Source: Limnothrix sp. BL-A-16
Lineage (GTDB): Bacteria > Cyanobacteriota > Cyanobacteriia > CACIAM-69d
DNA: 64,000 nt
Direction: 5' to 3'
Assembly: GCA_041937175.2 (NCBI GenBank)
Contig: CP166615.1
Location: 3,424,001 to 3,488,000, forward strand
Position 1 is the stretch's first letter. The number at the start of each line of letters is the position of its first letter. The notes under the pieces were generated by a model that did not search any database, was not told the DNA's origin, and was given only the letters and a program-made list of their open reading frames with translations. Shown here in pieces: positions 1 to 64,000 of this stretch. The position numbers and the translations under genes are program-made.

Positions 1-1762
1 CCGATACCTGTTGATAGCCGATGTAGATGTTGGTGTTGCCGAGGGTGATCTTCGGGCCATTTTTGGCGGCGATCGCGGCTTCCGAATCACCGGGGCTGAA
101 GGCAACGGCACTGGATACGGAGGATTGCACCGGGCCGCCGGTGGGCGTGGTGGTCGCGTTGGGGCCGCTGGCGGCGCTGTCGATGATGCTGATGGTGGCG
201 GTGTTGATGCTGCCCAGTTGCCCGCCCGTGGGGCTGCTGAGGTTGAGTTGGAAGGTTTCCGTTGGCTCGGCCAGGCTGTCAATCAGGATCGGGATCGTGA
301 GGCTGGCGACGCTTTGGCCGGCGGTGAAGGTGAGCTGGCCATTGATGGCGCTGTAGTCGAGACCGGCCAGGGCGGTTCCGTTGCTGGTGGCATAGGTCAC
401 CGACAGGGGTTGGGACAGGTCGCCGGTTCGTCGCACGGGGATGGCCAGAGAGCCGCCGGTTTCGTTGATGCTGTAGCTGCTGCCATCGAGGGAAACGGCG
501 GGGCCGGTGGGGTTCGTGCTGCTGCCGCCGCCGCTGCCGTCGCGGATGGTGAGGGTGGCGGTTGCCCGATCGAGCTGGGCCCCCACGGGATTAGACAACA
601 GCAGGGCCACGGTTTCATCGGTTTCCGTGAGGCGATCGTCTGTTAGGGGAATGGAGATGGTTTTGCGGGTTTCGCCAGGCGCAAAGGCGATCGCGCTGTT
701 CACGGGAGTGAAATCTTGGTTGGGGGTGGCCGTGCCGCTGCCGGTGCTGAAGGTGACCTGGGCGGCGGTTTGCAGGTTGCCGGAACGCTCCAGGGTAATC
801 ACGGCGCTGCGATCTTGCTCGTTGCCCACAAAACCGCCGTTCAGGAAGCGCAGGATCGTGGTGCTGGCGTTCAGGCTTTCTTGGGAGATCACGTTGCTGG
901 CGCTGACGCTATTGGGGTTGATGCCCTTGAGAACGGCCATGTAGCGGCCCGTTGCCCGATCGCGGACGATCGTGTCACCGCTGTTAATGCCAGTACCGGC
1001 CGTGAAGTCCAAATCTTCAAACCGTTGACCGCTGGGGATCACCAGCCGATCGGCTCCTTCCTGCAAAAAATCCAAAATCACATCGGCCGAGGCGATCGAG
1101 CTGCCACCCGTCACCGCACTGATCAAGAACAGATCGGCCCCGGCTCCACCGGTCAGGGTGTCGGCTCCCAAATCTCCCGACAGCACATCATCCCCCAAGT
1201 CCCCCGACAGCAGATCATCGCCCGCACCGCCCCAGAGGGTATCGGCTTCCTTGCCGCCGCGCAGTCGATCGTTGCCCCCATTGCCAAACAGCAAGTCGCG
1301 GCCGCGGTTGCCAGCCAATTGATCATCGCCCGCTAGCCCCTGGATTTGATCATCGCCACTCCAACCCAACAGCAAATCGCGACCAGTGCTCCCCGTGAGC
1401 GAATCGGTTGACTCGCTGCCAAAGTTGAAACGGTTAAACCCGCTGCCCGGTTCGCGCCGTTCCCGAAATCCCGATCGGGCAAAGTGCTCCAGGCCCGAAG
1501 TGAGCTGACCCCGCCCGATCGCCCCTTGCACGTCAGGATTTTGGGCTAAATAATTCGCTTCGTTGTAAAGCGGCAACACCGCTTGCAAAATCTCATAGTC
1601 GCCGCTGGGGCTGCGGCCTTCCTTGAAGCCATGCTGTGAAAAATGCGCAAAGCCCGATCGCAGCAAATTACTGCTTACCGCAAGGCTCACATCGGGATTT
1701 TGGGCTAAATAATCCGCTTCACGATAGGCAAAACTCGCCACCTCAAAACCGGTGAAATCCAT
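1..1762 (-). CDS. Secreted/surface Ca-binding protein (RTX-type GGxGxD repeats + Calx-beta domains); 3' end runs off the window
   Basis: Hand translation from ATG at 1762: MDFTGFEVASFAYREADYLAQNPDV...GGAGDDLLSGDLGDD...GTATPNQDF...TDDRLTETDETV. Open to position 1 and absent from the ORF track because it has no stop in the window. Confidence 0.85.
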   Translation of the reverse strand, partial: MDFTGFEVASFAYREADYLAQNPDVSLAVSSNLLRSGFAHFSQHGFKEGRSPSGDYEILQAVLPLYNEANYLAQNPDVQGAIGRGQLTSGLEHFARSGFRERREPGSGFNRFNFGSESTDSLTGSTGRDLLLGWSGDDQIQGLAGDDQLAGNRGRDLLFGNGGNDRLRGGKEADTLWGGAGDDLLSGDLGDDVLSGDLGADTLTGGAGADLFLISAVTGGSSIASADVILDFLQEGADRLVIPSGQRFEDLDFTAGTGINSGDTIVRDRATGRYMAVLKGINPNSVSASNVISQESLNASTTILRFLNGGFVGNEQDRSAVITLERSGNLQTAAQVTFSTGSGTATPNQDFTPVNSAIAFAPGETRKTISIPLTDDRLTETDETVALLLSNPVGAQLDRATATLTIRDGSGGGSSTNPTGPAVSLDGSSYSINETGGSLAIPVRRTGDLSQPLSVTYATSNGTALAGLDYSAINGQLTFTAGQSVASLTIPILIDSLAEPTETFQLNLSSPTGGQLGSINTATISIIDSAASGPNATTTPTGGPVQSSVSSAVAFSPGDSEAAIAAKNGPKITLGNTNIYIGYQQVS

Positions 1763-2140
1763 AGATCGGCTCCGTCTAGCAAAACTGATTCGCAGGGAAG
1801 GGTAGGAGCTGTCATCGCATTCGCTGAATTCCTGATGCCGGTGCGATCGACCGTGGGCAATGACCGCTGAAACCGGCTGCTCACAAAAGCTCCAGTTCCT
1901 TGTTTCTGGCGATCAGATCATGACAGGATGAGGACTGCGAGGATTTGATGACAGACCCTAACGGTTCTTTTCAAAAATTTTCCTGAGAAACCGGAATTGC
2001 GCTCCGAAACTAGATTGGGTGGGCATTTTGAACATAAAAGAAGTTTCAACAATAATTCAAAAGGGCATTTGATCAGGATATCTGAACAGTCAAAGCGGCC
2101 ATTTTGTGGATTTCATCGATCAACAAAGACAAATGGTTAA

Positions 2141-2271
2141 GAGGATGTTTGAAAAGTATCTTTTGGCCTGTGCCAAACACCAATAGTTGTGGGGGCAAGA
2201 TGCTCAAGCCCCTTGTCTACGTCGATCACTGGAGCGGACAGAGTAGCAATTTTGGCTTTTCAGACATTCTC
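2141..2271. mobile_element. MITE-like element, family 1 (131 bp)
   Basis: Ends GAGGATGTTTGAAAAG ... CTTTTCAGACATTCTC form imperfect TIRs; flanks TAA/TGA; a same-length homologue lies at 10987-11117; internal degenerate REP palindrome. Confidence 0.75.
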
Positions 2272-2429
2272 TGAGAGCCTGTCGATTTTTCGAGATCCTT
2301 TCGAGGCATCGTTGACCAATTTCTGACCCATTTTGGTTGAGCAGAGGCACGCCGATCGACGTGCCCGATCGCTCTGGATTCAAGTGCGAAATTGACGATG
2401 GGCAACTACTCGGCCCACTTCAACCCTGC

Positions 2430-3677
2430 TCAAAGGCCGTTATCACTAATGGTGAGGGTAGCGGTTGCCAAATCTAGCTCGGCCCCAACGGGATTGGACA
2501 GCAGCAGCATTACGGTTTCATTGGGTTCCGTGCGCCGATCGTCCGTTAGCGGAATAGAGATGGTTTTGCGGGTTTCGCCGGCCCCAAAGACGATCGAACC
2601 GGTGATGGGGGTGAAATCTTGGTTGGGGGTAGCTGTGCCGCCGCTGGTGCTGAAGCTCACGCTCACATCCGTTGCTGTGTTCACCGATCGCTCTAGGGTA
2701 ACGGTCGCCTTGCCATCCAGCTCAACGCCCAAAAAATTGCCCTTGCTGAACCGAATCACGGCCGGGGTCGGGGCCAGGCTATCTTGGGACACCACATTGC
2801 TGGCGTTGAAACTATTGGGGCTGACCCCCTTTAAAATCGCCAAATTGCGGCCCGTCGCCCGATCGCGCACGATCGTATCGCCGCTGTTGTTTCCCGTTCC
2901 GGCGATGAAGTCCAAATCTGCAAACCCTTGACCGCTGGGCAGCACCAACTGATCGGCCTCGCTGGTTCGGAAATCCAAAATCAAATCCGCTTGGTCGATC
3001 GTGCCTCCATCCATCGCCATCCCAATCAAAAAGCGATCGGCCCCCAAGCCGCCAGTCAACGTATCAATACCCAACTCGCCCGCGAGCCAATCGTCTCCCA
3101 AATCCCCCAATAACTGATCGTTGCCGCTGCCGCCCCACAGACTATCTGCCCCTTGTCCCCCTTGGATCCAATCATGGCCATCATTGCCCCATAGCTGATC
3201 TCGTCCTCGGTTTCCCAGCAGGCGATCGTCCCCATCCAAGCCGTGTAATTCGTCATCACCGCCCCCGCCTTGAATCCAGTCCCGGCCAATGCCCCCAAGA
3301 ACCAGATCGGCGTTTTCAGTGGTTAGCTCCACACGATAAAAACCATCATTGGCGCTGCGGCGTTCCCTGGTTTCTGGGGCGATCGGGGTGGTTAATCCAC
3401 CGCTGGATGGGGTGATGGGCGTGGTGTCCGAAATTGCAGAACTCGCGACTAAATTGCTCGCTTCCGAATTGAGCAGAAAATCTGCGGCTGAAACCGTCTC
3501 TGAAACTGCGTTGGTACTTCTAAAACTCTGATTTGCGGGGAAACTACTGGATGCCAATTGCCAGAAACCGAATTTTGGTAGATTTTGGCTGGAGGGAAGG
3601 CTGATCTCAAAAGTTTGCGCCCAAGGATCCGACTCTCGACAATCAAAATTTGCCACACCAAACTCGCTAAAGTTCAT
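2430..3677 (-). CDS. RTX-repeat / Calx-beta Ca-binding protein, paralogue of 1-1762
   Basis: GGGGDD/GGSGND nonapeptides and a C-terminal Calx-beta (GTATPNQDF...DDRRTEPNET); near-identical blocks to the downstream gene. Confidence 0.85.
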   Translation of the reverse strand: MNFSEFGVANFDCRESDPWAQTFEISLPSSQNLPKFGFWQLASSSFPANQSFRSTNAVSETVSAADFLLNSEASNLVASSAISDTTPITPSSGGLTTPIAPETRERRSANDGFYRVELTTENADLVLGGIGRDWIQGGGGDDELHGLDGDDRLLGNRGRDQLWGNDGHDWIQGGQGADSLWGGSGNDQLLGDLGDDWLAGELGIDTLTGGLGADRFLIGMAMDGGTIDQADLILDFRTSEADQLVLPSGQGFADLDFIAGTGNNSGDTIVRDRATGRNLAILKGVSPNSFNASNVVSQDSLAPTPAVIRFSKGNFLGVELDGKATVTLERSVNTATDVSVSFSTSGGTATPNQDFTPITGSIVFGAGETRKTISIPLTDDRRTEPNETVMLLLSNPVGAELDLATATLTISDNGL

Positions 3678-4123
3678 GGGAAAACTCCGTCAGTCGTGGC
3701 TGATTTTTAGGGAATATAATTTTTTCTTCAGAAATTCAAAACAAGAACCGGATCTGATAGAGAATTTTCTTTTGTAAAGATCAAGTATTAAATCGAACTC
3801 ATGAAAATTATTTCTAATAAAAGAGGTCTATATTTTGATGAGTTTTAATTATGCAAAATTCATTGACGACTTATCGAAAAGTGCAGTGGATTCAATTGAA
3901 TTCAATCAGTCGCTTGGGTTAATCTTGGAACCTTGCAATTAGATCGGACTGCTGGCCTCGATTGGAAATAATTGAATCAATGGTGGCTTGAGCGCAAAGT
4001 TGGAGCCTTGCAGCAGCCTTGAGCAATCTTTGGGTCAAAATTTTTACCCACGGTGCGTCAAATAGGTTGCTTTGGCTTACGGAAGGGATATTGATAGCCG
4101 GATAGACAAATGCCAAGGCGCGA

Positions 4124-5236
4124 TCAGTCTTCGGGGCGATCGACCTGGCCATGAATTGGCCCCTGAAAGCGCGGCACGAGGGTTAAGGTCAAGATCCGAT
4201 CCTGGATGCGCTGTAGCCCTAATTGCTCGATCGCCCTTTGCCCGATCGCTCCCGGTAGCCCCATCAGCCCCATCTTGAGCACAATTTGCGCCACCAAGGG
4301 CCATTGCTTCAACACCCCTCGATTGCACTGCAAGACTTGCCAGGCGAAGCGAGCGGCGGTTTTGGCGCGGCGCAGTTGGGCGGGGCCATCCAACGCCTTA
4401 AAGAGCAGATATTTGTAGCGGTTGCCCCAAATGAGGGCCCGGTGGGGAGTGAGTTGGTCGGGCGATCGGGCGATCGCCGTTTGCAGAATTTGCCGACTGA
4501 CGCGCTCCTGTCGCCACACGTTTTCCGATGAGGAGGTGGGCCGTTGGCGATAGAACACATGGCATTCGGGCACATGGGCCGCTGGAAACTGCCAAGCCAA
4601 TCGCAACCACAAATCCCAATCTTCTGAGGGAACCAAGTCTGGATTAAAGCCCCCCACTTGGCTCAAGGCCGATCGACTGACCAGCACATTAGACCCGCTG
4701 GAGACAAAATCCGTGACCAACAGGGGCCCATAGATCCAACCGCTGAAAGGGCTGATGACCGGTTGCCCGATCGCCCGGCCCGTGTCATCGGTGAGCTGAG
4801 TCCAACTGTAAACCCAACCGGCGGCGGGGTTGGCCGCCAGGGCCGCCAGTTGGGCCCGCAACTTGTCGGGATGCCAGCGATCGTCCGCATCGATGAATCC
4901 AATCCAGTTCCCCCGCGCCCGAGCGATCCCACGATTCCGGGCGATCGCCTGTCCCCCGTTGGCAAAGGCATAAACCCGAATCCGGCCATCGGCGACCGCC
5001 ATCGATTCAGCCAAGGCCCGGGAGCGATCGTGGCTGCCATCGTCAATGATCAACAGTTCCCAATCGGGTTCCGTTTGGGCCAAAATCGAGGCCACCGTAT
5101 CCGACAGGGTGTCTGCCCCATTGAACACCGGCAGCACGATCGACACCTGCGGCTGGTGGCTGTCCTCGGTGCTGTTGTCCTCGGTGTTGTGGGTTGCGGG
5201 TTTGGTGGCTCCCTTAGCCATAGAACCTGTCGTCAT
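4124..5236 (-). CDS. Glycosyltransferase family 2
   Basis: VSIVLPVFN, IIDDGS, FIDADD, SEDWDLWLRL motifs. Confidence 0.9.
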   Translation of the reverse strand: MTTGSMAKGATKPATHNTEDNSTEDSHQPQVSIVLPVFNGADTLSDTVASILAQTEPDWELLIIDDGSHDRSRALAESMAVADGRIRVYAFANGGQAIARNRGIARARGNWIGFIDADDRWHPDKLRAQLAALAANPAAGWVYSWTQLTDDTGRAIGQPVISPFSGWIYGPLLVTDFVSSGSNVLVSRSALSQVGGFNPDLVPSEDWDLWLRLAWQFPAAHVPECHVFYRQRPTSSSENVWRQERVSRQILQTAIARSPDQLTPHRALIWGNRYKYLLFKALDGPAQLRRAKTAARFAWQVLQCNRGVLKQWPLVAQIVLKMGLMGLPGAIGQRAIEQLGLQRIQDRILTLTLVPRFQGPIHGQVDRPED

Positions 5237-5240
5237 TTTC

Positions 5241-5320
5241 TGGAATCAAGGGACAACGGTTAATTTTTCATCCCCTCATCGTCGTAACAAGGGGCTTAAG
5301 CCCCTTGTCCCCTAGGATCT
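5241..5320 (-). repeat. Partial family-2 MITE with REP-like palindrome ACAAGGGGCTTAAGCCCCTTGT (5287-5308)
   Basis: Reverse complement matches the right half of the elements at 21094-21259 and 24673-24814. Confidence 0.65.
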
Positions 5321-5367
5321 CGTCACGATGACATCAGGGTTGCAGACGATTGAGCACAGGGCATAAC

Positions 5368-6585
5368 CTAGGCGCTGCGGAGGGCCACGATCGGATCCAG
5401 CTTGGCCGCCTGTTGGGCTGGAATTACACCAAAAAAGAGACCAATCCCACCAGAAACACCCACAGCCACCCCGATCGCGGTGCTAGAGGGGGCCGCTTCC
5501 AAGTCCGTGGCCACGCTCACCAAGGCCAAGCCGCCAACCCCAACGGCCGTGCCGATCGCCCCGCCCAAACTGGCCAAAATCGTCGCTTCAATCACAAACT
5601 GCATCAAAATATCCCGCTGGGAAGCCCCGATCGCCTTGCGCAGCCCGATTTCTTGGGTGCGTTCCGCCACCGACACCAACATGATATTGGTGATGCCAAT
5701 GCCACCCACCAGCAGGGAAATACTGGCGATCGCCACCAACATCACCTGCAACGTGCCGGTGATTGCCCCCAGGGTGTTTTGCAAATCCTGCTGGTTACGA
5801 ACGGTGAAATCATCTTCACCCACAATTTTGTGTCGTCGGCGCAGTAGGTTTTCAATCTGGAATTGGGCGGCTCGCATCACCGTTTCATCCCGCGCCGACA
5901 GGGAAATATAACTAACACTGGTTCCATAGGGCGATCGACGACCCACCAACTGGTTCGCCATGGTGCGCAGCGGCAAAAACACGGTCATGTCCATATCCAT
6001 GCCGAAGCTGGATCCCTTGGGCTGCATCACCCCAATCACCTCTGCTCGCAGGTTGCGAACGCGCACGGACTGCCCGATCGGGTCTTGGCCGTTGAACAAT
6101 TGCCGCGCCACCTCAGATCCCAACACCACCACCCGTTGCACCCGTTGGCCATCGAGCTTGGAGATAAACCGGCCCCGATCGACCTGAAAATCGCGCACCT
6201 CGGTGTAGTCCGGCGTGGTGCCAATGACGGTGACGCTAGCGTTGCGGCCCCGGTAGCTCACCACTTCGTTCCCGGTCAGCTCCGGAGCCACTGCCACCAC
6301 GGTGGGTACTTCTGTAGAAATGGCCTCCGCGTCTTCCAGCACCAGGGTTTGTGGGGGCCAAAGGGGCCGCCGATCAGCCTCCGGGCTGCCGGGGCGAATA
6401 AACAATGTATTGGGGCCCAAGGATTGCACCTCGGCGGTCACAAACCGTTGGGCCCCCTCGCCCACCCCGATCGTGGCAATCACCGAAGCATTGCCAATCA
6501 CAATCCCCAGCATGGTGAGGCTGCTGCGCAATTTGTTGGCGGCCAAGGTGGCGATCGCCATTTTGAGGCTTTCCCAGAGGTTCAT
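5368..6585 (-). CDS. MacB/FtsX-family ABC transporter permease
   Basis: NKLRSSLTMLGIVIG; GGIGITNIMLVSVAERTQEIGLRKAIGA; AAKLDPIVALRS. Confidence 0.92.
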   Translation of the reverse strand: MNLWESLKMAIATLAANKLRSSLTMLGIVIGNASVIATIGVGEGAQRFVTAEVQSLGPNTLFIRPGSPEADRRPLWPPQTLVLEDAEAISTEVPTVVAVAPELTGNEVVSYRGRNASVTVIGTTPDYTEVRDFQVDRGRFISKLDGQRVQRVVVLGSEVARQLFNGQDPIGQSVRVRNLRAEVIGVMQPKGSSFGMDMDMTVFLPLRTMANQLVGRRSPYGTSVSYISLSARDETVMRAAQFQIENLLRRRHKIVGEDDFTVRNQQDLQNTLGAITGTLQVMLVAIASISLLVGGIGITNIMLVSVAERTQEIGLRKAIGASQRDILMQFVIEATILASLGGAIGTAVGVGGLALVSVATDLEAAPSSTAIGVAVGVSGGIGLFFGVIPAQQAAKLDPIVALRSA

Positions 6586-6670
6586 CGGTAAGGGCGATCG
6601 GGTGGGCGATCAATGAGGGGACTGGAATTTGCTGTCAGAATTAATCCTAGCGAACTCCAAAAACCCTGCG

Positions 6671-6892
6671 GCGATCGCTGAGCCTAGTAGCACGGCTGTT
6701 TTAATTCGATCGGTCAAGTTCAATGACTGTTGCTGCTACCCGATCGTTAGGCAGACAAGATCTTCAGCCCCCTGTCACCACGACTGACTCCGCAACATTG
6801 ACCCACGTGCTACGAGTTGCGGTCAAAATCCCTTAGATGACGGCATATCCCGCAGTGACAGAAGAACGCCCGTAATACCGGAGTTAGACCGC
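6671..6892 (+). promoter_or_regulatory. Integron-like leader A with attI-like site (core GTTAGAC 6883-6889)
   Basis: 222-bp non-coding block repeated at 10235-10456 (about 30 mismatches by eye, no indels); ends GCCCGTAATACCGGA-GTTAGAC just before a cassette array. Confidence 0.7.
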
Positions 6893-6975
6893 ACATGCTT
6901 GATAACACCCTGCGGAGGGGAGTTATTGTGTACATGCGGTCTAATACATAGTGGGGCTTCAGTAATGGAGGTTCG

Positions 6976-7539
6976 GTGATGGTTAGTGCGTGGAATGAAA
7001 TCATTGCCCATTTGAAACACGAGCGCCTGTTCGAGTCATGTGAACTCAACGCGGGTGCGACATACTCGGAATTGGCACAACTCGAACAGCACATCGGTCA
7101 GTCACTTCCGCAAGAGCTTCATGACTTCTTGTCTGAGCACAACGGACAGAAAGTACATGCCAAGCTCGGTATCTATGTGGGCAGCGAATTGCTATCGACC
7201 GAAAGCATTTGTCAGCAGTGGGACGTTTGGCGCTCTATTGATGAGTCCACAATGAATGATGATTGTGCTGACTTCATGTCATCCAAACCGCCGGGTGCAG
7301 TAAAGCCGATGTACACCAATCGATGCTGGATTCCTATGACGCACGACTACGGCGGCAATCACGTCGGCTTAGACTTCGACCCAGGCCCAACCGGTGTCGT
7401 CGGCCAAGTCATTGCCTACGGACGGGATGAAGATGAGAAACGATTGCTAGCAAATTCATTCAAGGAGTTCCTTCCAATTCTGGTCGCAACGGTGCGAAAT
7501 GAAGACTGGTCTTTCGCCGATGAACTCCGAGGACAGTAG
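6976..7539 (+). CDS. SMI1/KNR4 (SUKH) family protein, gene cassette
   Basis: LNAGAT..ELAQLEQHIGQSLPQELHDFLSEHNGQ; WIPMTHDYGGNHVGLDFDPGPTGVVGQVIAYGRD; followed by attC. Confidence 0.88.
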   Translation: MMVSAWNEIIAHLKHERLFESCELNAGATYSELAQLEQHIGQSLPQELHDFLSEHNGQKVHAKLGIYVGSELLSTESICQQWDVWRSIDESTMNDDCADFMSSKPPGAVKPMYTNRCWIPMTHDYGGNHVGLDFDPGPTGVVGQVIAYGRDEDEKRLLANSFKEFLPILVATVRNEDWSFADELRGQ

Positions 7540-7560
7540 TAAATCGTCGAAACCAATGAC

Positions 7561-7656
7561 ACCCAACCCCTCCGTCAACCGGACCGCCTGCAAGCTGTGC
7601 TTGCAAGTTCGCTCCCGCCGGCCGGCGAAGGTGGAAGGCTACGTCCAACGTTCGCC
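7561..7656 (+). mobile_element. attC site 1
   Basis: R'' ACCCAAC ... TCAACCGGAC ... GGCTACGTCCAAC, R' GTTCGCC; imperfect palindrome just after the stop codon. Confidence 0.8.
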
Positions 7657-7715
7657 CACTAAATCACGGTCGCAATCAGTCGGTCGCCTGTCAATGATGA
7701 ATGATGTGAATACCC

Positions 7716-8156
7716 ATGTCGAAACCGAAACGCAACGATATCAGCATCGGAAAAGATAAATGGATCACGTTCGTTGAACTTGATGGCCAACAGACAAACG
7801 CGATCGAGTTGGACGAGATTCTGAAACCCATCGAACCATTCTTGAACTCGCTGGAAACTGAATGTGTCGCCGCCTGTTGCGGAGTTGATGCATACGCACT
7901 ATGGCCGGAAGACATTGCAGGTGCTGCGAAACAATCAGACATTCCCGACCTGTCGCGGTCGATTGAAACCGTACGACAACACATCATTGATTCGGGCGGG
8001 GATTCATTCGTGAGCCACCGCATGAACAACTTTTTCCACAGGCAGACTCTGTTACAGTTGATCGACCATATCGCTCAGTGCGTCGGTCATGCAGACGACG
8101 TGGGCGAACAAAGCGGTGAACCGGAGCCGCCGATCACGCGGAATTTGAAGTCATAG
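7716..8156 (+). CDS. Hypothetical cassette protein (ECVAACCG motif; DUF6331-like)
   Basis: 146-aa ORF between attC1 and attC2; cassette start GTTCGCCCAC is the reverse complement of its R'' GTGGGCGAAC. Confidence 0.75.
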   Translation: MSKPKRNDISIGKDKWITFVELDGQQTNAIELDEILKPIEPFLNSLETECVAACCGVDAYALWPEDIAGAAKQSDIPDLSRSIETVRQHIIDSGGDSFVSHRMNNFFHRQTLLQLIDHIAQCVGHADDVGEQSGEPEPPITRNLKS

Positions 8157-8193
8157 TTTCTTGGCGGCGGCCCGGTTACCGCAGCCGTTAGCC
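8103..8193 (+). mobile_element. attC site 2
   Basis: GGCGAAC-AAAGCGGTGAACCGGAGCCGCC...GGCGGCGGCCCGGTTACCGCAGCC-GTTAGCC. Confidence 0.9.
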
Positions 8194-8202
8194 GTCAAAT
8201 CC

Positions 8203-8640
8203 ATGAAAGCGATCGAGTACTCAGAAGCGGATAGACAAGGACTCGCACAAGCTCTCATGATTGCGAGATCGGGTGTCCGCTCGCACGTTTCTGAAGGTGA
8301 TGAAAAACTTCTCGGTTTCTTGCTCAGACACGGAGAATGCGATGTCGTGATTTCCGTCCTGCGTATTGAAGTGAGATTTTCATGGCTACAAAAGCGAAAA
8401 CCATCAACTTATTTCGGTGCGCTCGCGCCAGGACTTGTCACCCAATTGATGGAACTGGGGGGCATTGAATCCGTAAAGGATGCAATTGAGTTTACTGTTG
8501 GTCCTGGTAGCACTGGCTCGGATACCTACAAGTTTTTCTTCACCAAGAAATGGGTGCGGCTCACCTGTTCGGACGAAGCAATTCACATTCAAGTGCGCGA
8601 TCAACAACACGATCTGACTGCGCCGCTTCGATATGAATAA
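8203..8640 (+). CDS. Hypothetical cassette protein
   Basis: ATG at 8203 lies just after attC2 (the track's upstream start is inside attC2); no recognisable motif. Confidence 0.65.
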   Translation: MKAIEYSEADRQGLAQALMIARSGVRSHVSEGDEKLLGFLLRHGECDVVISVLRIEVRFSWLQKRKPSTYFGALAPGLVTQLMELGGIESVKDAIEFTVGPGSTGSDTYKFFFTKKWVRLTCSDEAIHIQVRDQQHDLTAPLRYE

Positions 8641-8684
8641 TCCCAGAAGCAAGTGACAACACTGACGCAATAAGACCGAAAGAC

Positions 8685-8775
8685 GGCTAACAAGGCGGCC
8701 AACCTGAGCGGTGGATCGGGCGGATTCTGAAATCAAAGGTTCTCGGTCGCCGCTGGGTTACCTTGGTCGTTAGCC
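8685..8775 (+). mobile_element. attC site 3
   Basis: GGCTAAC-AAGGCGGCCAACCTGAGCGG...CCGCTGGGTTACCTTGGTC-GTTAGCC; GACGGCTAAC complements the cassette start GTTAGCCGTC. Confidence 0.9.
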
Positions 8776-8831
8776 TGCAATCTTAGTTTCTGAATTAGCC
8801 TGAGAATGTAACTCGTGGCGAGGTTAGCAAT

Positions 8832-9653
8832 ATGAGTTTTGATTTCTCCACCGCCTCCGATTCGACAACAGATGCGTTGAGCTATTTTTCTGATCGGGGC
8901 GAAGATTACGAAAAGTACCGCCCGATTTATCCCGCTTCTGTGATCGATACAATTTTGTCAGGCTTGGGAAGTCCGACTCAGATTACTGCTGCTGATGTTG
9001 GCGCAGGAACAGGGATTGGCGCAAGATTGCTGGCAGATCGAGGGATTCAGGTTGTGGCGATCGAACCCAACGAAGACATGAGAACGGCAGCGACCCCGCA
9101 TGAAGGCGTAGAGTTTCTGGTCGGAACTGCCGAACAGACCCCTCTCAAGGATGCCTCAGTCGATTTAGTTACTTCGTTTCAAGCATTCCATTGGTTTGAT
9201 TTTGACAAAAGTCTCCAAGAGTTCCGCCGTATCCTCAAACCCAGTGGACGTTTAGCATTAACATGGAGCTTTTGGGATCAAGATGACCTTGTTTCCAAAG
9301 AATACACCCGCTTGGTTTTTGAAGCATCCAAAGATCGAGAGCACCAATCCCGATCCGAAATGCAACTGGAAACATGGTTCAAGAGCATCAGTTATCAACT
9401 GTTTTGGCAAGGGTTATGGTTGCCTTGCTTCACAAATTTAAAGCGACATCAGTTTGTGTCTAACCAATACTTAGATTCTCTAGGGCTAGTCGGTTTAGCC
9501 CGAAGTCAGGGATTTACAGCGTCTGAAGGAAGAAATTTAGAAAAACTTGTATCAGACTTAGCCGTATTTCATCAACGTTTTTGCGATCACCAAGGTTTGG
9601 TAAGATTAATTTATCGCACACACTTGTATACCGCAACTTCCAACTGTCGTTAA
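8832..9653 (+). CDS. Class I SAM-dependent methyltransferase (cassette)
   Basis: [38 protein letters not shown]. Confidence 0.9.
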
Positions 9654-9666
9654 AGTACTACTCATT

Positions 9667-10056
9667 ATGGATATAAAACCTTTACAAAAGAAAGCTAAAT
9701 CACGAGGTATTGCTATTGATGGGCAAGGTGGTTACGAGCGACATATTTTGCTGTGTACTGGATTACGTCAAAGTGGGGACACTTGTTGTCCCGCTGAAGA
9801 AGGTGCTAAAACCTGGAAATATTTGGGCAGGCGATTGAAACAACTTGCTCAAGATGGACATAATATTTATCGTACAGAGACAGAATGTTTAATGTTTTGT
9901 CGCAGTGGTCCCCTTGCCGTTGTCTACCCCGAAGGAACTTGGTACTGTGAAGTTACTCCAGAGGTTTGTGAACGTATTATTCAAGAACATTTGCTGGAAG
10001 GACAACCAGTTGAAGAATTCATTTTTGCTTGTAATCCATTGTTGAAAGACCCGTAA
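9667..10056 (+). CDS. Thioredoxin-like [2Fe-2S] ferredoxin (same cassette)
   Basis: RHILLCTG...CC...[20 protein letters not shown]...[12 protein letters not shown]. Confidence 0.88.
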
Positions 10057-10071
10057 ACACACTCCCATACA

Positions 10072-10159
10072 GGCTAACAACTTCGCTGCGCCGGAACGCC
10101 GTAATCTAGTCGGTTGAGTTGCAAAGTTTGTCTGCGTCCGGTGAGCTTGGTCGTTAGAC
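10072..10159 (+). mobile_element. attC site 4
   Basis: GGCTAAC-AACTTCGCTGCGCCGGA...TCCGGTGAGCTTGGTC-GTTAGAC; CAGGCTAAC complements the cassette start GTTAGCCTG. Confidence 0.9.
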
Positions 10160-10242
10160 GACAAAAGGCTCTGGGTATTTTTAAGGCAAAATATAATTTT
10201 GGTTCGGGTGTTCTTTTGAGAAGCGGTCATCCTAGCGATCGC
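10153..10242 (+). repeat. Trailer B (right half of the platform), copy 1
   Basis: 90 bp, GTTAGAC...TATAAT...ATCCTAGCGATCGC; repeated at 13089-13178 (about 14 mismatches by eye). Confidence 0.85.
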
Positions 10243-10456
10243 TGAGCCTAGTAGCGCGGCTGTTTTAATTCGATCGGTCAAGTCCAATGACTGTTGCTGC
10301 TACCCGATCGGTAGGGAGCGAAGGTATTAATCTCCTGATCACGACGACTGACTCCGCAACGTTGACCTATGCGCTACGAGTTGCGGTCAAAGTCCCGTAG
10401 ATGACGGTATATTCCGCAGCAACAGAAGAATGCCCATAATATCAGAATTAGACCGC
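10235..10456 (+). promoter_or_regulatory. Leader A', second attI-like platform (core ATTAGAC 10447-10453)
   Basis: Diverged direct repeat of 6671-6892. Confidence 0.7.
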
Positions 10457-10496
10457 TAGATTTTGGGCTAGGACATCAAGTATTTCAACTTAAATT

Positions 10497-10973
10497 ATGG
10501 AAAGGTTTCAAGATACAGGAGACACAATTCAATCATTTCAAGATCAGGTTCTGGTGCGCTGTCCCCATTGTGAGTCATGTGCTGTTGTGCGTTGCACCAC
10601 TCCTGAAAATTTCCGATTTTCTCCTCGCAGGTTTTCCTGCAAAGCCTGTGGCTCCTACAAAGATTGGGCTGAAAGCACAATTTCAAGAACTTGGAAAAAT
10701 GAGCCACCAGTAGATGATTATTTTCATTACCCTTTATGGTTGCAAGCGCCTTGTTGTGGCCAGACGCTTTGGGCTTACAATTTTGAACATTTAGATTTTC
10801 TTGAAGCATTTGTCAGCGCAAGATTGCGAGAAAGCCAACGCGACGAGAATGATCTTTGGTCGAATCGCAGCCTATTTTCACGCTTGCCGCGATGGATTCA
10901 ATCAGCTAAGAACCGAGAAACTATTTTGAAAGTTATCAGCAAAATTCGTCAATCAAATGAAAGTATTTTGTAG
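10497..10973 (+). CDS. Hypothetical Zn-ribbon-like protein (cassette)
   Basis: CPHC and CKAC pairs; LWLQAPCCGQTLWAYN..HL motif; first gene after leader A'. Confidence 0.75.
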   Translation: MERFQDTGDTIQSFQDQVLVRCPHCESCAVVRCTTPENFRFSPRRFSCKACGSYKDWAESTISRTWKNEPPVDDYFHYPLWLQAPCCGQTLWAYNFEHLDFLEAFVSARLRESQRDENDLWSNRSLFSRLPRWIQSAKNRETILKVISKIRQSNESIL

Positions 10974-10986
10974 CGATACTTCCTAA

Positions 10987-11117
10987 GAGAATGTCTGAGA
11001 AGTATCTTTCAGTACGGGCCAAGCATCAATTATCGTGGGGACAAGGGGCTTAAGCCCCTTATTTGCGTTGACCGCTGGAGCATATGGAGTAGCAATTTTA
11101 GCTTTTCAGACATCCTC
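10987..11117. mobile_element. MITE-like element, family 1 (131 bp), inside the cassette array
   Basis: TIRs GAGAATGTCTGAGAAG / CTTTTCAGACATCCTC; TAA duplicated on both sides; REP palindrome at 11041-11060. Confidence 0.8.
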
Positions 11118-11125
11118 TAAGAACG

Positions 11126-11274
11126 CTCTAATAACGATGATTATTCTAAAATTGTTGACAAAGTGGCATGATCTAAGAATTCTAGTGCGGCGGGCTATCG
11201 AAGATTGATTTGCAGCAAACATAACTTATGCTAAACACAAAAAAGCTTACAGTCGCTGACTAGAAACGTTAAAT
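11126..11274 (+). mobile_element. Possible degenerate attC site
   Basis: CTCTAAT (partly complements ATTAGACCGC) ... AAAC-GTTAAAT; weak internal pairing and long for an attC. Confidence 0.35.
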
Positions 11275-11333
11275 TTCGCAAAGTCAATGGATAAAAAACT
11301 ATGGCACACTAAAACTATCTTTGAGGAATATTC

Positions 11334-12314
11334 ATGAAAGCAATTGTATGTGCCAAGTATGGATCTCCCGATGCTATGCAGCTTCAAGAAGTAGAAAAAC
11401 CTACTCCTAAAGCAAACGAGGTGCTAATTAAAATCTATGCAACAACAGTAACATCAGCAGATATCCGCATCCGAAAAGCTGACCCATTCCCCGTAAGATT
11501 TTTCTACGGTTTCGCAAGACCTAAAAACAACACGATACTCGGATCGGAGCTAGCCGGAGAGATTGAAGCAGTTGGTGAAAATGTAAAACAATTCAAAGCA
11601 GGCGACAGAGTATTTGCTGGTGCAGGAACCAGTTTTGGTGCAAATGCTGAGTATATTTGTCTGCCTGAAGCAGGGGCAGTTGCGATCAAGCCTACCAATA
11701 TGACCTATGAGGAAGCTGCGGCCATTCCTTTTGGGGCAACAACCGCATTGATCTTCCTGAGAGATAAGGGAAAGATTCAGAGCGGGCAGGAAGTTTTGAT
11801 CTATGGCGCTTCTGGGGCAGTGGGGATGGCTGCCGTGCAGCTTGCCAAATTTTTTGGCGCACAAGTGACCGGATTGTGTAGTACAGCGAAATTAGAATTG
11901 GTGAAATCTCTCGGATCTGATCACGTTATTGACTATACCAAAGAGGATTTCACTCAAAACGGTAAGACCTATGACATCATTTTTGACACCAGTGGCAAAA
12001 GTCCATTTTCAGGCTGTCTCAACTCGCTAAAAAATAATGGCATCTATCTTAGAGCTGTTCATATCAATCTATTGCCGATCCTTCGAGGGCTGTGGACTTC
12101 AATGATCAGCAGCAAGAAAGTCATCGGTGGGGTGGCGATCGAGCGTAAAGCAGATCTGATTTTTCTGAAAGAGTTAATCGAAATGGGCAAGATGAAATCG
12201 GTCATCGACAGGCGTTATTCACTGGAGCAGACTGCCGAAGCTCATAGGTATGTTGAACAAGGACACAAGAAAGGGAATGTCGTCATTATTGTGGAGCAAA
12301 GCAACAAAGTCTAA
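11334..12314 (+). CDS. NAD(P)-dependent MDR-family (quinone oxidoreductase-like) dehydrogenase (cassette)
   Basis: [28 protein letters not shown]; stop TAA lies inside R'' GTCTAAC. Confidence 0.92.
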
Positions 12315-12404
12315 CAACGCTCTGCACCAGAATGTTCAATAACATTCAATAGGGTCTATTGATTTACAAAACCTGCCTGCGCTTGGTGAGTGCAACCATT
12401 GGGC
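12309..12404 (+). mobile_element. attC site with mutated R' (ATTGGGC)
   Basis: GTCTAAC-AACGCTCTGCACCAGA...TTGGTGAGTGCAACC-ATTGGGC; the next cassette ends CGCCCAAC. Confidence 0.8.
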
Positions 12405-12472
12405 GAACAAGAATCTTTGAAGAAAGTCGTAAATTGTCGCACTGGAAGCTTTTTATATTTTGGGAGAATTTG

Positions 12473-13030
12473 GTGCAACCAAAGTTGACGGATAGGCTTG
12501 TATTGAGGCCGTTCTCGGAGAGAGATGCCGAGGGATTATTTCGCTATCTGTCGAGAAAGCAAGTGAATTGCTTCGCTTCAGACAGAATTGAGACAATGGA
12601 TCAAGCAATAAAGGTTGTGGAGGAACGACAGAGAACTGATAAGTTCATTGCTGTTTGTCTTAAAGAGACTGATGAATTGATCGGAGACCTGTTTCTCCAG
12701 AAAGAGGAGCCAGACACTTACAGTGTGGGTTGGAATTTTAACGCAGACTATCAGGGAAAAGGATATGCTCTTGAGAGCGCTAAGGCGCTGCTAGACTATC
12801 TTTTTAAGGATAGAGGTGCAAGAAGAATCTACGCTTATGTGGAAGAAGACAATATTCGCTCTCAGAAGGTCTGTGAACGCCTTGGTATGAGAAAGGAAGG
12901 ATGTTTCAAGGAATTCATCACGTTCATCAATAATGATGACGGAACGCCGAGATACGAAAATACAATGCAATTTGCAATATTAAGCAAAGAATGGGATCCA
13001 ACGAAAGACATCGATATAGAGAAAAAATAG
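12473..13030 (+). CDS. GNAT (RimJ/RimL-type) N-acetyltransferase (cassette)
   Basis: TDRLVLRPF; YQGKGYALE; NIRSQKVCERLGMRKEG; GTG start after GGAG (the track's longer start lies inside the attC). Confidence 0.88.
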   Translation: MQPKLTDRLVLRPFSERDAEGLFRYLSRKQVNCFASDRIETMDQAIKVVEERQRTDKFIAVCLKETDELIGDLFLQKEEPDTYSVGWNFNADYQGKGYALESAKALLDYLFKDRGARRIYAYVEEDNIRSQKVCERLGMRKEGCFKEFITFINNDDGTPRYENTMQFAILSKEWDPTKDIDIEKK

Positions 13031-13032
13031 CC

Positions 13033-13095
13033 GCCCAACATTGACTTTAACTTGATGATTTTGGAACAAAATTGCAAGTTAAATCAGCGTTAGAC
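13033..13095 (+). mobile_element. attC site (short, 63 bp)
   Basis: GCCCAAC-ATTGACTTTAACTTG...CAAGTTAAATCAGC-GTTAGAC. Confidence 0.9.
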
Positions 13096-13178
13096 TAAAA
13101 AAGGTTCTGAGTATTCTTGAGGGAGAATATAATTTTGGCTTGGGTGTTCTCCTGAGAAGCTGTAATCCTAGCGATCGC
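13089..13178 (+). repeat. Trailer B', copy 2
   Basis: Direct repeat of 10153-10242, ending in HIP1. Confidence 0.85.
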
Positions 13179-13256
13179 CTGCCCTAGTTGCCGCCGCGAT
13201 CGCACCCGATCGACTGTGCTTGACTCACCGCGCTGACTGCTCGCCCTGTCTACCCC

Positions 13257-14255
13257 ATGACCTTCTTTAATCTGCGCCCCGACTGGCAACTGCGCGATCG
13301 CGAAGCAACGGATCCAGCCCTGTTTCTCAATCGCCGCCGCTTTTTGCAATCCCTCGCCGGGTTCAGCATTGCCGGTAGTGTTTCGTCGCTGACGGGTTGC
13401 CAAAATACACCACCCGGCGAGCTGGAAGCGGCTCCACCCCCCGGCCCCACCACCATGCGATCGCCCTTTGTTGGGGTGCAGCGCAATTCCCAATTTGCCG
13501 ATCCGCAGCGAGCCGTCACGCCCCAAGACTTGGCTGGTCGCTACAACAACTTCTATGAGTTTGGCGGAACAAAGGACATTGCCCAGCGGGCCCAACGGTT
13601 GCCCACCAATCCCTGGACCGTGGAAGTGTCTGGATTGGTCAAACAGCCTAAAACTTGGGCGATCGAGGATTTAATCAAAGCCTTTGAGATCGAAGAACGC
13701 ATCTATCGGTTTCGCTGTGTCGAAGCCTGGGCGATGGTTGTGCCCTGGCTCGGGTTTCCGATGCGCAAACTGATCGAAGCGGTCGATCCCTTGCCCGATG
13801 CTAAATTCGTCCGCTTCACCTCCTACTACAACAAAGACATCACGATCGGCCCCGGTTGGTCTCTCCGGGAGTTGCCTTGGCCCTACACCGAAGGCTTGCG
13901 GATTGAGGAAATGGCCAATGAGCTAGCCTTTTTCGCGGTGGGTAATTACGGCCAGATTTTGCCGAAGCAGCATGGCGCGCCAATTCGGGCCGTCTTGCCT
14001 TGGAAGTACGGCTTCAAGGGGGCTAAGTCGATCGTCAAAATTGAATTTTTGCCCCGTCAGCCCCTGACCTTTTGGAACACTCTGGCCCCTGATGAATATG
14101 GCTTTGAGGCCAATGTGGATCCCCTTGTGCCTCATCCCCGTTGGTCTCAGGCCACGGAGCGGTTATTGGGGTCGGGCCCGCCGCTGGCCTGGAAAACGGT
14201 TCCCACCCGTCCCTACAACGGCTATGGAAAATGGGTTTCTGGTCTTTATGCCTAG
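13257..14255 (+). CDS. msrP: Protein-methionine-sulfoxide reductase catalytic subunit
   Basis: Tat motif NRRRFL; YNNFYEFG; ERIYRFRCVEAW; PWKYGFK; HPRWSQATER. Confidence 0.95.
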   Translation: MTFFNLRPDWQLRDREATDPALFLNRRRFLQSLAGFSIAGSVSSLTGCQNTPPGELEAAPPPGPTTMRSPFVGVQRNSQFADPQRAVTPQDLAGRYNNFYEFGGTKDIAQRAQRLPTNPWTVEVSGLVKQPKTWAIEDLIKAFEIEERIYRFRCVEAWAMVVPWLGFPMRKLIEAVDPLPDAKFVRFTSYYNKDITIGPGWSLRELPWPYTEGLRIEEMANELAFFAVGNYGQILPKQHGAPIRAVLPWKYGFKGAKSIVKIEFLPRQPLTFWNTLAPDEYGFEANVDPLVPHPRWSQATERLLGSGPPLAWKTVPTRPYNGYGKWVSGLYA

Positions 14256-14322
14256 GCTAATTATTGCAATGATCATCAAGCTGTAACGATCGCCTCGACC
14301 GCTGAATTCTCCGCAAGCCACA

Positions 14323-14643
14323 ATGGCCAAAGTTCAGGACGTACCAGCCAGCGGAGGAGGCGATCCAATGCCGATCGACTTTCAAAGAGCTTTGGTAATG
14401 CGGTTTTGGCAGTTGGCTCGATGCCGACCCGTTGCGGGTTATGCCATGTATTTGGATGTGTTGGAAGGGCGATCGGTCTTGGCCATTGATTGTCGGGCAG
14501 ATAGCGCTGCCCACAAGCTTTGGGAACAGCGGGCCCAACTTAATCAAGCGGCCTGTCAGCTTGGCATTGAGCGTTTGGTGTTGCGGGTGCGGGGCGAAAT
14601 CTGGCGATCGCCCTGGCAAGCCACTGCCACGGATTCACAGTAA
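14323..14643 (+). CDS. Hypothetical protein
   Basis: 106-aa ORF co-oriented after msrP. Confidence 0.55.
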   Translation: MAKVQDVPASGGGDPMPIDFQRALVMRFWQLARCRPVAGYAMYLDVLEGRSVLAIDCRADSAAHKLWEQRAQLNQAACQLGIERLVLRVRGEIWRSPWQATATDSQ

Positions 14644-14895
14644 TCCTTGAATCAGCATTGCAAGAACTGGTGATTAATGAATTGCGATTAATGAATTGCG
14701 ATTAATCGTTGCAATTAAGAAAATGCGTTGCACTGAAGAATCGATCGCCCTTGATCCCATATTGGATTTCTGTATTGGATTTCTGGCAATCGGTGAATCG
14801 TGCCGCATGAATAGAAATGAACACCAAAAATGAACACAATAGACCCTGGATCAAAAATTAGCCAGGGGTGGGGCAGCTCAAAGATTGCTGAAAAA

Positions 14896-15357
14896 TTAGC
14901 TCAAAATTTCGATTTTGCCCGCTAATTCCGCAGGCTGAAAGGTCTCATAGAGCAACAACAATTGACGCACTATCCGCCCGATCGGGAGTGCCAGTGGACT
15001 ATAGACCACGCCCCCATGATCTTTTTGCGATCCGGCGAACTTCACCAGCGTCACTTCCGCTGTCACGAAAACCAATTGGTGGCGATGGGCAAATAAAAGC
15101 TGGGTGGCATCACTCTGGTTCTGGAGCTTCACCTCTGTGGGCCGGGTGGCCCGCACCCCATAGCCGCGCAGGGCTGCGCTGACGGCGGGATCAAGGCTGT
15201 CGTCTAGGTAAAATCCCAAGCGTGGTTGGCTCACGGGTTGCAGGGGTGTCAAGAGCATCTCAGGATTGGATATAGCCTGAAGCGCGATCGATTGCAATTT
15301 CCTGAAACTTTCCGCACCCTTTCGCGGCCGCTCCGGAGCGATCGCCACAACGCTCAA
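14896..15357 (-). CDS. DUF5615-family PIN-like toxin (start uncertain)
   Basis: FYLDDSL..AVSAALRGYGV...SDATQL..A...VT...HGGVVY; downstream of a DUF433 gene. Confidence 0.7.
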   Translation of the reverse strand: MSVVAIAPERPRKGAESFRKLQSIALQAISNPEMLLTPLQPVSQPRLGFYLDDSLDPAVSAALRGYGVRATRPTEVKLQNQSDATQLLFAHRHQLVFVTAEVTLVKFAGSQKDHGGVVYSPLALPIGRIVRQLLLLYETFQPAELAGKIEILS

Positions 15358-15433
15358 GCATGAGGTGGGCTACCGGCTCGATCGGCGCTCAATCGCTTGA
15401 TCGAAAAACGCTCAGTTAAGGACGCACTCAGCC

Positions 15434-15745
15434 CTAATCTCCGCGTAGCTCACTGAGGCGCTCCTGAAGGACGGAGACTTGGCTTCGCTGAAATCCGGCA
15501 ACGAATGCCAGGTCTTCGTGAATGGCCAAGTCCATTTCGCTACGGTGGTCAAAGTAATAGGCCATGGCCGCATAGAGGGCCGCCAGGGGCAGTTGATAGC
15601 GCCCAGCGATTTCCTCGATCGATTGGCCAAGTCGTAGATGCATCAGGGCCACATCGGTCACGGTAATCCGGGTTCCGGCCAGCCGCGGACGACCGCCCCG
15701 AATCCCCGGTGTGGTTTCAATATGGCGTGACAAGCTTTTACTCAT
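15434..15745 (-). CDS. DUF433 antitoxin-like protein
   Basis: HIETTPGIRGGRPRLAGTRITV...GQSIEEIA...LYAAMAYYFDH. Confidence 0.88.
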   Translation of the reverse strand: MSKSLSRHIETTPGIRGGRPRLAGTRITVTDVALMHLRLGQSIEEIAGRYQLPLAALYAAMAYYFDHRSEMDLAIHEDLAFVAGFQRSQVSVLQERLSELRGD

Positions 15746-16031
15746 CGAACTGGGCTGTGCAAGAGTACCCATTTTGACGTGTATTTTCTGACATGTATGT
15801 TCTGACATGTACTGGCGGCGCATCGAGGTTGAACTTTGCTCCGATTTTGAGAGGCTGTTCCGATGCGGCCCCGTCGCGATTGTCACACTTTGGTCAGCTT
15901 TTGGGCCGCCAATGATATGGCCAAGAGCATGGCCAAAATCCGGGTGATTGGATTGCTGGTTCAAGCTTTGATTTTAAGAGAGTGGGGGGATCTTTGCCGG
16001 TCAGGGTCAAGCCCTTAATTCGGAGGGCAGA

Positions 16032-17048
16032 CTAGCGGGGCAGATCACTTCCGTTCAGTGGCTCCGTGGGAGGCTGTGCCAGTTGATTCAAGGCATCAGC
16101 TAAATCTTGGGTCAGGGCGGGGGCGGCCACCTTGGCCGGGCGATCGAGATATTGCGCCAACGGGAGCGATCGCCCAACTATCACCCGCACGCCACAGCGC
16201 CAACCCACCTGCGGCGAACCATATTCCACATGAATCGGCACGATATGCACACCCGAATGGCTGCGTTCCGCCTGGATTGCCATTCGCGCCAAACCGGGCT
16301 TGAGGGGGTGCAGGTGGCCATCGCGGAAAATGTCGCCTTCCGGAAAAATCACCAAGGCCTTGCCCGTTTCCAACACTTTGATGCCGTGGCGAACGCTGGC
16401 AATGCTGGGGTTGGTGGTGTCTACGGGAAACCCACCCATGCGCTGAATAAACCAGCCTTGGAGGCCGCGGGAGGCTTCGTTGGCCGAAACCATGAAGTGC
16501 AAATCGGCGGGACAGATGGGCCGGCCAATGGCACAGGGAACCACCAAGGCATCCCAGCGCGATCGATGGGTGGGGGCAAATAGGAGCGATCGGGCGTTTT
16601 GGGGCAGGTTTTCCAAGCCCTCGATCGTCACGGAACCAAAATAGGTTGGCAACACAACCCGCCGGGCCAGGGGATAGAGCACCCGCGCGAGCCAAGGCAA
16701 CACACAGGAGCGAATCGACCCAGAATCAACCACATGATCCATGGCTTGGTGATTCGTGGTTTGCTGATGCGTGGTTTGCTGATCCTGGGTTGGGTTGGTT
16801 GGCTCCGGTGTTCCCTGTGTTGCGGGCTGCTGTCCGGCGGGAGAACCTACCCGATCGCCCTCATGGCAGGAAGGATTGCGTTCCGCATTCAGCGGGTCGT
16901 CTAGCTGCATCACCGTCCCCCGCGCCGTCCCTGGCACCGAATCAGTCACCACCGCCATGGTGACGGCGCTGCTGGCCGGTCTGGATGTCCCTTGGACAGT
17001 CGGGGCGTTCGGCACAACCTCAGTAGAAGCAGAGTTTAGACGCATCAT
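16032..17048 (-). CDS. 1-acyl-sn-glycerol-3-phosphate acyltransferase (PlsC-like)
   Basis: PTHRSRWD (HX4D); GGFPVD; LVIFPEG. Confidence 0.88.
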   Translation of the reverse strand: MMRLNSASTEVVPNAPTVQGTSRPASSAVTMAVVTDSVPGTARGTVMQLDDPLNAERNPSCHEGDRVGSPAGQQPATQGTPEPTNPTQDQQTTHQQTTNHQAMDHVVDSGSIRSCVLPWLARVLYPLARRVVLPTYFGSVTIEGLENLPQNARSLLFAPTHRSRWDALVVPCAIGRPICPADLHFMVSANEASRGLQGWFIQRMGGFPVDTTNPSIASVRHGIKVLETGKALVIFPEGDIFRDGHLHPLKPGLARMAIQAERSHSGVHIVPIHVEYGSPQVGWRCGVRVIVGRSLPLAQYLDRPAKVAAPALTQDLADALNQLAQPPTEPLNGSDLPR

Positions 17049-17630
17049 GGGCAGCTAGAGTTCCCCGACCGGTTGGATATTCTTCATGGTTTCTGAGGCT
17101 AACAATACCAGGTTGATTCTGCTGGCCAGTTCATGCACCGTCTGGACAAGGGACAGGGCAGGGATCGGTGGCTGGGGGCCGGCGTTCTCGCCACCATAAG
17201 TCTTGGGCGAACTGGGGCAGACCCTCAGTGAGCGCAACTTTATTGACCGGGTACGTTGATGGGTGGATTGCTTTTTGTAACAAATCCTTAATAATCATTC
17301 TATGGGATCTCACCCCCATGGAATTTCACCCCGATCGCGATTACCAGCTCATTGCCGCCAGATTTCTACCCAATTTCTGCAAAATCTCTGCAAAATGCCT
17401 GCGAAGTCTTGGCTCAATCCCGCGCTCCTGTTGGTTCAATCTTGCTGATGGTTCAATCTTCCTGAATTGCTTCCTGAATTGAGTTTTTTGTGCGGGTCTG
17501 GACTGGTCTTGAGTTGATTCCCAAGTTGATTCCCAAGTTGATCCCCAGCCAAGCTTGCGCAAATCCTGAGCCTGTTGGGCTTTGTCTGAGCGCTGTCTGA
17601 CTCTTTTGCTAAATCCTTTGCCAAAACCCT

Positions 17631-18482
17631 ATGTACGAAGCCACTGCCCGATCGAGCGATCGCCCCATCATGACTCCCAAGGGCGATCGACCCCAGCCCG
17701 CCCTTTTCAAAACCTTTTGGGCCGATGCCCTGTCCGTTTTTTGGGGTGACTGGCTGAAACTGCGGGTGAGGGTTGGGCAGGTGGCCGCTTCGGGGCTGGT
17801 TTCCCCGCTGATTTATATCCTGGCTTTCGGGTTGGGATTGGGAACCTCCCTGGATGCCGTGGCCAAGCCTTCCGCAGGCGATAGCTATTTGGAATTTATC
17901 TTGCCGGGGATGGTGGCCCTGTCTTCCATGGCCATTAGCTTTGGGGGCACAACATTTTCAATTTGTGGCGATCGCCTGTTTACCAAAACCTTTGAGGAAA
18001 TGTTGCTCGTGCCGGTGCATCCCTTGGCCATGCACCTGGGACGGATGATGGCGGGCATTGTGCGCGGCCTGCTGACGGCTGGCTCGGTGATTTTGGTGGC
18101 GGTGTTGTTTACGGGCAAGGTTTGGAGCTTTTTAAATCCGCTCTTTTTGCTGTTGCTGGTGCTCAACTGTGCTGTGTTTGCGGGCTTAGGGGTGATTGTG
18201 GGTCTTTCGGTGCAGTCTTTGGAAATGGTGGGGCTGTACAACAATTTTCTGATTGTGCCCATGTCCTTTTTGGGGGCCACGTTTTTTGACCCGGCCAAGT
18301 TGCCGCCGCTGCTGAAACCGATCGTCTATTGCTTGCCCTTGACCTACACCAGTATTGGCTTGCGATCGGCTGCTTACCTTCCCCTGAGCGAATTTCCTTG
18401 GTACAGCATCCCGATTTTGCTGGCGGTGGCCACGGTGCTGGCGTTTTTGGGGGCCCAGCGGTTTTCTAAGCAGCAGGATTAG
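17631..18482 (+). CDS. ABC-2 type transporter permease
   Basis: YLEFILPGMVAL; TFEEMLLVP; PMSFLGATFF; six hydrophobic segments. Confidence 0.88.
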   Translation: MYEATARSSDRPIMTPKGDRPQPALFKTFWADALSVFWGDWLKLRVRVGQVAASGLVSPLIYILAFGLGLGTSLDAVAKPSAGDSYLEFILPGMVALSSMAISFGGTTFSICGDRLFTKTFEEMLLVPVHPLAMHLGRMMAGIVRGLLTAGSVILVAVLFTGKVWSFLNPLFLLLLVLNCAVFAGLGVIVGLSVQSLEMVGLYNNFLIVPMSFLGATFFDPAKLPPLLKPIVYCLPLTYTSIGLRSAAYLPLSEFPWYSIPILLAVATVLAFLGAQRFSKQQD

Positions 18483-18967
18483 GGGCTGCCTGCTCGATCG
18501 ATGGGTTGCAATTCGGTGGTGATCGGTCGCAATGGGCTGCATCACGATCGGTTGGTCGGCAGCGTCCAACGCCATACCCGATCAACGGGGATCAAGATCG
18601 CACCATCCGGCGATCGCGATCGCAGACTCTGGCGGGTTTGCGGCCGAAACTGAAGGCTAGAGCGCTTCATAGTCTCTAACCCTGTACTCTCGCCAATCTT
18701 GACCCAGCACTTGGGTTGAGCGTGCCCGGTGCTTCCATTCCTTAACACAGGACAGCTCAGAAACTGGACAACGTGATCCTGAACCTGAGCCAGGGCCCTG
18801 AAACAGAGAGTCAGAAAACCGCTGGACGGTGATTCACTCCCCTCGATCGCAGTGTGAACCCTGTTGATTGCCGCCGAAACCCAGGCGCGATCGAGACCGG
18901 TCAGAATCGGGCACTGGTTGCCAACCCAATCCAGCCGTTGACGACGGTGGCTAGGAGGTAAAAAGCT

Positions 18968-19174
18968 ATGCAACGTCAGGGATTAGAAGGTTTGGTTCGG
19001 TTTTTGCAAGAGGACTTGCAGTTGAGTGCTGCGGATTTGGCGCTGGCCCTCAAGCATCCCGATAGTGGCAACAATCTGCCAACGATTTTGTGGCAATACG
19101 GGGCAATTACCACTCAACAGCTCGATCGGGTGTTCGATTGGCTGGAACGGTGGATGTCGCCCGAAGGAATTTAA
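18968..19174 (+). CDS. DUF2949-like small protein
   Basis: LVRFLQEDL...LPTILWQYG.IT.QQLDRVFDWL; AGGAGG RBS. Confidence 0.85.
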   Translation: MQRQGLEGLVRFLQEDLQLSAADLALALKHPDSGNNLPTILWQYGAITTQQLDRVFDWLERWMSPEGI

Positions 19175-19446
19175 CGGCTGGCGGTGCGCGGTTGAGAACA
19201 GGTGGTTGAGAACAGGTGGCTGAGAACTGTGGTTGGACAAGTTTGGCCCAGCTCGGAGCCGTGCAAAGTCGCTCGGAGCCAAGCCAAAGCCGGTGCAGAG
19301 CAGATTCAGGGCCAAAGGCTCACAAGAGCGTTGGGCGATCGCACCAAGGCGGTTCGGTTCTGACACCCCCCAGTTGCCCATTTGCCTGTTAGATTGTGCT
19401 TGTTCAACGGAGACCATTCGCACCGTTCACCCGCGAGGTTTGAATC

Positions 19447-19815
19447 GTGGCCCCAGAACTGAACCCCATGTCTAATTTTTGGAAAAGCGAGCCAACCACC
19501 GATCGCGAACCGAGCGAATCGTTGATGCGCTACATCCAATCCCTCAATCCGGAAACGATCGCCCACCTGTCGCGGCCGGCTTCCCCGGAAACGATTCGGA
19601 TGATGGAGCACAACATCGTGGGTCTGCTGGGCGTGTTGCCCGGCGAACAGTTTGATGTGTCCATCACCACCAACCGCGAACATTTGGGGCGGCTGTTGGC
19701 TTCGGCCATGATGAGTGGCTACTTTTTGCGGAATGCTGAGCAACGGATGAGTTTTGAAAAGTCCTTGCAAAACTGGTCGGGTGATTTGGCTGGCGACGCG
19801 CCGACGGCGGATTAG
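19447..19815 (+). CDS. DUF760-family protein
   Basis: LMRYIQSL.PETIAHLSRP...GLLGVLP.EQF.V.ITTNREHLGRLLASAMMSGYFLRNAEQR. Confidence 0.88.
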   Translation: MAPELNPMSNFWKSEPTTDREPSESLMRYIQSLNPETIAHLSRPASPETIRMMEHNIVGLLGVLPGEQFDVSITTNREHLGRLLASAMMSGYFLRNAEQRMSFEKSLQNWSGDLAGDAPTAD

Positions 19816-19845
19816 GTTCGATTCGGTTGATGTCAAGAACCTTGG

Positions 19846-20973
19846 GTGATTTTGCGTTCCTCAATTGCTGAAACCTCAGAACCGCTGCCGGTTTCGGCGG
19901 CGGTTCTGCAGCGATCGCTCCTGGATTGGTACGATCGCCACGGCCGCGACTTGCCTTGGCGAAAACCCCCGGACGTTTTGGATCCTTACCGGGTTTGGGT
20001 TTCAGAAATTGCCCTGCAACAAACCCAGGTCAAAACAGTTTTGCCTTACTACCAACGGTGGTTCGATCGGTTCCCCACGATCGCTGATCTGGCCCAAGCC
20101 GATTTACAAGCAGTGCTGAAAGCCTGGGAAGGCCTGGGTTACTACAGCCGGGCCCGCAATCTGCACCGGGCTGCTCAGTTGGTGATGGAACGGCATGGGG
20201 GACAATTTCCCCGCACGCTGGCCGAGGCGATCGCCCTGCCCGGCATTGGCCGCACCACGGCCGGCGGCATCCTGAGTTCTGCCTTTAATTTGCCCTTGCC
20301 GATTTTGGACGGCAACGTGAAGCGGGTGTTGGCGCGGTTGATTGCGCTGCCCATTGCACCAGCCAAAGCGCTCGATCACCTCTGGGCCGCCTCCGCAGCG
20401 GTGGTCTCGTTCGATCGCCCCCGAGACCTCAACCAAGCCCTTATGGATTTGGGGGCCACGGTTTGCACCGCCCGAAAACCGGCCTGTTTGGTTTGTCCTT
20501 GGATGGCATACTGTCAGGCGTACCAAACCAACCAGCAGCAGCAAATTCCCGTGAGCGAACCGAAAGCACCGATTCCCCACAAAGTGATTGGCGTGGCCGT
20601 GATCCGCAATCCCCAGGGGCAAATCTTGATCGATCGTCGGCCCGCCGAAGGGCTATTGGGCGGCCTATGGGAGTTTCCGGGCGGCAAAGTGGAACCCAAT
20701 GAGTCGATCGCCGACTGCATTCACCGGGAAATTCAAGAAGAATTAGGCATTGAAATTGCTGTCGGTGAAGAACTGATTGTGGTGGATCATGCCTACACCC
20801 ACTTCAAAGTGTCGCTGCATGTGCATCTTTGCGAGCATCTGCAAGGGGAACCCCAGGCGATCGAATGTGATGAAGTGCGTTGGGTCACCCTCGCCGAAAT
20901 TGACCAATTTCCCTTCCCCAAGGCCAACACCACCATCATCGAAGCACTGAAACAGCGCTTTCCAGATGCCTAG
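19846..20973 (+). CDS. mutY: A/G-specific adenine glycosylase with C-terminal Nudix domain
   Basis: RDLPWR; WVSEIALQQT; WEGLGYYSRARNL; LPGIG; DGNVKRV; CX6CX2CX5C; Nudix box. Confidence 0.95.
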   Translation: MILRSSIAETSEPLPVSAAVLQRSLLDWYDRHGRDLPWRKPPDVLDPYRVWVSEIALQQTQVKTVLPYYQRWFDRFPTIADLAQADLQAVLKAWEGLGYYSRARNLHRAAQLVMERHGGQFPRTLAEAIALPGIGRTTAGGILSSAFNLPLPILDGNVKRVLARLIALPIAPAKALDHLWAASAAVVSFDRPRDLNQALMDLGATVCTARKPACLVCPWMAYCQAYQTNQQQQIPVSEPKAPIPHKVIGVAVIRNPQGQILIDRRPAEGLLGGLWEFPGGKVEPNESIADCIHREIQEELGIEIAVGEELIVVDHAYTHFKVSLHVHLCEHLQGEPQAIECDEVRWVTLAEIDQFPFPKANTTIIEALKQRFPDA

Positions 20974-21008
20974 AGAATAGTGCTCCAAAAACATCAGGCT
21001 TTAAAAAC

Positions 21009-21031
21009 AGGGGCGCACGATGGTGCGCCCT
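21009..21031. terminator. Hairpin between convergent mutY and sat
   Basis: GGGCGCAC-GATG-GTGCGCCC with an adjacent A-run. Confidence 0.55.
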
Positions 21032-21093
21032 GCTTGATCTGAATCGATGGAACCCAGTCGCTGAAAACCAGCTTGAGGCAGAGCGAGAGACCA

Positions 21094-21259
21094 GGGCACG
21101 TCGTCAAATCGCCTGGAACCCTGATTCCACCGTTAGCGAATCGTGAGGGACAAGGGGCTTAAGCCCCTTGTTACGACGATCGGGACATGCCCTTGTTACG
21201 ACGATCGGGACATGGAAAATCAGTCGTTTTTGGCTGACCCCAGGAAATGACGGCGGCCC
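21094..21259 (+). mobile_element. MITE-like element, family 2
   Basis: Imperfect TIRs GGGCACGTCGTCAAAT / AATGACGGCGGCCC; CCA on both flanks; REP palindrome at 21150-21171; internal 25-bp duplication. Confidence 0.65.
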
Positions 21260-21356
21260 CCAGAGCGATCGCCCCTAGATTCTCCCAAGGGGGTGCTGAA
21301 TGCCCCCGTCGCCTATGGGCCCTAGCTCACTCCGGGTTTCCTGAGCTTGAATAGCT

Positions 21357-22541
21357 CTAGATTGAGTAGCTCTCAGGGATTTGCATCGCCCGGGCCAACT
21401 CAGCCGCCACCAAAGGCCGCGAGAATTCCGGCGGCGGCAACTCGCCCCGACGCAACATTTCGCGCACCTTCGTGCCCGACAGGTGAATCCGTTCGTCCGG
21501 TTCGCTGGGGCTGGTTTTGGTGGTGGCCATGCTTTGGGTGCGTTTGCAGTAGAACGCGTGCTCAAACTTCAGCGGCATGATTCCCAACTCACCCGGCGCA
21601 AACTCATCGAAAATGTACTGCGCATCGTAGGTTCCGTAATAGTCACCCACGCCCGCATGGTCACGACCCACGATGAAATGCGTGCAGCCATAGTTCTTGC
21701 GAATGAGGGCATGGAAAATGGCTTCCCGGGGGCCCGCATAGCGCATGGCGCAAGGATTGATGGCCAAAATCACGCGGCCACGGGGAAAATAGTGCTCCAG
21801 CATGATTTCATAGCAACGCATCCGCACATCGGCGGCAATGTCATCGCTTTTGGTCACCCCCACCAGGGGATGCAGGAACAGGCCATCGGTGATTTCCAGG
21901 GCGCACTTGATGATGTATTCGTGGGCGCGGTGGATCGGGTTGCGGGTTTGGAAGGCTACGATCGACTTCCAACCCTTGTCGCGGAAAGCATGGCGCGAAT
22001 CGATCGGGTCAATTTGATAGAGCGGGAAGCGAGGATCCGGCTCGCGCTCCAGCAACCACACGGGCCCGGCTAAATAAGTCGCCCCTTGGCTGTAAACCAC
22101 CGCCACACCGGGGTGTTTCTCTTCGTTGGTGCGATAGACGTTGAGGGCTTCCCGGGTTTTGTCGTAGTGATATTTCTCCGTCAGCTCCAGCACGCCAATG
22201 AAGCGGCCGGTGGGATCGTCTAGGCGCACCAATTGCCCTTCGCTGAGGGTGTTGGCCTGCTCATCGCTCACGGGCAGGGTCACGGGAATGGCCCAGGGCA
22301 GCCCGTTGGCCAAGCGCATGTTGTCAACCACGGTTTTGTAGTCCGCTTGGCCCATGAAGCCATCGATCGGGCTGAACGCACCAATGGCGATCGCGATCAG
22401 GTCACAGACGGCGCGATCGTCCAGGGAAATGCGCGGCAGGTGGTCGGCCTTGCTCAGGAATTCGGCCTTTTGCTCAGGGCTGGCAATGCGGTTAATCAGC
22501 GTGCCGCCGTGAGGGGCGATCGCGTCGGCTATACGGGTCAT
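21357..22541 (-). CDS. sat: Sulfate adenylyltransferase
   Basis: [39 protein letters not shown]. Confidence 0.97.
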
Positions 22542-22653
22542 GGAACTCGGGGTGAGGTTGCTTCAAGACAATAATCAGTAAAAATTCAACACTAAAACGG
22601 TCGCCTTGTGGCCGGCTAGGGGATAGCCAGGGTTTTTCATCTCAAATCACGTT

Positions 22654-23463
22654 TTAGTTAAAAAATGCCCTAGTTTGCAGATATAGCCCAATCACGAGGG
22701 GAATGACCACATAGGCATAGGATCGAAGATTTGCGATGGCAATGGATCGGCCAAGATGAACTGAAGGGTTGGGCAGCCACTTCGCTAGACAAGCTCCCTC
22801 GATCGCCCAACTCATCGCCCAGCCAATCATAAAATAGGCAAAGGCACAGAAAAGCTCAATCCAAAAGGGAAACTTTGCATTGATAATGCCAATAATGACC
22901 AATGCCAATACTAAATTAAAAGGCCAAAACAGCAACCACAGCCATCGCCAGCCAACAGACCAGGGTGTTAGCTGCCGCAAAGCATCATGGGTTGTCAGTC
23001 CCATTAAACCTAGGCAGCCAATGAGTACGAAAGTAATTCTTCGGTTCCAGTCATCACCGTAGTTTAAAAACGGTATGACAACCAACCCAAATGAAAAGAT
23101 AAGACCTGTGATTGATGAAACCAAATTAGCGCCAGTTACTGCAATCCAAACTCGCTTAGAAGAATAAGTTTCGCGTTTAAGGATTGTGATTGCTTCAATA
23201 GCAATGATGGCCACCAAGCCCCACCCAAAGCTGATGAATGAGGCGAAAAGAGGCAAGTTAAACAGGGAAACGGCCATGGGTGGCCAGCTATTGGCCCAAG
23301 CAGCTTGGGGCAGGGTGATCGCCACTAATATCGCGATCATGCCTGTAGCCCAGATCATTAGCCGGGGATGGATGGCAGAAAACGAAAACCAACGAGGGCG
23401 ATTTGATTTTTGGGGTGTTGCCCTACGATGATGGGTAGGTGGATGATCCATGGGTTGGCGCAT
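22654..23463 (-). CDS. Hypothetical polytopic membrane protein
   Basis: Several hydrophobic segments; duplicated IE...ANL.S motif. Confidence 0.65.
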   Translation of the reverse strand: MRQPMDHPPTHHRRATPQKSNRPRWFSFSAIHPRLMIWATGMIAILVAITLPQAAWANSWPPMAVSLFNLPLFASFISFGWGLVAIIAIEAITILKRETYSSKRVWIAVTGANLVSSITGLIFSFGLVVIPFLNYGDDWNRRITFVLIGCLGLMGLTTHDALRQLTPWSVGWRWLWLLFWPFNLVLALVIIGIINAKFPFWIELFCAFAYFMIGWAMSWAIEGACLAKWLPNPSVHLGRSIAIANLRSYAYVVIPLVIGLYLQTRAFFN

Positions 23464-23490
23464 TGAGTTTGGACTAAATTTTCATTTGAG

Positions 23491-24519
23491 GTGGTGACTG
23501 TGCAGGGAGATATTAATCAAAATACTAATCAGGAAGTTAATCAGAACATCAATCAGGAATCTGGCCAGGGAATTCATCAGGAAGCCATAAATGAATTTCC
23601 GGAATTTTTACCTGAAGCAGTAGCCAATTTAACGGAATCAGAGTCGATCGACTTTGTGCGTCAAATTCAGCGCCAAACGATCCAAACTCCCTGGCCCGAT
23701 CCCCATCGTGTATTGCCGATCGAAACCAGTTTCGTCACGGGTCAACCGCCGGAATTGCCCGATCGATTGCCCGATGCGCCACCTATTTTGCTCGTGCATG
23801 GCTTTGACAGTTCACTGCTGGAATATCGTCGATTGTTCCCACGATTAGCCCAACAATACGCCACATGGGCCGTGGACTTGTTGGGGTTTGGGTTCACCGA
23901 TCGCCCTGAGAAGTTGGAATTTACCGCTGAAGCAATTCGCACCCATTTATATTGCTTTTGGCAGCAAATCATTGGGCGGCCGGTGGTGTTGGTGGGGGCT
24001 TCCATGGGGGGTGCAGCCGTGATGGATTTTGCCCTCACCTATCCGGAGGCGGTGCAGAAAGTGGTGCTGCTGGATAGTGCTGGATTTGTGGGCAAACCGA
24101 TCGCCAGTCGGTTTTTGATTCCCCCCTTGGGACAATGGGCCACGCAATTTTTGGCGAATAAAAAGGTACGATCGGGCATTGGGCGCAAGGCCTACGCCGA
24201 CCCCGATCGTTGTGCCACCGAAGAGGCCTATCGTTGCGGCGCATTGCATTTGGGAATGCCTCGATGGAGTGAGGCGCTGATTTCCTTCACGCGCAACGGT
24301 GGCTACACCATTACGGGCGATCGCATTGCTCAACTGCCCCAAGAGACCTTGATTCTGTGGGGCGATCGAGATCAAATTTTACCCAAGACCACGGCCCAAA
24401 AGTTCCAAACGGCGCTGCCCAAAAGTCAATTTATTTGGGTGGAAAATTGCGGCCATGTGCCCCACTTAGAACAGCCCGATCGCACAGCTCAAGCGATTCA
24501 AAATTTCTTGAAGTTATAG
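23491..24519 (+). CDS. Alpha/beta-fold hydrolase
   Basis: LVHGFDSS; GASMGG; LWGDRD; CGHVPHLEQP. Confidence 0.92.
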   Translation: MVTVQGDINQNTNQEVNQNINQESGQGIHQEAINEFPEFLPEAVANLTESESIDFVRQIQRQTIQTPWPDPHRVLPIETSFVTGQPPELPDRLPDAPPILLVHGFDSSLLEYRRLFPRLAQQYATWAVDLLGFGFTDRPEKLEFTAEAIRTHLYCFWQQIIGRPVVLVGASMGGAAVMDFALTYPEAVQKVVLLDSAGFVGKPIASRFLIPPLGQWATQFLANKKVRSGIGRKAYADPDRCATEEAYRCGALHLGMPRWSEALISFTRNGGYTITGDRIAQLPQETLILWGDRDQILPKTTAQKFQTALPKSQFIWVENCGHVPHLEQPDRTAQAIQNFLKL

Positions 24520-24796
24520 GGACTGCCAATCATCTTCCCAAAACGCTAATTCCACCGTTGGTAGATCGTGGGGAACAAGGGGCTTAAGCCCCTTGTCTGT
24601 GACGACTGGAGCATGAAAATCAATCGTTCTCGCTTGATCCCATCAAGCGATTCAAAATTTCTTGAAGTTATAGGGACTGTCGATCATCTTCCCAAAACGC
24701 TAATTTCACCGTTAGTGGATCGTGGGGAACAAGGGGCTTAAGCCCCTTGTCTGTGACGATTGGAGCATGAAAATCAACCGTTCTCGCTTGATCCCA
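24489..24796 (+). repeat. 154-bp tandem duplication (hydrolase 3' end + family-2 MITE)
   Basis: 24489-24642 and 24643-24796 are near-identical; REP palindromes at 24575-24596 and 24729-24750. Confidence 0.9.
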
Positions 24797-24952
24797 AAAT
24801 ATGAGGACAGGCCCACAGCCCCTTGTCTATGTTTACTGGTGTCTATGTTTTATTTTTGTCTTTGCCTTTGTTTCTTGATGGAATGAATTAGCGATCAGCT
24901 TTGCCTCTTCATTTGACTTTTCAGATGTCTCCCAACCCCAATCTTTAGACCC

Positions 24953-24984
24953 AAAAAAGGGCGATCGCCCTCAGACGATCGCCC
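24953..24984 (-). terminator. Intrinsic terminator of sigA
   Basis: GGGCGATCG/CGATCGCCC stem followed by a U6 tract on the minus strand. Confidence 0.7.
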
Positions 24985-25011
24985 CATGCGAGATGAATTG
25001 AACCCAGCTTC

Positions 25012-26172
25012 CTAGCGGATATATTCCTTCAAGATGCTGTTGCGGTTCGGGTGGCGCAACTTCCGCAGGGCCTTCGCTTCAATTTGGCGAATTCGCTCGC
25101 GGGTCACGTTGAAAATTTGCCCAATTTCTTCCAGGGTTTTCATCCGACCGTCATCCAAGCCGTAGCGCAACCGCAGCACATCGCGCTCACGGGCGCTGAG
25201 CGTATCGAGCACGCTTTCTAGATCTTCCCGTAGCAGGTTCTTGGAAACGCGATCTTCCGGCGTTTCGCCGTCGGATTCAATGAAATCGCCCAGGCGCGAA
25301 TCTTCTTCCTTCCCGATCGGGGTTTCCAGCGAAATTGGCAATTGAGCCGACTTGGCAATGAACCGCAACTTTTCGATCGTCATTTCCATCCGCGTTGCAA
25401 TCTCTTCTTCCGTGGGCTTGCGACCCATTTCTTGAGACAGCAACTTGGTGGTTTTCTTAATCCGCGAAATGGTTTCGTACAGATGCACCGGTAGGCGAAT
25501 TGTCCGAGATTGGTCGGCGATCGCCCGGGTGATGGCCTGCCGAATCCACCAAGTGGCATAGGTAGAGAATTTGTAGCCCTTTTCGTGGTCAAACTTTTCG
25601 GCGGCGCGAATCAAGCCCAAGCTACCTTCTTGGATCAAATCCTGGAATGACAGGCCGCGATTCATGTATTTCTTGGCGATCGAAACCACCAAGCGCAGGT
25701 TCGACTGCACCATTTTGTCCTTGGCGCGCCGACCCACATACAGCCGCTTGCGGAATTCCGGCAAGCCCATATTCAACGCTTCGGCCCACTCCCGATCGTT
25801 CGGTGCGCGATCGAGTTGATCCAGCAGCTTTTCATGCACCCGTTCGATTTCTAGCAAGTCAGCAATCTTACGGGCCAGTTCAATTTCTTCGTCGGCTCGC
25901 AGCAAGCGAATCCGACCAATTTCTTGAAGATATAGCCGAATTGAGTCTTCGGTGTAGTGCTTTTTCTTAGCAGCCGTGCGGCGACGAGATGCGGCCGCTT
26001 TGCCAGGCTGCTCTTCCTCTTCCTCGTCGAGTTCGGCAGACGGGTCATCATACTCATCAATATCGACCTCATCTTCGTCCTCTGTGGTGAGTAGCTCTAG
26101 TTCGACCTCTACATCATCCACAGCATCAGTCAATACATTCATTTCTTCGAGTACGGTTTTGGCCTGGGTCAT
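25012..26172 (-). CDS. sigA: Principal (group 1) RNA polymerase sigma factor
   Basis: [65 protein letters not shown]; start at MTQAK. Confidence 0.96.
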
Positions 26173-26890
26173 GCCGAGTCCTCTCGCTCCTTTCAACGAA
26201 GTAGGGTAGATATGCAGTGATCGGTGGGAAGTTGGAAACTGCGACGGTTGCGGAAACAGGCACTGAAGGGCTGGCAACGCCGCAGTCTGGGCTGGATTTT
26301 TTGCCGAGATCCAGATTAGCCCCAGATTTTTGAAATGTCCCAATAAACTGTAGCCTGTCTTACGAAATTTTGCCGGGACGATCGAAAATTTGCTGGCAAT
26401 TAACTCCGGAAATCACAACAAACAAGCGAGAAACAACCGATTGGCCGCTGATTTGCCGCCCATGACCGATCTTGTGTCGGCTGAAGTGGGCAATTTGGCT
26501 AGGGTTTAAGTTATGAGTTATTGATATTTCCCTGGATAAGCGGCAAATGTTGTCAGCAGAGGAACGGTCTTTTTTCCTCGTGATCGCCCCGGCCATTGTC
26601 GCTGAAATACTTCCAGCGATTTCGTCTCCCTAGACAGGCTCGATTGGGGCTGATTTACAGACCTCCAAGGTGATGCTTTCGCGTTTTCTTGAGCCTTCCT
26701 CTGTTGTAACACGCTCTTTTCTAAATCACAGGGCTATTGATTTCATTTGGGTTTCATTTTTCGGGTTTTCATGTTTGGGATTTGAATCGGCCAATCCCTC
26801 AGGGCGTGAATAACAGTTCTGTGGATTGGGTGATTGATCCGTCGATCGCGCATTCATCAATCCAGGATTGACCCAGTATTCAACGACTAT

Positions 26891-27652
26891 TCATTCATCG
26901 GACATTTGATCGATCGCCCGATCGATCTCGTGAGCCGTTGGTTTTGGGGAAGCCGGGTTGAGCGCGCCTTGCTCGATCGCATCCCACAGCTGATCGACCG
27001 TCACAAACCGCCACCCCCGATCGCGCAGGGACGGAATCAGTTGCGCCACGGTTTTGACCACATCGCGCCCGCCACAGGGCCCATCGTGCAACACAATCAG
27101 CGAACCGTTTTGCACCTGATCCAAAACCCGCCGCTGCACCACCGCCGGCCCCGGATGCGTCCAATCTTCCGGCACAACGCTCCACATGACTGGTCGATAT
27201 CCCCAACTGCGCCACTGAGCCAAGGCCCCCGGCAAAAATAGCCCGTTGGGTGGCCGTAAATCTCGCACATGGTGTTGCACCCAAGCCGGATCAAGCTGAC
27301 AGGCCTGGGCGATCGCCCGTTGGGTGCGTTTTAAATCCCGTTGCAGTTCGTCTGAGCTGAGGCGGGGAAACGATCGGTGATGGTAGCCATGGAGGCCAAG
27401 CCAATGGCCCGCGTCCCAAACTTGTTTGGCAACGGCAGGGGCCCGATCGACCCAACAGCCCAACCAAAAAAAGCTAGCGGTCACCTGCTCTTGATCCAAC
27501 AGGCGCAACAGGGCTGGCGTATATTCCGGGTGGGGGCCGTCGTCAAAGCTGAGAGCAATTTCCCGGCGATCAGGATTGCCGGCCCACAGACCCAAGGGAA
27601 AGCTGGCCGCCAAAACGGGATAGAGGCGTGGATAGAGCCAAGCAAATTGCAT
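26891..27652 (-). CDS. Polysaccharide deacetylase (NodB-like)
   Basis: LSFDDGP; HGYHH; RPPNG; IVLHDG. Confidence 0.92.
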   Translation of the reverse strand: MQFAWLYPRLYPVLAASFPLGLWAGNPDRREIALSFDDGPHPEYTPALLRLLDQEQVTASFFWLGCWVDRAPAVAKQVWDAGHWLGLHGYHHRSFPRLSSDELQRDLKRTQRAIAQACQLDPAWVQHHVRDLRPPNGLFLPGALAQWRSWGYRPVMWSVVPEDWTHPGPAVVQRRVLDQVQNGSLIVLHDGPCGGRDVVKTVAQLIPSLRDRGWRFVTVDQLWDAIEQGALNPASPKPTAHEIDRAIDQMSDE

Positions 27653-27738
27653 TGCCGAATGGGCCAGCTACATTAGCAAATGGCGAGCTTAATTGGCGAT
27701 CGCGCCGGACGGGGGCGAAGAGTTCTGCCGCCTGAACC

Positions 27739-28641
27739 TTACGGGTTCGTAGGATTGGTGTTCGTAGGATTAGCGTTCGTAGGATTGGTGCTGGGCAGCG
27801 CTTCGGCCGGTTGCAAAAGCCGCAGCGTGTTGAGGGCCCGTTCGTAGCCCTCGCGATCGCCCCGACGGGCGAATAACCGGGCCGCCTGTTGCAAGTTATC
27901 CACGGCCTCTTGCAAATTGCCTACGGCCGCTTGGGCGATCGCCCGATTGTGAAAGGCTTCCGCATCGTCCGCTGCGATCGCCAGGGCGCGATCGTAATCT
28001 TCAATGGCCCGGAAATAGGCCTGCTGCTGAACCAGCAAATTAGCCCGATTGAAATAGGCGTTGGCGTATTGGGGATCCAGTTCGATCGCCCGGTTATAGT
28101 CCGCCATCGCTGCCAAGGGATTGTCTAGGGCCGCGTAGGCCGTCGCCCGATCGTTATAGGCCTCTACTAAGGCTGGATTCAACCGCAGGGATTCTGAAAA
28201 AGCCTCGATCGCCTGCTGAAGCTTGCCCGCCGCCGCCAAGGTGGTTCCTCTGGCATAGGCCGCTTGGGCCTGTTGACTGCGGGCTGCATTCGGTTGGGCT
28301 GGTTTGGGTTGCGCCGGGCCCGGTGGCGTATTGCGGGCCGGTTGGGGCGATCGGGAGCGGGTCGGGTTGGTCGGTTGGGGGCGGCGCGGCTGGGATGGCC
28401 CTTGGGCCTGAGCGGCCGGCGCGATCAACAATCCAAGCAGCCCGATCGCCCCCAAAAGTCCCCAAAGTCGCCGCCCCTGTCCGTTGAATGGCTTCCAGCC
28501 GAACTGAGACTGATCAGACTGAGACTGATCAGACTGAGACTGATCAGACTGAGACCGATCGAACCCAGGCCGGCCGTTCCGATCGCCCGGAAATTGCCCG
28601 AGAACCCGTTGAGTCGATCGTTGTGGATCCTTAAGCCTCAT
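27739..28641 (-). CDS. TPR-repeat exported protein
   Basis: Signal-like hydrophobic stretch ending AQA; Pro-rich linker; four TPR-like units (AYNDRA, AYFNRA, AFHNRA); start uncertain. Confidence 0.85.
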   Translation of the reverse strand: MRLKDPQRSTQRVLGQFPGDRNGRPGFDRSQSDQSQSDQSQSDQSQFGWKPFNGQGRRLWGLLGAIGLLGLLIAPAAQAQGPSQPRRPQPTNPTRSRSPQPARNTPPGPAQPKPAQPNAARSQQAQAAYARGTTLAAAGKLQQAIEAFSESLRLNPALVEAYNDRATAYAALDNPLAAMADYNRAIELDPQYANAYFNRANLLVQQQAYFRAIEDYDRALAIAADDAEAFHNRAIAQAAVGNLQEAVDNLQQAARLFARRGDREGYERALNTLRLLQPAEALPSTNPTNANPTNTNPTNP

Positions 28642-28963
28642 CCGTCGGTTGAGAGTTAGAAGAAGGGTTAGACGAATCTCCCGGCGAAGCATCAAACAAC
28701 GCATCCAGACGGCTGCGAGCATCTTCAACCGTGATTGACTTCATCACCAACAGGGGTTCACGGATCGGTTGTCCCCGATCGTCCAGCATTTCCGGGTGCA
28801 ACGAGATGGGCGGTTGAGCCGGTACCGCCGACCGCGCTGAATGATCCATTCGATCGGCCGTGCGGCCCGCCTCAGTTCCCAGTGTGAAGAGATTGCGGAC
28901 TAAATTCCCGATCGCCAAGAATGCCAACACTGCAAAGGCCAGGATATACAACACCTGTAGCAC
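28631..28963 (-). CDS. DUF2973-family protein
   Basis: LYILAFAVLAFLAIGNL.RNL; HPEMLD..G....EPLLVM. Confidence 0.85.
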   Translation of the reverse strand: MLQVLYILAFAVLAFLAIGNLVRNLFTLGTEAGRTADRMDHSARSAVPAQPPISLHPEMLDDRGQPIREPLLVMKSITVEDARSRLDALFDASPGDSSNPSSNSQPTDEA

Positions 28964-29027
28964 GGCCGTCGTCTCCCTAACGGATGATCTCTAAATAAAT
29001 AGTCTCTAACATGATCTGAGAAGGCGA

Positions 29028-29360
29028 TTACCCCGCCGAACCCGAAGGATTCTGTTCAGCCCGGAACCGCATTGCCACATGCCAGCATTCCTGAACTAGG
29101 TTGTGCCAAGGCATGAGGGTTGACGTTTCAACACCCACTTGGGCCCCCATGGCCTCAAAGAGCAACTGAGTGCTGCTCACTTCCTGTTGGGCCTGTTTGA
29201 CCCTTGCCAACAAGCTTTCCTGTTGCTCATCGCTCAAAAACGACAAGCGCTCCGATTCCAGCAAGGTGCGCGATCGCCCAAACCAATATTGAAAATCTTC
29301 AAGCAGCGGCTGCAAGACGGTCTTCAGCAGATTGGGATCGGGAGGGGTAGGAGCCGACAT
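29028..29360 (-). CDS. DUF2605-family protein
   Basis: LLKTVLQPLLEDFQYWF.RS; LMPWHNLVQECW. Confidence 0.85.
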   Translation of the reverse strand: MSAPTPPDPNLLKTVLQPLLEDFQYWFGRSRTLLESERLSFLSDEQQESLLARVKQAQQEVSSTQLLFEAMGAQVGVETSTLMPWHNLVQECWHVAMRFRAEQNPSGSAG

Positions 29361-29491
29361 AGGCAAAGTGGAAACTAACCAATCTACATACAAGCTTAAC
29401 GCTATTCATCTTTCGTAACATTTTTTTGGAAGATTTCGCATCATCTCTTTCAGCTATTTCAGCGCCGAGGGCCAAGCCATGGTCAGGACGA

Positions 29492-29687
29492 GGGCCAGTC
29501 GTCATGTTTTGGGATCACGCGAAAACGGTTAATCGTCCATGTCCTAACCACCCCAGACAAGGGGCTTAAGCCCCTTGCCCCCACGACTCCCACGATTCGC
29601 CCTTGCCCCACGACTCTCATGATTCGCCCTTGCCCCCACGACTCGTCACAGTGGAATCAGGGTTTTGGGCAATTGGACGACCCGCCC
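29492..29687 (-). mobile_element. Family-2 MITE (inverted) with internal ~27-bp tandem expansion
   Basis: Ends GGGCCAGTCGTCA / GGACGACCCGCCC; REP at 29557-29577; repeated CCCTTGCCCC(C)ACGACTC. Confidence 0.65.
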
Positions 29688-31150
29688 TAAAGCCCCAAAT
29701 CAAACAGACGCGCAATCCGCTTGCGCACCCACTGCACCGGGTTGCTGTCATCCTCATCGGCCGCAATCAAGCCCAAGGCCCGAAGCTGAGCCTGTCGATC
29801 GCGCAATTCCTCTTGGCGCACGGACAGTTCCCGCACAATCACCTCCGCGATCGGGGGATGCTGTCGCAACAACTCCGTGAACCCCCGCTGATTAATGGCA
29901 AAGAGCAAGGTTTCCTCATTGGCGCTCACCGTTGCCGTGCGCGGAATGCCCAACATCAGCGCCAACTCCCCAAAAAAGCTCCCCGCCTCCAAATCCGTCA
30001 GGTGCTTATCCAACTCCGCCACAAACACCTTCACCGATCCCGACAGCACAATATAAAAGCTATTGCCCGGATCCCCTTCCCGAAACAGCAGCTCATCTGG
30101 CTTGAGGCGCTGACGGTAACCGCACTCAATCACCCGCCGCAGATCCAAATCATTTAGATGCGAAAAGTAGTGAACCCGTTTCAGGGATTCCGTCAGCAGG
30201 CTCGATCGTGTTTCGCTGGAAATTTGGCGTTGGGCCAAGGGCGCAGGGGGCATAGCGGCCGTTGGATCACTGCCGCGCCCAAGGGGATAGAGCACTTCCG
30301 GGTTCCGGAGCCACAAATCCCGCTGGGGAAAGGGAATTTCAATGCCCTGTTGATGGAATCGATATTCGATCGCGCAGTTGAGGGCATGGCGAGCATCAAA
30401 CTCCCGTTCATAGCCCCGAATCCAAACCCGCAGATCAAAATCCAGCCCATGATCGCCCAACCCCAGCAAAATCACCGTGGGAGCCGGATCATCCAACACC
30501 ATGGACTCGGAATAGGCCACATCCAACAGCAATTCCGTCACCACCAGCGGGTCACTGCTGTAGGCCGTGCTGACTTTGATGTGCAGCCTTGCGGCTAAGT
30601 CGTTGTAGTGCCAATTGATGACCCGTTTTTCCACTAGATCGCTGTTGGGAACGATCACATGGGCCCCGTCCAGGGTGCGAATCACAGCCGATCGCAGGGC
30701 TACCTCCACCACATGCCCCGCCAGCCCATCGAATTCAATGAAATCCCCCACCCGAAGCTTGCGCTCCAAGAGCAGATTCAAGCCGCCCACAAAGTTTTTG
30801 GTGATGTTTTGCAGGCCCAAACCCACACCCACCCCCAAAGCTCCGGCCGGTACAGCGAGGGAATTGAGATTGAATCCGGCACTTTGTAAGAGCGCAACGA
30901 AAATCAAAACGCCGATGCCGTAACTAACAATGCCGGCGATCGGGCCGCGATTGCCCTCATCAATGCGGAGTTTGGCAAGCAGGCGGTTTTGCAGAAATCC
31001 CTTGATGATTTGCGCACCGCCGTAAACCAAGGCACTGTAGAGCACCAGTTGCAGTAAAAACCCAAGAGAAATAACCGTTTCGCCCAATTGAAACAGGGGT
31101 GTTTGCAGCAAATCCAGAAGGCCTTGCTGAAGGGGTTTGAACCAGTTCAT
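29687..31150 (-). CDS. MscS-family channel with C-terminal cyclic-nucleotide-binding domain
   Basis: GALGVGVGLGLQNITKNFVGG; IVPNS; IEIPFPQRDL; FREGDPG...FFGELALM.GIPRTATV. Confidence 0.92.
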   Translation of the reverse strand: MNWFKPLQQGLLDLLQTPLFQLGETVISLGFLLQLVLYSALVYGGAQIIKGFLQNRLLAKLRIDEGNRGPIAGIVSYGIGVLIFVALLQSAGFNLNSLAVPAGALGVGVGLGLQNITKNFVGGLNLLLERKLRVGDFIEFDGLAGHVVEVALRSAVIRTLDGAHVIVPNSDLVEKRVINWHYNDLAARLHIKVSTAYSSDPLVVTELLLDVAYSESMVLDDPAPTVILLGLGDHGLDFDLRVWIRGYEREFDARHALNCAIEYRFHQQGIEIPFPQRDLWLRNPEVLYPLGRGSDPTAAMPPAPLAQRQISSETRSSLLTESLKRVHYFSHLNDLDLRRVIECGYRQRLKPDELLFREGDPGNSFYIVLSGSVKVFVAELDKHLTDLEAGSFFGELALMLGIPRTATVSANEETLLFAINQRGFTELLRQHPPIAEVIVRELSVRQEELRDRQAQLRALGLIAADEDDSNPVQWVRKRIARLFDLGL

Positions 31151-31294
31151 GTTAGGGAGAGGTGAGCAACCTAGAGGCTGAAATCAAGCCAGACTAGCCG
31201 TTATTTAACCGAATTACTGTAGTTGAGTTGCTCGGGTGAGGAATTGATTCTGAAGCAAAAATAATGTGATTTTTCAGCCGAGAACCGGTGATTT

Positions 31295-33646
31295 TTAAGC
31301 TGGAGGGGCAGCGGTGTCTGATTCTGAGGCTGCGGCCTGGGCCCGATCGCCCAGGGATTGCAGCCATTGACCCAGGGCCGGAGACTTGGACGTGAATTGC
31401 ACCAAAACGTGATCCGGGCGATCGGGACTGGGGAGCACTTTGACATAAACTTCGCGGTTTTCCGGGCCTGGGGGCAGGGTATCCGGGGCTGAGGCTTCTG
31501 CCAGGTTCAGCTTGAGATTTGTTAGGGGCTTGGTTAAGGCCTGGGGGTTCGGGGCCGGGGCATTGCTGTCCGGGTCGATTGCCCCTTGGATTTTCAGCCA
31601 ACCGCCTTTGGCAGACAACTCCACCAACGCAACGGCCCAAGCCTGACTGCTGACATGTTTGCCATCCAGGGGTTGGGCGGTGAATTGCAAGGGGGCGATC
31701 GGGTAGTAGGTTTCCTGGGCCCGTTCCAGGGTGAGGTGATAGGGCGCACCCACGCCGCCCACGTCGTAAATGGTGATTGGTTCGGGAACGCCCTTAGGCT
31801 GTACCTGTTGGGTGGCGGCAATGTTGACGTAATCGGAGCCGCCAGCTTCTTCAAGGGCCGATTCGGTAATTAGAATTTGTCCCCCGATCGTGTAGGACTC
31901 AATCCGATAGGTCAGGTTGACTTGGGCCCCCACCACGCCATATTTAGCCCGTTTGTAGGAACCAATGTTGCCGACCACCACTTCGCCCGTGTTGATACCA
32001 ATGCCCATTTCCAAGGGTTGGTAGCCCATTTCGCGCATTTTGGCATTCACACCGCCCATGGCTTGCTGCATGGCGATCGCGCAGGCGATCGCCCGTTTGC
32101 CATCGTCCGATCGGGTGGTGGGAGCCCCAAACAACACCAAAATTCCATCCCCCATAAACTCATCGATCGTGCCCTGAAAGTCCGTGATCGCATCGGCCAT
32201 GGCTTCCAGGTAGAGGTTAATGATTTCGATCACCCTTTCCGGGGGCAACCGTTCGGCGGTGGCCGTGAACCCTCGCAGATCGGAGGTCAAGATGGTGATT
32301 TTTCGCCGCTCCCCGCCCATTTTTAGGCCTTCGGGATCTTCCAGCAGGTTGGCCACCACTTCATTGTTCAGATATCGGCCAAAGGTGTTGCGAATCTGGC
32401 CGGCGGTGCGGGCCAGGTAAAGGGCCACCATGGTCGCTCCCACCAACCAAGACAGCAGGGGCGGCACAAAGGGAACCCACAGGCCTTGGATCATCGCCCC
32501 TTGGCAAATTCCCCACAACAGCAACACCAAGCCGCCGGAACCTCCAATGCCCCAAATGGCAATCCAACGGCGCGAGTCCGGCAGCCGCAACAGCCAAGCC
32601 AAGGTGGAACCAACGGCGGCCCAGCCCACAATCCACAACCACTCGATCGGCTCCTGCCAGGTGGTGAGGAGGGGGCGATTGTCGAGGGCGGCGGCAATCA
32701 CTTCGCTGGTGAAGTGGGCGTGGATTTCAACCCCGGCCATTCTTTGGGGCAGCTCTAGGGGTTTGCCGCTATAGGGCGTGAGGAAGAGATCGCGGCCGCT
32801 TTCGCTGATGTTGCCAATCAGCACCACCCGATCGCGGGCCCAGTTGGCGGGGAGTTTGCCATCCACCAAATCCCGCAAGGAAACGGTTTCAAAGGAGCCA
32901 CTCCCGCCACGATAGTTCAGCAGCAGTTGGTTGCCCGCATCGTTGGCATGGATGTAGCCGCCGTCATGGCTCCGAAACCGCCGAAAAATGGCGTTTTTGA
33001 GCTGAAAGGCTCCGGGTTCGGCGGCCACGGATTCGGGTGCGACGTTTTCTGGGTATAGATACAGCAGGGCCAGGTAAAGACCCAAACCGTAGATTTTGTT
33101 GTCTTCTACGTCTTGGGTATCGATTAAAACCCGCCGCACTTTGCCATCCGCATCCACCACAAAATCATTGGTGCCCACTTGCCCTTTAGCGGCCAGGGCA
33201 GGAGGCGCGGCCACCCGATCGGCGGCGGTTTCCCCCCGCACCTTGGCAATGCCCACCAGGTAATCGGTGTTGTTAAACAGGCGCACCAGGTTGGCGTGGC
33301 CGGGTTCCTGGGGCAAGTCGCGGTAAATATCCAACCCGATCGCCCGGGGGCCCATGGCCTTTAACCGTTCGATCGCCTGGGCATAGACCCCATCGGGCAG
33401 GGTTGTGGTGCCAAACCGCTGCAAGTCGGCATCGGTGATCCCCACAATTGCCACGCGCCGATCGGGAGCCTCCGCCGGCCGGGCCTGGAGCATTTGGTCA
33501 TAGGCCAACCATTCCAGCCCTTGCAGCAGACCCAATTCCCGCATTCCCAAAACGAAGCCGGTGGCTGTGGGAACCGCCAGCAGCACGCCTCGCCACTGCC
33601 AGACCCACCGTTTGAGGATCTTGGTCCAGGATTTCATAACTGCCAC
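31295..33646 (-). CDS. CHASE2-domain class III nucleotide cyclase (Cya2-like)
   Basis: AIGLDIYRD and GVEIHA (CHASE2); 3 TM segments; SDLRGFT; IDEFMGDG; KYGVVGAQVNLTYRIES. Confidence 0.92.
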   Translation of the reverse strand: MAVMKSWTKILKRWVWQWRGVLLAVPTATGFVLGMRELGLLQGLEWLAYDQMLQARPAEAPDRRVAIVGITDADLQRFGTTTLPDGVYAQAIERLKAMGPRAIGLDIYRDLPQEPGHANLVRLFNNTDYLVGIAKVRGETAADRVAAPPALAAKGQVGTNDFVVDADGKVRRVLIDTQDVEDNKIYGLGLYLALLYLYPENVAPESVAAEPGAFQLKNAIFRRFRSHDGGYIHANDAGNQLLLNYRGGSGSFETVSLRDLVDGKLPANWARDRVVLIGNISESGRDLFLTPYSGKPLELPQRMAGVEIHAHFTSEVIAAALDNRPLLTTWQEPIEWLWIVGWAAVGSTLAWLLRLPDSRRWIAIWGIGGSGGLVLLLWGICQGAMIQGLWVPFVPPLLSWLVGATMVALYLARTAGQIRNTFGRYLNNEVVANLLEDPEGLKMGGERRKITILTSDLRGFTATAERLPPERVIEIINLYLEAMADAITDFQGTIDEFMGDGILVLFGAPTTRSDDGKRAIACAIAMQQAMGGVNAKMREMGYQPLEMGIGINTGEVVVGNIGSYKRAKYGVVGAQVNLTYRIESYTIGGQILITESALEEAGGSDYVNIAATQQVQPKGVPEPITIYDVGGVGAPYHLTLERAQETYYPIAPLQFTAQPLDGKHVSSQAWAVALVELSAKGGWLKIQGAIDPDSNAPAPNPQALTKPLTNLKLNLAEASAPDTLPPGPENREVYVKVLPSPDRPDHVLVQFTSKSPALGQWLQSLGDRAQAAASESDTAAPPA

Positions 33647-33693
33647 TCAACCGGAGAACCTAATTGGGAAATTGGGAAATTGGGATGGGGAAC

Positions 33694-34545
33694 CTAATTC
33701 AGGAGTCGGGCGCTGGCGAGGTTTTGCAGGCCCACGGATTCCAACAGGCTTTGCCATTGATCCGGTTGGGTGGTTTGGAGGGCGATGGCCGTGGCCAAGG
33801 TGTCGTACCAGAGGCGTGCTTCTGCCAGGACTTGGGCCCGTTGGAAGGGATCGCGGGCTGCACTGAGGCGGCGATTAACGCTGTCCGGCAGGGCCACGAG
33901 TTTCACTTCCCCGATCGCGGCCACATCGCTGGCTCGATCGCTGGGGTCACAAACAATCGAAAAAGCCCAATTGTAGGTTTTGCCCGTTTGCAGCGCCTTG
34001 CCAGGGCTGAGGAGGGACATTTTTAAAATCCCCGCCTGACCGGTGAGCGGCACGGCTTGGCGATCGACCAAGTTGCCATCTTGGTCGGCCACCACCAGTT
34101 CTGCGGTTTTGACCACCGTGGAGGGCACGTAAACAAATACTGTTGGGTTAGCGCTGGTGGCTTGACCTGACTGGTTTTGTGGCAATAAAAGGGTCAAATT
34201 GGGCCCCGTGGCCGCAATACATTCACCGCCTCGGGTGCCACCGCCAGTGGTGCGGTTGGGGCCGCCCCGATCTTCCGTTTGGGGAAACCGCAGCCCGGAG
34301 CGAGGTGCCCCAAAGCGAGTGCCACCCCCGATCGTGCGGTTGGGGCCGCCTCGGTTTTCGGTGTTGGGGAAGACGGGCCCGGCGATCGAGGCGGCCTGGG
34401 CAGGGGCCAGGGAGAGGGCAATGCCACCGCATAGCAGCATGGCAACTGCGCTCCGAGTCGCCAAGTGGTTCCGAGTGGGCGTTTTTTTCTGAAGGTTGCT
34501 CATGACTGGTTCTCCAGCGTGCGTTGCACTGGCTTGCACCTGCAT
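33694..34545 (-). CDS. DUF928-family exported protein
   Basis: GGGTRGG.C; TSANPTVFVYVP; YNWAFSIVC; LWYDTL; WQSLLESVGL. Confidence 0.88.
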   Translation of the reverse strand: MQVQASATHAGEPVMSNLQKKTPTRNHLATRSAVAMLLCGGIALSLAPAQAASIAGPVFPNTENRGGPNRTIGGGTRFGAPRSGLRFPQTEDRGGPNRTTGGGTRGGECIAATGPNLTLLLPQNQSGQATSANPTVFVYVPSTVVKTAELVVADQDGNLVDRQAVPLTGQAGILKMSLLSPGKALQTGKTYNWAFSIVCDPSDRASDVAAIGEVKLVALPDSVNRRLSAARDPFQRAQVLAEARLWYDTLATAIALQTTQPDQWQSLLESVGLQNLASARLLN

Positions 34546-34756
34546 TGCCTGACGGGTTGATTACACCCTGCGATAGGAGTTTTGGACGAGAGAATGGGGG
34601 CCACAAGTTCCAATGCCGGGATAGGCAAGGGCGAGACCAACCGGGAGCCAACGCCCTGAAATGGGCTGACTGCCCTGGATCTCGCCGCTTCTGGGCAATG
34701 GAAATGGAATCTTGAATGGCTGATTCCAATCTTAGCTGGCTGTTTTCAGTTTGCCC

Positions 34757-35749
34757 CTAGCCACCAATCTGGGACATGGTACGGGCGTAGCGTCCGGTGG
34801 TTCCTGATTCGCGATTTTTGAAGTTGATCTCGGGTTTGGCTTGGATCAGTTGGCTAACTTGGGCCCGCAAATCCTGGAGGTCAACGCCCGATCGCAGTTG
34901 GCTTTTAAGGTCGATTTGGCTCGACTCATTCAGCAGACAGGGGCGCAACCAGCCATCGGCCGAAAGGCGCATTCGATTGCAGCGATCACAGAAGCATTCC
35001 GACATTTGGCTAATGAAGCCGATCGTGCCCTTGGCTCCCGGAATTTGGAACACGTCGGCGGGGCCATTGCCGGTGACCCAACCGGTGGTCAGGCCCCAGC
35101 GCGATCGAATCCGTTGTCGCAACTGCTCTGAATCAATCCAACCCCGATCGGCAAACAGATCTTGATTCCCGATCGGCATGAACTCAATGAACCGCACATG
35201 CCACTGGCGATCGAGCGTCAGGGCGGCCAAGGCTTCCACCTCTTGGTCATTGATGCCCGGGATCACCACCACATTCAGCTTCAGCGGATCGAAACCCACC
35301 CGGTGAGCCGCTTGGATGCCATCCCAAACCTGTTGCCAGCGCGATCGCCCCCGATTCCCAATAATCACATCAAAAGTTTCTGGAATCAGGGAATCCAAGC
35401 TGATATTAATCCGTCGTAATCCTGCGTCGTAGAGCGGTTGGGCCAAATCCTTCAGCAGAAAGGCATTGGTGGTGAGGGACAAGTCCAAGGTTTCTGGAAA
35501 CTGCGCGATCGCCTGGGTAATTTCCACCACCCCCGGCCGCAACAGGGGTTCTCCCCCCGTGAGTCGAAAGCGCCGAAACCCTGCCGGCATCAGCACTTCC
35601 CGCAACAACAGCAGCAACTCCCCATCGGTCAGCAAATCCTGTTGCAACGCAAACTGCAAATCTGTTCCCTCGGGCATACAGTACTGGCAGCGGAAGTTGC
35701 AGCGGTCAATCAAACTGATGCGCAGATAATCAATCGTTTCAGCGGCCAT
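34757..35749 (-). CDS. moaA: GTP 3',8-cyclase
   Basis: [43 protein letters not shown]-terminus. Confidence 0.96.
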
Positions 35750-36334
35750 AAGTGCCCAACCCAGTTCCTGACGAACTTGTTCGTGGCGATGTGGCCAATC
35801 ATTATTCAGGATCTCGACCAAAATCCATGCTTTTTCTTGCCGGGTTCGTTCATACCTAATGGGTTATCCTTAATCGGTTCAATCGGTTCATCCGCTCCAT
35901 GGGTTATCATCGGGGCATTCAAATGGCCATCCATATCAACGGCCATCTAAGTTGGTACACTTTTTTTGGCTCGTTAGCCCTTAAGGGCTGGCTGTGCCCG
36001 CGCTGTTCGCCGTGGACTGAGCCGCCGTCGATCGCCCGCCCGCTTCATTCGGTTTGGTCGATCGCGCTTGGTGTTTTCGTTGCCCGCCAACGACTCGCCA
36101 GCTCAGTGCCTCCCATCCAGCCGCCGCAATTAATAGATTTTTGAGTCAGCTTTTTCGCGCTAATCAGTTTTTTCAGTTTTTAATGACCTAGCATCGGGCC
36201 GCAGCATTTTGCATTGGCAGTCACGGTAACTGACTCGCCCAGCCCGATCGCTCCTATTGATTTCTTCATCAAAATGGCCGCTGGCAGCGAGGCTGTCCGA
36301 TATGCTATTCCGTCTACCTTCTCGCTGACGACCC

Positions 36335-37942
36335 GTGACTACCGAAACCCTATCGCCCACCGTCACCCCCCCCGACTCCCGAGTCAACCGCCAGTTCATC
36401 GCCATTTTGGACTTTGGCTCCCAATATTCCGAACTGATTGCCCGTCGGATTCGCGAAACCCAGGTTTATTCCGAAGTTCTGTCCTATCGCACCTCCGCCG
36501 AGCAACTGCGGCAACTTAGCCCCAAGGGCATCATCCTGTCTGGCGGCCCCAGTTCCGTCTATGCCGATGGTGCGCCCCTGTGCGACCCGGAACTGTGGAA
36601 CCTGGGCGTTCCCGTGCTGGGCGTTTGCTACGGAATGCAGTTGATGGTGCAACAGTTGGGCGGCCTCGTAGAAGCAGCCGATCGGGGCGAATATGGCAAA
36701 GCGGCCCTGTTTGTGGATGACCCCACCGACTTGCTCACCAACGTGGAAGACGGTTCCACCATGTGGATGAGCCACGGCGATTCCTGCACTCAGTTGCCCA
36801 GCGGGTTTGAGGTTTTAGCCCACACGGATAACACCCCCTGCGCCGCGATCGCCGATCACCAACGCAAACTCTACGGCGTGCAATTCCACCCGGAAGTGGT
36901 GCATTCCGTCGGAGGCGCGGCCCTAATTCGCAACTTTGTTTATCACATCTGCCATTGCCACCCCACCTGGACCACGGAAGCCTTTGTGGAAGAAGCCGTG
37001 CGCGAAGTGCGGGCCCGCGTGGGCGATAAGCGGGTGCTGTTGGCCCTGTCGGGTGGGGTCGATTCTTCCACCTTGGCCTTTTTGCTGCACAAGGCGATCG
37101 GGGATAACCTCACCTGCATGTTCATTGACCAGGGCTTCATGCGCAAAGGCGAGCCAGAGCGTCTGTTGAAGCTGTTCCAAGAGGAATTTCACATTCCCGT
37201 GGAATATGTCAACGCCCGTCGCCGCTTCATCAATGCCGTGGATGGAGTTTCCGATCCTGAGCAGAAGCGCAAAATCATTGGCCATGAATTCATTGCCGTC
37301 TTTGAAGAAGAATCCACCCGCTTGGGCCCCTTCGATTACCTGGCCCAGGGAACCCTGTACCCCGACGTGATTGAGTCGGCGGACACCAACATGGATCCCA
37401 AAACCGGCGAGCGCGTGGCTGTCAAAATCAAGAGCCACCACAACGTGGGCGGGTTGCCAGACAACTTGCGCTTCAAGCTGGTGGAACCGCTGCGGAAGCT
37501 GTTCAAGGACGAAGTGCGCAAGGTGGGCCGGGCCTTAGGGTTGCCCGAAGAGATCGTGAAGCGGCAGCCCTTCCCCGGGCCGGGCTTGGCCATTCGGATT
37601 TTGGGCGAAATCACCGATGAGCGGCTGGATATTCTGCGGGATGCGGATTTGATTGTGCGGCAAGAAATTAACCGTGCTGGCCTCTACAACGACGTTTGGC
37701 AGGCGTTTGCGGTGTTGTTGCCCGTGCGTAGTGTGGGGGTGATGGGCGATAAGCGCACCTATGCCTACCCGATCGTGCTGCGGATGGTGACCAGCGAAGA
37801 CGGCATGACCGCCGATTGGGCCAGGGTTCCCTACGATTTGCTGGAGACCATTTCCAACCGGATTGTGAATGAGGTGGAAGGGGTCAACCGGGTGGTCTAT
37901 GATGTGACCTCCAAGCCGCCGGGCACGATCGAATGGGAATAG
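36335..37942 (+). CDS. guaA: GMP synthase (glutamine-hydrolysing)
   Basis: [46 protein letters not shown]. Confidence 0.97.
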
Positions 37943-38139
37943 GGCTAATTGCGGGGGGACTCGATCGATCTTGATTAATCTCAATTGACCTCGATTTACG
38001 GAGCTTGATCGAGATTCGTTGAGGTCGATCGAACCAAGTGCCCCCAAAAGCTAACCCTCTAGCTTAACGAAATTTCCCCAATTAAACCGATCACCCTCCA
38101 ATTTCCCCGCTCAATTCGTTGATGCGGGGACGGTCATCC

Positions 38140-38190
38140 TGTGGAAAACTAAACATTTTCTGTGGAAAACTCGGCCGCCCTTGTGGAAAA
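38140..38190 (-). promoter_or_regulatory. Three TTTTCCACA boxes (cyanobacterial DnaA-box-like), 21-bp period
   Basis: TGTGGAAAACT at 38140, 38161 and 38182. Confidence 0.4.
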
Positions 38191-38222
38191 CTCAGGATTT
38201 TTAACCGATTATTAAATCTTCT

Positions 38223-39164
38223 TTAAACTTCCTGATGGGTGAGTGAGTCCATGCTGTAGGTCAACTGATCACTCTGATAACCATTGGGTTCCACGTGGAT
38301 GGTCATGCGCACGGGATGGTAGTGATCGCAAAGGGCTGACTCCACCGCTTCCGTGATGTCGTGGGCCCGGCGCACGTCCTCCGCCTCCACCACCAAATGC
38401 ATTTCCATAAAGACTTGCCGCCCTAATACCCCACGCGAGGCGATGTCGTGGCAGTTGACCACACCCGGCACGCTCATCACCAGGCTATGAATTTCTTCGG
38501 GGGGAACGGCCATGGCATCGATCAACCAAGGCAGGTTCGATCGCAACACGTCCCAGCCACTCTTGAACACCAACAGGGCCACGGGGAACGCCAGGGCCAC
38601 ATCCAGCCAGCGCTGGCCCCACCAAACGCCCAATAACCCCCCAATCACTGTCATCGTGATCCACACATCACCCATAGTGTGGCGAGCGTCGGCCATCAGG
38701 ATGTTGCTGTGGAGCTTTTGGCCCCAATGGCGTTCGTAGACAGCCACCAAAATATTGATCCCCAACACCAGAACGGTCAGCCCGATCGCCGGGCCGGAGA
38801 CATTCACGGCCTCGCCCTGGCCGGTTAGTCGCTCGATCGCCCCTTGCATAATTTCAAAACAAGCCACTCCCAAAAATGCAGCGATCCCCAAGGCCCCAAG
38901 GGCTTCATATTTTTGGTGACCGTAGGGATGTTCCCGATCGGGGCGCGGATCGGCTAGCTGGCTGGTAACCAACCCCAGCACGTTGCTGGCGCTGTCCGTC
39001 ACGCTGTGCAAGGCATCGGCCAACAGGCTCAAGGATCCGGTGGCCCAACCCACGAGGGCTTTGATCACCAACACCACAAGATTCAGCAACAGCGTCAGCC
39101 ACAGGATATACCGAATCTTTCGCTGACGTTTATCGGGGCTAAGGAAACTGGTAGAGGCAGACAT
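38223..39164 (-). CDS. Cation diffusion facilitator (FieF-like) transporter
   Basis: SLLADALHSVTD; HPYGHQKYE; ADARHTMGD; IHVEP. Confidence 0.93.
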   Translation of the reverse strand: MSASTSFLSPDKRQRKIRYILWLTLLLNLVVLVIKALVGWATGSLSLLADALHSVTDSASNVLGLVTSQLADPRPDREHPYGHQKYEALGALGIAAFLGVACFEIMQGAIERLTGQGEAVNVSGPAIGLTVLVLGINILVAVYERHWGQKLHSNILMADARHTMGDVWITMTVIGGLLGVWWGQRWLDVALAFPVALLVFKSGWDVLRSNLPWLIDAMAVPPEEIHSLVMSVPGVVNCHDIASRGVLGRQVFMEMHLVVEAEDVRRAHDITEAVESALCDHYHPVRMTIHVEPNGYQSDQLTYSMDSLTHQEV

Positions 39165-39257
39165 GGTGTTAGGCGGTGGTCAAGCCAAGAGACCGCGAGG
39201 GAGGTTGAAAAAGGATCAATGCTTTTGAGCATCGCTTTTGAGCATCGCTTTTGGGCA

Positions 39258-39593
39258 TCAAGACTCATCAGCGTGACTAGATGCATCGAGGGTGGGGCGA
39301 TCGGGAGCAGATTCAACATCCAGCTTCTTCGCCCGTTGCCCTTGGAATTGTTGCCAAATGCCAGCAGACCAAAACGACACCAGGGCGATCGCAAACCAGT
39401 TCACGCGATCGTTAGAAGCGTTCAGGGCCACCGCTGGCCAAACGTAGGGAGCAACGAATTGCAACAGGGCGATCGTGCCAAACAAGCCCCATCCCAGTTG
39501 GCCATAGCGTTGCCAAATCCAGATGCCTGCCAATGCCGCTAGGATGGGCATCCAACCATAAAGGAACTGCAAACCAGCATCGAGCGTTTCCAT
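39258..39593 (-). CDS. Small membrane protein
   Basis: 111 aa with three hydrophobic segments; co-oriented with its neighbours. Confidence 0.6.
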   Translation of the reverse strand: METLDAGLQFLYGWMPILAALAGIWIWQRYGQLGWGLFGTIALLQFVAPYVWPAVALNASNDRVNWFAIALVSFWSAGIWQQFQGQRAKKLDVESAPDRPTLDASSHADES

Positions 39594-39796
39594 GGGCCTT
39601 GTCAGCGATTAGGGAAATGGGGCGTTTGGCAACTAATACATTGGCCACTGACACATTGGCGACCAATGCATGGGGCACTCATTCACAAACGCCAATTCAC
39701 TAGTTAATTAACTGGCTAATCCTCTGCTGAAGTCACTAGCTTGATTGACCAGATGAACTAACCAGATGAATTAACCAAATTCATCAACCAAATTCA

Positions 39797-40588
39797 TCAA
39801 CCAGAAAACTGATAGGCAAACTGCGTTTTAGTGATCGCCTTTGGGTCATACCAATCAGTGAGGGATTGGAGACCATCGAACAGTTTTTTGGCGCGGAGGG
39901 CGCTGCGAGCGGAAAAGTTTTCCGCATCTTCGCCGTAAGCAAACGAAAACTCAACCACTGAAGGCTGTGCTTGGCGATCGGGATCCACATACCAGGCCGT
40001 GAGGGCCACTTCTGCGTCCTGTTTGCCAAAGTCAATGATCGCCCCGCGTTGCACAAACTCTTTGGCAACAAACTGATTCACAACGGTCAAGGGTTTGCTG
40101 GCCGACAGTTCCAGGGAATCAACCCCCGGGAAGTTGGTGGCCAAATCCCCGATCGTTGTCCAATTTGCCGATTCCACAACGGCACTCGTGGAATGGGAAA
40201 ACTGACTGCGGAAGGGGGGAACAATGTCCTCTTCAAATTTGGTTTCGCCCTTGAGCGTGGGAGTGGAAACATCTGCACCCCAAGCAATGTAGCGATCGGG
40301 CGATCGATACTTCAGCATCACCTTCGTGCGGGCGGGTTTGCCGGCCTTCAGTTCCACTCGACGGCGCACAATGTAGCCGGTGTTGAGCAAGTCATGTTCT
40401 GGTGTGTCCAAAAACACCACTTCCCGCTTCACCAATTCGCTGAGTTCGCCCGTCACCTTCAGACCCAAACCTTCTGCGAGGTTGCGAACAACTAACCAAA
40501 ATCGATCGACTCCAGCCGCCCGATCGGTAAATTGATTCGCCTGCAAAATCACTTTGTATTCACGAGATGCAACACAAGACATGGGCAA
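39797..40588 (-). CDS. Hypothetical protein, possible CYTH/TTM-like fold
   Basis: SREYK; FLDT..HDL...GYIVRRR; LKYR; KFEED; VEFSF. Confidence 0.6.
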   Translation of the reverse strand: MPMSCVASREYKVILQANQFTDRAAGVDRFWLVVRNLAEGLGLKVTGELSELVKREVVFLDTPEHDLLNTGYIVRRRVELKAGKPARTKVMLKYRSPDRYIAWGADVSTPTLKGETKFEEDIVPPFRSQFSHSTSAVVESANWTTIGDLATNFPGVDSLELSASKPLTVVNQFVAKEFVQRGAIIDFGKQDAEVALTAWYVDPDRQAQPSVVEFSFAYGEDAENFSARSALRAKKLFDGLQSLTDWYDPKAITKTQFAYQFSG

Positions 40589-41072
40589 GCCTTCTAAACA
40601 GTAATGTCCTGGGGAGAGAAAGCAGTGGGAGCGATCGGGGCCATGGCGGTGATCGTCTGTGGGGTGATCACCCCATCAAAATCGGTACTGATCAATACCT
40701 AAGATGACTGAAAATGCCTCGGTTATTACTCAGCTTACTGCTCCTTATCCTTCATAACCCAAATCCCTTAAAAAGGAAGACTCAAGTTCATGAACTGTCA
40801 CTTATAAGGGCTTGATCCTAGCTTCCATAATTACTTCGTAACTGCCAATAATTGCCGTTTGCGGGCAACCATGATTACGAGTGGTTCGTGACAGCAACAT
40901 GGCAAGGGAAGATTCATAGAAAATCGTTCCTAATCGCAAAACTTAAGCAAGATCTATCGATCGGTTTTGGGCATTGGTAAACGGTGACGCGATCGCCCAA
41001 ATGGCACGATCATTCGCCGGTTCCTGGGTTAATCACCCGCCAAGCACCGCCTCGCTGGCTTGCTATGAATTG

Positions 41073-44000
41073 CTAATTGCTGAAAATAGACATGGCCTCG
41101 GCTTCGTCCGTTTCGCTTCGCGATTGGGGCTTCCGGCCTAAGAGCCAATAGGTGGTCATCATGCCACGTCCTTTAACTTCCAGTTCACCACGCGGCTCTA
41201 ATAGGAATTCTTGGCGCAGGGTTTCGTAAACCGCTTCGGTGACCTGAATTTTGCCGGGTTCTCCCTGGGTTTCCATGCGGCTGGCCACGTTCACCGTGTC
41301 GCCCCACAGGTCGTAGGCGAATTTCTTGATCCCAATCACTCCGGCCACCACGGAACCGGTATTGATCCCAATCCGAATTTGGAAGGGCTGGCCACTGGGG
41401 GTGGTGAATTTGGAGATGGCCGCTTGCATGTCCAAAGCCAGTTGGGCCACGGCTTGCACGTGGTCGGGCTTGGGAACGGGCAAGCCGCCCACGGCCATGT
41501 ATTCGTCCCCGACGGTTTTGATTTTTTCGAGGTCGTGGTTTTCGGCCAGTTGATCAAAGGTGGAGAAGATTTGGTTGAGGAGGTTCACCAGCTCGATCGG
41601 GCGCATTTGGGCGGAAACGGGCGTGAAACCAACCAAATCGGCGAACAGAATGGTTGCTTCGGCATATTGTTCCGCCAAGGATCCTTCGCCCTGTTTGAGG
41701 CGTTCGGCGATCGCCTTGGGCAAAATGTTCAGCAACAGGCGATCGGACTTTTCTTGCTCCATCACCAGGGCTTCTTCCGCCTGTTTGCGCTCGGTGATGT
41801 TTTGGATCGTGCCTTCGTAATACAGCAGTCGCCCATCCCCATCAAAGACCGTGCGGGCATTTTCGGAAACCCAAAAGGTATCGCCATCGCGATCGAACAC
41901 TTGCGACTCAAAGTTATAGATCGTGCCTCGATCAGCAATGACCGTGAGGAAGCTGTCCCATCGTTCTGGATCCACATAGAACCGGCGGGTGCGATTTAAG
42001 CCCATGGGGCCGAGCATTTCCTCGATCGAGTCGAAGCCAAACATTTTGGCCAAAGACTGGTTCCCCCCCAAAAACTGACCATTGGGGGCGCATTGAAAAA
42101 TCCCTTCCACCGCATTTTCCACAATGCTGCGGTAGTTTTCTTCGGCCCGTTGCAGGGCCTCTTCCATTTGCTTGCGATCGGTCACATCCCGGGCCATCGC
42201 CAAGAAAATTTTCTGGCCTTGGGATTCGCGCATTCCCACCCGGGTTTCCACGGGCAAGGTGCGGCCGCTCTTGCAGCGATACATGCCTTCCACGGTCACG
42301 GGCTGCCCCGGCTTCATCATGGCCCAGATTCGATCGTGCTGATCTAAGGAAGCGAGGGTGTCGATCGCCCGCACATTCATTTGCAGCAGTTCCGCCTTGG
42401 AGTAGCCCAACACGGTGCAAACCTGTTGGTTCGCATCCAAAATTTGCCCATGCACGTCATGCACCAACATCAGATCGCCGCTGGCCTGTTCCGTCAGCAT
42501 TCGGAATTGGGCTTGGCTTTCACTGAGGGCCTGTTCTGCCTGTTTGCGCTGGGTGATGTTGTCCGTAATGCAAAGCAGATAGGCTACGCCTCCGTTGGGA
42601 TCAAATAGCGGCACTTTCACCGTGCGCAACACTAGGGATTCATTGGGCCCAGTCACCTGCTCTTCGGGAATTTCTAGCTCGCGCCGCTCTTCCACGGCCT
42701 GCACGTCCTGTTCCAGGATGGTGGTGGCTCGCTTAATGGGAAACAAATCATCGGCGTTTTTGCCCAAGGCCCGATCGCGCGGAATACCAAAGAGCTTTTC
42801 GCTGGCTCGATTCCAGAGCACAAACCGGAAATCCTGCCGCACATCCTTGACATAAACCGCCAACGGAATGTGCTCAATAATGCCGTCAATGAAACGCTTG
42901 GCCCGCAGCACCTCGGCAATCAGTCGCTTGCGCTCGGTGATGTCTCGAATCGCCAGGACGGCACTGGTTTGGTTGTGGTTGGGCGCGCCGTCGGGATCCG
43001 GCAGCGTCACATTAGACCAAGCAATTTCCAGGGAATAGCGATCGCCCGCTGAGTTGTGAAATTCGTAGGCCGTGTTGCCCGAGCCGATTTCCAACGCCCG
43101 GGCGACCGGATGCAGAGACGTGGGCAGTTGTTTGCCACGATGGATCAGAGGCAAGCAGTCGATTAAATCTTGGCCAATGACTTGCTCATGGGACTGCTGG
43201 ACTAACCGCTCAAAGGCAGGATTACACCATTGCACTTTGCCCGCTGGATCTGTCCAAACGAGGGCATCGCGCACGGAGCCAAGAACCGTTTCCAGCTTCT
43301 CCAGGGTCGATCGCAACTCATCGCGGGACACCTCCAACAGCGCCAAGGCCCGCCGCCGCTCCATTTCCTCCAGGCGCTGTTGGGAATAGCGCAGGTCTTC
43401 TTCTAGGCCTTTGTAGTCCGTGATGTCATGAACCACCAACAGGGCACATTCCATCCCGTGGAGATAGAGCAACTCCGCCGACAGCAACACCGTGCGAATA
43501 TCTCGGCCCTTGGTGCGAACCGGAATTTCCTGGTTGCGGATGCTGCTGCCCCGTTGCAGGGTCTGCATCACGGCCAGGCGATCCTCTGCCCGCAGCCAGA
43601 TGTTGAATTCCATGCTGGCAAAGCCCATCATTTCCTCGAAGCTATAGCCAAAAATGTCGAGGAAACTGTCGTTGAAGTCCAAAACGCAACTGTTATCCAG
43701 TTGCATCAGACAAATGCCGCTGGGGCTGGCGTAAAAGATTTTGGAAAACTTGGTTTCGGAGAGGCTGAGGGCGCTGGTTCGTTCACGGATGCGTTCTTGG
43801 AGGGTGTCCCGATCGCGCTCAAAGGCCGCCATGGCCGCCCGCAACTCTCGCATCATCAGCCGCACTTGGCGGGCCGCTTCATCTAGCTCTCGCAGGCCCG
43901 TGGGTTCAATGGGCCCCGTAATGTGACCGCTGGCCATGGTTTGGGCCGTTTGGGCAAACCGAGCCAAGGGCTGCTCAATCAGCCGCAGCAACAACCAGGC

Positions 44001-45086
44001 CACACCCAGGGCACAGCCCACCGAAAGAAAGAGAACAGCAACGGTGAGGGCATTGCTACCCGGATCGCTGAGGCTATCGATCGGGGCGGCCACCAACACC
44101 ACCCAGTTGGGTAAATTCGGATTCTTTAGGGGCTGGGCCCAAAGGCGATAGGTTTGGTTGCCCAGGCGAATCGTGGTCGATCGCTCCCCATCCCACTGTT
44201 CTAAGGGGCCGCTGGCCTGCTGCCAACGCTCCAGCAACAGGGGCCAGCGATCGCGGGCTGGCGGCTGACCGGCCTGGGTCGATCGCTCACTCAGGGCCAA
44301 CAGTCGCCCCGATCGATCCACCACCGCCACATCCACATCCCCCAACTGGGCCAGTTCCACCCCCAACGGTTGCAAAGACACCGCCGACACCGACACCCCC
44401 AAGCGGCGGCCATCGGCCCCCACCACCGGCTCCGCAATCGCCGCGATCGGGGTTGCCGTCTGTTCGCTCAGGGGCCACAGAAACCAAGTAGGCCGGCCCG
44501 CCAAAGTCGCTGCCCGAAACCAAGACTCCCGCTCGATTGCAAAATCGCCCTGGCTGCGCAGCAGACCCGATCGATCCCCTTGGCTATTGGTGTTGTAAAT
44601 GGCCAGCCCCTGATTCGGCTTCGGCGGCGCAGCCCACAGCAGCAAAGATCCCGTTTCCGTGCGTTCCACCGCCGTTAGGGCCCCATTATCCCGGCCAAAA
44701 GCCGCAAATCGCAGGGCCCGCGATCGCTGGGACTGTTGCCACAGCCAACGCTCCAGGTCTTGGGGACTTTGGGCCCACTGGCCCCAGCGGGCCCCATCGC
44801 CCAAGGATTGATTAAGCTGAATTGCACCTTGCAAGTGGCTCACCAGTCGATCGCTAGCCCGGGCCCCCAACACCTGCTGCCATCGCTGGGCCGTGCGATC
44901 GCTTAAATCACGCACCTGCCAGCCATAGATCCCTTGGCTAATGACCAACGCCACCCCCACCGGCAGCACCACCCCCAGCCCCAGCAGCCAACGCAACGAC
45001 AGCCGCCTTGGGCTACCGCCGATGCCATCACCTGTCTGTCCTCCCACCAAACCCATTCGCTTCGTTCCTTTGTGGCCGTTGGGCAA
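41073..45086 (-). CDS. Membrane multi-PAS class III adenylate cyclase
   Basis: 2 TM + HAMP-like region; five PAS-like repeats; ADLVGFT; EKIKTVGD; YDLWGDTVNVASRME (K/D residues typical of ATP specificity). Confidence 0.92.
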   Translation of the reverse strand: MPNGHKGTKRMGLVGGQTGDGIGGSPRRLSLRWLLGLGVVLPVGVALVISQGIYGWQVRDLSDRTAQRWQQVLGARASDRLVSHLQGAIQLNQSLGDGARWGQWAQSPQDLERWLWQQSQRSRALRFAAFGRDNGALTAVERTETGSLLLWAAPPKPNQGLAIYNTNSQGDRSGLLRSQGDFAIERESWFRAATLAGRPTWFLWPLSEQTATPIAAIAEPVVGADGRRLGVSVSAVSLQPLGVELAQLGDVDVAVVDRSGRLLALSERSTQAGQPPARDRWPLLLERWQQASGPLEQWDGERSTTIRLGNQTYRLWAQPLKNPNLPNWVVLVAAPIDSLSDPGSNALTVAVLFLSVGCALGVAWLLLRLIEQPLARFAQTAQTMASGHITGPIEPTGLRELDEAARQVRLMMRELRAAMAAFERDRDTLQERIRERTSALSLSETKFSKIFYASPSGICLMQLDNSCVLDFNDSFLDIFGYSFEEMMGFASMEFNIWLRAEDRLAVMQTLQRGSSIRNQEIPVRTKGRDIRTVLLSAELLYLHGMECALLVVHDITDYKGLEEDLRYSQQRLEEMERRRALALLEVSRDELRSTLEKLETVLGSVRDALVWTDPAGKVQWCNPAFERLVQQSHEQVIGQDLIDCLPLIHRGKQLPTSLHPVARALEIGSGNTAYEFHNSAGDRYSLEIAWSNVTLPDPDGAPNHNQTSAVLAIRDITERKRLIAEVLRAKRFIDGIIEHIPLAVYVKDVRQDFRFVLWNRASEKLFGIPRDRALGKNADDLFPIKRATTILEQDVQAVEERRELEIPEEQVTGPNESLVLRTVKVPLFDPNGGVAYLLCITDNITQRKQAEQALSESQAQFRMLTEQASGDLMLVHDVHGQILDANQQVCTVLGYSKAELLQMNVRAIDTLASLDQHDRIWAMMKPGQPVTVEGMYRCKSGRTLPVETRVGMRESQGQKIFLAMARDVTDRKQMEEALQRAEENYRSIVENAVEGIFQCAPNGQFLGGNQSLAKMFGFDSIEEMLGPMGLNRTRRFYVDPERWDSFLTVIADRGTIYNFESQVFDRDGDTFWVSENARTVFDGDGRLLYYEGTIQNITERKQAEEALVMEQEKSDRLLLNILPKAIAERLKQGEGSLAEQYAEATILFADLVGFTPVSAQMRPIELVNLLNQIFSTFDQLAENHDLEKIKTVGDEYMAVGGLPVPKPDHVQAVAQLALDMQAAISKFTTPSGQPFQIRIGINTGSVVAGVIGIKKFAYDLWGDTVNVASRMETQGEPGKIQVTEAVYETLRQEFLLEPRGELEVKGRGMMTTYWLLGRKPQSRSETDEAEAMSIFSN

Positions 45087-45232
45087 CCCGATCGCTCGGC
45101 CCCAACCCCTTTTATCAGGCTTTGGTCAGCCCATCAGCCTCGCTGCGTCCAGTTTGTCCTGCGCTCATGTCCTAGCTTAATCAACAAAATCATCAATCCA
45201 ATATCACCACCTCGATCGCCACCCCGATCGAC

Positions 45233-45264
45233 AAAAAAGGAGGATGTCCCCATGGAACATCCCC
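45233..45264 (-). terminator. Probable intrinsic terminator after prk
   Basis: GGATGT/ACATCC stem plus A6 (U-tract on the minus strand). Confidence 0.55.
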
Positions 45265-45408
45265 ACCATTATCTTCAAATTGTTTCAGATCCCCGGATTT
45301 CAACGAAAAGGATCCAGAAATTGAGTTTCCAAACTCGCTTTGAAGCGGGTTTCTATCTGTTGCCTCAACCGAGTCTCGAACCAGCTTCGAGGTCAGGATT
45401 CAGGACGC

Positions 45409-46410
45409 TTACAGACCCACACCCACCAGCGTCTTTTGGGTCAGACGCTCATAGGCTGCCCGCATCTTCAGACCCGTCAGCACTTGGAACAGACCCGAAC
45501 CATTGTTCGAGCCAGGGTAGTCACGGTGTTTCAGCAACAGCTCCGTCATTTCGCCGTAGTACTTCGCAGAGGTGTTGCTCAGGTGGCTTTCTACGTAGAT
45601 CATCTCTTCGAGATTCTCGAACTGACCATCCACTTCCAGCACCGAAACTTGGTTGCCGTAGTAGGTGTCAGGCCCATAGAACAGCTTCATACCGGGGTAA
45701 GAGCAGGTCAGCTTGCGGCCGCAGGGAGTCCAGTAGATCGTGGAGCCTTCATCAAACAGATACACCGGCTCGAATCCTTCAACACCCGTGCGTTGCATCA
45801 TCCGCACCCGCAGGATCTTGCGCTCTTCGTCGTTGGCGATCAACTGCGTCGGCAGAATTTGCAGCACCACATCAGCGTGGGTCTTTTGCGGGTCAATGTA
45901 AGCCTCAAAGTCCGGACGACGGGCCTCGATCGCGGTCAGCACATCCTCATAGGTGTGACCCCGCTCAGCCATGTCGCGTTGGATCTTCCAAGCGATTTTC
46001 ACCTCATCGCTGATATCGAGGTAGACGCTAAAGTCCAACAGACTGCGAACGCGCTCGTCATAGAGCGGGTGCAAGCCCTCAATCACCACAATGTGGTTGG
46101 GGTGTACCACTTCCGGCGGATCGATCAGGCCGGTTTCGTGGTTGTAGATGGGCTTATTGATGGTTTCGCCATTCTTAAGGGCTTTGATCTGCTCATACAT
46201 CAGATCAAAGTTATTGGCTCTCGGATCCAGAGCCGTCACACCCGCTTCCTTACGTTGCTTGCGGTCTAGACTGTGGTAATCGTCCAGACAGATCACGGTC
46301 ATTAACTCTGCGCCGAACAAGTCTTCTAGGCGACGCAAAAAGGTCGATTTACCGCACCCGGAATCGCCGGCCACACCAATTAAGACGACGCGATCTGGCT
46401 TGCTGGTCAT
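45409..46410 (-). CDS. prk: Phosphoribulokinase
   Basis: GVAGDSGCGKST; ICLDDYHSLDR; RDMAERGH; PCGRKLTCSYPG. Confidence 0.97.
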   Translation of the reverse strand: MTSKPDRVVLIGVAGDSGCGKSTFLRRLEDLFGAELMTVICLDDYHSLDRKQRKEAGVTALDPRANNFDLMYEQIKALKNGETINKPIYNHETGLIDPPEVVHPNHIVVIEGLHPLYDERVRSLLDFSVYLDISDEVKIAWKIQRDMAERGHTYEDVLTAIEARRPDFEAYIDPQKTHADVVLQILPTQLIANDEERKILRVRMMQRTGVEGFEPVYLFDEGSTIYWTPCGRKLTCSYPGMKLFYGPDTYYGNQVSVLEVDGQFENLEEMIYVESHLSNTSAKYYGEMTELLLKHRDYPGSNNGSGLFQVLTGLKMRAAYERLTQKTLVGVGL

Positions 46411-47161
46411 AAGTTTCCTCTATATCACTAGACACTTTGGCTGGGATGTGTGGCGTGCTCGACAGCGAACAGCGCCTAAGAAAATCCCTGCAATTATCGC
46501 AGTCAATTGATGCACGATCAAAGCGACTCGATCAAAATCATGCACTACATCGGGTCTGCGCTCTATTTGGCATGAACCCCAGTGGCATGAATTACACCGA
46601 GAACCGTTGCTTTGGGACATGAATCGGCAATTGATGATCTCCAAAGGAGAGGGCAGCAAGTGCTGATTCGAGACCCCAATGAAGCGGCCATTGACCTGTC
46701 GCGATCGCTGCGACCAGCGATGTGCAGGGCCGGGGCCGATCGGGCGTTTCGTCAATCGCTGGGTTGCCGTTGCGAAACAGTGATCGGTCACCAACGCACG
46801 ATCAGAGTCACGTTGCTGAAGGATTGATGAAAACCAGCACTCCCCAAGCAACTTCCGCAAGCGTTAACCGCAACGTTGCAATCGCACAAGTTGTTTAACG
46901 AGCACGTTGTCTAAAATTAATAGTTCGTTAAGTATTTTTACTAAGCGAACCGTCAGTAGCGTATCAGACTGATATCGTTCGTGCAAGTTTAGGTTAATGG
47001 GGGTCTTGCTTGGCCGATCGCCCCATTCTTTACCTGGCCAGCGAGCTGCCATTGCCCCCGCAAGCGCAACCGTTTCTCGAATCCCAGCGAAGGCCTTGCA
47101 TCAGAGGGGCTAAAATCTTTGCAGATCGAAACCCACTCCTAAACGTTGATTAGAGTCATAG

Positions 47162-48394
<1,233 letters not shown>

Positions 48395-48469
48395 ACCTTG
48401 AGGGTTCAGCTTCTACCCCGGTTTTGGGCTGGAATGGCTGAGTTGGTTTAGGAATTGCCATGAAATTGA

Positions 48470-48499
48470 GGGGGCCGTTGCGATCGCGACGGCCCCTTT
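48470..48499 (+). terminator. Hairpin terminator after petH
   Basis: GGGGCCGTTGCG-AT-CGCGACGGCCCC-TTT. Confidence 0.65.
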
Positions 48500-48609
48500 G
48501 TATTGAGTATTGAGTTTGTATTGGGTATTGAGTTTGATTGGCTTTGGGTTGAATGGGTGTTGCATGGTGAGTGCAAGCTTTACCAATTCAAGTTCTACCA
48601 ATTCAAGTT

Positions 48610-49678
48610 TTACCAATTGTCGTCCCAGTCATCATCGGGGGCCGATCGATCCCAATCGTTGACCTGAGGGGCGGTGGATTGGGGGGCGGGCGGAGTCAGA
48701 ACGCGATATTCCGCATCGGTGACGGAGCGCGATCGCTCGGCGGGCGGCGGCAATTCTGATTCTGGCTTTGAAGATTCTGGCCTCGAAGATTCTGAGTCTT
48801 TGGCCGTTGCGGCGCGATCGGCCTTGGGCGGTGCTGCCGGTCTTGGTGGCGTTGCTGGTTTTTCTGGCTCTTCTGTTACTTTTGGCGCTTCTGCTGCTAG
48901 TTCTTCTAACTCGTCCTCGTCCCGTTGATAGCGAATGGAGTAGCTGGTTCCTTCGCGGCGGGTGGCAGCGGGGCGGGCGGGCGCTTCAAGGGGCTTAGGT
49001 TCTGGTTTTGGGGGGGCGGCCTGAGGAGTTGGGGGGTCGGGCCGGGGCCGGATCGGGGTCAAAGGGGCGATCGATCCGATTGGTCGATCGGGGACGATCC
49101 TGAGGCGACGATGGGTTCGATCGGGGTGGACTCGGCTGGGTTCGGTTGCTGTCGGGAGCCGTTTCTGCCCATTCATCCCACTCCGGATCGTGATTCCAAC
49201 CCTTCTGCGGGCGATCGGGCACAGCCCAATCGGCCAATTCCTGTTCCAGTTCGGCGGCGGTGGCAGAAGGGCGCGGCTCCGCTTGCAAGGAAAACAGGCG
49301 CGATCGCCAAGAGGCATTGCCCGGTTGGCCTTTCGTTTGGCCCTCGGCGGCCGATTCCCCGCTGCCCCACTCATCCTCCAACTCATCGCCTAAGGGCTGA
49401 TTAATCAAACGCTGTCGGGGAGAGCGAGACTGCTCGGATTCGGGGGCTGGCCGGCGATCGATCACCGGACGGCGAGGCGGCCGGCCCAATTGAACCAACA
49501 GGCCAATCAGTCCCATCGTTGCGGCCCCCGCAGCCACCGCACTAGCCAGCCACCACCCCAACGGCAAAACCACCATCGGCCGGCCGAGCACCACCAACGG
49601 CAGCAGGGGCAAAGGGTTTTGAGCTGCCACCAACAGTAACCCCACCACCAACAGTAGCAATCCCAACAGGCGCGCCAT
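48610..49678 (-). pseudogene. LapA-like membrane protein with Pro-rich tail, frameshifted at a G7 tract (49010-49016)
   Basis: The N-terminal ORF 48995-49678 and the C-terminal frame (…PKPEPK…SYSIRY…TDAEYRVLTPP…DDDW) join if one C is removed. Confidence 0.6.
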
Positions 49679-49867
49679 TACCCGCTCTCTCTCCTTTTCC
49701 GGACGACCTTAGCTGTTTCGTGACCTGGCCGTTCAACCAACCTAGCTCGGATTGGGGCCGATGGGAGTGCTTCCGCCAGGGGAGGCAGGAGGAGCGGTCT
49801 GGACTTGGGCTTGCAATTGGAAATGCCTGAAAAACGAGAATGGCTGCAAAAAGTTCAACCAGTGGGT

Positions 49868-50584
49868 TTAACCCGGCAAATCTTCGGGCGTTTCGTTGCC
49901 CCCTTGCCAGCGCCGGAGAGGCACACAGTCGATCTCTAGGCGATCGAGCGCCCTGGCCACCACAAAATCCACCAAGTCTTCAATCGATTGCGGTTGATGA
50001 TACCAAGCGGGAATGGCCGGCACGATCGCCGCGCCGGCCTCGGCCAACTGGGTCAGGTTCCGCAGATGAATCAAGCTCCAAGGGGTTTCCCGAGGAACCA
50101 ACACCAGCGGCCGCCCCTCCTTCAGTTGCACATCGGCGGCCCGCTCCAGGAGATCGCTGCTTAAACCCGCTGCCAATTTGCCCACGGTGCTCATGCTGCA
50201 AGGCATCACCACCATGCCCAAGGTGCGATAGGAACCGCTGGCGATGGTGGCTCCCACGTTCCCGAAACGATGGCAGATGAGCCGCCCTCCGGTGGGTACG
50301 CCGGCCTGCGATCGCCAAAACGCTTCCTGGGTTGAGGGTTCCAGGGGCATCTGCACCTGGTTTTCTGACTGCCAAACCATGTGGGCCGCCTTGGAAGCCA
50401 CCAGCTCGATCGCGTAGCCCGCTGTTAACAGCCACTTCAGGGCCCGCACCGCGTAGATCAAGCCCGAAGCCCCCGAAACTCCCAAAATCAACGGTCGCTG
50501 ATCCGCTCGATCGTGCGATTGAGGTTGATCAAGATCCGGGGATATATTGGGGCTAAGTTCCGTGCGCTCAACGCTGTCGGTCAT
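49868..50584 (-). CDS. ubiX: Flavin prenyltransferase
   Basis: LGVSGASG; IASGS; PCSMST; RAADVQLKEGRPLVLVPRETP. Confidence 0.95.
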   Translation of the reverse strand: MTDSVERTELSPNISPDLDQPQSHDRADQRPLILGVSGASGLIYAVRALKWLLTAGYAIELVASKAAHMVWQSENQVQMPLEPSTQEAFWRSQAGVPTGGRLICHRFGNVGATIASGSYRTLGMVVMPCSMSTVGKLAAGLSSDLLERAADVQLKEGRPLVLVPRETPWSLIHLRNLTQLAEAGAAIVPAIPAWYHQPQSIEDLVDFVVARALDRLEIDCVPLRRWQGGNETPEDLPG

Positions 50585-51126
50585 CGACCGGGCCGCCATT
50601 TCACAGAACAACCCACCGCCTCCGTGAAGGCAATCGCGATCGGCTGTTCATCCAAAAAACTGGTGATCGCATCCCGCAAATAAGCCTGCGTGACGACGGA
50701 TGGATCCTGGGGGCTATCATCCACCGCGCCGATATAGCGCATTACGCTGTTGGCATCCACCAAAAAAGCCTGGGGCGTTTTCTTGGCCCCGAAGCAGTCC
50801 GCCACATCCTGGGTGGGATCCCACAGGTAGGGAAAATTCAGCCCCCGCTCCCGAGCAAAGACCTTCATCGCATCAAAGCTATCTTCGGGGAACTGATTGG
50901 CATCATTGGCATTGATCCCGATCAGCGTTACGCCCTGTGGCTCAAATTCCGCTTGCAGAGCCTTCAGCCGATCGAGATACATCCCCACGTAGGGGCAGTG
51001 ATTGCACATGAAAATCACCACCGCCGCTTTGTATTGACCGAGATAGGTCGCAAAGTGGTGTACTTTGCCATCGGCCCCAGGAATTTCAAAATCGGGGGCG
51101 TATTTTCCGATACGTTCCATAAGCAT
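50581..51126 (-). CDS. Thioredoxin/peroxiredoxin-like (AhpC/TSA) protein
   Basis: APDF; FMCNHCPYV; GINAND; GCSVKW. Confidence 0.92.
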   Translation of the reverse strand: MLMERIGKYAPDFEIPGADGKVHHFATYLGQYKAAVVIFMCNHCPYVGMYLDRLKALQAEFEPQGVTLIGINANDANQFPEDSFDAMKVFARERGLNFPYLWDPTQDVADCFGAKKTPQAFLVDANSVMRYIGAVDDSPQDPSVVTQAYLRDAITSFLDEQPIAIAFTEAVGCSVKWRPGR

Positions 51127-52010
51127 GGGGGTAAGCCAGTTGCGCCGCGCTCAGACGGCTAGTTTGCTGGGGGTCTCAGCGAGGGGGTGCCACTTCGCCA
51201 AGAGCCGTCTATCCGGAAGCACACTTCCATTGATTCTACGAGGATTCGGCCAGATTCGTGCGCTGGAATCATTTAACCTCAAGAACCCTAAGCCGTTTCC
51301 GCCGGAATGAGAATTTATAAACTTGCGATCTTTGGTCGATCGCTGGGTGTGCAATGTTGAAGCGGCCTTGAAGCGGCGTGCGATCGGCTATCGTCGTTGA
51401 GATTCCGGTTTGGGTCAGGATTGACTACGAATTTGCCCTGGATTCATCTGCCACGCGGGCGCGATCGGTTGGTTTTTAGTTCCGAAATCAGCGGCTTAGC
51501 AAGGCTTGGGATTGGCAAGTCATGGATCGGCCGTGCCATTCAAGCCCTGTGCGAGATCTCAATTCTGGATTGCGAGATTGCAGCAGGGGGGTGCAATTCA
51601 GGATGGGATGAACAATTCGCCGGAGTTCGTCGGGATTTGCCGGGCGATCGGGCGCTTTGTCAGACATCTCCGTAAAATTACGTAGTTAATTCACAGATTT
51701 TGGCATTAAATCGCACTCAAAAAAATCGAGCTAAAGGGATGAAGAAAACAGCACCCGATCGCGAATGGCTCAGGAAATTGGGGCGATCGGGGCTTGGGAA
51801 AAATCTGAGGCCATGCTTGAGACCAGAATTTGGGAAAGGCAGTGGGAAAAGCAGCGGCAAAAGGCTATTGGGAAACCCGTTGGGAAACTGGCACAATACC
51901 GAATTGGAGTTCTGAATCCCCGGCATGGCTTGCTCCCGGTTGGTTGGCTGGCTGTTGGCTGAGCCATTGATTCATGACCCAACGCACCCTATTGCACCTT
52001 TGCCACTGCC

Positions 52011-53690
52011 ATGACCATTGCGATCGACTTTGGAACCAGCAACACGGTGGTGACCTATCTCAACCCCGTAACCGGCAATCCCGAAACCCTGGATCTCAGT
52101 GGACTTTCGGTGCGACAGTCCCCCAACCCGCCGCTAATTCCCAGCCTGTTGTATGTGGCCCAGGCGGCCGAAGGTCAGGTGGTGGCCGGCCAAGCAGTGC
52201 GCGATCGGGGGCTGGATCAATTGGCCGATGGGCGCTTATTTCGGGGATTTAAGCGGGGGATCGGAACCGCTGTCCAAGGATTTGTGCCCGAGTTAGACGG
52301 GCGATCGGTGGATTTTGAGCAGGCGGGGCAGTGGTTTTTAGATGCCATTGCCCGCGCCCTGACAGAGCAGCAGTTTTGGGGCGGTGCAGGGGCCGGGTCA
52401 CAACTGATTTTGACCGTGCCGGTGGACAGTTTTGAGCAATACCGCAATTGGTTAACCCGGGCGATCGCCCAGTCGGCCTTGGGGCAAATTGAACAGGTGC
52501 GTTTGCTGGATGAGCCAACGGCAGCGGCTTTGGGCTATGGCGCAGGCGATCGGGACTTGGTGTTGGTGGTGGACTTTGGCGGCGGCACGTTGGATCTGTC
52601 CCTGGTGCGGCTCGATCGCCCCAGTGCCACCAGCGCCGGCCGGCCCTTGGGATTTCTGTTGAAGTGGGGGAACCGCGCCCTTGAGGATTCCCAACAAACC
52701 GTGAAAACCGCCAGGGTTTTGGCCAAAGCAGGCTTAAACCTGGGTGGATCCGATTTGGATAACTGGATTGTGGACTATTGGAGTCAACAGCGAGCTTCGG
52801 TGGATTTGCCAGGCAATACCTTGGGTAATTCCTCGGGCAATCTCGCGGGTCATTCTTTCCAGAAAACTCCAATTCTGCTGCGATTAGCGGAGCGAGTCAA
52901 AATTGCCCTTTCGCATCAGGAAACGGCCCAGGAAGTCTATTTTGATGACGTGACGTTTAATAGTCTAGAGCTAAGCCTTTCGCGCACGGAATTGGAAACT
53001 ATTTTGCGCGATCGGGGTCTGTTTCAACAGCTCGATCGGGCCTTAGATCAAATTTTTCAGCAAGCCCTTCGCCAGGGACTAGAACCCCAGTCGATCGAAG
53101 CGGTGTTATTGGTAGGTGGCACGAGCCAGATTCCTGCCATTCAATCCTGGATTCGTAACTATTTTCCTACCGAAAAAGTCGCCACCGATCGCCCCTTTGA
53201 AGCGATCGCCCAAGGAGCCTTGAAGCTGGCCAGCGGCTTAGAAGTGCGCGATTTTCTCTATCATGGCTACGGAATTCGCTATTGGAACCAACGGGAAAAG
53301 CGCCACAGTTGGCATCCCATCATCCCTAAAGGTCAGCCTTATCCCACCGCCAAGCCCGTTGAATTGCTCTTGGGAGCCTCCATTGAAAATCAACCCCAAA
53401 TTGAACTAATCATTGGAGAATTGGGCGACGAAGAACAACGCACTGAAATCTTTTTTGATGGCGATCGATTGGTCACCAAAACCATCGGCGGCCAAGCCTC
53501 AGTTCAACCGCTGAATGATCGTGATGGCGCACGCAGTTTGGCTCAACTGGATCCGCCTGGAATGCCTGGCATTGACCGAATTCGGGTGGCCTTTGAAGTG
53601 GATGCCGATCGCACCTTGCGAGTCACCGTTGAAGACTTACTGAGCGATCGCACTCTGCTCAACCAATGCCCGATCGCCCAACTGAGTTAA
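52011..53690 (+). CDS. Hsp70-family protein (atypical DnaK-like)
   Basis: IAIDFGTSNT; DEPTAAALGY; VDFGGGTLD; LVGGTSQIP. Confidence 0.92.
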   Translation: MTIAIDFGTSNTVVTYLNPVTGNPETLDLSGLSVRQSPNPPLIPSLLYVAQAAEGQVVAGQAVRDRGLDQLADGRLFRGFKRGIGTAVQGFVPELDGRSVDFEQAGQWFLDAIARALTEQQFWGGAGAGSQLILTVPVDSFEQYRNWLTRAIAQSALGQIEQVRLLDEPTAAALGYGAGDRDLVLVVDFGGGTLDLSLVRLDRPSATSAGRPLGFLLKWGNRALEDSQQTVKTARVLAKAGLNLGGSDLDNWIVDYWSQQRASVDLPGNTLGNSSGNLAGHSFQKTPILLRLAERVKIALSHQETAQEVYFDDVTFNSLELSLSRTELETILRDRGLFQQLDRALDQIFQQALRQGLEPQSIEAVLLVGGTSQIPAIQSWIRNYFPTEKVATDRPFEAIAQGALKLASGLEVRDFLYHGYGIRYWNQREKRHSWHPIIPKGQPYPTAKPVELLLGASIENQPQIELIIGELGDEEQRTEIFFDGDRLVTKTIGGQASVQPLNDRDGARSLAQLDPPGMPGIDRIRVAFEVDADRTLRVTVEDLLSDRTLLNQCPIAQLS

Positions 53691-54749
53691 GTCCTGGTGA
53701 GTCCCGCCATTCCTGAGCTTGCTGTTAATCCCTGGTCACTCCTGAACCAGCGCCAGGCACAGCCCAAGGGGTGTTTCGCCAATTCGTAGCCTCCCCAACC
53801 GAAAGGCCGCATTGGGGCACGATGTGCAAGGGTTGGCGAGTATTGACTCGTATTCGTTAGCATGAGCAAGATAAAACATTCAACTTCAGTCTCGGCTGCA
53901 TTGGGCTGCATTGGGTGCTATTGGGTGCAATAGAACTCCGATGTGGTCTAAGCTCCTATTCTGAATTCACCTGAGTTCGGGATAGTTTGAAACCTCTCAA
54001 CTTCTAATGGGTAAGCTAGATCCCAAAAGGCCGTTAGCAAACCATTAGGTACTTAGGGCGGGCAAGGGTAACTTCAGAAGTTCTAAACCCAACCCAAGAT
54101 CAACAACAATTGATAGTTTCTGCCTATCCCTTGCTCACGTTTTAACTGTTGACTGATCTTCCAATTCCGATCGCCCTGATCCCGATCGTGCGTCCTCGAT
54201 TTTGGATTGGGGAACTGGAATTGTCATGGTTAAACCTAGGATGTCTTTAGGTCTTTCCCGGGGTCTAGTTGTGCCATTTTTTACAATCAATTTCCGATTA
54301 TTGTTTCGATTGTTGCCGCCGCTTGATCCAGCCAACCTGACTTAGTTGAGGAAAATTTGACCTGAAAGTCGATGAAGCAGGATGAAAGATTCAACAAACT
54401 CCACCTGCAACCCGACTGATATCAACCACTAGTGCTTTAGGTCTTAGGAATTTGGGGGGTTAGAAATTTTTCAGCATCGATCACCACTAGTCCTTAGCCC
54501 ATGGATCCCAATCCCAGTGCGCTCATCACCCATCGGAGCTAGTTGTCTCTTGGTGAATATCATTCCTGTCCATTGACCGCGATCGCTTCCGAAACGCGAT
54601 CGATTGCCAAAAATAGTGCTATTCAGGAGTTTGAGTTAGGGGGTAACCAACAGCGCTCTGGAGTGCTGAAGCGGGGTGAATCGCCCCCCTAGTTGCATCA
54701 CTCCAGTGCAGCAGAATCCAGTCGTGCTGAGTGAGGATCACCTGTCAGA

Positions 54750-55874
54750 ATGCGCAATTCGATCACCGCCCGCACCGATGCCAATGTTGCGGCCAGTTAC
54801 CCATCTCTCTCATCCAGTCCTCTCTCCCACCCGATCGCATCGCCAGACATGGAGTCCAGCCGCAAACACTACTCACTGTTGATCGTTGACGACACTCCCG
54901 ACAACGTGGATCTGTTGCGGCGCTACCTGATGCGCTTCAAGAAATTTCGCATTCAAAGTGTTGAAAACGGTCAACTGGCCCTTGAATATCTGCAAAATGT
55001 GCCACCGAAGGATCATCCTGACCTGATTTTGATGGATGTGGTGATGCCAAAGCTGAACGGGTTTGAGACCTATCGTGCTTTGCAAACCCTTTATCCTGAC
55101 TGGGATGTGCCCGTAATCTTCATGACGGGCCTTTCGGACTTGTCCAGCAAGCTTGAAGGGCTGGAACTGGGCGCAGTGGACTACATCATCAAGCCCTTTC
55201 AAAAAGAAGAAGTCTTAGCCCGTATTGAACTGCAATTGCGGCTTTTGGACTTAACTCGGCAGTTACGAGCCAAAAATGAAGAACTGGAGCGGGAGGTGGC
55301 AGAGCGGCAGCGGGTGGAAGCCACGCTGCTGACGGTGAATTTGGAACTGGAGCGCCTGGCCACCAGCGACGGCCTGACGCAGGTGGCAAACCGGCGCTGC
55401 TTTGACACCACGATTAATCGCGAGTGGCAACGCCTGGCCCAGGATCATCGTCCAATGTCGTTGGTGCTCTGTGATGTGGACTACTTCAAGCGCTTCAACG
55501 ACCATTACGGTCATCAAGCGGGAGATGATTGTTTGATTCAAGTGGCCCGCACCTTGCAGGATGGCACACGCCGGGCGACGGATTTGGTGGCTCGCTATGG
55601 GGGGGAAGAGTTCGCGATCCTGTTGCCGGACACGGACTTGACAATGGCCGTGGAGGTGATCGATCGACTGCGACGGGCGATCGAGAATTTAAAAATTCCC
55701 CACGAGCGATCGGAAGCTAGCCCCTGGGTCACAGTCAGTTTGGGCTTAGCCTGTCAGTTTCCCAAAATGGGCAATACTCCCCAAAATCTGATCGCTGCCG
55801 CCGATGCGGCCCTCTACGAAGCCAAACAGCAAGGGCGCAATACCTATTGCAAGCGCTATCTCTTGGAGAGCTAG
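54750..55874 (+). CDS. Response regulator diguanylate cyclase (REC-GGDEF)
   Basis: LIVDD; DLILMDVVMP; RATD I-site; RYGGEEF; the start may be 54849. Confidence 0.93.
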   Translation: MRNSITARTDANVAASYPSLSSSPLSHPIASPDMESSRKHYSLLIVDDTPDNVDLLRRYLMRFKKFRIQSVENGQLALEYLQNVPPKDHPDLILMDVVMPKLNGFETYRALQTLYPDWDVPVIFMTGLSDLSSKLEGLELGAVDYIIKPFQKEEVLARIELQLRLLDLTRQLRAKNEELEREVAERQRVEATLLTVNLELERLATSDGLTQVANRRCFDTTINREWQRLAQDHRPMSLVLCDVDYFKRFNDHYGHQAGDDCLIQVARTLQDGTRRATDLVARYGGEEFAILLPDTDLTMAVEVIDRLRRAIENLKIPHERSEASPWVTVSLGLACQFPKMGNTPQNLIAAADAALYEAKQQGRNTYCKRYLLES

Positions 55875-56070
55875 GGCCCGCTAACCAGATGCCAAAAGCT
55901 GGATGCTTTGATACTTGGGCATCCATCGCCCAGAATTAACCGCCCAACATCAGCGGCTCAGAATTCGCTGCTCAGAATTAACCGCCCAGCATCAATCGCT
56001 CGCAATTTGCGATCGGTTCTGTTGCCGGTCTGTGGTAGTCTCAGGCCGGTTTTGAGCGATCCCCAGCGCC

Positions 56071-56628
56071 ATGAACGTCACGCCGACCGAGATTCCCGAT
56101 GTTTTGCTGATTGAGCCGAGGGTCTTTGGAGACGATCGCGGCTTTTTTTATGAGAGCTTCAACAGTCGCACCTTTGCGGACAAAACTGGCCTCGATGTGA
56201 CCTTTGTGCAGGACAACCATTCCAAGTCCGTGAAAAATGTGCTGCGCGGCCTCCATTACCAGGTGCAACAGCCCCAGGGCAAATTGGTACGGGCCGGAGC
56301 CGGAGCGCTGTTTGATGTGGCGGTGGATATTCGGCGCGGGTCGCCCACCTTTGGCCAATGGGTGGGCTATGAGCTGAGCGCGGAAAACAAGCGCCAACTC
56401 TGGATTCCGCCGGGATTCGCCCATGGGTTCCTCACCCTGACCGATACGGCGGAATTGCTCTATAAGGCGACGGATTTCTATTGTCCAGCGGGCGATCGAT
56501 CAATTCTCTGGAACGATCCGCAAATCAACATCGCCTGGAACCTGGACGGTGAACCGATCCTGTCGGGCAAAGACCAGGCGGCCAAACCCTTGGCAGAAGC
56601 AGATCTGTTTGAATACGGGCAAATCTAG
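56071..56628 (+). CDS. rfbC: dTDP-4-dehydrorhamnose 3,5-epimerase
   Basis: DDRGFFYE; QDNHSKS; LRGLHYQ; GFAHGF. Confidence 0.96.
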   Translation: MNVTPTEIPDVLLIEPRVFGDDRGFFYESFNSRTFADKTGLDVTFVQDNHSKSVKNVLRGLHYQVQQPQGKLVRAGAGALFDVAVDIRRGSPTFGQWVGYELSAENKRQLWIPPGFAHGFLTLTDTAELLYKATDFYCPAGDRSILWNDPQINIAWNLDGEPILSGKDQAAKPLAEADLFEYGQI

Positions 56629-56640
56629 GATCGCGGAACC

Positions 56641-57519
56641 ATGCGGATTTTATTGACGGGCGCACAGGGGCAGTTGGGCGAGGCCCTGCAACCGGTGCTA
56701 GGCGAGATCGGGGAGCTGACGGCGGCCGGGCGCGATCGGGTCAACCTGGCCGACACCGCCACGCTCTACGACGCGGTGATCGCCTTGCAGCCGGATTTGA
56801 TCGTGAACGCCGCCGCCTACACGGCCGTGGACAAGGCGGAAACCGAAGCCGACTTAGCAATGGCCGTCAACGGCACGGCTCCCGGGATTTTGGCCCAGGC
56901 GGCCAAGGATTTGGGCGGGCGGCTGATCCATGTGTCCACGGATTACGTGTTCAACGGGCAGCAGGGGCGACCCTACCGGGAAACCGACCCCACCGATCCA
57001 CTGGGCAGCTACGGGCGATCGAAGCTGGCGGGGGAAACGGCGATTTTGACCACAGCCCCGAACCAGAGCGCGATCGTCCGTACCGCTTGGGTCTATGGCG
57101 CAGGCAAAACCGGCAACTTTGTGAAAACGATGATTCGGCTGGCGACCGATCGCCCGGAACTGCGGGTGGTGGCGGATCAAATCGGTTCGCCCACCTGGAC
57201 GCGGGACTTGGCCGGGGCGATCGGGCAGCTCGCCGGCCGCCTGGATCCCGACACCGCCGGGGTCTACCACTACACCAACAGCGGGGCCGTTAGCTGGTAT
57301 GACTTTGCCGTGGCGATCATCGAAGAGGCCCGCGCCTTGGGATTGGAACTTGCGGTGGAACGGATCGTCCCGATCGCCACGGAGGATTATCCAACTCCGG
57401 CCCAGCGCCCGTCCTATTCGGTGCTGTGGGGCGGCAAGTTGGCGGCGTTGCTCGGCAGTCCGGCTCCCCATTGGCGGGCCAGCCTCCGCAAAATGCTGCC
57501 AGAACTGCTGAACCGCTAG
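56641..57519 (+). CDS. rfbD: dTDP-4-dehydrorhamnose reductase
   Basis: TGAQGQLG; NAAAYTAVDKAE; STDYVF; YGRSK; DQIGSPT. Confidence 0.96.
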   Translation: MRILLTGAQGQLGEALQPVLGEIGELTAAGRDRVNLADTATLYDAVIALQPDLIVNAAAYTAVDKAETEADLAMAVNGTAPGILAQAAKDLGGRLIHVSTDYVFNGQQGRPYRETDPTDPLGSYGRSKLAGETAILTTAPNQSAIVRTAWVYGAGKTGNFVKTMIRLATDRPELRVVADQIGSPTWTRDLAGAIGQLAGRLDPDTAGVYHYTNSGAVSWYDFAVAIIEEARALGLELAVERIVPIATEDYPTPAQRPSYSVLWGGKLAALLGSPAPHWRASLRKMLPELLNR

Positions 57520-57535
57520 GTTACTCCCACAGCAT

Positions 57536-57659
57536 CAGACAAGGGGCTTAAGCCCCTTGCCCCCAACGATTAAACGATTACTCAACCGCTTCACCTCGAC
57601 AATCCCAGACAAGGGGATTAAGCCCCTTGCCCCCAACGATTAAACGATTACTCAACCGC
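57536..57659 (+). repeat. Two 54-bp direct repeats (70-bp period), each containing the REP palindrome
   Basis: CAGACAAGGGG(C/A)TTAAGCCCCTTGCCCCCAACGATTAAACGATTACTCAACCGC at 57536 and 57606. Confidence 0.85.
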
Positions 57660-57679
57660 GATCGCAGCGAGTTAATAAT

Positions 57680-58753
57680 ATGAAAGCCTTGATTCTTTCG
57701 GGTGGCAAAGGAACCCGCCTGCGACCCCTGACCTATACGGGTGCAAAACAGCTCGTGCCGGTGGCCAACAAGCCAATTCTTTGGTATGGCATCGAGCGAA
57801 TTGTGGCGGCAGGCATCACCGATATTGGGATTATTATCAGCCCGGAAACCGGCGACGAAGTGCGCGAAAAAACCGGCGATGGCAGTCGCTTTGGCGCAAA
57901 GATTACCTATATTTTGCAGGAGCATCCGTCGGGATTGGCCCACGCGGTTTCCGTGGGGCAAGAGTTCCTCGGTGACTCGCCATTCATCATGTATTTGGGC
58001 GATAACGTCATCCAAGCGGATTTGGGGCAGTTTATCGACCAATTTAAAAAGCCCGGTGTCGATTCGGTCATTATTCTGCGAGAAGTGCCCGATCCGCGTG
58101 CCTTTGGGGTGGCGGAAGTGGACGCGGCGGGCCGGGTGGTTCGGTTGGTGGAAAAACCGAAAAATCCTCCTTCCAATTTGGCGATGGTGGGGATCTATTT
58201 CTTTCAGCCGGTGATTCACGAGGCGATCGCCCAAATCCAGCCTTCAGCCCGGGGCGAATTGGAAATTGTAGACGCGATCCAAAAGCTGATTGATACGGGC
58301 AAAACCGTTGAGGCTTGCACCCTGGAAGGTTGGTGGTTGGACACCGGTAAAAAGGATGATTTGCTAGAAACCAACCGGATTATTCTTGATACGGATTTGC
58401 AGCCTTGGAACTACGGCGAGGTTGATGAATCGAGCAAAATTATTGGGCGGGTGGAAATTGGTAAAGGCTCAAAAGTGATCAATTCCACGGTGCGCGGCCC
58501 GGCGGTAATTGGTGAAAATTGCACGATCGAGAATTGCTACATTGGCCCCTACAGCAGCATCAGCGATCGCGCCCATTTGGTGGATGTGGATTTGGATCAC
58601 AGCGTGGTCTTGGAAGGGGCGGAAATTGTGGGCGTAACGGAGCGGATTATTGACAGCGTGATCGGTCAACGGGTGAAGCTCCATGTGGGGCCGAAACGCC
58701 CGAAGGCTCTGCGCTTCATGATCGGTGATGATTCCCACATCGAATTGACCTAG
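57680..58753 (+). CDS. rfbA: Glucose-1-phosphate thymidylyltransferase (long form)
   Basis: LSGGKGTRLRP; KQLVPVANKP; YLGDN; EKP; SARGELEI; C-terminal beta-helix. Confidence 0.9.
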   Translation: MKALILSGGKGTRLRPLTYTGAKQLVPVANKPILWYGIERIVAAGITDIGIIISPETGDEVREKTGDGSRFGAKITYILQEHPSGLAHAVSVGQEFLGDSPFIMYLGDNVIQADLGQFIDQFKKPGVDSVIILREVPDPRAFGVAEVDAAGRVVRLVEKPKNPPSNLAMVGIYFFQPVIHEAIAQIQPSARGELEIVDAIQKLIDTGKTVEACTLEGWWLDTGKKDDLLETNRIILDTDLQPWNYGEVDESSKIIGRVEIGKGSKVINSTVRGPAVIGENCTIENCYIGPYSSISDRAHLVDVDLDHSVVLEGAEIVGVTERIIDSVIGQRVKLHVGPKRPKALRFMIGDDSHIELT

Positions 58754-58773
58754 GATGATTGCGGCCTCTGGGG

Positions 58774-58836
58774 CAAGGGGCTTAAGCCCCTTGTCTCAAC
58801 CGCTGATAGCCCAAACAAGGGGCTTAAACCCCTTGT
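58774..58836. repeat. Pair of REP-like palindromes
   Basis: CAAGGGGCTTAAGCCCCTTG and ACAAGGGGCTTAAACCCCTTGT. Confidence 0.8.
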
Positions 58837-58887
58837 CTTTGGTTCTTTGATGGTCGGGTGTTTGGGGGTTGATTCTGATAGGGCGAA

Positions 58888-59769
58888 ATGCCGATTTTTT
58901 ATTTCGTTGTTGTGAATTATTGGTGCGGGGAATCGATCGCCCAATTATTACGATCGCTGGCCCAAGATTGCCCCGATCAGGATTACCAAATCCTGATTGT
59001 CAATAATTCACCGGAGGATCGATCGCTCGACTCGTTTCCCACTGAATTCGCCCATTGCACGATCCTAGAAACGGGCGAAAACTTGGGGTTTGGGCGGGCC
59101 TGCAATCGGGCGATCGCCTGGGTGGCTGATCGCGATCCAGGGGCGATCGTTTGGCTAATCAATCCCGATGCTTGGCTACCGGCGGGAACGATCGCGGCGG
59201 CCCGATCGCTCCTGGGCCAAGCCGATTGGGCAATTTTGGGCACGGCGATCGATCAACCCGACGGCCGGCCGGAATTTCGCGGCGGCCGGTTCGATCAGCG
59301 ATCAGGTTTAATCGAGCCGATCGCCCAAGAAATCTCCACCGCTGCCCCAATTCAGCCCACGGATTGGGTGAGTGGTTGCAGTTTGCTGATTCATTTGGTG
59401 GCGTTTCGCGAGCCACCCCAGTTCGATCGCCGCTTCTTTTTGTATTACGAAGATTTCGAGTTTTGCCGCCGCTACGCCCGCCAAGGCTATTCGGTGGCGA
59501 TCGCCCCGAGCCTGCGGGTGATCCATGCCACCTCGACGGTGACGGGCCGCGAACCGGAGCGGAAATTGCGCTGGTCGATCGGGGGCTATCTGTTGGCCCT
59601 GGCCATTCACGGCAGCCCTTGGGCGCTGATCTATCGGTTGGCGCGGATTGTGATTAGCGCGATCGCCCAGTGGCCGCAGCATCCCGCCCGATCGCGCGCC
59701 AAGCTCCAAGGCGCGGTCGATGCTTGGCAAAGTTGGCGATCCACACGCAACGGCTCCGCGCGGCGCTAA
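58888..59769 (+). CDS. GT2 glycosyltransferase (rhamnosyltransferase-like)
   Basis: VVVNY; NLGFGRACN; INPDA; WVSGCS; FFLYYEDFEFC. Confidence 0.9.
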   Translation: MPIFYFVVVNYWCGESIAQLLRSLAQDCPDQDYQILIVNNSPEDRSLDSFPTEFAHCTILETGENLGFGRACNRAIAWVADRDPGAIVWLINPDAWLPAGTIAAARSLLGQADWAILGTAIDQPDGRPEFRGGRFDQRSGLIEPIAQEISTAAPIQPTDWVSGCSLLIHLVAFREPPQFDRRFFLYYEDFEFCRRYARQGYSVAIAPSLRVIHATSTVTGREPERKLRWSIGGYLLALAIHGSPWALIYRLARIVISAIAQWPQHPARSRAKLQGAVDAWQSWRSTRNGSARR

Positions 59770-59809
59770 AGTAAAGCTCGACTTGCTTGGCCCACTTTTT
59801 CGGAAACCT

Positions 59810-61699
59810 ATGCTGGACTTGCGCTTAACTCGATCGCTGCCGGAGCCGTTGCGCTCTTGGATGGGGCGGCTGGCGGCTTTGGACGATCGGGGGCGGGGCT
59901 GGCTAGGCCTGGCTTGGGTCTTGTTGGTTTGGGCGATCGCCCTGTTTTGGCACTCGGGCAGCGTGGGGCTGGTGGACGAAACGGAGCCGATGTTTTCGGA
60001 AGCGGCCCGCCAAATGGCCGTCACTGGCGATTGGATCACGCCCTATTTCAACGGAGCCACCCGCTTCGACAAGCCGCCGCTGATCTATTGGCTGACGGCG
60101 ATCGCCTACAAAATCTTGGGTGTGAACGAGTGGGCCGTGCGGTTGCCCTCGGGGTTGGCGGCCTTGGCGACGATCGGCTTTAGCTTTGCGACCCTCTGGC
60201 GGTTTTCTGTAACTGGCGAAGCGCGCCAACAAGCGCCTTGGCGACCCTGGTTAGTTGGGGCGATCGGGGCTGGAACGATCGCCTTTTCGCCCCACATGAT
60301 CATCTGGGGTCGGGTCGGCGTGTCCGATATGTTGCTCACCGGCTGCATCAGCACCGCCCTGCTGGCCTTTTTTTGGGGCTATGCCAGTGATCGCCCTCGG
60401 GTCAAGCGTCTTGGGTATCTCGGGTTTTATGTGGCCCTCGCCTTGGCGGTGCTGACCAAAGGGCCGGTGGGCGTGGTGTTACCGGGCGGGATTGTGCTGG
60501 CCTTTGCGCTCTATGTGGGCGAATTCAAGCAGCTATGGAAGGAAGCGAAGCCGCTGTGGGGCTTGCTGCTGGTGGCGGTGCTGTCGATTCCCTGGTTTGT
60601 GCTGGTGATTTTGGCTAATGGGGATGCCTACGTTGAGTCCTTCTTTGGCTACCACAATATTGATCGGTTCACCCGCGTGGTGAATCAGCATTCGGCTCCT
60701 TGGTTTTTCTATTTCATTGTGGTGGCTTGGGGCTTTGCGCCCTGGTCGGTCTATCTGCCGATCGCCCTGGGCCGGCTAGAAATTTGGCGGCGCAAGTGGT
60801 GGCTGCGGCGATCGCGATCGGAGCGGCTGCCTTTGTTTGCGGGCGCTTGGTTTTTGGGCGTGTTTGGCTTTTTCACGATCGCGGTGACCAAGTTGCCCAG
60901 CTACGTTGTCCCGCTCATGCCGGCCGGTGGGCTACTGGTGGCGTTGCTGTGGCGGGACTTGCTGAGTGGTGATCTGGCTTCCCGCCGATCGATGCCCCGG
61001 CCGGGGTTGAGCGAACCGCCGATCGCCACGGAAGATCAGGTTTCACCGGGATTCCACCGCAGCGCGATCGCGGCGGTGGCTGTGATGGGGATTTTGGCGA
61101 TCGCCCTCAGTGCCCAAAACCTCTGGCTACCGTTGATTAAAGATCCGACCATGCCGCGCATTCGGGAGGTGTTGATCGAATCTGGAGCCATCACGCGAGG
61201 GGCGATCGATTGGGCAATCACCGCTGTCCTCAGTGTGGTGGTGATTTACCGGCGGCGCTATCGCTGGCTGTGGCTGCTCATGTGGGTCGGTGGTGTGCTG
61301 TTTTTTGTGGGCACGATCGTGCCGGTAACCTTCGCCCTCGATTCCCAACGTCAATTGCCCCTGCGGATCCTGTCGGCGGATGTAATTCGGGTACGACAAC
61401 CGGACGAGGAGTTGATGATGGTGGGCTTTGCCAAGCCGAGTGTGGTGTTCTACACCCAGCAAATCGTTAACTTCTCCCAACGGGCGACCCCGTTAATTGA
61501 AGGAGAGCGGGAAGCCCTCAAGATTAATCCCAACCCCAAACCTGCCACGGTGTTGTTGCTGGGCGATCGCAAAAAATTGGCGGAAACCGGTTTAGACCAA
61601 GTGGGTCAACCGATTGCCGCCGCTGGTTCCTATCAATTATTCCGGGTCGATCGGCGTGCCTTTGCGAACCACCAACCGCCCACTGATCCAGACGATTAA
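59810..61699 (+). CDS. ArnT/GT83-like integral membrane glycosyltransferase
   Basis: VDETEPMFSEAARQM..TGDWITPYFNG.TRFDKPPLIYW; LTKGPVG; TKLPSY. Confidence 0.9.
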   Translation: MLDLRLTRSLPEPLRSWMGRLAALDDRGRGWLGLAWVLLVWAIALFWHSGSVGLVDETEPMFSEAARQMAVTGDWITPYFNGATRFDKPPLIYWLTAIAYKILGVNEWAVRLPSGLAALATIGFSFATLWRFSVTGEARQQAPWRPWLVGAIGAGTIAFSPHMIIWGRVGVSDMLLTGCISTALLAFFWGYASDRPRVKRLGYLGFYVALALAVLTKGPVGVVLPGGIVLAFALYVGEFKQLWKEAKPLWGLLLVAVLSIPWFVLVILANGDAYVESFFGYHNIDRFTRVVNQHSAPWFFYFIVVAWGFAPWSVYLPIALGRLEIWRRKWWLRRSRSERLPLFAGAWFLGVFGFFTIAVTKLPSYVVPLMPAGGLLVALLWRDLLSGDLASRRSMPRPGLSEPPIATEDQVSPGFHRSAIAAVAVMGILAIALSAQNLWLPLIKDPTMPRIREVLIESGAITRGAIDWAITAVLSVVVIYRRRYRWLWLLMWVGGVLFFVGTIVPVTFALDSQRQLPLRILSADVIRVRQPDEELMMVGFAKPSVVFYTQQIVNFSQRATPLIEGEREALKINPNPKPATVLLLGDRKKLAETGLDQVGQPIAAAGSYQLFRVDRRAFANHQPPTDPDD

Positions 61700-61826
61700 C
61701 CTGCAAGGTTCAACGATAGAAAGCGCTTGACGGGGCAAGGGGTTGAAACCCCTTGTCTAGATTGGTCTTGGCCCTTGTCTAGATTTGACCTGCCTAGCTT
61801 GGGACAGTCTGGATCTGGATTGTCAC

Positions 61827-63647
61827 CTAATCGCCCGACGGAATCGGCACTTGCTTGATGTCAAAGGGCAGGTTCAAATCATCCGGCAACTGCTGTTGGG
61901 TTTGTTTCAGCCACTTCAGGAATTGTTTGCGCAAGCCCTTGAGGGGCCGATCGGGTGTTGCCGTGTCCGATGGCGTTGGCTCAACGATCGGCTCCGAGAT
62001 CACCGGCTCGATCGACTCAAGCACAATCGGCGGTTTTAATCCAACTTGGGGCGCTGACTTTGGTTCAGACACCGCTGGTTCCGGTTTAGCTTCCGGGGCG
62101 ATCGGCTCCGTTGTGGGAACCTCCGTTGCTGATGCTTCCGGCTTCGTTCCCTCCGCTGGTGCGATCACATCTGGCGTAGCAGTCTCCGGTTCTGGTTCGC
62201 TCACCAACGCTGGCGAAGCAGGCTCTTCACGGTCTTCGCTCAGGGAACTGTTGATTCTCCGGGCCTCTGCTTGAGGCAGGGCTACATCCGGCGGCTCAGG
62301 GCTACCTGACTCAGGGCTAACTGGCTCGGCACTGGGTTCCGGCATCGGTTCAGGTTCCGTCGCCACAGGCGGGTTAGCCGTGGGGGACTCCTCAACAGTT
62401 TCCGAAACTGTTGTCGGTTCTAGGGTTGAGGCGGCAGGCTCCGATGGTGCAACGGCGCTGGGTTTTGGGGCCAGAGTCCCACTTGGAATGCTGACTTCGT
62501 GATCTGCTGTGTCCTTTGGTTCTGGGCTGGCCGTTGCTTCCGGCAGAGCCGCCGGTTCTGGTTCTGGAGTCATTGCCGCCGGTTCTACAGTCTCTGGCTC
62601 TGCGGTTACAGTCGGCAACGCTTGCGGCAATGGTGCGATCGGCTCAGGCGCGGCAACCGGTTCCGGGGCCGGTGGCTCATAGGTTGGGTCAATCAGCGCC
62701 CGGGCTTCCGGTTCCGGCAACGCACCCTTCAGCAGTCGGTCGATCGCGCTCGTCTGGTTGGGGTCAAACTCCACCAGCGCCACCGACTCATTAAACGCAT
62801 TCTCCAGCAGCTCTCCCCGATCGTCGATCAGCTCCAACTTGACCCAGTTTTTACCCCGACGGAATCCCTTCAAATAAATAGACTGCCAATCATCCAGCAA
62901 AAAGCTGTCGCCATTGACCGTCACCCGCACCTTCCAATCCACAATCTCATCATCATCCCGTTCCCGAGCCAGCAGATGTAGCGGGGCATTGGTCAAGTAA
63001 AAGTCCAGCAACACCGGTTCTGTGCCCACCGTCCCGATCGGCTGGTTATAGGTCAGCAACGGCCGGCCCGAGTCGGGAACATGGGTTTGGGTTTTTGCAA
63101 ACACATGGAAAGACACCTGAGCATAGGCCCCATCATTCTTAAAGCTTTCATGCCAGGGACGTTCCGCAAAGGCCCGGAGTGTGTGGGTTCCCGGCGTTAG
63201 GTCGCTAATCGTAATCGGATCCGTGACATCAAAAATCTCTGCCACCGGGCGATCGTCCAACATCAGCTTCAAATGTGGCCCGGCAGCCAGCGCTTCATCC
63301 TTAAATAGCGGCAAATCTTGCACCCGCAACTGCACCGCCACCTGTGTTTGCGTCAGGGTTTCATCGGGTCTTGGCGCAATGATCTGCACCTGGGGTTGAT
63401 AGCGATCCAACTCCCGATTCAATCGCTGCACGATCGATGGTGGTGCCACCTCATCAATGGCCCCCACTACTTTGCCCTGATTGGGTTTGGGCGGCGTGGC
63501 CGTCGCCAGCGGTGGTGGCTCCTTGGCGCATCCCCCGATCGGCAACAGGAGGCATCCCCAGACCAACACCACGCATCCCCAGGCCATTCGCCGCCCTAGC
63601 CCTCGACCCAGCGCCCCGAGCCACCTCATCTCGTTACCTCTTTGCAA
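61827..63647 (-). CDS. Probable lipoprotein with long Pro/Glu-rich tail
   Basis: Lipobox-like IGGC; GPHLKLMLD; PGTHTLRAF..RPWHESFKN; low-complexity PE-rich C-terminal half. Confidence 0.8.
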   Translation of the reverse strand: MQRGNEMRWLGALGRGLGRRMAWGCVVLVWGCLLLPIGGCAKEPPPLATATPPKPNQGKVVGAIDEVAPPSIVQRLNRELDRYQPQVQIIAPRPDETLTQTQVAVQLRVQDLPLFKDEALAAGPHLKLMLDDRPVAEIFDVTDPITISDLTPGTHTLRAFAERPWHESFKNDGAYAQVSFHVFAKTQTHVPDSGRPLLTYNQPIGTVGTEPVLLDFYLTNAPLHLLARERDDDEIVDWKVRVTVNGDSFLLDDWQSIYLKGFRRGKNWVKLELIDDRGELLENAFNESVALVEFDPNQTSAIDRLLKGALPEPEARALIDPTYEPPAPEPVAAPEPIAPLPQALPTVTAEPETVEPAAMTPEPEPAALPEATASPEPKDTADHEVSIPSGTLAPKPSAVAPSEPAASTLEPTTVSETVEESPTANPPVATEPEPMPEPSAEPVSPESGSPEPPDVALPQAEARRINSSLSEDREEPASPALVSEPEPETATPDVIAPAEGTKPEASATEVPTTEPIAPEAKPEPAVSEPKSAPQVGLKPPIVLESIEPVISEPIVEPTPSDTATPDRPLKGLRKQFLKWLKQTQQQLPDDLNLPFDIKQVPIPSGD

Positions 63648-64000
63648 TCTTCAATAATGGGTATAGGAACTGATATGACCTAGGCGATCCTAAGCAAACC
63701 TAGGCAATGCAGAATTTGGAAAACTTGCGAAATCTACGAAATTTGCGATCTGAAGGCAATCTGAAATCGAGTCCAGTGTATCCGAGAACCATAGCCGGGC
63801 CGCGGTTTCCAGCCTTTACCACAAAGAACTACCCAACTCGACCTCAGATGCTTTGCAATTCTTAATCAAACTGTTTGTAAAGTTTATAAACCTAACTTTC
63901 TGGATCTTACTACTGAATAAAAAAGCTCCAATGCCTCATGGGATGAGGCTTTACGGATTTTGAAATATTGTTAACCCCCTCAAGTCCCTTCAAAACCCAC

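Follow-up and report, generated by a model that had tools for sequence, protein, structure and literature searches.

The island at positions 6671–13178 is probably a decayed ordinary sedentary chromosomal integron with the identity and anatomy described below (we put the probability of this reading at about 0.8). It belongs to an integron type common to several filamentous cyanobacteria and is, by definition, a CALIN. Its attI (6817–6951) and seven cassettes survive. The integrase gene is gone to within ~10 nt of its expected start codon, and a host MITE now lies there. Integron-type recombination brought the cassettes in at G/TT after GTCTAATACATAG (6951/6952; a slash within a sequence marks the crossover). 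Sequence B, which starts TTAGAC and now forms the distal array end, was originally the right half of the site, as the earlier note on this DNA had supposed: a metagenome contig holds the single-unit form attI–one cassette–B–msrP, in which R'' of the cassette complements its own start hexamer. The features are as follows; coordinates refer to the whole stretch of 64,000 nucleotides analysed, which we call the window.

5368–6585, minus strand: MacB/FtsX-type permease gene, left flank (Pfam MacB_PCD 2.2e-52, FtsX 2.9e-18)
6642–6658, plus strand: direct repeat of 12–17 nt, left copy, TAATCCTAGCGA..., bracketing the island (repeat search)
6671–6678, no strand assigned: HIP1 octamer GCGATCGC, start of A (sequence)
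6684–6816, plus strand: MITE-1 copy inside A, terminal inverted repeats CTAGTAGC...GCTACGAG; 47 further genome matches (blastn)
6817–6951, plus strand: attI of a Spirulina-type integron, with homologues at 12 loci in other genomes
6952–7650, plus strand: cassette 1, SUKH-1 (SMI1/KNR4) immunity-type protein (PF09346, 2.7e-20); ORF 6976–7539; attC 7561–7656
7651–8187, plus strand: cassette 2, DUF6331 protein (PF19856, 1.4e-29); ORF 7716–8156; attC 8103–8193, canonical fold; start TTCGCC complements its own R'' GGCGAAC
8188–8769, plus strand: cassette 3, ORF with probable start 8203 and end 8640, zero Pfam or NCBIfam matches; attC 8685–8775 (fold); start TTAGCC complements R'' GGCTAAC
8770–10153, plus strand: cassette 4, two ORFs, a SAM methyltransferase at 8832–9653 (Pfam Methyltransf_11, 1.2e-22) and a 2Fe-2S ferredoxin-like protein at 9667–10056 (NCBIfam 2Fe-2S ferredoxin, 9.5e-13, below cut-off); attC 10072–10159 (fold); start TTAGCC complements R'' GGCTAAC
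10154–10234, plus strand: B, 81 nt, begins with TTAGAC right after the final attC of array 1; copy of B'
10235–10456, plus strand: A', consisting of HIP1, a MITE-1 copy (10248–10380) and an attI remnant (10381–10456) (alignments)
10457–11267, plus strand: cassette 5, ORF of no known family at 10497–10973; inserted MITE-2 copy at 10982–11122; attC 11171–11274 (R'' ATCTAAG, R' G/TTAAAT)
11268–12398, plus strand: cassette 6, zinc-type alcohol dehydrogenase/quinone oxidoreductase (Pfam ADH_zinc_N_2, 1.1e-23, and ADH_N); ORF 11334–12314; attC 12309–12404 (R' A/TTGGGC; fold)
12399–13089, plus strand: cassette 7, GNAT acetyltransferase (Pfam Acetyltransf_3, 1.6e-26); ORF with probable start ~12473 and end 13030; attC 13033–13095; start TTGGGC complements R'' GCCCAAC
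13090–13178, plus strand: B' followed by HIP1
13257–14255, plus strand: MsrP-like molybdopterin oxidoreductase gene, right flank (Pfam Oxidored_molyb, 2.1e-29)

The seven cassettes are genuine integron cassettes, as had been proposed, and are bounded by seven attC sites; a single cassette holds both the methyltransferase and the ferredoxin-like ORF. The earlier note had counted six attC; genuine sites do separate the genes, and the number is seven. Six of them fold canonically: R'' and R' pair in a 7-bp stem, the spacer stays unpaired, and the L''/L' stem carries two bulged bases in its '' arm. Compensatory changes are seen in 8 of 20 pairs. A covariance model trained on attC sites of this island (R1) finds the non-training site at 11171–11274 with 29.1 bits (E 1.5e-5), and also seven correctly oriented sites beside genuine cyanobacterial intI genes (one each at L044 and L060, two at L057 and three at L050). 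The same model scores the site at 13033–13095 at only 12.5 bits and does not detect that at 7561–7656, which was placed by its fold and by the start hexamer of the next cassette, TTCGCC, the complement of R'' in cassette 2. Five of the seven window cassettes begin with a hexamer exactly complementary to their own R''; the rule fails in cassettes 1 and 6. A repeat search found no long repeat between array 1 and array 2, in agreement with the view that the arrays have no cassette in common.

What heads the arrays had been read, together with B, as a unit of ~300 bp with its insertion site at the RTTAGAC that ends A. The repeats are real: A (6671–6892) and A' (10235–10456) are direct repeats of 222 nt, 86% identical in the repeat search (E 7.6e-72 in whole-genome blastn), and B (10152–10255) and B' (13088–13191) are repeats of 104 nt at 82% (E 7e-23). 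A ends in GTTAGAC, A' in ATTAGAC, and both B and B' start with GTTAGAC; by whole-genome blastn neither B nor the final ~75 nt of A occurs outside this locus. The unit dissolves on inspection of A, in which the HIP1 octamer is followed by a host MITE of 133 nt and then by the initial 76 nt of attI. The ends of MITE-1 are seen in a 30-copy alignment, and one internal deletion is common to the copies in A and A' alone. The likeness of A and A' ends at 6892 solely since A' lost the next 59 nt; in relatives the conserved platform extends to 6951. The attI proper, 6817–6951, comprises a degenerate first palindromic unit (~6831–6873), a second hairpin (arms 6884–6898 and 6930–6944), an L box GTCTAAT (6939–6945), a spacer and then the crossover G/T. 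The true cassette junction, GTCTAATACATAG/T, lies past A and after the hairpin. In this genome A' retains the first unit, in degenerate form, and of hairpin 2 just the left arm; the right arm and the crossover core are gone, so there are not two intact sites here; in G001, a draft genome of the same genus, A' is missing other parts and keeps the core. The first palindromic unit is destroyed in A, A' and the A of G001. Because they contain the same MITE, the same internal deletion and the same destroyed palindrome, A and A' appear from the alignments to be of one origin.

The conserved sequence heading the cassettes is, as the earlier note had it, an attI. A core pattern search returned 12 loci in other genomes, in which ~135 nt align with 6817–6951. 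Beside three of the 12, tblastn detected intI remnants, divergently oriented and starting ~10 nt beyond attI: 256 codons with 64% identity at L065, ending before the catalytic C-terminus, 73 codons at L076 and 59 codons at L067. None of the intI found so far next to this attI type is fully intact. Because in other cyanobacteria this ~135-nt attI is found immediately upstream of what is left of intI, we take the platform to be the attI of an ordinary integron with an eroded integrase. By eye, 13 of 20 loci with an intact cyanobacterial intI show an ...AG/TT(A or G)G.C boundary and GATAACACCC...GGAGTTAT units, placed 150–400 nt from the intI start. Complete cyanobacterial sedentary chromosomal integrons (intI, attI and cassettes; L044–L062) have the same attC architecture as the island and the same kind of attI, with these units and an ...ATAG/TTAG.C boundary, and in both the cassettes read away from attI. 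Unlike them, the island has no integrase, carries a MITE and the permease gene in the intI place, and has its attI–array module tandemly duplicated. The permease gene, reading away from the island, sits where intI is in intact integrons. The core of the class 1 site attI1 (plasmid NZ_CP012168.1), CCTAAAACAAAG/TT, is alike in 11 of 14 bases to TCTAATACATAG/TT here, with the crossover G/TT in the same place (predicted from sequence for the island site), whereas upstream of the core the two are unrelated, attI1 having direct repeats and the island attI two palindromic hairpin units.

This complete genome contains no intI. A tblastn search with nine IntI proteins recovered a Xer-like gene alone (C1:1647960–1648724), which is also the sole PF00589 tyrosine recombinase of the genome (PF00589 match at C1:1647960–1648454) and lies far outside the window; that the window holds no tyrosine recombinase, and that no intI is linked to the island, is borne out. 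The profile TIGR02249 scores over cut-off in none of the 8 genomes of the order, versus 127 of 401 sampled genomes of the class, and no intI was found in the 4–5 further platform-bearing genomes searched. The unlinked IntI that had been invoked to service the sites in trans is not resident in this genome by profile, tblastn or PF00589 searches.

Relatives vary in cargo at the junction, as had been anticipated. In G001 and in a metagenome contig, L109, different cassettes are joined exactly at the attI G/TT, and divergence begins immediately 3' of CATAG in G000, both G001 arrays and L109. Array 1 cargo in G001 and L109 is wholly unlike that of this genome. In array 2 the first cassette differs in G001, and the ADH and GNAT cassettes are common (93%); at another attI copy, p3, the proximal 4.3 kb are unlike between G000 and G001 and the distal cargo is common (94%). 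The first-cassette R'' is complementary in 4 of 4 positions to the hexamer behind attI in 8 of 14 first cassettes checked (G001 array 2, L109, L068, L071, L072, L074, G001 C90 and G000 copy p3). The rule fails at the attI junction in the other six (L066, L073, L076, L106a, L100 and cassette 1 of this window). The junction in this genome is CATAG/TG, a deviation from G/TT. In one metagenome contig of run X1 the 691 nt of cassette 7, neither more nor less, are absent (a single contig, its shorter side 36 nt, placed at 90% likeness). Elsewhere in the genome there are three more orphan attI sites, one of which forms another tandem pair, and orphan copies are present in 4 of 8 genomes of the family.

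The tandem layout is not a misassembly, a doubt the earlier note had raised, because contigs of independent runs span large stretches of the island (X3, 5751 nt, window 6400–11020, 12 differences; X1, window 6721–10286, zero differences) and G001 has the same layout. HIP1 octamers recur at the B–A' junction (10235–10242) and the B'–flank junction (13171–13178), and HIP1 is the probable microhomology of a segmental duplication. The ~18 nt after the HIP1 of B' (CTGCCCTAGTTGCC...) are similar to the start of A minus the MITE. The right copy of the bracketing repeat is at 13163–13179, and a near-copy, TCATCCTAGCGA, is at the B–A' junction (10227–10238); the island ends account for both occurrences of the 12-mer in the 4.56-Mb genome. 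A plain duplication does not account for this repeat. MITEs and one IS have invaded the island, among them MITE-2, which has ~750 genome matches (blastn). Exchange at HIP1 octamers, illegitimate or homologous, would have doubled the module MITE–attI–cassettes–B in tandem to give A–array 1–B–A'–array 2–B', presumably before the split from G001; the two copies may then have decayed differently, with the A' core lost in this genome. An empty macB–msrP site was found in no genome, so the order of insertion, MITE and duplication is as we infer it.

Three other readings concern the nature of the sites. B–A' could be a mobile cassette-like module carrying attI, a circle closed at CATAG/TTAGAC that IntI put into an attC (attI x attC), so that one array was split in two and gained a second docking site. 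Its left bound is the G/TTAGAC of an attC, its right bound, in G001, is the attI G/TT, B and B' each follow a different attC, with the joint at the same base in both, and the second tandem pair of G001 has an attC ~25 nt upstream of the module before its second attI. A plain tandem duplication of attI–array–B, however, yields the same boundaries; the B–A' junction falls at a HIP1 octamer, which marks the outer ends too; in the other tandem pairs the duplicated stretch includes a piece of a host gene or of an HTH gene upstream of attI, which a cassette-like circle would not contain; and no second copy was found of the 25-mer behind the attC in G001. We regard this origin as improbable. Still less probable is a dedicated stand-alone A+B pad of ~300 bp, distinct in kind and present in two working copies serviced by an unlinked resident IntI. 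The conservation of A and B on both sides of both arrays, the layout of G001 and the spread of orphan attI to three loci of this genome and half of the family genomes speak for it; against these stand the dispersed MITE making up 133 nt of A, the homology of the attI to sites beside intI remnants, the core-less A', the lack of a resident IntI, and the fact that B is known from this locus only. The Xer-like protein, as the only PF00589 protein of the genome and with a similar gene in 5 of 5 further carrier genomes searched, might be a resident non-IntI enzyme that recombines the sites. The same search matches in 14 of 14 control genomes, so it looks housekeeping; it scores 182 bits as XerC/XerD versus 99 bits with the IntI model, and the latter match leaves uncovered positions 182–232, which we take to be the location of the IntI-specific domain. 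The sites themselves have IntI-type attC architecture, and a role of this protein is extremely unlikely.

A fourth reading makes the attI copies a dead fossil, inactive since the integrase was lost. The cargo differences would then reflect differential loss from an older, larger array and replacement of whole arrays by homologous recombination across the flanks (A/macB and B/msrP) after natural transformation, with conserved A and B acting as homology arms. The absence of intI from 8 genomes of the order and 4 further carrier genomes is consistent with this, and the mosaic similarity observed among the four platform copies points to gene conversion or homologous exchange. The degenerate attI with its decayed hairpin 1, the core-less A' and the MITE and IS insertions look like relaxed selection and favour the fossil. 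Yet lineage-specific first cassettes begin at exact G/TT and obey the R'' rule (G001 array 2, L109, G000 p3), and homologous replacement would suffice only with a donor array that had itself been assembled at an identical attI. At A' and p3, moreover, attI-proximal cargo differs while distal cargo is common, and a population nearly identical to this genome includes a variant minus exactly one cassette. We consider a dead fossil possible but doubtful; that the sites are still in use today is close to, and slightly short of, an even chance.

As a decayed integron, the island can be placed among known systems. In the 2016 account (PMC4889954), a CALIN is two or more attC with no intI within 4 kb; half of all CALINs are reported from genomes without intI, and 95% have no recognisable intI pseudogene nearby. 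The island, which the earlier note had set apart from CALINs, fits this definition and has the marks of ordinary-integron decay, with homologous attI beside intI remnants elsewhere, yet an attI is still recognisable in it, as two tandem copies, besides the three orphan sites. As described there, IntegronFinder searches attI by exact match to classes 1–3 only, so attI retention in CALINs would generally go unrecorded. Cassettes are also described as entering integrase-less genomes at attG sites (SALINs) through an IntI from a mobile element, attG differing from attI in sequence and structure (Loot et al., bioRxiv 10.1101/2022.09.11.507474); relative to that description, the docking site here is a true attI homologue, repeatedly used at the same base. 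Chromosomal integrons of Xanthomonas, as reported in bioRxiv 10.1101/2025.06.18.660453, resemble the island in having arrays fixed at one chromosomal position across the genus.

In this lineage, attI-proximal cassettes would have changed between close relatives after the local intI was lost, and because of that change we suggest that an IntI acted in trans. This enzyme may have been a since-lost copy or one temporarily delivered by a mobile element. Since there is no unlinked resident IntI, any servicing of the sites must be either a past event or the work of an enzyme from outside the genome.

The island occupies window 6671–13178, between a MacB/FtsX permease gene (macB) and an MsrP-like gene (msrP), and its G+C content is 39–52% against about 55–64% in the flanks. 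It is laid out as follows.

left flank, minus strand: MacB/FtsX permease gene
6671–6892: repeat A, heading array 1 (cassettes 1–4)
7561–7656: attC, R'' ACCCAAC, R' GTTCGCC
8103–8193: attC, R'' GGCGAAC, R' GTTAGCC
8685–8775: attC, R'' GGCTAAC, R' GTTAGCC
10072–10159: attC, R'' GGCTAAC, R' GTTAGAC
10152–10255: repeat B
10235–10456: repeat A', heading array 2 (cassettes 5–7)
11171–11274: attC, R'' ATCTAAG, R' GTTAAAT
12309–12404: attC, R'' GTCTAAC, R' ATTGGGC
13033–13095: attC, R'' GCCCAAC, R' GTTAGAC
13088–13191: repeat B'
right flank: MsrP-like gene

The repeats flanking both arrays were confirmed by a repeat search and by blastn against the whole 4.56-Mb genome: A and A' are 86% identical over 222 nt (E 7.6e-72), and B and B' 82% over 104 nt (E 7e-23). 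B was not found outside the island locus in the genome of this strain (G000), in the family or in the intI loci searched. A 5751-nt contig from sequencing run X3 covers window 6400–11020 with 12 differences, and a contig from run X1 covers 6721–10286 with none. The order of the island parts is also identical in G001, a draft genome of the same genus. Together these exclude misassembly and show the tandem layout to be genuine. Contig depth over array 1 is about one third of that of the flanks in runs X1 and X13, a hint only, as depth cannot be read as a share of cells. Two joints, 6796 to 10991 (X13, shorter side 28 nt) and 11060 to 10344 (X1 and X12), were rejected as MITE-to-MITE artefacts.

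All seven attC sites (63–104 nt; listed by script or found by the covariance model R1) carry inverted R'' and R' core boxes, two of them one base off the consensus (R'' RYYYAAC and R' G/TTRRRY, 50–150 nt apart at the cassette 3' end; the slash marks the crossover). RNAalifold, given four of the window sites and two G001 sites, predicts the canonical attC structure for the six: a 7-bp R''/R' stem, a 4-nt unpaired spacer and an L''/L' stem. The consensus has 20 pairs, eight of which vary in a compensatory way. Two columns bulge out of the 5' ('') arm, and one of the two is A in all six sites (T on the bottom strand). R1, trained on four sites from the window and two from G001, detects the non-training site 11171–11274 (29.1 bits, E 1.5e-5), scores 13033–13095 weakly (12.5 bits, E 0.64) and does not detect 7561–7656. 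On 32 loci of other cyanobacteria it gives 26 matches at E up to 1. Seven of these are correctly oriented beside genuine intI genes (one each in loci L044 and L060, two in L057, three in L050), indicating that the model is not merely circular; further matches sit behind orphan platforms. A first, hand-written attC scanner was too strict (one true site, one shifted), and the covariance model was used instead. Rfam at gathering thresholds yields no family in the window.

The most specific sign of a cassette is a start hexamer that complements the cassette's own R'' box, a trace of circularisation and insertion at G/TT. The complement is exact in five of the seven window cassettes: cassette 2 (TTCGCC with GGCGAAC), cassettes 3 and 4 (TTAGCC with GGCTAAC), cassette 5 ((T)TAGAT with ATCTAAG) and cassette 7 (TTGGGC with GCCCAAC). 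Cassettes 1 and 6 break the rule. The cassettes encode a SUKH-1 immunity-type protein, a DUF6331 protein, a methyltransferase together with a ferredoxin-like protein, a zinc dehydrogenase and a GNAT acetyltransferase, besides two ORFs that fall in no known family; such cargo is typical of integron cassettes. The boxes, the canonical fold, the R1 matches and the start-hexamer rule thus bear out the view that these genes are real integron cassettes. There are seven attC sites, and neither the window nor the rest of the genome has an intI; the island fits the definition of a CALIN (at least two attC sites, no intI nearby; PMC4889954). Between 6400 and 13400 there are 13 promoter-like sites where 8.6 ± 2.8 are expected, and none in the platform reads into the cassettes.

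Repeat A is composite. Its positions 6684–6816 are one copy of an element, some 150 nt long and dispersed in the genome, with inverted ends CTAGTAGC...GCTACTAG, which has 47 further blastn matches in G000 and copies in G001 and in a further related genome, G002. The bulk of A is therefore a MITE (MITE-1): short, non-coding, dispersed and bounded by terminal inverted repeats, the ends of which are seen in a 30-copy alignment. A HIP1 octamer precedes it, and the 76 nt that follow it (6817–6892) are unique to the island locus. A is thus a HIP1 octamer, a dispersed MITE and the start of an attI site, and the special unit of about 300 bp that the earlier note had made of A and B was not borne out. 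In the 30-copy alignment, one internal deletion near the right end of MITE-1 is common to A and A' only, indicating that both stem from one MITE insertion. A copy of a second MITE family, about 140 nt long and far commoner (about 750 blastn rows in the genome), lies at 10982–11122 inside cassette 5, just past the ORF stop codon. The genome is unusually rich in small repeats. One MITE-1 copy with a duplicated 18-nt stretch (G000:C1:1647173–1647292) lies about 650 nt from the sole tyrosine recombinase gene, which is Xer-like.

The crossover had been placed at the RTTAGAC that ends A; the true junction is 59 nt beyond it. The match between G001 and the window extends from macB across A to 6952, and the two diverge only there. 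Its two arrays begin CATAG/TTATCT and CATAG/TTCGAC, and the attC of the first cassette of its array 2 has the R'' box GTCGAAC, the exact complement of the start TTCGAC. The divergence point and this complement place the junction at G/T, 6951/6952, behind a hairpin at 6884–6944; in G000 the junction reads G/TG, not G/TT. The likeness between A and A' ends at 6892 because the core and the right hairpin arm are gone from A' of G000. A' can thus no longer be regarded, in G000, as an intact second landing pad; in G001, A' has lost other parts and kept the core. We rejected the hairpin as an inverted attC or a tiny cassette, as it is a conserved part of the platform in all relatives.

A core pattern (GTTAT, eight arbitrary bases, T, one arbitrary base, CGGTCTAATRYATAG) was searched in a collection with one genome per species. 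It occurs at 12 external loci, all of which align to window 6817–6951 over about 135 nt. All 12 read ATAG/TT and then continue with nine different hexamers. G001 and the metagenome contig L109 diverge from the window exactly at 6951/6952, and cassettes are thus joined at a fixed G/TT.

In G000, whose genome is without intI, this site does not stand between an intI gene and the first cassette. At L065, a locus from another genome, a divergent intI remnant has its start codon about 10 nt from an attI of the same type. Across 256 codons the remnant shows 64% identity to an intact cyanobacterial IntI, and it ends before the catalytic C-terminus. Divergent remnants of 73 codons (L076) and 59 codons (L067) also lie about 10 nt from attI copies, and at L066 and L074 apparently only the first few intI codons are left, as judged by eye. 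No intI codon is left in the window, where the MITE abuts attI. The result is a clear series of one attI type beside intI remnants of 256, 73, 59 and 0 codons. When the 20 best intI loci were read outwards by eye, 13 showed a boundary ...AG/TT(A/G)G.C at 150–400 nt from the intI start, preceded by GATAACACCC...GGAGTTAT units, the same motifs as in the window hairpin. The class 1 attI1 core, taken from a plasmid record (CCTAAAACAAAG/TT), and that of the window (TCTAATACATAG/TT) are alike at 11 of 14 bases, and both then continue with TT. Judged by its sequence, the conserved stretch heading the cassettes is a real attI, with homologues that adjoin intI remnants, and belongs to an ordinary integron in decay. 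The proposal of a special platform distinct from a CALIN fails by the earlier note's own refutation test, since homologous attI sites beside the intI remnants of L065, L076 and L067 amount to ordinary integron decay. The L065 contig is binned in a MAG labelled as a Bacteroidota genus, yet carries a cyanobacterial-type attI and an IntI-like remnant; either the contig is in the wrong bin or there was a transfer across phyla.

The other half of the original site is found in L109. Its attI is 93% identical to 6831–6952 and continues CATAG/TTATGC into a single two-gene cassette of 3.8 kb, the attC of which has R'' GCATAAC, the exact complement of the start. After the cassette come G/TTAGAC, one B and msrP. 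Removing the cassette in silico gives GTCTAAT-ACATAG/TTAGAC, two inverted boxes with a 7-nt spacer. This arrangement supports the suggestion that A and B were once continuous, with B the original right half of the attI site, and shows that a single-unit form exists.

The junctions flank/A, B/A' and B'/flank all lie at HIP1 octamers; had sister or incoming copies exchanged at their HIP1 sites, exactly the observed tandem product would result. Divergence is 14% between A and A' and 18% between B and B', compared with 7% for the flanks of G000 and G001. As the copies have diverged more than the flanks, and as the layout is common to G001, the duplication probably predates the G000/G001 split. Within each genome, the two platform copies resemble each other in their left halves more closely than orthologous copies do, a sign of gene conversion. 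The whole genome has just two copies of TAATCCTAGCGA, at window 6642–6653 and 13163–13174, exactly the two ends of the island; the pair could be a target duplication, an att core left by an old integration, or the tail of a third B that was truncated. Behind B', 26 nt look like the beginning of A minus its MITE. From these two observations, the repeated unit may be B-A rather than A...B; alternatively, the whole island may at some time have entered in one piece. An empty macB–msrP site was not found: in G002 no macB was detected and the msrP match starts 86 nt from the end of its contig, and in four other carrier genomes macB and msrP are on different contigs or too diverged.

Integron integrases are common in the class, with 127 of 401 sampled genomes above the TIGR02249 cut-off of 265 bits. 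In the complete genome of G000, the best TIGR02249 match reaches 57 bits and leaves model positions 182–232 unmatched. Searching with nine cyanobacterial IntI proteins (tblastn) returned only the same gene, at 26–29% identity, and nothing else below E 0.04. This gene is the sole PF00589 gene in the genome and scores as XerC/XerD (182 bits). No integrase with the IntI-specific extra domain lies beside the array. The profile search, tblastn and the PF00589 count thus agree with the earlier note that no integrase is linked to the island, and with no intI anywhere in G000 they leave no place for the unlinked resident IntI acting in trans that it had supposed. None of eight genomes of the order has intI. 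Nor does any of five further platform-bearing genomes, one of which is G002 (identical match coordinates), so that four are added. Because A and A' hold the same MITE, intI was lost at this locus before the A/A' duplication, and hence before the G000/G001 split. A 58.5-kb plasmid of a freshwater cyanobacterium (NZ_CP083584.1) encodes, at 32030–32779, an integron integrase 53% identical to the L065 remnant; supply of IntI from a mobile element is thus conceivable.

The window site is one of several. Core and hairpin context occur four times in G000, in the window and at C1:1608311, C1:1601700 and C1:3786929, each heading a low-G+C stretch. Allowing up to three mismatches, the core pattern occurs four, five, one and two times in G000, G001, G002 and another related genome, G007; it is absent from the four genomes of the third genus, and a reversed control pattern has no match in any genome. 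C1:1608311 and C1:1601700 form a second tandem pair, 6.6 kb apart in a 16-kb low-G+C island (G000:C1:1601700–1608480; L063 11700–18480, minus strand), in which the host gene preceding the upstream attI has its last ~150 nt repeated in front of the downstream attI. Its cargo is only partly cassette-like, with one strong attC (L063 17352–17436) and some genes on the opposite strand. The core GTCTAATGTATAG/TTAGAG at G000:C1:3786912–3786943 (L064 about 4840–4945) heads a 7.5-kb stretch of 33–50% G+C that starts with a 760-aa ORF, and R1 finds no attC behind it. A third tandem pair, L075 and L069, lies in one MAG, with a 78-aa HTH gene before the first attI and a truncated copy before the second. 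Tandem duplication of attI modules is seen on three independent occasions. In G001, an attC stands before the second tandem attI; the 25-mer following this attC has no second copy, so the G001 pair has no counterpart of B/B'. In L071 (4653–4889) and L075, the 78-aa ORF is of XRE type and lies directly upstream of attI in the direction of the cassettes, with a divergent 88-aa ORF beside it in L071 and a like arrangement in L075. Truncated copies of the HTH gene precede attI in L068, L069, L070 and L072. The HTH protein may bind the palindromic units of attI.

Are these sites still in use? Array 1 holds four cassettes in G000; G001 has a different cassette there, with two ORFs, and L109 has yet another one. 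Cargo at the junction therefore varies among relatives, as the reading in the earlier note required. In array 2, only the first, attI-proximal cassette differs between G000 and G001, and the ADH and GNAT genes are 93% identical. At the orphan attI C1:1608311, the proximal 4.3 kb is G000-specific and the distal cargo is common at 94%; the first cassette there obeys the start-hexamer rule (TTGTGC with GCACAAC). Among 14 first cassettes at attI, the rule is exact in eight (G001 array 2, G001 contig C90, L109, L068, L071, L072, L074 and C1:1608311) and does not hold in six (L066, L073, L076, L106a, L100 and window cassette 1). One contig of run X1 joins 12396 to 13088, skipping 691 nt, which is cassette 7 exactly in length and, given A>G at 12398, in position; this is a single contig with a shorter side of 36 nt at 90% likeness, and the X1 contigs are otherwise nearly identical to the window.

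Decay is visible as well. Changes common to A, A' and A of G001 have destroyed the first palindromic unit of attI, A' of G000 is without a core, and MITEs have entered the island, as has an IS in G001. These features fit relaxed selection, and that the sites have been fossil since the integrase was lost is a serious, if less probable, reading. The IS (L040 6041–6166 and L041 1–124, 24-nt inverted ends) interrupts the second ORF of array 1 in G001, which explains the contig break C47/C30. We give a probability of roughly 40% to the orphan attI sites being still live docking sites in a lineage without any intI, multiplied by tandem duplication, with cassettes still gained and lost at the exact G/TT of several attI copies. 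As cassettes would then change at G/TT without intI, the recombinase would have to come from outside, for example from a transient plasmid or phage, or be a resident non-IntI enzyme.

CALINs are frequent, and neither their origin nor their activity is settled. According to PMC4889954, half of them lie in genomes without intI and 95% have no intI pseudogene nearby, and attI was sought there for classes 1–3 only, by exact match; standard tools ignore attI outside these classes. A delivered IntI has been shown to insert cassettes at secondary genomic sites, and the same work describes these attG sites as unlike attI (bioRxiv 10.1101/2022.09.11.507474). A limited search of the literature on integrons and CALINs of cyanobacteria found no report of orphan or tandem attI, which is no proof of absence. 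What is new here is the degree: attI copies outlive the integrase across a whole order, multiply within genomes and duplicate in tandem, and close relatives, none with an integrase, differ in their cassettes precisely at the crossover base. The system lends itself to testing, as it offers a defined site of 135 nt, known attC partners and hosts that are not pathogenic. If the sites are still used, cassette capture would be decoupled from carrying an integrase, and surveys that count intI would underestimate where cassettes can land. The docking site, and not the integrase, would then be the durable heritable part of the integron.
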